Part shown: positions 1 to 64,000 of the stretch, piece by piece | Numbering within the stretch: position 1 is the first letter of the stretch | How the letters are laid out: each line of letters begins with the position of its first letter | Assembly: GCA_947653235.1 (NCBI GenBank) | Contig: CANTGH010000001.1 | Location: 247,191 to 311,190 of the forward strand | DNA from: an uncultured Clostridium sp. | GTDB lineage: Bacteria; Bacillota; Clostridia; TANB77; CAG-508 | Length of the DNA: 64,000 nt | Direction: 5' to 3' | Made by a program: the position numbers and the translations under genes | The notes under the pieces: generated by a model | The model's input: only the letters and a program-made list of their open reading frames with translations | The model's database searches: none | Told to the model about the DNA's origin: nothing

Positions 1-19
1 TTATTTTCCTCCTTCCTTT

Positions 20-655
20 CTATTTACTTTGCTTTACGCTCGTCTTTATTTTTAAGATGCTACCTTTATTTCCAGGAACACTTCCCTTCACTAAAATCGC
101 ATTTTTATCTAAATCTACTCGAACAATGGTAAGATTTTGAATGGTCACGGTATCAACACCCATGTGACCTGGTAATTTCTTGCCTTTGAAAACTCTACCT
201 GGCGTTGAAGTTGATCCCATTGAACCTGGTCTTCTGTGATACATCGAACCATGTCCCATTGGTCCTCTGGATTGTCCATGACGTTTGATAACACCTTGGA
301 ACCCTTTTCCCTTTGTAATCCCTTGAATATCAACTGTTTCTCCTGCTTCAAATGTATCTACCTTGATTTCATCTCCTACTTTTACAGCCGATACATCTTC
401 TAACTTAAATTCTCTTAGATGTTTCATTGGCTTTACACTTGCTTTGCTAAAATGTCCTTTAGTTGGTTTGTTTACTTTGCTTTCTTTGACTTCTCCAAAA
501 CCTAATTGAACTGCATCATAACCATCTGTTTCAACTGTTTTTATTTGAACAACTGAACATGGTCCACATTCAATTACTGTTACTGGAATAACTACGCCTG
601 TTTCATCAAAGATTTGAGTCATACCAACTTTTCTTCCTATTATTGCTTTTTTCAT
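20..655 (-). CDS. rplC: 50S ribosomal protein L3 (uL3)
   Basis: 211-aa ORF starting [18 protein letters not shown], with a [13 protein letters not shown] segment typical of uL3. It lies directly downstream of rpsJ, as in the S10 operon. Confidence 0.97.
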
Positions 656-729
656 TTTTATTTCCTCCTAAATTTCTATTGGCTGAATTTTCATTCAGCA
701 TGGCCTTTTAGGCTATTTTTTTAAGTAAG

Positions 730-1056
730 TTAAAACTTAATTTCAATATCAACACCTGCTGGTAATTCTAATTTGGTTAGATTATCAACAGTTTTTTGCG
801 TTGGATAAAGAATATCAATTACTCTTTTATGGGTTCTCATTTCAAATTGTTCTCTGGAATCTTTGTGTTTGTGTGGAGAACGTAAAATTGTTATGATTTC
901 TTTTTCAGTTGGAAGCGGAATTGGACCTGATACTTTTGCTCCTGTTCTTTTAGCAGTTTCTACTATTTTTTCAGCAGACTGTTCTAAAACGACATGATCA
1001 TAAGCTTTTAGTCGAATTCTAATTTTGTCACTTCCTATTTTGTTTGATGTTGCCAT
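730..1056 (-). CDS. rpsJ: 30S ribosomal protein S10 (uS10)
   Basis: 108-aa [13 protein letters not shown]...SGPIPLPT...[20 protein letters not shown] is the canonical S10 sequence. RBS AAAGGAGGG precedes the start. Confidence 0.97.
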
Positions 1057-1083
1057 TTTTTTCCCTCCTTTTTAAATTCTACG

Positions 1084-1121
1084 AAAAAGTTGAAAAACAT
1101 TCTTTGATAAGGGTTTTCAAC
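1084..1121 (-). promoter_or_regulatory. Hairpin plus U-run (putative attenuator) in the long rpsJ 5' leader
   Basis: On the minus strand, GTTGAAAA...TTTTCAAC forms an 8-bp stem followed by TTTTT. It ends about 28 nt before the rpsJ start and lies inside a leader of about 320 nt that begins at the promoter at 1383-1412. Confidence 0.5.
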
Positions 1122-1382
1122 CTTTTTTGATTACGATAACGGCAAGTTATTAACGTATCCGAGTGTTTTCTTTTTCACCTTTTTAAATCCAAGTTATTTT
1201 TATTTTTTCTTAAAAATTCCCTTGGATAAGTTTTTCCCAAAAATACGTTTATCAAACTTATCGCCTGGTCTAAGCCACGACATACTCTGCAAGAGTTCCC
1301 TCCGCTTAAATAAAGTAAACAAAATTTCTCTTTATTTTACGTAGCCACATCTTGCTTCATCGCAAATCTACACGCAGTTGAT

Positions 1383-1412
1383 ATTATACTATGGATTGGT
1401 AGGATTTGTCAA
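1383..1412 (-). promoter_or_regulatory. Sigma-A type promoter of the rpsJ (S10) operon
   Basis: The minus strand reads TTGACA, an 18-nt spacer, then TATAAT. Confidence 0.6.
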
Positions 1413-1480
1413 TACTTTTTTTTACTTTTATGAAATTTTTATTTTTCGTTTCAAAAATCCTATTTTTATTAAAAATAACA

Positions 1481-1556
1481 AAAAAAGACCGAGCTTAATA
1501 AAAGTTCGGTCTTTTCTTTATTTTAACATATTTACGTAACTTTGTCAATAATCTGC
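1481..1556. repeat. Hairpin-plus-promoter repeat, copy R1 (bidirectional terminator hairpin 1487-1511 with flanking A/T runs)
   Basis: AAAAAAGACCGAGCTTAATAAAAGTTCGGTCTTTTCTT is nearly identical to the hairpin at 31497-31530. On the minus strand it is preceded by TTGACA-17-TAAAAT (1520-1548), which starts about 30 nt after the stop of the M23 peptidase gene. Confidence 0.6.
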
Positions 1557-1579
1557 TAGTAATTTTTATAACCTATTTT

Positions 1580-2398
1580 CTATTTTAAATAGATTGTCGG
1601 ATTAACTGTTACACCTTCTTTATACATTTCAAAATGCAAATGACATTCATCTGCTACCTCAAAACTTGCAGTTTCTCCAACTGTTGCAATTGTTTGTCCT
1701 TTTTCTACTTGTTCTCCTTCTTTGACGAATTCTGTTGTTAAAAGATTAGAATACATCGTTTTAAATCCATTTCCATGTGAGATGATGATCGTAAGACCAT
1801 ATCTTGGATCGTTTTTGATACTCTCAACGGTTCCTTTTTCTGCACTTGCTACAACAGAAGCTTTTTCTGCTTTAATATCAATTCCACTATGTGTACACCA
1901 TTCATCTAATGTTTCTGAATAGACAAGGGTTTCCATTGCATAATCCTTTATAATTTCTCCTGCCACAGGTGCTTGGAATTCAACCTTTTCTTCTGTTCCT
2001 TTTGGCGTGTTGTCCTCATTTTGTTCGGTTTGAGGTGTTTGTTCAGTTTTTTCCTCTTTTACTACTGGAGAAACTGGTTCTTTATTTTCTGGTAATTTGA
2101 CTGTATCGTCAGCTACATTTTGCGTTTCTAATTCAACTTGTACACTATTGTTTTCCGTTTCATTATTTGGTATTGTTTTGTCTGATGAATAACTTGCCTC
2201 TTCTAATTCTTCATTAGAAACAATATTTTCATTTTGCTCTGTTAAAGCTAGCAAATTAGCTTGTGCCTCATCGTTTAATTTTTTACTATACATCACAAAA
2301 ACAGTTACAAAAGCAACCACCGACAAAACGACTGCACCTGCAAATGTCATAATCATCTTTTTTCTTTTTTCTTCTTCAAAAAAATCTCTTCTACCCAT
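1580..2398 (-). CDS. Membrane-anchored M23/LytM family peptidase
   Basis: 272 aa. It has an N-terminal TM helix and a C-terminal HSGIDI...GLTIIISHGNGFKTMYSNL...HLHFE metallopeptidase motif pattern. Confidence 0.85.
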   Translation of the reverse strand: MGRRDFFEEEKRKKMIMTFAGAVVLSVVAFVTVFVMYSKKLNDEAQANLLALTEQNENIVSNEELEEASYSSDKTIPNNETENNSVQVELETQNVADDTVKLPENKEPVSPVVKEEKTEQTPQTEQNEDNTPKGTEEKVEFQAPVAGEIIKDYAMETLVYSETLDEWCTHSGIDIKAEKASVVASAEKGTVESIKNDPRYGLTIIISHGNGFKTMYSNLLTTEFVKEGEQVEKGQTIATVGETASFEVADECHLHFEMYKEGVTVNPTIYLK

Positions 2399-2515
2399 AT
2401 AAAATCAATTCCTTTCGTTTTTTATAATGGTAGTATCTTCATTTTTCTGAAAAATATGCAAAAATAAAATTTTATTTTTCTATTAATTTATTTTAGACAA
2501 ATCGTGTTGTTTTTC

Positions 2516-3658
2516 CTACAAATTAATAACTTGTTCCCAAGGCAAATCTGGTTTTCCAAAATGCCCATAATTGGTGGTTTTTCGATAAATTGGTTTACGC
2601 AAATTCAGTGTGTTCATAATGCCTCTTGGTGTCAAATCAAATGTTTTTTCAATCTTTTCGATGATTTCCTCTTCTGGAATTGTAGCTGTTCCAAAAGTAT
2701 CCACCAAAATAGAAACTGGTTTGGCAACACCAATCGCATAAGAAAGCTGAATTTCACATTTTTTCGCATAGCCATTTGCTACGACATTTTTAGCAACAAA
2801 TCTTGCCATATAACAAGCACTACGATCTACTTTGGTAGGATCTTTTCCCGAAAACGCACCACCACCGTGACGACTATATCCGCCATAAGTATCCACAATA
2901 ATTTTTCTTCCTGTTAATCCACTATCTCCCAAAGGTCCACCAATGACAAATCGTCCTGTTGGATTAATATAATATTTTGTGTTTTCATCTAATAATTCTT
3001 CTGGCACAATCGCCTCAATAACTTTTTCTTTGACATCTTTTTTCAAAACCGTCAAATCCGTGTCTTGCGTATGTTGTGTCGATACCACAATCGTATCTAC
3101 ACGAACTGGCTTATCGTCTTCATATTCTACAGTAACTTGCACTTTACCATCTGGTCTTATGTAATCCATTATGCCCTGTTTTCTAACTTCTGTCAATCTT
3201 TTTGATAATTTGTGAGCTAAATCAATTGGCATTGGCATAAAATCTGCTGTTTCATCTGTGGCAAAGCCAAACATCATGCCTTGATCACCTGCACCTTCTG
3301 ATTCTATCTTTTCTCCTTCTTTGTCTTCATATGACTTATCCACACCTAGTGCAATATCTGGGGATTGCTTTGAAATATTAATCAAAACCTTACATGTTGC
3401 ATAATCAATATCCACTTCCTTTTCATGATATCCCACTTCTTTGATGGCATCCCTTACCACTTTTTCTAAATCCACTTCTGCAATAGATGTAATTTCTCCT
3501 GTTAACAAAATTTGCCCTTTCCCAGCAACCGTTTCACAAGCCACTCTTGCATAAGGGTCTTTTTCAAAATAGCTATCTAAAACACTATCGGATATAAAAT
3601 CACATAATTTGTCTGGATGCCCCTCTGTTACACTTTCTGACGTAAATAATTTTTTCAT
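2516..3658 (-). CDS. metK: S-adenosylmethionine synthetase
   Basis: 380 aa. [20 protein letters not shown]... and [16 protein letters not shown] are hallmark MetK motifs. Confidence 0.97.
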
Positions 3659-3702
3659 TTTAAACTTCCTTTCTTGGTTTGATTTATGTTACAAGATTTT
3701 TG

Positions 3703-3850
3703 GCAAAAAAACCTTTGCAAAATGCAAAGGTTAACATTTCGATTTTAAAAATCATCAGCCAAAGCATTGCTTTGTCGGTATTAGCACCTTAAAAATTCAG
3801 GTTGCTGTGGAGTCATAAAGCCGATTCTCTCGTCCACTCTTGATAACATA
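3703..3850 (-). promoter_or_regulatory. SAM-I (S-box) riboswitch with terminator, upstream of metK
   Basis: The minus strand reads TTATCAAGAGTGGACGAGAGAATCGGCTTTATGACTCCACAGCAACC...AAGGTGCTAATACCGAC, which matches the S-box core (YUAUCAAGAG...GGCAACC...GGUGCUAA). The terminator hairpin AACCTTTGCATTTTGCAAAGGTT plus a T-run follows. Confidence 0.85.
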
Positions 3851-3858
3851 TTTTTGTT

Positions 3859-3887
3859 ATTTTATAATTTTTTAGATAGCTTGTCAA
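3859..3887 (-). promoter_or_regulatory. Sigma-A type promoter for the metK leader
   Basis: The minus strand reads TTGACA, a 17-nt spacer, then TAAAAT, immediately upstream of the S-box. Confidence 0.55.
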
Positions 3888-4011
3888 TAGTTCCTAAATA
3901 AAAAATTAGCTTTTTTCTATTTACTACTGTAATTAAACAAATAGAATGTTATAATCCTGATACTTTATTTTATCGAATTGCTATTATTCAAAAGCAAAAT
4001 TTCCCTAATAA

Positions 4012-4130
4012 AACATAAAAACACAGCCTTTCTAAAGGCTGTGTTGCGATTATGTCGCAAAATAGCAAACGAAAGAAAAAACTAAAAAATCGGGATAATT
4101 TTTTGCTATTTTCGTAAAAAATCCTCTACC
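4012..4130 (-). ncRNA. Candidate small RNA (about 115 nt) with its own promoter and terminator, class unknown
   Basis: It lies downstream of a consensus promoter (-35 at 4158-4163, -10 at 4135-4140). No ATG-initiated ORF is present. Three predicted hairpins are seen: CGAAAATAGCAAA/TTTGCTATTTTGCG, TTGCGA/TCGCAA, and the terminator ACACAGCC...GGCTGTGT followed by a T-run. Confidence 0.45.
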
Positions 4131-4206
4131 TTTTATTATATCACATTTACGTTAATTTGTCAACTTGACTTTTTGTAAAAACCTGCTCTCACTTGATTTT
4201 ACTCTG
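4116..4206 (-). repeat. Promoter-bearing intergenic repeat, copy A
   Basis: It shares CCTC(T/C)ACCTTTTATTATATCAYATT...GTCAA(C/G)TTGAC...TGCTCTCACTTGWTTTTACT with copies at 38438-38527 and 50038-50128. It begins about 15 nt after the polA stop codon. Confidence 0.7.
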
Positions 4207-4220
4207 GTTTTTGGCTTTTT

Positions 4221-6908
4221 TTATTTTGTTTCAAACCAATTTTGTCCTTCCTGCAAATCTACTTCTAAATCAACTAACAAGTTCGCTGCTTTTTGCATAC
4301 AAGTTTTCAAAATTTGGCTGACTTCCTCTTTTTCCCTTTCTAATGCTTCTATAATCAATTCGTCATGAATTTGCAGTACCATTTTAGATTGCAACTTTCG
4401 TTTTTTTAGTTCTCGGTAGACATCAATCATCGCAATTTTCATAATATCTGCTGCGGTTCCTTGAATGGGTGCATTCATAGCCGCTCTATCTCCGAATTTA
4501 CGAACCATATAATTATTGGAACTGATTTCTGGAATGTATCTCCTGCGATGAAACATTGTCTCTACATAGCCATTTTGCTTTGCTTTTTCAATTTCTTGCT
4601 CCATAAATTTTCCAATTCCATGATATTGCTCTAAATAAGAATCAATATATTGTTTTGCTTCTTTTCTACTAATTCCTAGCTGTTCTGCCAACCCAAAATC
4701 ACTGATACCATATACAATACCAAAATTGACTGCTTTGGCATGACTTCTCATTTCCTTTGTCACTTCTTCAACTGGAACACCAAATACTTGCGAAGCACAA
4801 ATTTGATGAATATCATGATGTGCTGTAAATGCCTTTATCATCCCTTCATCTTGCGACATATGAGCCAAAATGCGAAGCTCAATTTGAGAATAATCCGCAT
4901 CTAAAAAAACTTTGCCTTTTTCAGCTTTAAATAATTTTCGAATTTGTTTTCCTAAGTCTGTTCTTGTTGGAATATTTTGCAAATTCGGATCCGTACTGCT
5001 AAGTCTTCCAGTTGCTGCAACAGTTTGGTGAAATGTTGTATGAATACGGTTCGTTTTTGGATTAATATAGGGTAACATGCCTTCGACAAATGTCGAATTT
5101 AATTTTGAAACTTGCCTGTAAAACAAGACTTTTTCAATTATTGGATGTGTATTTCTCAATTTTTCTAAAGTGTCAACATCTGTTGAATATCCATTTTTGT
5201 TTTTCTTTTTATATGGCAATTCTAGTTTTTCAAATAAAATTTCGCCTAACTGTTTGGGTGAATTGATATTAAATTCTTGACCAGCTAATTCATAAATTTC
5301 ATGACTTAATCCTTGAATCTGCTTTTTCAATTCTTGTGACATTTTTTCAATGTCGTCTTTATCTACTAAAACACCTGTATAACGCATTTGTGCTAGAATT
5401 TCTGCACTTGGCATTTCAATATTTCGAAATAAATCTAATTGTTTTACTTCTTTTAATTTTTGCTCTAAAATCAGCTTTGTTTCTCCGATTATGTAACAAT
5501 ACATAGCATATTTATAATCTGTTTTTTCTTCTTGAATTTCTTGATCAAAAAAGCTAGTTTGTATATCTTCTTTTGGTTCTTGCTGATAATAATCTTCTAT
5601 TTCTAGGTTTAACTGTTGTTTTGCAATTTCCTCTAAAGAATACAAATTGGATCCAGAATTTAATAAATACATAGCAATTTTGGCATCAAACATCATATTT
5701 TGCGGATTTAGTCCAGCTTGTTTTAATAAGATAAAATCCTCTTTTATTTCATATCCACATTTTAAAATTTCATTATTTTCAAAAATTGGTTTAAAAATTT
5801 CATTATCAAACGGAACACAATATACTTTTTTTTCAGATTTTAAGTAAAGATTTATTGTTTCAATTTTCTTTTTTATGATGAAAGCATCTGGATCCTCTAT
5901 CAATTCGAAATAATAGTATATTTCTTTTTGTTCATAAATTTTATCTAGTATTGACTGGGGTTGATTAGTAGGAATATAAATAAATAAATCTTCAAGCTTT
6001 TTAGTTGGCTCATTTTCTTCACTTTCTAACTGAAAACGTTCGATAAAGCGCTTAAATCGTAATTCTCTGAATAATTCTAAAACCGCAGGCTTATTCCAAT
6101 CTTGCACTTGAAAGGTAGCTAAATCTTTTTCAATGGGTGCTTTTTTATCAATGGTGCCAAGTGTTCTGGAAAGATAGGCTAATTCTTTATTTTCTAATAA
6201 TTTTTCTTTTTGTTTTCCTTTGATTTGTGTATCACCATTCTCAATAGCTTCATATAATTGGTCAATATTTTTGTATTTTTGTATTAGGTTTAAAGCCGTC
6301 TTTTCGCCAATTCCAGGTACACCAGGGATATTGTCTGAGGCATCTCCCATTAATCCTTTAACTTCGATTAATTGTTCTGGTATAATACCATAAGTTTCGA
6401 AAATTTTATTGGCGTCAAAATCTTCCGTTTCTGTTTTTCCTTGTTTGGTTCTAGGAATACGAATAATAACTGTATCTTTCGCCAGCTGAAATGAATCTCT
6501 ATCACCTGTTAGCAAAATAACTTTTAACCCTTGCTGTGCTCCCCAATCACTTAATGTTCCTAAAATATCATCTGCCTCATAACCTGATTTTTCAATGATT
6601 TTTAAGTTCATCGCCTCTAACACTTTTTTTATAATTGGCATTTGAGCCGCTAATTCATCTGGCATTCCTTTACGTGTTCCTTTGTACTGACTGTACATTT
6701 CATGCCTCTTGGTTGGTGATTTTACATCAAAGGCAACAACCAAATATTCTGGTTTTTCATCTTCTAAAATACGAAACAAAATCGTCAAAAAACCATAAAC
6801 TGCATTGGTATAAGTTCCATCTGCTGTCTGTAGCATTTTACTTCCCATGATGCCATAAAAAGCTCGATTTAAAATACTATTCCCATCAATTACAATCAAT
6901 TTCTCCAA
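4221..6908 (-). CDS. polA: DNA polymerase I
   Basis: 895 aa. It has the 5'-3' exonuclease N-terminus (VIDGNSILNRAFYG) and the Pol A palm motifs (DYSQIELRILAH, QIHDELI). It uses a TTG start after GGGAGG. Confidence 0.96.
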   Translation of the reverse strand: MEKLIVIDGNSILNRAFYGIMGSKMLQTADGTYTNAVYGFLTILFRILEDEKPEYLVVAFDVKSPTKRHEMYSQYKGTRKGMPDELAAQMPIIKKVLEAMNLKIIEKSGYEADDILGTLSDWGAQQGLKVILLTGDRDSFQLAKDTVIIRIPRTKQGKTETEDFDANKIFETYGIIPEQLIEVKGLMGDASDNIPGVPGIGEKTALNLIQKYKNIDQLYEAIENGDTQIKGKQKEKLLENKELAYLSRTLGTIDKKAPIEKDLATFQVQDWNKPAVLELFRELRFKRFIERFQLESEENEPTKKLEDLFIYIPTNQPQSILDKIYEQKEIYYYFELIEDPDAFIIKKKIETINLYLKSEKKVYCVPFDNEIFKPIFENNEILKCGYEIKEDFILLKQAGLNPQNMMFDAKIAMYLLNSGSNLYSLEEIAKQQLNLEIEDYYQQEPKEDIQTSFFDQEIQEEKTDYKYAMYCYIIGETKLILEQKLKEVKQLDLFRNIEMPSAEILAQMRYTGVLVDKDDIEKMSQELKKQIQGLSHEIYELAGQEFNINSPKQLGEILFEKLELPYKKKNKNGYSTDVDTLEKLRNTHPIIEKVLFYRQVSKLNSTFVEGMLPYINPKTNRIHTTFHQTVAATGRLSSTDPNLQNIPTRTDLGKQIRKLFKAEKGKVFLDADYSQIELRILAHMSQDEGMIKAFTAHHDIHQICASQVFGVPVEEVTKEMRSHAKAVNFGIVYGISDFGLAEQLGISRKEAKQYIDSYLEQYHGIGKFMEQEIEKAKQNGYVETMFHRRRYIPEISSNNYMVRKFGDRAAMNAPIQGTAADIMKIAMIDVYRELKKRKLQSKMVLQIHDELIIEALEREKEEVSQILKTCMQKAANLLVDLEVDLQEGQNWFETK

Positions 6909-7048
6909 GTGATAGCCTCCCTTTTTATTTTTGGTATAAATATTATTGTGAACATCTTATCATTTTTTAGTCTAAATAGCAACCTTATTTGATAATAAAA
7001 AACAGATTAACTATTTTTATTCGTTAATCTGCTTAAACTTTAAATTTT

Positions 7049-8836
7049 CTAATTCGCTTTTCTGCCTTCCTTTCTTCCGAACATCATGTAATGTTCCAAA
7101 GCTCTTGAAAAATTAGAACCAAACTCGGCTTGTAAATCACCGTGATAACTTATATATTTTTGCACATTAAATGTGCTACTCGCTTGTCTTCCTTCATGAA
7201 TTCCGTTATTGACAAAATGGTTAAAGGCAGCTACATAATCTGAACTAAATGCTCTTTTCAAATCCGCATATTTCTCTAAATAATACTCTGGATCAAACAC
7301 AGGACTAGCACTGCGCCCTTCTCGTTTCCCACAAGCTTCATAATGTTCTTTTAAAGCCACTGCATTATTTCCAAAAGCTTGCTTTAAATCATTGTATTTG
7401 TTTGCATAATAATCAGCATCAAACAAATCATTGGCAATATTGATTGGTGGATCATTGATTGGTTGTCCACCTTCTGCTAACGCATAATATTTTATGTACT
7501 CTGTACCCAATCTTTTTTTAACATAACTACTTTGTGAATTGGCGTAATTTCTTACATTAAAATCTTTACTTCCTTGTCTTCCTTCTAAAGCACCAAATTG
7601 TACAAAATGGGACAAAGCACCTGTTTTACTAGCATAACAAGCTTTTTTCACATCTTCATTCTGATCCAAATAATAATTTACCAAAAAATATTTACTACCT
7701 TGTCTTCCTTCATAAATTCCATTGTTGACAAAATGATTAAAAGCTGCTACATAATCCGTTCGGAAAGCTTGTTTTAAATCCGCATATTGGTTGATATAAT
7801 AGATAGGATCAAAAGCTGGTGATGCACTACGACCTTCTCGTCTTCCGCAAGATTCATAATGTTTTTTTAACGCCGATGCATTGTTGCCAAACGTTGCCTT
7901 TAAATCTGGATAACGATTCGCATAATAAGTCGCATTAAACAAACATTCTGCTACATTAGCATGATGGTAAGAACGATAATATTGATAATCAATATCGACA
8001 TCCACTGGTGTACCAATTCCTGGAACACTTCCTTTATCTGTACATTGCCACATGGTATAATGTCCACCATAAGTTGGTCTATCAACATAATAATGCGCTA
8101 CCCAAACATCGTAGGAAGAACGCAAACTTGGACTCCAAGTATTATTTAAATAATTTGTACTACCATACAAAGATGATTTATAACCTCTGCTATTGACATA
8201 ATCTAAAAATACTTTGGCATTCGCATTTAATTGTGCATGCGATAACCCATTGGTTCGATAATTAGGTACATTATTAAAATATTCAAAATCATAAGCAATT
8301 GGGAATTTGACATCATACCCTCTGATTAAATCTAGCGTAACTGCTGCTTCTTGAAGAGCTTCTGCTTCGTTTAATGCTGTTGAGAAAAAGTATACACCAA
8401 CATAAATTCCGTTTTCTAGTGCCCCTTTTATGTTAGCTTCAAATTTCGGATCAATCGCAATGTTTCCTTCTGCTGCATAGCCTCTAAAAGCACATCGAAT
8501 CATCGCAAATTTAACCCCCGAGTCAGCAACTGCTTTCCAATTGATATCTCCTTGAAAACGTGAAACATCAATTCCAACTGCTGTTGTTTCATTTTGATAA
8601 GTTGCTATCAAACTTCCTATACTATCTCCTGATGAGCTTGTCAGCGTGGATGATGTCATTAATAATTTGATGTATAATGGATCCTCTTCTTCGTTTGATG
8701 ATACACTAACATCTGGCATTGTCGTTGTAATTCCTTCATAGGTAACTGTTTCGTCACTTGAAGTCGCTAAACAATTAACAGATAAACCTAGTAAGAATAG
8801 TAAAAATACAAATAAAATTCTTTTCTGTAATTTCAT
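7049..8836 (-). CDS. Secreted GH25 muramidase with C-terminal tandem repeats
   Basis: 595 aa. It has a signal peptide and a GIDVSRFQGDINW...GVYFFS GH25 core. About six repeats follow, of the form YY.N.Y.DLK.AFG.N...L..HY...G..EGR..S..FD. Confidence 0.85.
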   Translation of the reverse strand: MKLQKRILFVFLLFLLGLSVNCLATSSDETVTYEGITTTMPDVSVSSNEEEDPLYIKLLMTSSTLTSSSGDSIGSLIATYQNETTAVGIDVSRFQGDINWKAVADSGVKFAMIRCAFRGYAAEGNIAIDPKFEANIKGALENGIYVGVYFFSTALNEAEALQEAAVTLDLIRGYDVKFPIAYDFEYFNNVPNYRTNGLSHAQLNANAKVFLDYVNSRGYKSSLYGSTNYLNNTWSPSLRSSYDVWVAHYYVDRPTYGGHYTMWQCTDKGSVPGIGTPVDVDIDYQYYRSYHHANVAECLFNATYYANRYPDLKATFGNNASALKKHYESCGRREGRSASPAFDPIYYINQYADLKQAFRTDYVAAFNHFVNNGIYEGRQGSKYFLVNYYLDQNEDVKKACYASKTGALSHFVQFGALEGRQGSKDFNVRNYANSQSSYVKKRLGTEYIKYYALAEGGQPINDPPINIANDLFDADYYANKYNDLKQAFGNNAVALKEHYEACGKREGRSASPVFDPEYYLEKYADLKRAFSSDYVAAFNHFVNNGIHEGRQASSTFNVQKYISYHGDLQAEFGSNFSRALEHYMMFGRKEGRKAN

Positions 8837-8959
8837 ATTATTTTCCTCCTTTTTTTATTATTTTTATTATATCACTTTGATTTTTGCATGTAAAGTTTTT
8901 TCATTTAATTGTAAAAAAAAGTAATCTTAAATTTACAATTGATTTATTATGTATATTTT

Positions 8960-22247: not shown

Positions 22248-22414
22248 ATTCTCACCACCTTTCTTTTTGTTATTGCCCATATCCTAACATATTTTAATGC
22301 CATTTGCAAGAAAAACTTATTTTTTTATTCGACATTTTTCGCCTTCTTTTTCCCTCTTGCTTTTTCCATTTATTTATAGTATAATATTTCAAAATTAAAG
22401 GAGGATATAAAAAA

Positions 22415-23629
22415 ATGAACAATGTTTTCGATGTTTTACAAGAACGTGGCTATATCGAACAATTAACTCATCCAGAACAAATCAAGGAACTTCTAAACCA
22501 AAAATCCATCCCATTTTACATAGGATTTGACCCAACCGCTGACAGTCTACATGTTGGTGGATTTATTCCACTTATGGTGGCTTCTCATTTGCAAAAAGCT
22601 GGTCATAAACCTATTATTTTAGTTGGTGGTGCCACCGCTATTATTGGTGATCCGTCTTTTAAAAATGATATGCGTAAAATGCTATCTAAAGAAGAAATTC
22701 AGCACAATGTGGAAGCAATCAAAAAACAAGTAGAGAAATTTGTTTCTTTTGAAGGTGAAAATGCAGCCATTATTGTCAATAATGCTGACTGGCTTTTAGA
22801 GCTAAATTATGTGGATTTTATGCGTGAAATCGGAACTTTATTTTCCGTCAACAAAATGCTAGCTGCTGAATGTTACAAACAAAGAATGGAAACTGGTCTT
22901 ACTTTTTTTGAAATGGGCTACATGTTAATGCAATCTTACGATTTTCTGCATTTATATAATACCTATGGTTGTAAATTAGAAATTGGCGGAAATGACCAAT
23001 GGTCCAACATTATTGGGGGTGTTGATTTAATTCGAAAAATTGGAAAAGACGATTCCTTTGGTTTAACCTTCAAACTTCTTACCACTAAAGAAGGCAAAAA
23101 AATGGGAAAAACCGAAAAGGGTGCATTATGGCTAGATGCCAGCAAAGTATCTCCTTACGAATTCTATCAATACTGGCGAAATGTCGATGACACAGATATC
23201 ATCAATGTTGCAAAACTTCTTACTTTTTTACCCATGGACGAAATCGAAAAAATGGCAAACTTAAAAGATGAACAAATCAATGTAGCTAAGAAAAAAATTG
23301 CATTTGAAATCACCAAACTCGTTCATGGTCAAGTTGAAGCCCAAAAAGCCGAAGAAGCTTCTAATGCATTGTTTAACGGTCAAGGCAACTTAGAAAGTAT
23401 GCCAACTACCAAACTAGACAATTTTCCAATCACCATCGCAGATGCTTTAGTTCAAACAGGAATTGCACCTTCTAAAGGACAAGCCAAAACTCTAGTCGCA
23501 CAAGGTGGTATTTCTCTAAATGACCAAAAAATCATAGATTGTACTTATCTTTTATCGGATAACGATTTTGAAAATGGGTATGCTATCTTAAAAAAAGGAA
23601 AAAAAGTTTATCATAAATTAGAAAAATAA
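22415..23629 (+). CDS. tyrS: Tyrosine--tRNA ligase
   Basis: 404 aa. It has a class I HIGH-like motif (DSLHVGG), KMGKT (KMSKS-type) and a C-terminal S4 domain. Confidence 0.95.
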   Translation: MNNVFDVLQERGYIEQLTHPEQIKELLNQKSIPFYIGFDPTADSLHVGGFIPLMVASHLQKAGHKPIILVGGATAIIGDPSFKNDMRKMLSKEEIQHNVEAIKKQVEKFVSFEGENAAIIVNNADWLLELNYVDFMREIGTLFSVNKMLAAECYKQRMETGLTFFEMGYMLMQSYDFLHLYNTYGCKLEIGGNDQWSNIIGGVDLIRKIGKDDSFGLTFKLLTTKEGKKMGKTEKGALWLDASKVSPYEFYQYWRNVDDTDIINVAKLLTFLPMDEIEKMANLKDEQINVAKKKIAFEITKLVHGQVEAQKAEEASNALFNGQGNLESMPTTKLDNFPITIADALVQTGIAPSKGQAKTLVAQGGISLNDQKIIDCTYLLSDNDFENGYAILKKGKKVYHKLEK

Positions 23630-23714
23630 TTGGTTTCTCATTTTTCTAGTTGACTAAATGACCAAAATAGTGTATGATTATTTATTATATACATTTTAAG
23701 GAGAAAATTTATTT

Positions 23715-26036
23715 ATGTTATGTTCAAATTGCAATAAAAACACAGCTGTCGTGTTCATTAATAAAACCGAAAATGGGCAAACTTCAACAGAAGGCTTATG
23801 TTATGGTTGTGCCAAAAAACGTGGCATTAATCCACTTGATGTAATCGTGAAAAATGCCAATTTAAGCCAAGATGAATTAGAAGATATGTCCAACCAATTC
23901 GAAGAAATTTTGCAAGATTTTTCTGGTAATTTAGATATTGAAAATATCACCCCAGAAGATTTCAACAATGAAAATAATCCTCTAAACGGATTTTTTGGTA
24001 TGTTCAAAACCAATTTAAATTCACAAGCCAAAAATGCAAATGAAAACTCAGATGCTACTTCTGATTCTTCTAGCAATTCTTCTAGTCCTAAAAAAGCAGT
24101 AAAAGTTAGCAAAAAACAAAAAAATAATAAAAAGAAATTTCTTGATACATTTGGTACCAATTTAACCGAAAAAGCCAAAAATGGCGGATTAGATGAAGTC
24201 ATTGGTAGAGAACGTGAAATTCAACGTATTACGCAAATTCTAAATCGTCGTTCTAAAAATAATCCTTGTTTGATTGGTGAACCTGGTGTTGGTAAAACTG
24301 CCATTGCACAAGGTTTAGCCATAAAAATTGCCAAACAGCAAGTCCCTGCAAAATTGTTAAATAAAGAAGTGTATTTAATTGATATTACAGCTATTATTGC
24401 AGGAACGCAATTTCGTGGTCAATTTGAAGCAAGAATGAAGTCTTTGATTGATGAATGTAAAACGTATGGAAATATTATTTTAGTCATTGATGAAGTGCAT
24501 AACATCATTGGTGCTGGTGACGCAGAACATTCCATGAATGCTGCCAACATTTTAAAACCTGCCCTTTCCAATGGCGAAATCCAATTAATCGGAACAACTA
24601 CTTTAAAAGAATATCGAAAATATATTGAAAAAGACACTGCTTTGGAAAGAAGATTTCAACCTGTCATGGTAGAAGAGCCTTCCGTTGAAGATTCTGTCGG
24701 TATTTTAAAAGGAATAAAAAAATATTATGAAGAATTTCACAAAGTTTTAATTTCAGATGATGTCATAGAAAAAACAGTCAAAATGTCTGAAAAATATATT
24801 CACGACCGCTTTTTGCCAGACAAAGCCATTGATTTAATTGATGAAGCTTGCTCGAAAATTAATTTAGGTAACAAAGATTTATACGAACTTGAAATTATCA
24901 AAAACGAACTTGCCAAGCTTGCTGAAGAAAAAGAAGAAGCCGTTTCTTCTGATTCTATCGAAGATTACCAAAAAGCAGCTGATTTAAAAACTAAAGAATG
25001 TTCTTTAACCGAACGAATGGAGCAAATTGAAAGTACCCTTCAACCTTCTGTTCTTTCTGTACAAGATATCGCCGAAGTGATTGAACGTTGGACCAAAATT
25101 CCAGTCACGAAAATAACTGAAGCAGAAACGCAAAAATTACTAAATTTAGAAGCCAATCTTCACCAACACATTATTGGTCAAAATACTGCTGTGGAAGCAG
25201 TTTCCAAAGCAATCCGTCGAAATCGAGCTGGACTTCAAAGTACCAAACGTCCTCCTTCTTTCATTTTCGTAGGACCAACTGGTGTTGGTAAAACCGAACT
25301 TGCCAAATCTTTAGCATATGAAATGTTTGGCTCTGAAGATGCGATTATTCGAATTGATATGTCTGAATATATGGAAAGTCACTCCACTTCTAAATTAATT
25401 GGCTCGCCTCCTGGTTATGTTGGTTACGACGATGCTGGGCAATTAACCGAAAAAGTAAAACGCAAACCATATTCCATTATTTTATTAGATGAAATTGAAA
25501 AGGCTCATCCAGATGTATTCAATGTCCTACTACAAGTTTTAGATGACGGAAAATTAACTGATTCCCAAGGAAATACAGTCAATTTTGAAAACACCATCAT
25601 CATCATGACATCTAACGCAGGTTCTAACCTAAATAATAACTCTATCGGATTTGGCAACAAATCCATTATGGATAATGACAAAATGGTCGCTGCACTCAAA
25701 GATTTATTCCGCCCGGAATTCTTAAACCGCGTCGATGAAATAGTAGCTTTTAATCCACTAACCGAGGAAGAATTATTACAAATCGTGGATTTACTATTAT
25801 CCAAAACCCAACTAGCACTAAATGCTAAAGACATCACATTAGACATTTCCTTAGCAGCCAAAAAATTCTTACTCGCTAAAGGAACCGACCTAAAATACGG
25901 TGCTCGCCCACTTCGCCGTTCCATCCAAAGATACATCGAAGACGAAATATCAGACATGATCCTAAAATCCGAAGTCATCGCAGGTCAGACCATCCACGTC
26001 GATTGCAAAAAAGATGAACTAAAATTCAAATTATAA
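23715..26036 (+). CDS. clpE: Clp/Hsp100 ATPase with N-terminal Cys4 zinc finger (ClpE-like)
   Basis: 773 aa. CSNC...CYGC at the N-terminus is followed by two AAA+ modules (GEPGVGKT and GPTGVGKT). Confidence 0.75.
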   Translation: MLCSNCNKNTAVVFINKTENGQTSTEGLCYGCAKKRGINPLDVIVKNANLSQDELEDMSNQFEEILQDFSGNLDIENITPEDFNNENNPLNGFFGMFKTNLNSQAKNANENSDATSDSSSNSSSPKKAVKVSKKQKNNKKKFLDTFGTNLTEKAKNGGLDEVIGREREIQRITQILNRRSKNNPCLIGEPGVGKTAIAQGLAIKIAKQQVPAKLLNKEVYLIDITAIIAGTQFRGQFEARMKSLIDECKTYGNIILVIDEVHNIIGAGDAEHSMNAANILKPALSNGEIQLIGTTTLKEYRKYIEKDTALERRFQPVMVEEPSVEDSVGILKGIKKYYEEFHKVLISDDVIEKTVKMSEKYIHDRFLPDKAIDLIDEACSKINLGNKDLYELEIIKNELAKLAEEKEEAVSSDSIEDYQKAADLKTKECSLTERMEQIESTLQPSVLSVQDIAEVIERWTKIPVTKITEAETQKLLNLEANLHQHIIGQNTAVEAVSKAIRRNRAGLQSTKRPPSFIFVGPTGVGKTELAKSLAYEMFGSEDAIIRIDMSEYMESHSTSKLIGSPPGYVGYDDAGQLTEKVKRKPYSIILLDEIEKAHPDVFNVLLQVLDDGKLTDSQGNTVNFENTIIIMTSNAGSNLNNNSIGFGNKSIMDNDKMVAALKDLFRPEFLNRVDEIVAFNPLTEEELLQIVDLLLSKTQLALNAKDITLDISLAAKKFLLAKGTDLKYGARPLRRSIQRYIEDEISDMILKSEVIAGQTIHVDCKKDELKFKL

Positions 26037-26117
26037 AAAAGACAAAGACGGAGCTCCTATGCTTCGTCTTCATTGATTTTCACAATATGAAATTTTCCCT
26101 AAAAAGTCGTAGCGTCC

Positions 26118-26687
26118 CTACTCAAAATCCTCCAAAACTGAACTTAATTTTCCCTCGCCATACACCATAATTCCTTCTTCTAATTTCCTTATATCTTCTT
26201 CTGGTAAATAATCTCTTGCTATATCTGTTTTTTGGTATTCATTTAATTCGCCCAGTGTTCCCATTTGAAAGACCTTTACGATGTCCTCTGCCAATTTTAT
26301 AACAAAATGTTGATTGCAATAACCATTAATTTCTTTTGAAAGCACTAATTCGTTTTCCGAAAACTTGTCTACTTCCCAATCCTTATAATAATCTTCTACT
26401 TCTTGCTCTGTTAAATTAATCAATTCTTTCGGAAGTTCTACTTCTTCATAATCAAAATGACTACATTCATCATAATATTTTTTTAGTGCAAAATTGGTAT
26501 TTGGCAATACTTTTTCCTCTTTAACCGCCGTTGTTACGGTACTTTCATTTTCATACATTTCTTCTACTTGATGTGCTGTTTGCGCTTCCTGCGCTCTATA
26601 GGTTGTATTCAATAATCCTACAATTCCCCAAATCACTCCTACAATTCCTATTATTAATATACTAATATATACATAATCTTTCCTCAT
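26118..26687 (-). CDS. Hypothetical membrane-anchored protein
   Basis: The ORF has a single TM helix (YISILIIGIVGVIWGIVGLL). The start is placed at the ATG after GAAAGGTGA. Confidence 0.5.
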   Translation of the reverse strand: MRKDYVYISILIIGIVGVIWGIVGLLNTTYRAQEAQTAHQVEEMYENESTVTTAVKEEKVLPNTNFALKKYYDECSHFDYEEVELPKELINLTEQEVEDYYKDWEVDKFSENELVLSKEINGYCNQHFVIKLAEDIVKVFQMGTLGELNEYQKTDIARDYLPEEDIRKLEEGIMVYGEGKLSSVLEDFE

Positions 26688-26774
26688 ACGCTTCACCTTT
26701 CGTAAATTAGTATGAACGATTTTGGAAAAATTATACAAAGATAGGAAATAAATATCCTATCTTTTTTCATAAAA

Positions 26775-27135
26775 ATGATGAGAGAAGAAACAATTGTTCC
26801 TCCCTCATTTTCTTTTTCAACACTTTATTGTCACCTTACGGTGACCGTGCGTTTGCTCGCATCATAAGTTGCTCCTTCCCTTGCAGTCATGCTCATCTGA
26901 CCCGCCACACTCGACAGCTACTTTACTTGGCATCTGCAGTTTCCAAAGTTTTTACTTTTTTGAAATCGGAACGGAGAATCCCGAGCATTAAATTTTCTTC
27001 TATTCATCGGCTACCTCCCGCACACTGCGCACCGGCTTAGACTGCCCAATTTTCTAAGAAATGATCTAATGTTACTGTCTTCATCGGACTATCTCTCATA
27101 CAATAGCCTCCTTTCAGAAAAATTTTTTAATTTCA
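26775..27135 (-). ncRNA. GC-rich transcription unit of about 350 nt with consensus promoter and terminator, a candidate structured RNA or small-peptide locus
   Basis: The promoter TTGACA-N-TATAAT lies at about 27150-27190 on the minus strand. There is no long ORF in any frame. A terminal hairpin GAGGGAGGAA...TTCTTCTCTC is followed by a T-run. G+C is high relative to the flanks. Confidence 0.4.
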
Positions 27136-27304
27136 ACCAAGAATATTCTTGATATAATTATATTTTAGCATATTTACATAATTTTGTCAATACTTTTTTA
27201 AAAATTTTTTCACTTTTTTCACTTAAAAAAAACGCCCACATACGAAGTCCTTTCTTCGCACCTAGGCGTTTTTTTTATATATTAAACTAAATATATACTA
27301 TATT

Positions 27305-27985
27305 CTATGAAACAACCTCTTCGGATGTTTCGTTTGTTTGTGAATCTTGTTCTTCTTTTTCCACAATTTCTAAACTTGCGACAGAAACCTCGTAAGCTAC
27401 TCTTTCTTCAACACTTCCATCTTCATGTTTTTTCTCATAAATTCTGCTTTGTACTCTACCAATTAAGCGTACTTCAGTTCCTACTTCCATGTTTTCACAA
27501 AATCTAGCGTTGCGTCCCCAAGCAATACATGGTATGTAATCGGATTTATTATAAGCACGATTAACCGCTAACAAAATATCCGCAATTTCCCTGCCAAATG
27601 GTGTTTGTCTGTAAATTGGCTTTTTGCAAATATAGCCTAATAGTTTTACTTCATTTGATACTTCTTCTTTGCTTTCTTCTGGATTGACTTGTATAATTTC
27701 TTTCGCAAAAACCGTAAGAATTAAGCGGTTTCTCTCGTTTTCATAATTGTTGTATGAACGAAATTGACCTTCTACTTTTAGGGTATTACCTAATTCTAAA
27801 TTAATTGTTGTTAGTAATCTTTCCGATACAGTAATTGGTATAATATCTACTGTTGAGCTTAATCTTACTACTTCTAAATTAAATAAATAAAATTTCTCTC
27901 CATAGATTTCATGGCTGTATCTTTTCTCACTCGCAACTTTTCCAACCAACACTAAGTGGTTGTTTTCTAAATAATTTGTATTCAA
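27305..27985 (-). CDS. OB-fold single-stranded DNA-binding-like protein
   Basis: 226 aa. Two OB-like halves (LVGKV... and LLGYICKKPIYRQTPFGREIADILLAVNR...IPCIAWGRNA) are followed by an acidic C-terminal tail. Confidence 0.5.
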   Translation of the reverse strand: MNTNYLENNHLVLVGKVASEKRYSHEIYGEKFYLFNLEVVRLSSTVDIIPITVSERLLTTINLELGNTLKVEGQFRSYNNYENERNRLILTVFAKEIIQVNPEESKEEVSNEVKLLGYICKKPIYRQTPFGREIADILLAVNRAYNKSDYIPCIAWGRNARFCENMEVGTEVRLIGRVQSRIYEKKHEDGSVEERVAYEVSVASLEIVEKEEQDSQTNETSEEVVS

Positions 27986-28062
27986 TTTAAATTCCTCCTT
28001 AAATTCATCTAGTGTATTTCATATATGCTAATTTTTCATCTTATTACTTCTATTATAACACA

Positions 28063-28170
28063 TTTTTTTTGGTTTGTCTACATAAAATTTCATTTTTTTG
28101 TAATTTTTTACATTTTTTTAATATTTTTTTGTGTTTTTTCTTTGATTTTTTTAGGTTTTTAGTGTTTTTT
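28063..28170. promoter_or_regulatory. Phased A/T-tract array (predicted curved DNA) upstream of the OB-fold gene promoter
   Basis: T5-T8 runs start at 28063, 28093, 28104, 28113, 28124, 28134, 28146, 28156 and 28165. From 28093 onward they are spaced 9-12 bp apart. A TAGACA-17-TATAAT promoter lies at 28052-28080 on the minus strand. Confidence 0.55.
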
Positions 28171-28204
28171 GTTATGTTCATTCATTATTTGTTCTTTTTT
28201 TATG

Positions 28205-29557
28205 TTAGTTTCTAACCAATTGTTTGAATAAATTCCCTCTTTCTTCAAAATTTTTGAAATATTCATAGCTGGAAGCTGCAGGTGATAACACACAAATCGT
28301 ATTTTTTTTCGTAACTTTTTTAGCAATTTTTACTGCTTGTTCTAAATTCTCTACTAAATATACTTTTTTACTTACTTGATTTTTTAAGGTATGATAAATT
28401 ATCTCTCCAGTTTTAGGAAGACAAATGATATGTTCTACCATTGAATTTTGAAGAAATTGAATCAACTCTTGCAAATCAACTCCTCTATCTTTCCCACCTA
28501 CAATTAATGTATTAACTTTTTCAAGTGCCTTTATCGTATAAATGGTTGATTGTGGTATGGTTGCTATAGAATCGTTATAATATTGGACTGAATCAATTTC
28601 ATCCACATATTCCATGCGATGCTGTAAGGTCTCAAAAGTTTCAATTGTTTTAAGGGCTATATCTAGTTCTAAATTCATTTTATCACATACAGCTAGAACA
28701 AACATGATGTTTTGAATGTTGTGTATTCCTTTTAATTTTAGTTTTGTATTTAAATTCATCATTTCTTTCTTGTTACAATATATGTGATTGTTTTGAATAT
28801 ATACGCAATTTTGAGTATCTGTACCCTCTTTTAATGTAATAGCATAATCTGTTGGCTTAAAGATATAGTTTTTCATATTTTGGTTATCATAGTTATAAAT
28901 TAGAATATCTGCTTGTTTTTGATACTTAGTAATGTTATATTTGGCATCTGCATATTGCTCAAATGAATTATAATGATCCAAATGTTCTTCATATAAATTG
29001 AGCCAAATTGCAATATTAGGCGATTGTTTTACATATTGTAAGCTATGAGAAGACAATTCTAGAACAACAATACTATTAGTTTTCAGATTTTCTATACTTT
29101 CCAATATAGGCTCTCCAATATTTCCTAGTAAAAAAGTATCTCTGCCTTGATCTTTTAACACTTGATACATCAAACTACTGGTCGTACTTTTGCCTTTGGT
29201 ACCAGTAATTCCAATCGTGAAACAGTCTACAAATTGTAAAAATAGTTGTAATTGATTGGTTACTTTTTCTTGAAAATTCGTTATGTCTTTATTTTTAAAA
29301 GATAGCCCTGGTGTTTTTAAGATAATATCATATTCTTCTAATCCATTTAAGTATTGCTCGCCCATATTTATTTCTAAGTCAATATCTTCTAAAAATTCTG
29401 GATACTTTTGTAATAAATTGGTTGCTTTATCAGCAATAAACAACTTTTTTTGGGGAAAATTTTTTCGTAAAAAGTCATAAGTTGACTTTCCTTCTATACC
29501 AACACCTAAAATTAAAATTTTTTTATCTTTTAAATATTGTAATAATTTTTTTAACAT
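28205..29557 (-). CDS. murD: UDP-N-acetylmuramoyl-L-alanine--glutamate ligase (MurD family)
   Basis: 450 aa. Contains GITGTKGKSTTSSL (P-loop), LELSSHSL and EHLDHY, which match the Mur ligase/MurD pattern. Confidence 0.8.
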   Translation of the reverse strand: MLKKLLQYLKDKKILILGVGIEGKSTYDFLRKNFPQKKLFIADKATNLLQKYPEFLEDIDLEINMGEQYLNGLEEYDIILKTPGLSFKNKDITNFQEKVTNQLQLFLQFVDCFTIGITGTKGKSTTSSLMYQVLKDQGRDTFLLGNIGEPILESIENLKTNSIVVLELSSHSLQYVKQSPNIAIWLNLYEEHLDHYNSFEQYADAKYNITKYQKQADILIYNYDNQNMKNYIFKPTDYAITLKEGTDTQNCVYIQNNHIYCNKKEMMNLNTKLKLKGIHNIQNIMFVLAVCDKMNLELDIALKTIETFETLQHRMEYVDEIDSVQYYNDSIATIPQSTIYTIKALEKVNTLIVGGKDRGVDLQELIQFLQNSMVEHIICLPKTGEIIYHTLKNQVSKKVYLVENLEQAVKIAKKVTKKNTICVLSPAASSYEYFKNFEERGNLFKQLVRN

Positions 29558-30900
29558 TCAAATAAACTCCTTTTCAAGATTTGCTCAAATTCTTCTGGTA
29601 AATTATTGTTTGGATTATATTCTTTTAACATATCCTCTTCTAATAGTTCAAAATGTTCTTGATAATAGTTTAACAAAAATGGTAATTGAAATTTGGTATT
29701 TTGAATGGTTTTTGAAATTGCAAATCGGATTTCTCGGTAAGTCCCAACACATTCAAATGGCTTGTTTTGACTATAGCCACAAAGTTCAATAAAGGTTTGT
29801 AACAATGATTCTTTTTCGAATAAATCTTCGCCGAAAATTGTAATCAACTTTTCACGATATAAAAATGGACTTAAAATAATAAATGCAAATAAACATTTCG
29901 GACAATCACAACACCATTTCCATTGTTTCTCTTTGCTTCCTACATTACAACTTTTAAAAACAGGATGATAGGCTTCTAACTTTGAAAATAATTTTGCAAT
30001 TTGTATTTCACTAATAGGACGAAGTATACTAAAATATTCTGGTCCATTGGGTGTTATATAGTTTGTTACATAATTTCTAAAATCATTTTCAAATTCTACT
30101 GTTTTGGAATATTGATGATTGATATTTTGCCCTTTAATGTTACTTTCATTCGCACTATCTTCATTAGATAATACAATATATTTTTTATCAAAAATAATGG
30201 CAACAAAATAAGTGATGAAAGCAACCAGTGCGGAAAAAGGCGTGTGACCATTTAAAAATCCCTGTTGATTTAGTTCAATTAAATTGGTATCGATTTTTCG
30301 TTCTACCTCGAATATCTCATCTTCTTTTAATTCTGCAATTTCAGCACATTTTCGTGAAACATCTTCTAGATTGATACGAAATCCAAATCGTTTTTGAGAA
30401 CTCTGTTTCAACAATTCCAAGGTAACATTCGAGTCTTTTCCACCACCAATAGGAATGATACAATCTTGTAAATTAGTTTGACATTCCTCTACTTCCCATC
30501 TCTTACCTTCTGAAAATATTTGAACAAAATCTTCCTGCGAAACTTGGATTTTGTTTTTATAACGAAATTCACCTAAACCAAAATAAATGAGCTTTTTAAA
30601 CCATTTTATTTGTTCTTCTTTTAGTTTTCCACATTTTATCCAAAAATATTGGCTACAGGTTGCTTTAAAATAACTAATTGCTTCTATAATTCCAATATGA
30701 AAAGCAACATTTTGAGCTATATTGCTATGCAAATGATTAATTTTAAAATTCTTTTTACGAATTTTTAAGATGGGATTAAATTGCTTTAATCCTTCAATTT
30801 CGAAACAATATTTTAAATAAATATTAGCTTCATCTTCTTCTATTTGATAGTCTTTATAAATAAATGATTTATATTTTTCTTTTAATTCTTCATATTTCAT
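29551..30900 (-). CDS. PP-loop-like (GGGKDS) protein translationally coupled to murD, possibly MurL-like
   Basis: 449 aa. It has an IPIGGGKDSNV ATP-pyrophosphatase-like motif and a C-terminal CCDCPKC cluster. It overlaps the murD start by 7 nt. Confidence 0.4.
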   Translation of the reverse strand: MKYEELKEKYKSFIYKDYQIEEDEANIYLKYCFEIEGLKQFNPILKIRKKNFKINHLHSNIAQNVAFHIGIIEAISYFKATCSQYFWIKCGKLKEEQIKWFKKLIYFGLGEFRYKNKIQVSQEDFVQIFSEGKRWEVEECQTNLQDCIIPIGGGKDSNVTLELLKQSSQKRFGFRINLEDVSRKCAEIAELKEDEIFEVERKIDTNLIELNQQGFLNGHTPFSALVAFITYFVAIIFDKKYIVLSNEDSANESNIKGQNINHQYSKTVEFENDFRNYVTNYITPNGPEYFSILRPISEIQIAKLFSKLEAYHPVFKSCNVGSKEKQWKWCCDCPKCLFAFIILSPFLYREKLITIFGEDLFEKESLLQTFIELCGYSQNKPFECVGTYREIRFAISKTIQNTKFQLPFLLNYYQEHFELLEEDMLKEYNPNNNLPEEFEQILKRSLFEC

Positions 30901-31030
30901 ATAATACTTTCTCCTTCTCTAAGGTATTCATAAATGTTTGATTATAATATCAAACATTCGTTCTTTTGTCAATCCCCTTTCTAAATTTTTATAAAAAACA
31001 CCTCTTTTTTTATTAAGAGGTGTTTTTATT

Positions 31031-31333
31031 TTAAGAAGCATGATCTTTATGACTGTATTTAAGTTTTGTTGCCATTCCTCCTCGAATATGCCTTTCTGCT
31101 TTGTTTTCGTCTAGTACTTTGCGAACTTCCATTGCTAAGGTGTAGTTTATGTTGAGCAACCTTTGACTTACATCCTTATGTACCGTACTTTTACTGATTC
31201 CAAATTTTTTAGCTGCTCCACGAACTGTATCTTTTGTATCGATAATATATTGAGCAACTTTTATTGCTCTTTCTTCTATTGATTTTTTACCAGCTCCTGG
31301 TAAATTTTGTGAAACTGAAACTATATTTTTCAT
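31031..31333 (-). CDS. spoIIID: Sporulation transcriptional regulator SpoIIID
   Basis: IEERAIKVAQYII...GISKSTVHKDV...NKAERHIRGG matches the SpoIIID HTH sequence. Confidence 0.9.
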   Translation of the reverse strand: MKNIVSVSQNLPGAGKKSIEERAIKVAQYIIDTKDTVRGAAKKFGISKSTVHKDVSQRLLNINYTLAMEVRKVLDENKAERHIRGGMATKLKYSHKDHAS

Positions 31334-31492
31334 AAAGAAAACCCCCAAACAAATACATTTGCTTAATTGTATTCGTTAAAGAGTTGTATTAGAACTCTTT
31401 TTTAACTCACATTTTTTCTAAAAAAAAAGACAAAAGAATCATTTTTAGAACCGCTTTGCCAACTCCCTCACAGGATAGTAAAATTCCAAATA

Positions 31493-31572
31493 AAACAAAA
31501 AAAGACCGCACTTAATAAACATTCGGTCTTTCTTATATTATACCATACTTTAAATCAATTTGTCAAGCTTTC
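31493..31572. repeat. Hairpin-plus-promoter repeat, copy R2
   Basis: AAAAAAGACCGCACTTAATAAACATTCGGTCTTTCTTA is a near copy of 1481-1520. On the minus strand it is preceded by TTGACA-18-TATAAT (31537-31566), starting 15 nt after the stop of the CorC-like gene. Confidence 0.6.
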
Positions 31573-31581
31573 TTCTGCCTT

Positions 31582-64000: not shown

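What the first reader, a model, noticed from the sequence alone, without database searches (positions are those of the whole stretch)
4116..4206. Family of intergenic elements of about 90 bp carrying a perfect sigma-A promoter, placed immediately 3' of stop codons (copies A, B, C; related cores D, E)
Copies at 4116-4206, 38438-38527 and 50038-50128 align along their length. On the minus strand they read AGTAAAAWCAAGTGAGAGCAKRTTTT, about 12 nt, GTCAA(C/G)TTGAC(A/G), 17 nt, (A/G)TGATATAAT, then AAAAGGT(G/A)GAGG(G/A)T(A/T)TTTT. Each starts 10-25 nt after the stop of an unrelated gene (polA, the repeat protein, the FGE-like protein). The promoter is flanked by a direct repeat, [AG]GTGAG[AG]G.ATTTTT. 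The -35 sits in a GTCAAnTTGAC palindrome. Shorter relatives occur at 47335-47375 and, inverted, at 44185-44245, where the promoter points antisense into the deacetylase gene. The set looks like a dispersed regulatory or mobile module (MITE-like or a shared operator-promoter cassette) rather than independently evolved promoters.
Basis: seen in the sequence. Interest (0 to 1): 0.6.

Follow-up and report, generated by a model that had tools for sequence, protein, structure and literature searches.

The report
Repeated promoter-plus-terminator mini transcription units
A repeated intergenic cassette in an uncultured gut Clostridia genome carries a near-perfect housekeeping promoter that in most copies runs straight into a terminator, so it most likely encodes a family of tiny (about 45-nt) RNAs of unknown role, not gene promoters or a classic mobile element.

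Summary
Three minus-strand copies (4116-4206, 38438-38527, 50038-50128) align over about 88 nt (nhmmer E 1e-20 to 1e-25). Each starts 10-15 nt after a stop codon and carries TTGACR-17-TGATATAAT.

In 16 of 24 copies, from the window and six related Clostridia MAG species, the promoter is followed by a purine-rich start (GGTRRRGG), a U-run, and a 9-13 bp hairpin plus T-run. This ends about 45 nt from the predicted start.

- Downstream genes are unrelated, often have their own promoters, and are sometimes convergent.
- The -35 lies in a 22-nt-arm palindrome that is sequence-symmetric without covariation. In some copies it is a back-to-back divergent promoter.
- No terminal inverted repeats or target-site duplications were found.
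- Distribution is patchy: orthologous copies are kept after polA and before recD2/clpB, and the sites are empty or decayed in sister species.
- There is no Rfam, phage or plasmid match, except a 24-nt box shared with gut plasmid pTRACA41.

Best reading (about 0.5): a new family of tiny stand-alone sRNA-like transcription units. RNA function is unknown and expression is untested. Interest is moderate.

The parts
38408..38527 (-). Copy B, complete canonical unit. 5' box 38527-38500; palindrome arms 38508-38487 and 38485-38464; -35 38485-38480; -10 38462-38457; predicted start at G 38452/38451; G-motif plus U-run 38452-38438; terminator hairpin 38437-38414; T-run 38413-38408. Predicted RNA about 45 nt.
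   Evidence: (fold -9.9 kcal/mol, z -2.8)
4012..4206 (-). Copy A. Element 4206-4116 (-35 4163-4158, -10 4140-4135, predicted start about 4130), followed by a longer, about 115-nt structured transcript ending at terminator 4045-4020 plus T-run. The metK/SAM riboswitch further downstream has its own promoter at 3887-3859.
   Evidence: (117-nt fold -32.5 kcal/mol, z -4.5)
50038..50128 (-). Copy C. -35 50087-50082, -10 50064-50059, predicted start about 50054. No terminator follows, so the transcript runs into the DUF5665 gene (49971-49687). This copy acts as a gene promoter.
47305..47424 (.). Copy D, a back-to-back pair sharing the -35 palindrome. The minus-strand promoter 47352-47324 (TTGATA-17-TATAAT) points toward the purF-like operon. 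The plus-strand promoter 47354-47382 (TTGACT-17-TGcTATAAT) is followed at once by hairpin 47389-47418 plus T6, giving a roughly 38-nt hairpin RNA. The same hairpin is the terminator of the 558-aa gene on the other strand.
   Evidence: hits on both strands; z -4.9
44172..44239 (+). Copy E, promoter core only (TTGACA-17-TGATATAAT-AAAAGGT, 44192-44220). It lies after the holin gene terminator (44103-44135) and points antisense into the deacetylase gene. No 5' box and no terminator.
   Evidence: absent from the orthologous spacer of relative L154

Best explanation
The element is one member type of a multicopy family of very small, self-contained transcription units.

The full unit is about 135 bp and has five parts, in order:
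1. An optional 5' box, TAAAATCAAGTGAGAGCA.
2. A sequence-symmetric palindrome, AGCAyATTTT-N8-TTTGTCAA(N)TTGACAAA-N8-AAAATrTGA, centred on the -35.
3. A consensus sigma-A promoter with an extended -10.
4. A transcript that begins at the GG of AAAAGGT, with a purine-rich Shine-Dalgarno-like motif (GGURRRGG) and a U-run.
5. A 9-13 bp AU-rich hairpin with a U-tail that terminates the RNA about 45 nt from its start.

The selected product is therefore a tiny RNA: a single-stranded 5' motif, a U-rich stretch and a terminator hairpin. This is the minimal layout of a trans-acting bacterial sRNA.

The units sit mostly just after the stop codon of a co-directional gene. The same hairpin then also ends that gene's mRNA, as with 3'UTR-embedded sRNA genes that have their own promoter.

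Copy B is the canonical form. Copy A drives a longer structured RNA of about 115 nt. Copy C, and L016 in a relative, have been co-opted as real gene promoters.

Shown: the repeat family, the promoter and terminator signals, the constant length, compensatory stem changes, autonomy from neighbouring genes, and patchy but orthologous retention.

Inferred: that the promoter fires and the hairpin terminates; that the 5' G-motif works as a 5' stabiliser (STAB-SD-like 30S binding) and/or as a seed; and that the palindrome is an operator for an unknown dimeric regulator or a relic of a divergent promoter.
For: 1. The promoter elements are invariant across all copies.
2. In 16 of 24 Clostridial copies a hairpin plus T-run follows, with the 3' end 47-51 nt after the -10 in the 12 canonical copies. 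Stem sequences differ (CGGAAATAAT / AAGAAATAAT / GAGAAGAAT) while pairing is kept. Folds are better than shuffles (z -2.4 to -3.4).
3. Neither neighbour explains the unit:
- Downstream genes are unrelated: recD2, metK, DUF5665, ltaS-like, vanW, rluB, clpB, purB, dusB and others.
- Several downstream genes have their own promoter after the terminator.
- At least five copies have convergent downstream genes, and five have divergent upstream genes.
4. The same hairpin subtype recurs at different loci and in different species, so the hairpin belongs to the repeated unit.
5. Orthologous copies persist after polA (window A and MGBC L013, with a shared flank) and before recD2 (window B and L173, same hairpin), and before clpB (L028, L030). 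This argues for retention by selection.
6. The genome has a second, unrelated promoter-plus-terminator mini-unit family (1548-1480 and 31566-31497). Tiny units are therefore a habit of this genome.
7. An SD-like sequence near a 5' end is a known RNA stabiliser in Firmicutes (STAB-SD, PMC4113751).
Against: - There is no expression data of any kind. Promoter and terminator are consensus matches only.
- The extra-window copies were fetched with a pattern that required TGATATAATAAAAGGTRRRGG, so conservation of the G-motif is inflated by ascertainment. Copies found without that requirement (D, E, L015b, L173) show a looser AAAAGnTAG motif.
- No convincing complementary target lies in the window, and pairing to the 16S anti-SD is weak: -7 to -9 kcal/mol against -20.7 for a canonical SD.
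- In some copies the G-motif is buried in the hairpin (L015a, L015b, D+).
- Individual copies decay or are absent in close relatives (L174, L175), so single copies are dispensable.
- Some copies clearly act as ordinary gene promoters (window C; L016).
Confidence: 0.5

Rival explanations
1. Mobile or recently dispersed selfish repeat (MITE-like or another non-autonomous element). It happens to carry a promoter and brings its own terminator, so insertions behind stop codons are tolerated. No RNA function is needed.
For: - Copies are multicopy with sharp boundaries, and assemblies break inside the element.
- Distribution among close relatives is patchy. There is no copy after polA, or within +/-10 kb, in species with 81, 78, 76 and 67% polA identity. 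The site before recD2 is empty in L175/L176 and decayed in L174.
- The whole unit, including its hairpin, behaves as an indel relative to L175, which has a different terminator.
- A 24-nt identity links the element to a gut plasmid beside a resolvase gene.
Against: - No terminal inverted repeats. The only inverted repeats are the internal -35 palindrome and the terminator hairpin.
- No target-site duplication. The box/ITS direct repeat is a family-wide feature and is no more similar within a copy than between copies.
- Flanks show no common target.
- Orthologous copies are retained across 76-85% protein identity.
- Within-genome identity is barely higher than between-genome identity: 0.80 against 0.76.
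- No hits in viral contigs.
- This rival concerns how copies spread and is not exclusive of an RNA function.
Confidence: 0.17
2. Shared operator-promoter cassette. One regulator binds the GTCAAnTTGAC-centred palindrome and co-regulates the genes downstream of each copy. The hairpin is a leaky or conditional attenuator.
For: - The palindrome is sequence-symmetric without compensatory change, as expected for a dimer-binding site and not for a hairpin.
- Window C and L016 do drive genes.
- The stems are weak, at -8 to -12 kcal/mol.
- The genome also uses a promoter-proximal hairpin directly before a purF-like gene (47263-47194).
Against: - Downstream genes share no functional theme.
- Several downstream genes have their own promoters after the terminator.
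- At least five copies face a convergent gene.
- No alternative antiterminator pairing is evident in the 15-nt leader.
- In divergent-gene contexts the palindrome is simply two back-to-back promoters sharing -35 regions (L015a, L015b, window D).
Confidence: 0.13
3. The act of transcription, not the RNA, is the function. A very strong promoter followed at once by a terminator recruits RNA polymerase and releases it onto the DNA, where it can slide and re-initiate at nearby weaker promoters. Alternatively the unit acts as a boundary or insulator between operons.
For: - Promoter and terminator are constrained, but the RNA sequence beyond the first 15 nt is free to vary.
- A second, unrelated sequence family has the same architecture in this genome.
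- A weaker gene promoter often lies 60-250 bp downstream.
- Post-termination sliding and re-initiation over distances up to about 1 kb is documented in vitro for E. coli RNAP (PMC6978322, PMC10372574).
Against: - This is purely inferential. The mechanism has not been shown in vivo or in Firmicutes.
- The conserved G-motif and U-run are not explained.
- Copies next to convergent genes have no obvious beneficiary promoter.
Confidence: 0.1
4. 3'UTR element serving the upstream gene. The box, palindrome and hairpin would stabilise or terminate that mRNA, and the promoter would be incidental.
For: - Most copies start 5-17 nt after a co-directional stop codon, and no other terminator lies between.
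- The 5' box appears only in that context.
Against: - Perfect conservation of the -35, the 17-nt spacing, the TG and the -10 is not incidental.
- Five copies have no co-directional upstream gene.
- The palindrome shows no covariation as an RNA hairpin.
Confidence: 0.05

Closest known systems
Sibling (multicopy) sRNA families such as LhrC1-5 of Listeria, csRNAs of Streptococcus, Qrr of Vibrio (own knowledge) and the FopS family of Bacteroides thetaiotaomicron (PMC11697453, seen)
   Same: Several paralogous short RNA genes per genome. Each has its own near-identical promoter, a conserved single-stranded motif and an intrinsic terminator, and they are scattered in intergenic regions.
   Different: - These RNAs are much shorter: about 45 nt against 70-150.
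- The conserved motif is purine-rich and SD-like, not the C/U-rich anti-SD seed of the Firmicute families.
- No regulator, chaperone or target is known.
- There is no sequence or Rfam relationship.
- Expression is untested.
3'UTR-embedded sRNA genes with their own promoter that share the mRNA's terminator (the 'type I' class, e.g. DapZ, MicL; own knowledge)
   Same: The promoter lies right at the end of a co-directional gene, and the sRNA and the mRNA end at the same terminator.
   Different: - Here the promoter lies after the stop codon, not inside the coding sequence.
- The same cassette is repeated behind many unrelated genes.
- Some copies have no co-directional upstream gene.
Dispersed intergenic repeats that carry promoter or terminator activity (Correia elements of Neisseria, BOX/RUP of pneumococcus, bcr1 of the Bacillus cereus group; own knowledge)
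   Same: They are 90-150 bp, multicopy and intergenic, patchy among relatives, and able to supply promoters or terminators to neighbouring genes.
   Different: No terminal inverted repeats or target-site duplications were found. The promoter is a full consensus promoter internal to the unit, not a hybrid created at a junction.
STAB-SD 5' mRNA stabiliser of Bacillus thuringiensis cry3A (PMC4113751)
   Same: A Shine-Dalgarno-like sequence at the 5' end of a transcript that does not start translation. It could bind 30S subunits and block 5'-3' decay.
   Different: The STAB-SD is GAAAGGAGG, with strong anti-SD pairing. GGUGAGGG and GGUAGAGG pair only weakly (-7 to -9 kcal/mol). No decay data exist here.

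Membership tests
MITE / non-autonomous DNA transposon | Terminal inverted repeats at the two ends of the element | tested here: not met
   The repeat finder on five copies found only the internal palindrome around the -35 and the terminator hairpin. The ends AGTAAAATCAAG... and ...GGGTATTTTT are not complementary.
MITE / non-autonomous DNA transposon | Target-site duplication flanking each copy, differing between copies | tested here: not met
   Flanks share no duplicated k-mer. The internal box/ITS direct repeat is family-wide and not more similar within a copy than between copies (permutation p=0.12).
MITE / non-autonomous DNA transposon | Presence/absence polymorphism at orthologous sites | tested here: met
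   The recD2-upstream site is filled in the window and L173, decayed in L174, and empty in L175/L176. The polA-downstream site is filled in the window and L013 and empty in L153-L156. Divergence is too high to define clean insertion boundaries.
MITE / non-autonomous DNA transposon | A related autonomous element encoding a transposase | not testable with these tools
   Only about 8-kb pieces of the MAGs could be fetched. No transposase was seen next to any copy.
Trans-acting sRNA gene (sibling sRNA family) | Own promoter and intrinsic terminator delimiting a short non-coding transcript | tested here: met
   Consensus promoter in all copies. A hairpin plus T-run ends about 45 nt from the predicted start in 16 of 24 copies. 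These are sequence signals only.
Trans-acting sRNA gene (sibling sRNA family) | Conserved single-stranded seed while the terminator stem varies with compensatory changes | tested here: inconclusive
   GGURRRGG plus a U-run is unpaired in the 12 canonical copies, and the stems vary with pairing kept. Most copies were retrieved by a pattern containing the motif, and three copies bury it in the stem.
Trans-acting sRNA gene (sibling sRNA family) | Detectable transcript and identifiable targets | not testable with these tools
   No RNA data were available. The duplex scan of the 64-kb window gave no convincing mRNA-strand site.
Regulon operator-promoter (one regulator, many genes) | Shared symmetric operator overlapping the promoter | tested here: met
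   22-nt arms; 75.5% of cells paired in register against about 40% when slid; no covariation, with a score of 0.099 against 0.100 in shuffles.
Regulon operator-promoter (one regulator, many genes) | The promoter transcribes the downstream gene, and the genes are functionally related | tested here: not met
   A terminator intervenes in most copies. Downstream genes have their own promoters or are convergent, and their functions are unrelated. Exceptions are window C and L016.
Any described RNA family (Rfam 15) | Covariance-model match | tested here: not met
   No match on any copy at gathering thresholds or at E<=5.
Invertible promoter (inverton) | Inverted repeats flanking the promoter so that it can flip | tested here: not met
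   The palindrome arms are adjacent (0-1 nt apart) and the -10 lies outside them.

The most novel reading that the evidence does not exclude
The promoter-then-terminator mini-units are not RNA genes. They would be polymerase 'loading pads'. A consensus promoter captures sigma-A RNA polymerase, a terminator 45 nt later releases the RNA but not the enzyme, and the sliding post-termination polymerase re-initiates at nearby weaker promoters. This would be a genome-encoded use of the post-termination recycling pathway, which so far has been seen only in vitro. Two unrelated sequence families with this architecture in one genome would then be convergent solutions.
Probability: 0.07. Interest if true: 0.8.

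Novelty: new member of a known kind. Interest (0 to 1): 0.45.

Why it matters
If these units are transcribed as predicted, an uncultured group of gut Clostridia carries a dozen or more copies of one of the smallest promoter-to-terminator RNA genes described. They are driven by a textbook-perfect promoter and tucked behind unrelated genes.

That would add a new multicopy sRNA family in a lineage with no RNA biology. It would also give a clean natural test case for two questions: what a 5' SD-like motif does on a non-coding RNA, and whether strong promoter-terminator pairs influence neighbouring promoters.

Practically, the cassette is a ready-made strong promoter and terminator pair for engineering such organisms. 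It is also a caution for annotators: a perfect promoter next to a gene need not serve that gene.

Tried and rejected
- **Rfam.** Searches at gathering thresholds and at E<=5 found only the SAM riboswitch and the L10 leader, nothing on the elements. tRNA/tmRNA scan: none.
- **Phage and plasmid BLAST of copy B.** Only short chance matches, except the 5' box in pTRACA41.
- **Viral contig scans.** Both halves were scanned. One gave 0 hits and the other 16 chance hits with no extension.
- **Metagenome scan with the 5' box.** This returned mostly chance hits. The real ones were the MGBC loci again and the pTRACA41-like plasmid contigs.
- **Target-site duplication or within-copy repeat covariation.** Rejected.
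- **Hairpin or cruciform selection on the -35 palindrome.** Rejected: no covariation.
- **Concerted evolution within genomes.** Not supported: identity 0.80 within against 0.76 between.
- **Small ORF in the short transcript.** No conserved start codon or frame across copies (reading).
- **Anti-SD titration as a strong claim.** The predicted duplex is weak.
- **Target search in the window.** Nothing convincing.
- **Known operator motifs recalled from memory** (CtsR, Spo0A box, cre, CodY, Rex, sporulation sigma promoters). None fits GTCAAnTTGAC or the 5' box. These were not tested further.
- **Extending the window.** The contig ends about 0.9 kb beyond one side, and the other side is the ribosomal protein operon, so no extra copies could be sampled.
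- **Organism naming.** Cluster look-up gave no names.

Full report
**1. What is there**

The window (32.5% G+C) is part of a 240-kb contig of an uncultured Clostridia MAG (ENA ERZ14425209 NODE_24). Nearly all its genes are on the minus strand.

An HMM built from them finds them at E=1e-20 to 1e-25. It finds only two further significant places, D (47305-47382, on both strands) and E (44172-44239).

Each full copy has a 11-12/12 match to TTGACA-17-TATAAT with an upstream TG. Each begins 11-15 nt after the stop codon of polA, a 116-aa repeat protein or an FGE-sulfatase-like protein.

**2. The unit is longer than reported**

I scanned one genome per GTDB species for TGATATAATAAAAGGTRRRGG.
- Hits: 7 in MAG MGBC101636, 5 in CANEDP01, 2 in CANSKZ01 (a third found by HMM), and 1 each in CANPFR01, CAOJGX01 and CAOJUE01. 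All are uncultured Clostridia.
- There were also scattered single hits in other phyla, where the motif is simply a promoter followed by a real ribosome-binding site and a start codon.

Laying the Clostridial copies side by side shows what the three window copies hide, because they diverge from each other right after ATTTTT. In most copies the U-run is followed at once by a 9-13 bp AU-rich hairpin and a T-run.
- Sixteen of 24 copies have this.
- In the 12 canonical copies the T-run ends 47-51 nt after the -10, which gives an RNA of about 45 nt if transcription starts at the GG of AAAAGGT.
- The stems fall into subtypes (CGGAAATAAT, AAGAAATAAT, GAGAAGAAT) that keep pairing through changes on both sides. 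They fold better than shuffles (z -2.4 to -3.4).

The window copies fit this picture as follows:
- Copy B is canonical (hairpin 38437-38414).
- Copy A instead drives a structured RNA of about 115 nt that ends at the terminator 4045-4020 (z -4.5).
- Copy C has no terminator and reads into a DUF5665 gene.

**3. The unit is autonomous**

- Downstream genes are recD2, metK, DUF5665, an LtaS-like sulfatase, VanW, RluB, an HgdC/BcrA-like activase, a capsule kinase, PurB, ClpB and DusB. They share no theme.
- After the terminator of B, recD2 has its own promoter (38385-38357). After A, the SAM riboswitch and metK have theirs (3887-3859). The same holds in L015.
- In at least five loci the downstream gene is convergent, and in five the upstream gene is divergent.

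So neither neighbour is required. What is maintained is a strong promoter, a short conserved 5' segment and a terminator at a fixed distance.

**4. The palindrome and the 5' box**

The -35 lies at the centre of a larger symmetric sequence: 22-nt arms, 73% complementary in B and in L022. Over 16 copies, 75.5% of cells pair in register against about 40% when the partner is slid. Covariation, however, is no higher than in shuffles (0.099 against 0.100). The symmetry is therefore one of sequence, not a selected hairpin.

Where the upstream gene is divergent (L015a, L015b), the left arm ends in a proper -10. The structure is then two back-to-back promoters sharing their -35 regions (32-nt arms, 78%). 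Window D is the same arrangement. Its plus-strand half (47354-47382) is followed at once by the hairpin 47389-47418 plus T6, another tiny unit.

Where the upstream gene is co-directional, the mirrored -10 position reads CTCTCAC.

The box resembles the '-10 plus initial transcript' of the real promoter: TAAAAT-caa-GTGAGAG-cATATTTTT against TATAAT-aaaag-GTGAGGG-tATTTTT. This is 20/27 in copy C. The resemblance is modest family-wide and is not copy-specific, so it is not a target-site duplication.

**5. Evolution**

- Copy A has a positional orthologue after polA in MGBC101636 (polA 76.5% identical, shared flank AAAAGCsAAAAA).
- Species with 81, 78, 76 and 67% polA identity have no copy there or within +/-10 kb.
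- Copy B has an orthologue with the same hairpin in a species with 85% identical RecD2 (L173), a decayed remnant at 83% (L174), and empty sites at 81% and 78%. L175 carries a different terminator at the site.
- Copies before clpB (L028, L030) and before the 1108-aa activase gene (L015b, L022) are also positional orthologues.
- Within-genome identity (0.80) barely exceeds between-genome identity (0.76).

The picture is birth, long retention and occasional decay. No transposon hallmarks were found and there are no phage copies.

**6. Context in this genome**

- Many sigma-A promoters in the window share a spacer consensus, AAwTTAyGTAAAwATGn. This weakens the case that D and E are true family members beyond TATAATAAAAGGT.
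- A second, unrelated pair of mini-units has the same logic: a stop codon, TTGACA-17/18-TAwAAT, the GACCGAA...CGGTC hairpin and then T7. The pair lies at 1548-1480 and 31566-31497, behind an M23 peptidase gene and a CNNM/CorC gene, and ahead of the rpsJ leader and spoIIID.
- By my reading of the and 46 scans, roughly a third of the clear intergenic terminators in the window are preceded within 35 nt by a strong co-directional promoter.
- No such units were seen in 77 kb from four sister species.

**7. Mechanism**

The most economical reading is a family of tiny stand-alone RNA genes (confidence about 0.5). The 5' purine motif is SD-like. In L016 it sits 12 nt before the dusB start codon, and in other phyla the same string is a true ribosome-binding site. 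The motif may therefore descend from a promoter-proximal ribosome-binding site. It may now act like the STAB-SD 5' stabiliser of Firmicutes (PMC4113751), a seed, or both.

Predicted anti-SD pairing is weak, and no target was found in the window. RNA function therefore remains open.

The rivals are:
- a selfish dispersed repeat (0.17, and not exclusive of an RNA function);
- an operator-promoter regulon with leaky attenuators (0.13);
- a transcription-level role such as polymerase recycling onto nearby promoters (0.10; the in vitro basis is in PMC6978322 and PMC10372574);
- a 3'UTR element serving the upstream gene (0.05).

**8. Comparison with known families, and novelty**

No Rfam family matches. 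In architecture the closest matches are sibling sRNA families and 3'UTR-embedded sRNA genes with their own promoter. In genomic behaviour the closest matches are promoter- or terminator-bearing intergenic repeats such as Correia or BOX elements. The element lacks their inverted repeats and duplications.

I file it as a new member of a known kind: a multicopy small-RNA gene or intergenic repeat family. Its unusual features are its extreme shortness, a perfect promoter and a symmetric -35 region. Without RNA data the interest is moderate (0.45).

**9. Unexplained**

A 24-nt stretch of the 5' box (CAGTAAAATCAAGTGAGAGCATAT), plus TTTGTCAAG at the same distance, occurs in the gut plasmid pTRACA41 and in four similar metagenome contigs. 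It sits in an AT-rich island about 320 bp upstream of a serine resolvase gene, without the promoter half. I could not determine whether this reflects a shared protein-binding site or an exchange of DNA.

Noticed in passing
window 1480-1548 (-) and 31497-31566 (-): A second, unrelated pair of promoter-plus-terminator mini-units (TTGACA-17/18-TAwAAT, then AAGAAAGACCGAAnnTTTATTAAGnnCGGTC plus T7). Each lies right after a stop codon (M23 peptidase; CNNM/CorC transporter) and ahead of the rpsJ leader and spoIIID. It was not found in any other held locus.
   Followed up: partly
window 47190-47263 (-): A promoter (TTGACG-17-TATAAT) is followed immediately by a 42-nt hairpin plus T5, then the RBS and start codon of a purF-like amidotransferase gene (start 47186). 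It looks like a very short promoter-proximal attenuator or riboswitch-like leader. No Rfam match.
   Followed up: no
window 36107-38339 (-); also L174 388-2617 and L175 10001-12239: recD2 is split into a 676-aa ORF and an overlapping roughly 80-aa ORF (PF13538 UvrD_C_2) in another frame. The same split occurs in at least two related species, while more distant homologues are fused at 742-743 aa. This is a conserved gene split or a programmed frameshift.
   Followed up: no
L152 (plasmid pTRACA41, HM560024.1) 3585-3630; L068, L124, L135, L150: A 24-nt identity with the element's 5' box, plus TTTGTCAAG at the same spacing. It sits in an AT-rich non-coding island about 320 bp upstream of a serine resolvase gene, flanked by repeated TTGTAAC motifs. 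The promoter half of the element is absent there.
   Followed up: partly
window 1056-1412 (-): A leader of about 340 nt lies between a strong promoter (TTGACA-18-TATAAT at 1412) and the rpsJ start codon. No Rfam match even at E<=5. This may be an undescribed S10-operon leader.
   Followed up: no
window-wide, e.g. 45766, 27190, 11875, 1548, 4163 (-): Many sigma-A-type promoters of this genome share a conserved spacer (AAwTTAyGTAAAwATGn) between the -35 and -10, beyond the usual TRTG extended -10. Relatives show it too, e.g. after polA in L153 and L155.
   Followed up: partly
window 3749-3849 (-) and 57839-58019 (-): An ordinary SAM riboswitch upstream of metK and an L10 leader upstream of rplJ. 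These are the only Rfam matches above threshold in the window.
   Followed up: yes
L012 5397-5460 (Saccharibacteria MAG): The same architecture (TTGACA-17-TGATATAAT-AAAAGGTAGAGGGG, then hairpin TGCCATG...TATGGCA plus T7) occurs in an unrelated phylum. This is possibly convergence or chance.
   Followed up: no

What the first reader, a model, noticed from the sequence alone, without database searches (positions are those of the whole stretch)
4012..4130. Copy A of the promoter element drives a free-standing, terminator-bounded transcript of about 115 nt (candidate sRNA)
From the predicted start near 4128 to the terminator (4021-4044 plus T-run) the minus strand has no start codon or RBS. It folds into three hairpins, including a 13-bp stem. 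The segment lies between polA and the independently promoted metK riboswitch, so it is not a leader of either gene.
Basis: seen in the sequence. Interest (0 to 1): 0.55.

Follow-up and report, generated by a model that had tools for sequence, protein, structure and literature searches.

The report
Short non-coding unit behind polA
A near-perfect promoter sits between the end of the DNA polymerase I gene and that gene's only terminator, so it should make a roughly 110-base non-coding RNA; only the promoter cassette, the RNA's first ~18 bases and the presence of a terminator are conserved, not the hairpins, so this is an ordinary-looking unverified small-RNA candidate.

Summary
They are a 12/12 sigma-70-type promoter with an extended -10 (4163-4135, minus strand), about 110 nt with no credible ORF, and a strong intrinsic terminator (4045-4020 plus T-run). 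The metK SAM riboswitch downstream has its own promoter, which is conserved in relatives.

The unit is not fully free-standing. polA has no other terminator, so the RNA lies inside the polA 3' UTR.

Conservation is partial. One other species (L009) has the same cassette directly after polA, followed at once by an unrelated terminator, giving an RNA of about 50 nt. The window's middle hairpins are therefore a species-specific insert, and without the terminator they fold no better than shuffled sequence (z = -1.3). No Rfam family matches.

The promoter belongs to a roughly 95-bp cassette with an invariant GTGAGAGCA block. I found it in three full copies here and in two other species.

At least five units in this 64-kb window place a promoter directly before a terminator. 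Close relatives have a plain stop-then-terminator at the same places.

My verdict is a plausible small RNA embedded in the polA 3' UTR. Expression and function are untested. Interest is moderate to low.

The parts
4221..6908 (-). polA (DNA polymerase I, 895 aa). The stop codon TAA is at 4223-4221, and no terminator lies between it and the promoter.
   Evidence: ORF list, Pfam domains on the identical gene in L001, terminator scan.
4184..4207 (-). Upstream block of the cassette (CAGAGTAAAATCAAGTGAGAGCAG), centred about 65 nt upstream of the start. GTGAGAGCA is invariant in all five full copies.
   Evidence: The stretch TAAAATCAAGTGAGAGCAG is 19/19 identical to L009. Five-copy alignment A4. nhmmer hits.
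4135..4168 (-). Core promoter. A GTCAAGTTGAC palindrome holds the -35 TTGACA (4163-4158). A 17-nt spacer ending in TGA follows, then the -10 TATAAT (4140-4135).
   Evidence: 12/12 match with extended -10. Conserved in L009 (12/12).
4113..4134 (-). Start region and conserved 5' end of the RNA (AAAAGGTAGAGGATTTTTTACG). It has a G-rich stretch followed by a U-run, and the predicted start is at 4130-4126.
   Evidence: Aligned with L009 (AAAAGGTAGGGGAATTTTT) and with copies C and E (AAAAGGTGAGGGTATTTTT).
4046..4112 (-). Window-specific body. It holds a long hairpin (11-bp arms 4112-4102 and 4069-4059, 32-nt interior) and a 4-bp hairpin (4058-4046). It is absent from the L009 orthologue.
   Evidence: Folds. 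Alignment gap against L009. No other copy of the arms in the window.
4010..4045 (-). Intrinsic terminator (stem-loop 4045-4020, U-run 4019-4010). It ends both the short RNA and the polA mRNA, and works in the minus-strand direction only.
   Evidence: Terminator scan. The plus-strand flank after the hairpin is not T-rich.
3859..3887 (-). Separate metK promoter P2 (TTGACA-17-TAAAAT). It is outside the unit and marks its downstream boundary.
   Evidence: The same promoter position occurs before the riboswitch in L140 and L145.
3749..3849 (-). SAM-I riboswitch aptamer of metK. Its own terminator is at 3732-3710 and the metK CDS is at 3658-2516.
   Evidence: Rfam RF00162, 74 bits against a gathering score of 44.4. 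Terminator.
38414..38529 (-). Paralogous copy C. Block, 11/12 promoter and AAAAGGTGAGGGTATTTTT are followed at once by a terminator (38437-38414), giving an RNA of about 45 nt. A second promoter (38385-38357) and recD2 follow.
   Evidence: The orthologue in L168 has the same terminator stem.
50040..50129 (-). Paralogous copy E, 89% identical to C. Here it is the promoter of a DUF5665 gene (49971-49687) with no terminator in between.

Best explanation
The segment is a small, separately promoted, non-coding transcription unit embedded in the 3' UTR of polA.

**How it is built.** A maximal-strength housekeeping-sigma promoter is wedged between the polA stop codon and the only terminator. It has a perfect -35, a 17-nt spacer, an extended -10 and an A/T-rich upstream stretch. 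RNA polymerase starting at about 4130-4126 should stop at 4020-4010 and release an RNA of roughly 105-115 nt. polA transcripts end at the same terminator.

**The cassette.** The promoter is one copy of a roughly 95-bp cassette. Its parts are the block ...GTGAGAGCA..., a palindromic -35, the -10, and the start region AAAAGGTrrGGG.ATTTTT. The cassette is kept in at least three related species.

**What selection appears to hold.** The cassette, the first ~18 nt of the RNA (a G-rich stretch then a U-run) and the presence of a terminator are conserved. The middle hairpins are not.

**Inferred, not shown.**
- If the RNA acts in trans, it does so through its single-stranded 5' end next to a U-run, hairpin and U-tail.
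- The invariant block, and the similar sequence over the start site 64 bp away, are binding sites of an unknown regulator.
For: - **Promoter and terminator quality.**
- **No other terminator after polA.**
- **No credible ORF.**
- **Orthologue in L009.** L009 is P0017, with 77% polA identity, and three independent assemblies are identical. Homology to the window begins right at the polA stop codon. The block is 19/19 identical, the -35 region is fully identical, and the stretch from TGATATAAT to the T-run is 27/29 identical. polA coding DNA is 77% identical overall and 72% in its last 100 nt.
- **No downstream gene in L009.** There the unit faces a convergent MatE gene. The promoter cannot be serving a downstream gene, yet it is conserved.
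- **Copy C.** It has the same layout and is conserved in L168, terminator stem included.
- **Cassette definition.** Alignment A4 and nhmmer recover exactly these full-length copies at E of 1e-19 or better.
- **Promoter-before-terminator units.** They are frequent in this window and rare in about 195 kb of relatives.
- **Fit to known definitions.** The layout matches the classical definition of an sRNA gene, with its own promoter and a Rho-independent terminator (PMC9438474). From my own knowledge, it also matches 3'-UTR sRNAs that have their own promoter and share the mRNA's terminator.
Against: - No expression data of any kind are available.
- The RNA body is neither conserved nor more structured than chance.
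- No Rfam family matches.
- Only one of about nine related species examined keeps the unit after polA.
- A search for complementarity between the 5' end and 59 translation start regions found nothing above shuffled seeds. That test has low power.
- A second family of promoter-before-terminator units (1548 and 31566) has almost no 5' tail. This hints that the RNA sequence may not be what matters.
- The conserved 5' end overlaps the promoter's start region, so its conservation may reflect DNA-level constraint only.
Confidence: 0.55

Rival explanations
1. The promoter-terminator unit works at the level of transcription, and the RNA product is irrelevant. One version is an insulator or roadblock at the gene boundary. 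Another is a loading pad from which terminated polymerase re-initiates at the nearby gene-proximal promoter (here the metK promoter about 130 nt downstream).
For: - At least five such units lie in 64 kb. In the four co-directional units the promoter is wedged between an upstream stop codon and the only terminator, and a second promoter and a gene follow.
- The 1548/31566 family yields an RNA that is little more than a hairpin.
- Relatives have a plain stop-then-terminator at the same sites.
Against: - No precedent is established for such a role in Firmicutes. Polymerase recycling after termination is known to me only from in vitro single-molecule work (own knowledge).
- In L009 no co-directional promoter or gene follows.
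- Nothing here measures an effect on the neighbouring promoter.
Confidence: 0.15
2. P1 is an auxiliary upstream promoter of metK. The terminator at 4045-4020 would then be a conditional attenuator, giving tandem-promoter control in series with the SAM riboswitch.
For: - metK follows in the same orientation.
- Copy E of the same cassette drives a gene directly.
- Copies C, 1548 and 31566 also precede co-directional genes.
Against: - The L009 orthologue is followed by a convergent gene, not by metK.
- The terminator is canonical and strong, and I found no alternative antiterminator pairing.
- metK keeps its own promoter, which is conserved in relatives that lack P1.
- About 130 nt of unconserved A/T-rich DNA separates the terminator from P2.
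Confidence: 0.12
3. The unit is an evolutionary leftover. It would be the promoter of a lost HAD-hydrolase/uridine-kinase operon, stranded next to a terminator. Relatives have that operon between polA and metK. The short RNA would be a functionless by-product.
For: - L140, L145, L008 and L013 have polA, then a promoter (TTGACATTTTATGTAAATTATGTTAyAAT), then the HAD hydrolase gene. In L140 and L145 udk, the riboswitch and metK follow.
- The window lacks both genes at this locus.
Against: - blastn and tblastx found no relic of HAD or udk in 3850-4225.
- The window's promoter carries the extra ~50-nt block that those promoters lack.
- Together with the block it is conserved in L009, at a level equal to or above coding DNA, despite saturated divergence.
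- Paralogous copies C and E exist.
Confidence: 0.1
4. The segment encodes a very small protein on either strand.
For: - An SD-like AGAGGA lies at the 5' end.
- Open frames of 21-35 codons exist.
Against: - No ATG, GTG or TTG lies at a workable distance from the SD-like sequence.
- The frames start at TTG without an SD sequence and run through the terminator.
- No frame is conserved in L009 or in copies C and E.
Confidence: 0.03

Closest known systems
sRNAs embedded in an mRNA 3' UTR that have their own promoter and share the mRNA's terminator (enterobacterial DapZ and MicL are the textbook cases)
   Same: The promoter lies at the 3' end of an upstream gene and there is no intervening terminator. 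The short RNA and the mRNA end at the same intrinsic terminator. The RNA has a single-stranded 5' end followed by a U-rich stretch, a hairpin and a U-tail.
   Different: The promoter here lies after the stop codon rather than inside the coding sequence. The organism is an uncultured low-GC member of the Clostridia. No chaperone, target or expression is known. The body of the RNA is not conserved between species.
Spot 42 RNA (spf, Rfam RF00021) of gamma-proteobacteria
   Same: Spot 42 is also a small non-coding RNA gene with its own promoter, and polA is its nearest upstream neighbour (PMC3295665). From my own knowledge it is about 109 nt long, similar in size to this RNA.
   Different: There is no sequence or structure homology. 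RF00021 gave no match even at E up to 10. The phylum is different. The resemblance is one of position and size only, and is most likely coincidence.
Classical intergenic sRNA gene (own promoter plus Rho-independent terminator, as used in the early sRNA screens)
   Same: It has its own promoter and a Rho-independent terminator, is about 100-200 nt long and lies between ORFs (definition in PMC9438474).
   Different: Sequence conservation, the usual extra hallmark, holds only for the promoter cassette and the first ~18 nt. The unit also doubles as the end of polA.
Small dispersed promoter-bearing repeats (for example the Correia elements of Neisseria)
   Same: It is a roughly 95-bp sequence present in several copies per genome, located at gene boundaries and carrying an outward-firing promoter. 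Its core is partly palindromic (one search shows reverse-strand self-hits over profile positions 22-66).
   Different: I saw no terminal inverted repeats at the ends of the unit and no target-site duplication. The copy number is low. Two copies sit at orthologous sites in different species, which fits inheritance rather than recent mobility.

Membership tests
Classical sRNA gene (independent non-coding gene) | Own promoter | tested here: met
   12/12 consensus with extended -10. It is conserved in L009. This is prediction only; no transcript start has been mapped.
Classical sRNA gene (independent non-coding gene) | Rho-independent terminator at the 3' end | tested here: met
   An 11-bp stem with 5 G-C pairs plus a U-run at 4045-4010.
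Classical sRNA gene (independent non-coding gene) | No protein-coding potential | tested here: met
   No start codon with an RBS, and no frame conserved in L009 or the paralogues.
Classical sRNA gene (independent non-coding gene) | Sequence or structure of the RNA conserved in related genomes | tested here: inconclusive
   The first ~18 nt and the presence of a terminator are conserved in L009. The ~75-nt body with two hairpins is absent there. Seven other related species lack the unit after polA.
Classical sRNA gene (independent non-coding gene) | A discrete transcript detected | not testable with these tools
   No transcriptome data are accessible.
3'-UTR-embedded sRNA with its own promoter | Promoter at or inside the 3' end of an upstream co-directional gene, with the terminator shared with that mRNA | tested here: met
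   The polA stop is at 4221. No terminator-like site lies before 4045-4020. The same is true in L009.
Spot 42 (RF00021) | Match to the family covariance model | tested here: not met
   RF00021 is absent from the list of matches at E up to 10 for 3600-4300 and from the gathering-threshold scan.
Spot 42 (RF00021) | Located immediately downstream of polA | tested here: met
   Searches give the position here. PMC3295665 gives the spf position.
Any Rfam 15 family | Score at or above the gathering threshold in 4012-4130 | tested here: not met
   The best overlapping matches are ncr1015 (19.7 bits against 60), SSRC34_2 (18.6 against 48) and mir-980 (17.5 against 47). They appear to be driven by the terminator.
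SAM-I riboswitch leader of metK | Being part of the transcript that carries the aptamer | tested here: not met
   The aptamer is at 3849-3749 and has its own promoter at 3887-3859, which is conserved in L140 and L145. A strong terminator lies in between.
Miniature mobile repeat (MITE-like) | Terminal inverted repeats and target-site duplication | tested here: not met
   The cassette ends (CAGTAAAA... and ...GGGTATTTTT) are not inverted repeats. The flanks of copies C and E show no duplication.

The most novel reading that the evidence does not exclude
This organism may carry a genome-wide set of promoter-before-terminator mini-units.
- There are at least five in 64 kb, in two repeat families. 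In the four co-directional units the promoter is wedged between an upstream stop codon and the terminator.
- Close relatives have a plain terminator at the same sites.
- The units could form a new kind of system in one of two ways.
  - They could be a family of minimal 35-110-nt RNAs under one regulator that binds the invariant GTGAGAGCA block.
  - They could be transcription-level devices, such as polymerase loading pads or insulators, that tune the neighbouring promoters.
Probability: 0.2. Interest if true: 0.6.

Novelty: new member of a known kind. Interest (0 to 1): 0.35.

Why it matters
If the RNA is real, it adds a small-RNA candidate in an uncultured gut lineage of the Clostridia, where almost nothing is known about RNA regulators. 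It would also be an example of an sRNA whose promoter and first few bases are conserved while its body turns over.

The broader pattern is the more useful lead. Several near-consensus promoters fire straight into terminators at gene boundaries, and two small repeat families are involved. Existing metatranscriptomes could test cheaply whether such units are abundant short RNAs or silent DNA elements.

As a single locus the finding is unremarkable. Orphan promoter-terminator pairs are the standard signature of bacterial sRNA genes.

Tried and rejected
1. **Metagenome scan.** I used the pattern CAAGTGAGAGCAN{18,24}TTGAC, which was too loose. Of 120 hits, 119 were chance matches and only L110 (the L009 species) was real. 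This spent the only metagenome scan.
2. **Viral contig scans.** Scans for the block and for the start-region motif gave chance hits or none. There is no sign of phage origin.
3. **Relic of lost genes.** blastn and tblastx of 3850-4225 against the relatives found no trace of HAD or udk.
4. **Rfam.** I ran the gathering threshold on the whole window and E-value mode on three sub-regions. No family matches this unit or copy C.
5. **Small ORFs on both strands.** Rejected.
6. **Seed-target search.** I compared the conserved 5' ends with 59 start regions. The best energies (-15.0 and -14.1 kcal/mol) fell within the shuffled-seed distribution.
7. **Recent transfer between species.** I compared polA DNA identity along the gene. 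It does not rise towards the 3' end (72% in the last 100 nt), so recent exchange of the cassette between the window species and L009 is not supported.
8. **Known operator and alternative-sigma motifs.** I compared these with the block by eye (CtsR, CIRCE, LexA, CodY, Spo0A, the Spx AGCA element, and sigma-B, -E, -F, -G and -K). None fits in sequence and position. This was a comparison from memory, not a test.
9. **Reiterative-transcription or NTP-sensing attenuator of the pyrG type.** I rejected this because the 5' strands of the terminators are not pyrimidine-rich.
10. **Second-arm promoter.** The other arm of the palindrome has TCTCAC where a -10 would be. It is therefore not a housekeeping-sigma promoter in copies A, C and E, although it is one in copy B.

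Full report
**What is at the locus**

The following reads along the minus strand.
- polA (895 aa) ends with TAA at 4223-4221.
- No terminator-like site follows the polA stop codon until 4045-4020.
- In between lie four features.
  - A conserved block, CAGAGTAAAATCAAGTGAGAGCAG (4207-4184).
  - A sigma-70-type promoter that matches the consensus at all 12 positions. It has a 17-nt spacer and the extended -10 TG: TTGACA 4163-4158 and TATAAT 4140-4135.
  - About 110 nt without a credible reading frame.
  - An 11-bp, 5-G-C stem-loop followed by a U-run.
- About 130 nt further on, the metK promoter (3887-3859, 11/12) precedes a SAM-I riboswitch (3849-3749, 74 bits), its terminator, and metK.
- The whole intergenic region is identical in five independent assemblies of the same organism, so it is not an assembly artefact.

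- The long stem is 11 bp, not 13.
- The fold significance (z = -4.95) comes almost entirely from the terminator. The 85-nt body alone gives z = -1.31.

**Is it known?**

No Rfam family reaches its threshold here. The best overlapping matches (ncr1015 19.7 bits, SSRC34_2 18.6, mir-980 17.5) are all far below their gathering scores of 47-60. Spot 42 is the classic small RNA gene next to polA in gamma-proteobacteria (PMC3295665). It does not match, so the resemblance is one of position and size only.

**What the 'promoter element' is**

The window has 26 promoters within one mismatch of the consensus. Many share a spacer of the form AAwTTAyGTAAATATGn, which also occurs in relatives. The likeness of copies B (47.3 kb) and D (44.2 kb) to copy A is therefore largely this lineage's general promoter consensus.

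Copies A, C (38.5 kb) and E (50.1 kb) share more. The common unit is a roughly 95-bp cassette made of these parts:
- the upstream block;
- a GTCAA-N-TTGAC palindrome that holds the -35;
- the extended -10;
- the start region AAAAGGTrrGGG.ATTTTT.

Other properties of the cassette:
- A profile built from it finds exactly these copies and their orthologues at E of 1e-19 or better. It finds only partial matches at B and D.
- GTGAGAGCA is invariant in all five full copies from three species.
- The block and the start region resemble each other (AAGTGAGAGCATATTTTT and AGGTGAGGG-TATTTTT) and lie 64 bp apart. This pattern would suit two operator sites, but that is my inference.
- C and E are 89% identical to each other. 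All other pairs are 68-76% identical, whether orthologous or paralogous.

**Conservation of copy A**

I searched for relatives through polA. The closest are only about 82% identical in protein.

| Loci | polA identity | What follows polA |
|---|---|---|
| L140 (also L145, L008, L013) | 82% (77-74%) | ordinary promoter, HAD-hydrolase gene; in L140 and L145 then udk and the metK riboswitch |
| L142, L006 | 80% | a different gene |
| L143 | 79% | a terminator, then a TetR-family gene |
| L163, L164 | 79%, 77% | another gene, with no intergenic gap |
| L009 (P0017; L165-L167 and L110 are identical copies) | 77% | the same cassette as the window |

Details of the L009 orthologue:
- Homology with the window starts at the polA stop codon.
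- The block is 19/19 identical and the -35 region is fully identical.
- The stretch from TGATATAAT to the T-run is 27/29 identical.
- The cassette then runs directly into an unrelated 11-bp terminator, giving a predicted RNA of about 50 nt.
- A convergent MatE gene follows.

polA coding DNA between the two species is 77% identical overall and 72% in the last 100 nt. The cassette blocks are therefore at least as constrained as coding sequence, and there is no sign of recent exchange.

The window's extra ~75 nt, which holds the long hairpin and the 4-bp hairpin, has no counterpart in L009. I found no trace of the HAD or udk genes in the window's intergenic region.

**Conservation of copy C**

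I searched through recD2.
- L168 (85% identical) has the orthologous cassette between the same two genes. The block, an 11/12 promoter, a diverged start region and the same terminator stem (CGGAAATAAT...ATTATTTCCG plus U-run) are present, followed by the recD2-proximal promoter.
- L169 and L170 (81%) have the same gene order, but only a terminator and the proximal promoter. L171 (83%) lacks the cassette too.

At both loci the cassette therefore sits between an upstream stop codon and that gene's terminator. Relatives have a plain stop-then-terminator at the same place.

**A recurring layout**

At least five near-consensus promoters in the window are followed within about 25-105 nt by an intrinsic terminator, with no gene in between.
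- Copy A.
- Copy C.
- B' (47354, plus strand), which fires into the hairpin that also ends a convergent gene.
- 1548, upstream of the S10 operon's own perfect promoter.
- 31566, upstream of spoIIID.

The last two are about 80% identical over roughly 95 nt, promoter and hairpin included. They form a second repeat family.

The same rules applied to about 195 kb of relatives recover only the L009 copy, plus a few weak and probably chance hits. After the M23 peptidase gene, relatives have the terminator directly.

**Interpretation**

The best-supported reading is a short, separately promoted, non-coding RNA embedded in the polA 3' UTR that shares polA's terminator.

The strongest argument that the promoter exists for this short unit is L009. 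There the promoter is conserved but nothing co-directional follows it.

Conservation does not support a structured RNA with three hairpins. Only the 5' ~18 nt and a terminator are kept. Those 18 nt overlap the promoter's start region, so DNA-level constraint could explain them.

A seed-target scan within the window was uninformative.

The rivals are these:
- a transcription-level role for promoter-terminator units, suggested by the hairpin-only second family;
- an auxiliary promoter and attenuator for metK, contradicted by L009 and by the conserved metK promoter;
- a stranded promoter of the lost HAD-udk operon, contradicted by the conservation and by the extra block;
- a micro-ORF, for which there is no support.

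**Verdict**

This is a new, unverified member of a well-known kind: an sRNA candidate with its own promoter and a shared terminator. The surrounding pattern of promoter-before-terminator cassettes is the more interesting lead. Expression data would settle the question.

Noticed in passing
window 1475-1548 (-) and 31495-31566 (-): This is a second repeat family, about 80% identical over roughly 95 nt. A near-consensus promoter is followed at once by the hairpin AAGACCGAA..TTTATTAAG..CGGTCTT plus T7, giving a predicted RNA of about 40 nt. One copy lies between the M23 peptidase stop and the S10-operon promoter at 1412. The other lies between a 434-aa ORF and spoIIID. Relatives have a plain terminator after the M23 gene. 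No Rfam family matches the 1000-1620 region that holds the first copy; the second copy was covered only by the whole-window gathering scan.
   Followed up: partly
window 47308-47395, both strands: Two promoters lie back to back and share a palindromic -35 (ATCAACTTGACT). The minus-strand one (B) points towards a second promoter and a class-II glutamine amidotransferase gene. The plus-strand one (B') fires straight into the hairpin GGGGGTAAAATCGATATTTTACCCCC, which also ends the convergent 558-aa gene (47425-49101).
   Followed up: partly
window 44192-44236 (+): A perfect 12/12 promoter (copy D) sits between two convergent genes, a holin-like gene at 43596-44087 (+) and a polysaccharide deacetylase gene at 44339-45184 (-). 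It points into the 3' end of the deacetylase gene, so it would make an antisense RNA. The equivalent spacer in relative L143 has no such promoter.
   Followed up: partly
window 47190-47263 (-): Between an 11/12 promoter (47263) and the glutamine amidotransferase gene (47186-46260) lies the hairpin AATGATAGGAAC...GTTCTATCATT followed by ATTTTT. It looks like a leader terminator or attenuator. No Rfam hit occurs at the gathering threshold.
   Followed up: no
whole window; for example 1548, 11875, 27190, 45766, 47352 (-): Promoters in this organism and its relatives share more than the two hexamers. They also share a spacer of the form AAwTTAyGTAAATATGn. The window has 26 promoters within one mismatch of the consensus, seven of them perfect. 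I estimate about 0.2 perfect sites by chance from composition.
   Followed up: partly
window 3660-4220 compared with L140 12690-14570 and L145 12690-14585: Relatives have a HAD-family hydrolase gene and a uridine kinase gene between polA and metK. The window species has neither at this locus, and no detectable remnant. The gene order downstream of polA differs in almost every related species examined.
   Followed up: yes
window 4059-4112 (-): The long hairpin of the candidate RNA has 11-bp inverted arms (AAAATAGCAAA and TTTGCTATTTT) around 32 nt. It is absent from the L009 orthologue, so it looks like a small insertion bounded by inverted repeats. No other copy occurs in the window.
   Followed up: partly
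window 49972-50040 (-): In the 5' UTR made by cassette copy E, a 12-bp hairpin (ACGCCATTCTAT...GGGATGGTGT) covers the Shine-Dalgarno region of the DUF5665 gene. The fold of the 100-nt leader gives z = -5.0.
   Followed up: no

What the first reader, a model, noticed from the sequence alone, without database searches (positions are those of the whole stretch)
26775..27135. GC-rich, ORF-poor transcription unit of about 350 nt with its own consensus promoter and terminator
A consensus promoter (TTGACA...TATAAT, about 27150-27190 on the minus strand) is followed by a GC-rich stretch with no long ORF, then a GAGGGAGGAA/TTCTTCTCTC hairpin with a U-run. It contains two mini-ORFs with excellent RBSs. 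The first is AAAGGAGG, 8 nt, ATG encoding MRDSPMKTVTLDHFLENWAV. The second is GGGAGG, 6 nt, ATG encoding MNRRKFNA-CGG-..., whose in-frame CGG would shift into the frame of the first mini-ORF. Local strings resemble pieces of SRP-Alu (GGGAGGTAGC) and RNase P (GGGCAGTCT), but the defining motifs of both are missing. It may be a novel structured RNA, a dual-function RNA, or a decayed foreign gene.
Basis: seen in the sequence. Interest (0 to 1): 0.55.

Follow-up and report, generated by a model that had tools for sequence, protein, structure and literature searches.

The report
Orphan small transcript in variable slot
A stretch of about 385 bases with its own strong promoter and terminator is really there and matches no known RNA or protein family. 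It occurs in only this gut Clostridia species (its last 190 bases also in one sister species), so it is most likely a young, lineage-specific small RNA or tiny-peptide gene of unknown role.

Summary
On the minus strand there is a near-consensus promoter (TTGACA, 17 nt, TAAAAT, with TG), a 14-nt 5' hairpin, about 385 nt with no ORF over 29 codons, and an intrinsic terminator. GC is 0.41-0.45, against 0.23-0.26 in the flanking spacers.

It is not a known RNA: Rfam gave nothing credible, and there is no tRNA or tmRNA. It is not a detectable pseudogene: six-frame searches of Pfam, 5.8 billion proteins, 1.84 billion representatives and PDB gave nothing real.

Comparison with about 16 congeneric lineages shows a roughly 480-bp insertion between an ssb-like gene's terminator and the next gene's promoter. 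Ten lineages have nothing in this slot and three carry unrelated small-gene cassettes.

The unit is composite. The 5' 230 nt (promoter, hairpin, a 20-codon ORF with a perfect SD) are unique to this species. The 3' 190 nt (bulged hairpin, purine tract, small hairpin, terminator) recur in one other species.

Support for RNA structure is thin. Helices are kept with 9 double changes, but only two lineages are compared. Folding energies equal those of shuffles, and divergence is near the synonymous level.

Verdict: an orphan small transcript, possibly dual-function and possibly decaying. Interest is low to moderate.

The parts
27162..27190 (-). Sigma-A-type promoter: TTGACA, 17 nt, TAAAAT with TG extension. 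It belongs to a 29-nt promoter motif found five times in the window.
   Evidence: An A-rich tract (27220-27191) lies upstream.
27138..27151 (-). Perfect 14-nt palindrome CAAGAATATTCTTG, 4-5 nt from the predicted start (about 27155). It could be a 5'-terminal stem-loop or an operator.
   Evidence: it folds as a hairpin in the MFE and centroid structures; this is the only exact copy in the window.
27107..27114 (-). Shine-Dalgarno AAAGGAGG, 7 nt upstream of the ORF1 ATG.
   Evidence: sequence; census of SD+ATG sites.
27037..27099 (-). ORF1, 20 codons: MRDSPMKTVTLDHFLENWAV. This is the only mini-ORF with host-like codon usage.
   Evidence: The LLR is 0.288; real genes score 0.44+-0.23. Only 5.7% of spurious ATG-started stop-free windows reach it. 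No homologue in any relative.
26918..27007 (-). ORF2, 29 codons, with SD GGGAGG at 27019-27014. Probably not a gene.
   Evidence: The codon score of -0.298 is typical of spurious ORFs. Its SD pairs with UUCUCC in the fold. It is not conserved in L098/L099.
26962..27190 (-). Species-specific 5' module: promoter, hairpin, ORF1 and a GC-rich spacer. It is flanked by AAAAAAGTA at 27199-27191 and 26961-26953.
   Evidence: Absent from all other loci. The repeat was read and may be chance in A-rich DNA.
26770..26961 (-). 3' module shared with one other species (L098-L101).
   Evidence: Local alignment z=6.5 against shuffles. Alignments A3, A4 and A5. Model R1 finds only these copies in 608 kb.
26872..26948 (-). 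Bulged hairpin. P1 pairs 26948-26944 with 26876-26872. P2 pairs 26938-26928 with 26895-26882. P3 pairs 26921-26915 with 26904-26899.
   Evidence: P2 has 11 bp, 100% paired, with 2 double changes. P3 has 3 double changes. P2 appears independently in the MFE of the window and of L098. Energy is not better than shuffles.
26872..26882 (-). Conserved purine tract AAGGGAAGGAG (SD-like). In the window it is followed by a 9-codon ORF (26865-26836) that L098/L099 lack.
26830..26845 (-). Short hairpin GUCACC-GUAA-GGUGAC. L098/L099 have a different hairpin (UCGCC...GGCGA) at the same place.
26771..26808 (-). Intrinsic terminator: a 12-bp G-U-rich hairpin (26808-26778) and a U-run (26775-26771).
   Evidence: A homologous terminator is present in L098.
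26737..26764 (-). Second hairpin, abutting the extended -10 (TGTATAAT, 26737-26730) of the downstream 189-aa gene. This marks the end of the insertion.

Best explanation
This is a lineage-specific, independently transcribed small gene of about 385 nt (about 27155 to 26771, minus strand). It sits in an intergenic slot that turns over rapidly in this genus of gut Clostridia (relatives of 'Ca. Scatovivens').

**It is a composite.**
- An older module of about 190 nt (bulged hairpin, purine tract, small hairpin, terminator) lies just after the terminator of the ssb-like gene. One other species has this module without a recognisable promoter.
- In the window's species a 230-nt 5' module was added. 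It brings a housekeeping-class sigma-A promoter, a 5'-terminal hairpin and a 20-codon ORF with a perfect Shine-Dalgarno.

**Inferred working (none of this is shown here).**
- The promoter drives strong transcription.
- The 5' hairpin and ribosomes held at the strong SD protect the RNA from 5' exonuclease, as described for Bacillus subtilis transcripts.
- The two tandem hairpin terminators insulate the downstream gene.
- ORF1 is translated into a 20-aa peptide, while the 3' hairpin domain acts as a stabiliser or as a regulatory RNA part. That would make it a dual-function small transcript.

**What is shown:** the anatomy, the insertion, the partial homologue, and the absence of any known family. 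**What is inferred:** transcription, translation and function.
For: - **Transcription signals.** The promoter scores 11/12 with TG, and the terminator is clear.
- **Promoter class.** The same 29-nt promoter occurs at four other sites in the window, where 0.00 are expected. Three of them lie upstream of the S10 operon, metK and purF.
- **Fixed in the species.** The 615-nt spacer is identical in 5 further contigs of the same species. The only difference, in a sixth, lies outside the unit.
- **It is an insertion.** Ten related lineages join the ssb terminator directly to the next gene's promoter.
- **The 3' half has a homologue.** It recurs in L098-L101 (z=6.5). The shared helices are 93.9% paired against 46-62% when the partners are slid. 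Nine pairs have double changes, against 3.0+-1.4 in shuffles, 0 of 500 reaching the observed value. G-U pairs fit the promoter strand.
- **SD+ATG sites are concentrated here.** Three of the 6 short-ORF sites in 128 kb fall in the unit.
- **ORF1 looks host-like.** Its codon score is within the range of real genes.
- **No known family.** No Rfam, Pfam, NCBIfam, PHROG or PADLOC match.
Against: - There are no expression data.
- Only two independent lineages exist, and the structure was predicted from the same alignment on which it was counted.
- Folding energies are no better than shuffles. The core gives z -0.20, and the hairpin gives z +1.14, 0.02 and -0.37.
- Window and L098 are 52% identical over the element. 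That is about the level at four-fold sites of the flanking genes (44-61%), so there is no sign of purifying selection.
- Within the other species the element is less conserved (93.4%) than its flanks (97-99.8%), and it has no promoter there.
- ORF1 has no homologue, and its codon score is reached by 5.7% of spurious ORFs.
Confidence: 0.42

Rival explanations
1. It is a decaying relic with no present function. The slot repeatedly gains and loses small promoter-ORF-terminator cassettes, and this one has lost its gene. The promoter, SD motifs and terminator are leftovers drifting neutrally.
For: - The slot holds unrelated cassettes in relatives. L004 has a promoter, a 62-aa membrane protein and a terminator. 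L002 is a deleted version of it. L104 has a promoter, a 52-aa protein and a terminator. Ten lineages have nothing.
- The 3' module in L098/L099 has no promoter and evolves faster than its flanks.
- Divergence from the window is near the synonymous level.
- ORF2 and ORF3 are not conserved.
- Folds are no better than shuffles.
Against: - The promoter is intact and of the same class as promoters of essential operons.
- The ORF1 SD, spacing and reading frame are intact, with host-like codons.
- P2 keeps all 11 pairs through three changed pairs.
- No similarity to the other cassettes, so no parent gene can be named.
Confidence: 0.3
2. It is a small polycistronic mRNA for several tiny peptides (20, 29 and 9 aa), in the manner of the B. 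subtilis yrzI/spyTA operon. There, strong SDs both drive translation and block RNase J1, and the peptides form a toxin/antidote pair.
For: - Three SD+ATG sites lie within 390 nt, against 3 in the rest of 128 kb.
- The yrzI operon is a roughly 500-nt stable mRNA that encodes peptides of 38, 49, 17 and 52 aa behind an exceptionally strong SD (PMC12067863).
Against: - ORF2 scores as a spurious ORF, and its SD is paired in the fold.
- The ORF3 start codon is missing in L098/L099, although the purine tract is kept.
- None of the peptides is hydrophobic or matches any family.
Confidence: 0.1
3. It is a long leader with an upstream promoter for the downstream 189-aa membrane-protein gene. The terminator at 26808-26778 would act as a regulated attenuator. 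The purine tract can pair with the terminator's 3' arm as an anti-terminator.
For: - Three other copies of the same promoter motif lie 100-300 nt upstream of a second promoter or a riboswitch of the gene they face.
- GGGAAGGAG can pair with UUUCUUCUC of the terminator (read).
Against: - The downstream gene keeps its own extended -10 promoter in all relatives, with or without the unit.
- Two hairpin terminators in tandem separate it from the unit.
- No riboswitch, T-box or leader family matches.
Confidence: 0.1
4. It is a frameshifted fragment of a foreign protein-coding gene, on either strand.
For: - GC is higher than in the surrounding spacers.
- There is an 89-codon stop-free frame on the + strand.
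- A 20-mer shared with high-GC metagenome contigs encodes FIGYLP, a motif of ABC ATPases.
Against: - No Pfam hit at E<=10 in any of the six frames.
- No hit at E<=10 among 5.8 billion proteins.
- No PDB hit for the FIGYLP frame at E<=10.
- The single hit among 1.84 billion representatives is a tandem sequencing-adapter artefact.
- The five metagenome hits share only 20-22 nt, in unrelated contexts.
- No frame except ORF1 scores as coding.
Confidence: 0.04

Closest known systems
Dual-function small RNAs of Firmicutes (SR1/SR1P of Bacillus, RNAIII/delta-haemolysin of Staphylococcus). See PMC3526287, PMC12612679 and PMC12310071.
   Same: A short, independently transcribed unit with its own promoter and terminator, a tiny ORF behind a strong SD, and a non-coding structured part.
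   Different: There is no sequence or Rfam relationship. No target, no expression data and no conserved peptide are known. SR1 is conserved across several genera, whereas this unit is confined to one species, with half of it in a second.
yrzI (spyTA) small-peptide operon mRNA of Bacillus subtilis (PMC12067863).
   Same: A transcript a few hundred nucleotides long with several tiny ORFs, a very strong SD and a structured 3' end. The SD-bound ribosome acts as a block to RNase J1.
   Different: Only one of the three mini-ORFs here looks coding. No toxin-like peptide is present.
STAB-SD and 5' stem-loop mRNA stabilisers of Bacillus (the cryIIIA leader; reviewed in PMC4113751 and PMC3997798).
   Same: GAAAGGAGG near the 5' end, a hairpin at the very 5' end, and a second SD-like tract with no conserved start codon after it.
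   Different: Those elements are parts of leaders of long mRNAs. Here no long gene follows before the terminator.
Type I toxin-antitoxin and other small-gene cassettes in variable intergenic spots.
   Same: A patchy, strain- or species-specific presence at one slot, each cassette with its own promoter and terminator. The L004 cassette encodes a 62-aa two-helix membrane peptide.
   Different: The window's unit has no hydrophobic ORF, and no convergent antisense promoter was found.
CsrB/CsrC/RsmY class of protein-sponging RNAs.
   Same: Several SD-like GGA-containing purine tracts and a terminator. L098 gave a sub-threshold CsrC match.
   Different: That match scores 23.4 bits against a cut-off of 61. 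It is not seen in the window or in L099, where only the terminator matches, on both strands. GGA motifs are not enriched over composition; about 8 are seen and about 9 expected (my count).

Membership tests
RNase P RNA (Rfam RF00010/RF00011) | A match to the covariance model, including the conserved regions (GAGGAAAGUCC and the others). | tested here: not met
   No match at gathering score or at E<=10. The motif is absent from the sequence.
SRP RNA (small and large bacterial types) | A match to the covariance model (domain IV loop, Alu domain). | tested here: not met
   No match at E<=10.
tmRNA / tRNA | A tRNA-like domain detected by ARAGORN. | tested here: not met
   0 genes in the whole window.
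Riboswitch, T-box or ribosomal leader | A match to any cis-regulatory Rfam model. | tested here: not met
   Searches give only chance hits on the terminator. The same scan does find the SAM riboswitch and the L10 leader elsewhere in the window.
CsrB/CsrC/RsmY clan (CL00106) | A score at or above the family cut-off, reproducible across homologues. | tested here: not met
   L098 scores 23.4 bits against a cut-off of 61. The window gives no hit. L099 matches on the terminator only, on both strands.
Protein-coding pseudogene | Significant similarity of some reading frame to a protein family. | tested here: not met
   The codon scores of all frames except ORF1 are non-coding.
Dual-function small RNA (a functional class) | Independent transcription from its own promoter to its own terminator. 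| not testable with these tools
   Sequence signals are present, but there are no expression data.
Dual-function small RNA (a functional class) | A translated small ORF. | tested here: inconclusive
   ORF1 has a perfect SD, a 7-nt spacer and a codon LLR of 0.288. However, 5.7% of spurious ORFs score as high, and it has no homologue.
Dual-function small RNA (a functional class) | An RNA part that acts by base pairing or structure. | tested here: inconclusive
   Helices are kept between two lineages, but they are not more stable than shuffles. No target was sought beyond inspection.
Type I toxin-antitoxin | A small hydrophobic toxin ORF and an overlapping antisense RNA. | tested here: not met
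   No hydrophobic ORF in any frame. No + strand promoter inside the unit. No PADLOC hit.
Mobile element (MITE, IS or phage-borne) | Multiple copies, terminal inverted repeats, or presence in phage or plasmid records. | tested here: not met
   There is a single copy in the window and in 608 kb of related loci. The phage search matched only the 58-nt promoter part, the plasmid search gave no match, and no IMG/VR contig matched.

The most novel reading that the evidence does not exclude
The unit may be a snapshot of gene birth. A neutral hairpin-terminator remnant left in a fast-turnover slot would have been captured by a copy of a dispersed housekeeping-type promoter module together with new 5' sequence. 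The result would be a strongly expressed new small RNA with a newly arisen 20-codon ORF. The slot itself would then be a recurrent landing place for promoter-bearing micro-cassettes in this genus.
Probability: 0.2. Interest if true: 0.5.

Novelty: new member of a known kind. Interest (0 to 1): 0.27.

Why it matters
If it is expressed, it would be an uncharacterised small RNA or tiny-peptide gene of an uncultured gut Clostridia lineage. Its composite origin is dated by comparison with sister species. That makes it a usable case for studying how small genes arise and are lost in a single intergenic slot.

It does not bear on any long-standing question. With only two lineages carrying it, it cannot yet be called a family. 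For annotation, the practical message is that it is not a missed RNase P, SRP RNA, riboswitch or pseudogene.

Tried and rejected
- **Known RNA family.** I ran Rfam at gathering score and at E<=10 on the window, L098 and L099. Only terminator-driven chance hits appeared. The CsrC hit in L098 was not reproduced in the other two.
- **Protein pseudogene.** I searched the six frames against Pfam and, as one concatenated query, against 5.8 billion proteins. I searched the + strand stop-free frame against 1.84 billion representatives. The single hit, P0121, is a tandem repeat carrying the adapter-derived peptide VSYTHLDVYKRQ.
- **ABC-ATPase fragment on the + strand.** The idea came from metagenome 20-mer hits encoding FIGYLP. 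No PDB hit at E<=10 and no Pfam hit, so the hits are chance matches of a common high-GC codon string.
- **Homology to the other cassettes in the slot.** The L004 payload score was below the shuffle mean. The L104 cassette gave z -0.9 and the 'MRxSP' resemblance gave E=1.4. Both were rejected.
- **Copies elsewhere.** blastn, nhmmer and model R1 over the window and all loci found nothing. Three viral scans found nothing. The phage collection matched only the promoter part, and the plasmid collection matched nothing.
- **Palindrome as a regulon operator.** It has no other exact copy in the window.
- **Within-species variation.** The contigs are 99.9-100% identical, so this has no power.

Full report
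**What is in the sequence.** On the minus strand there is a promoter: TTGACA (27190-27185), a 17-nt spacer, and TAAAAT (27167-27162) preceded by TG, giving 11 of 12 consensus positions. The predicted start is near 27155. A perfect 14-nt palindrome, CAAGAATATTCTTG (27151-27138), folds as a 5' hairpin. An intrinsic terminator follows about 385 nt downstream: a 12-bp G-U-rich hairpin at 26808-26778 and a U-run. A second hairpin at 26764-26737 lies just before the extended -10 of the next gene.

GC is 0.41-0.45 inside the unit, 0.23-0.26 in the spacers on either side, and 0.27-0.45 in coding DNA. The transcribed strand has no ORF longer than 29 codons.

ORF1 is at 27099-27037, with AAAGGAGG 7 nt upstream. 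ORF2 is at 27007-26918, with GGGAGG 6 nt upstream. A third start (26865, 9 codons) follows GGAAGGAG. This concentration is not chance. Over both strands of the 64-kb window there are 31 strong SD+ATG sites. Of these, 25 open ORFs of 40 aa or more, and 3 of the 6 that do not are in this unit.

**Not a known RNA.** Rfam 15 gave no match at gathering score. The same scan found a SAM riboswitch and an L10 leader elsewhere in the window. At E<=10 the region gave only low-scoring hits on the terminator hairpins. ARAGORN found no tRNA or tmRNA. The strings that resembled RNase P and SRP RNA have no model support.

**Not a detectable pseudogene.** Four searches were made:
- None of the six frames matches Pfam at E<=10.
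- A concatenation of all six frames found nothing at E<=10 among 5.8 billion proteins.
- The 89-codon stop-free frame of the + strand found one hit among 1.84 billion representatives. That hit is a tandem repeat carrying an adapter-derived peptide, so it is an assembly artefact.
- A 20-mer of the unit hit five JGI metagenome contigs, but only over 20-22 nt and in unrelated contexts. Three of these hits (two contigs are identical) arise because its reverse complement spells FIGYLP in high-GC codons. The corresponding frame of the window has no PDB relative at E<=10.

A codon-usage score trained on 28 long genes of the window rates every frame as non-coding except ORF1.

**The context changes the picture.** The neighbours are an ssb-like gene of the PRK05813 type (27985-27305), murD and a murL-like gene upstream, and a 189-aa membrane protein of unknown family (26687-26118) downstream. 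I fetched 80 loci around ssb homologues from species-representative genomes; these are uncultured gut Clostridia, several named 'Ca. Scatovivens'. I fetched more from assemblies. The unit matched none of the 80.

In lineages that keep the 189-aa gene, the ssb terminator usually runs straight into that gene's TGTATAAT promoter. The ssb-to-gene gap is 96-246 nt in L001, L003, L007, L008, L010, L088-L092, L102, L105, L108 and L110. In the window it is 618 nt. The unit is therefore part of an insertion of about 480 bp (about 27227 to 26745).

It is fixed in its species. Five further contigs are identical over the 615-nt spacer. A sixth has one difference, at 27273, outside the unit.

**The slot is variable.** Three lineages carry other cassettes at the same place:
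- L004 has a promoter, a 62-aa two-helix membrane protein and a terminator.
- L002 has a deleted version of the L004 cassette.
- L104 has a promoter, a 52-aa hydrophilic protein and a terminator.

Neither payload is similar to the window's unit, and none matches Pfam, NCBIfam, PADLOC or PHROGs.

**The unit is composite.** One other species (L098 and L099-L101; their ssb proteins are 99.5% identical) carries an element of about 165-190 nt in the slot. It aligns with the 3' half of the unit, 26961-26770. The local score is 58, against 28.1+-4.6 in shuffles with a maximum of 44, so z=6.5. No sigma-70-like promoter precedes the element there. The 5' 230 nt of the unit (promoter, hairpin, ORF1, and the GC-rich stretch containing the start of ORF2) have no counterpart anywhere. 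ORF2 spans the junction and is not conserved. The ATG of the third mini-ORF is absent in L098/L099, although the purine tract AAGGGAA(A)GGAG before it is kept.

**Is the shared part a structured RNA?**

In favour:
- RNAalifold predicts a bulged hairpin (P1 26948-26944 with 26876-26872; P2 26938-26928 with 26895-26882; P3 26921-26915 with 26904-26899), a small hairpin and the terminator.
- Counting gives 93.9% of cells paired, against 46-62% when the partners are slid by 1-3 columns. Nine pairs have changes on both sides, against 3.0+-1.4 in shuffles, with 0 of 500 reaching the observed value.
- P2 keeps all 11 pairs through two double changes and one G-C to G-U change.
- Single-sequence folding of the window and of L098 recovers P2 independently.
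- The G-U pairs fit the strand that carries the promoter and the U-run.

Against:
- There are only two independent lineages, and the structure was derived from the alignment on which it was counted.
- Folding energies are no better than shuffles. The whole transcript gives z -1.74, the core z -0.20, and the hairpin z +1.14, 0.02 and -0.37.
- Window and L098 are 52% identical over the 98-nt core. That is close to the identity at four-fold sites of the flanking genes (44% and 61%).
- Within the second species the element is less conserved (93.4%) than its flanks (97-99.8%).
- A covariance model of the core found no further copy in the window or in 90 loci, 608 kb in all.

I rate the structure as suggested but not shown.

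**ORF1.** It has the best possible SD at a good distance. Its codon score is 0.288. Real genes score 0.44+-0.23, and off-frame windows score -0.87+-0.56. Among spurious ATG-started stop-free windows of the same length the mean is -0.17, and 5.7% score as high. It is a plausible tiny gene but has no homologue. ORF2 scores -0.298, which is typical of spurious ORFs, and its SD is paired in the predicted fold.

**The promoter.** The 29-nt string TTGACAAANTTAYGTAAATATGNTAWAAT occurs five times in the window at no more than 2 mismatches, where 0.00 are expected. Apart from the unit, the sites are:
- upstream of the S10 operon leader (1548);
- upstream of the SAM riboswitch and metK (4163);
- upstream of purF (47352);
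- facing the end of a convergent gene (44192).

The unit therefore carries a promoter of the class used by core growth genes, which argues for real and probably strong transcription. It also raises the possibility that a dispersed promoter module was recruited.

**Most likely explanation.** I take the unit to be a lineage-specific small transcript built in two steps. An older hairpin-terminator module lay behind ssb, and a promoter, 5' hairpin and ORF1 module was later added in this species. By analogy with Bacillus, the 5' hairpin and the SD-bound ribosome would protect it from 5' exonuclease, as with the STAB-SD element and the yrzI mRNA (PMC4113751, PMC12067863). The two tandem terminators would insulate the neighbour. 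It may be dual-function (a peptide plus an RNA domain), like SR1 (PMC3526287). Transcription, translation and function are all inferred.

The main rival is that it is a decaying cassette without function. The near-neutral divergence, the missing promoter in the other species and the unremarkable folding energies all fit that reading. A multi-peptide mRNA, a leader for the 189-aa gene and a foreign pseudogene are less likely, for the reasons given under rivals.

**Novelty and score.** The unit belongs to no described family, but its kind is familiar: a species-restricted small RNA or small-ORF gene in a variable spacer. With two lineages and no expression data it is a candidate, not a family. 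A specialist would not be surprised by it. Its modest value is as a dated example of small-gene turnover and possible promoter capture.

Noticed in passing
window 1520-1548(-), 4135-4163(-), 27162-27190(-), 44192-44220(+), 47324-47352(-): A 29-nt extended promoter motif, TTGACAAANTTAYGTAAATATGNTAWAAT, occurs five times where 0.00 are expected. Its spacer holds a near-palindrome, ATTTAYRTAAAT. Three copies (4163, 44192, 47352) also share about 20 nt downstream (ATAATAAAAGGTAGAG..TTTTTTA). Two of them share AAAGTCAAGTTGA upstream, as if a roughly 55-nt promoter-bearing repeat were dispersed in this genome. Each copy is followed within 20-45 nt by a T-run or hairpin.
   Followed up: partly
L004:3760-4140, L002:3760-3925, L104:2300-2715, L098:1315-1495 (same slot as window 26745-27227): The spacer between the ssb-like gene and the 189-aa gene is a hot spot. 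At least four unrelated inserts occur there among about 16 congeneric lineages. They include cassettes for a 62-aa two-helix membrane peptide (L004) and a 52-aa basic hydrophilic peptide (L104), each with its own promoter and terminator. Neither peptide matches any family.
   Followed up: partly
window 1475-1548 (-): One copy of the promoter motif sits between the stop codon of the gene at 1580-2398 and a strong terminator hairpin (GACCGA...TCGGTC, T7). The promoter therefore fires straight into a terminator about 10 nt after its start. A second promoter (about 1413-1385) then serves the S10 leader.
   Followed up: no
window 29551-30900 (-) and 28205-29557 (-): A murL-like gene (UDP-MurNAc-L-Ala-L-Glu epimerase; NF041275 scores 258 bits, below its cut-off of 700; Pfam MurL_N and MurL_epimerase_C appear in the gene tables) overlaps a murD-like ligase. 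This pairing was described in Xanthomonadales, yet here it is in a Clostridia lineage and is conserved in all relatives fetched.
   Followed up: no
window 3749-3849 (-) and 57839-58019 (-): A SAM riboswitch (74 bits) and a ribosomal protein L10 leader (49 bits) are the only Rfam matches at gathering score in the window.
   Followed up: no
L048:3684-4314: In one relative the gene after ssb is metK behind a SAM riboswitch. The metK reading frame appears interrupted near 4090-4110, so there is either a frameshift or an assembly error.
   Followed up: no
P0121 (protein library): This 492-aa 'protein' consists of six to seven tandem copies of a unit ending in VSYTHLDVYKRQ, which is the translation of a sequencing-adapter junction. 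It is an assembly artefact that can give spuriously low E-values by summing repeats.
   Followed up: yes
window 27138-27151: The perfect 14-bp palindrome CAAGAATATTCTTG sits 4-5 nt after the predicted start. That position also suits a repressor operator. There is no second exact copy in the window.
   Followed up: partly
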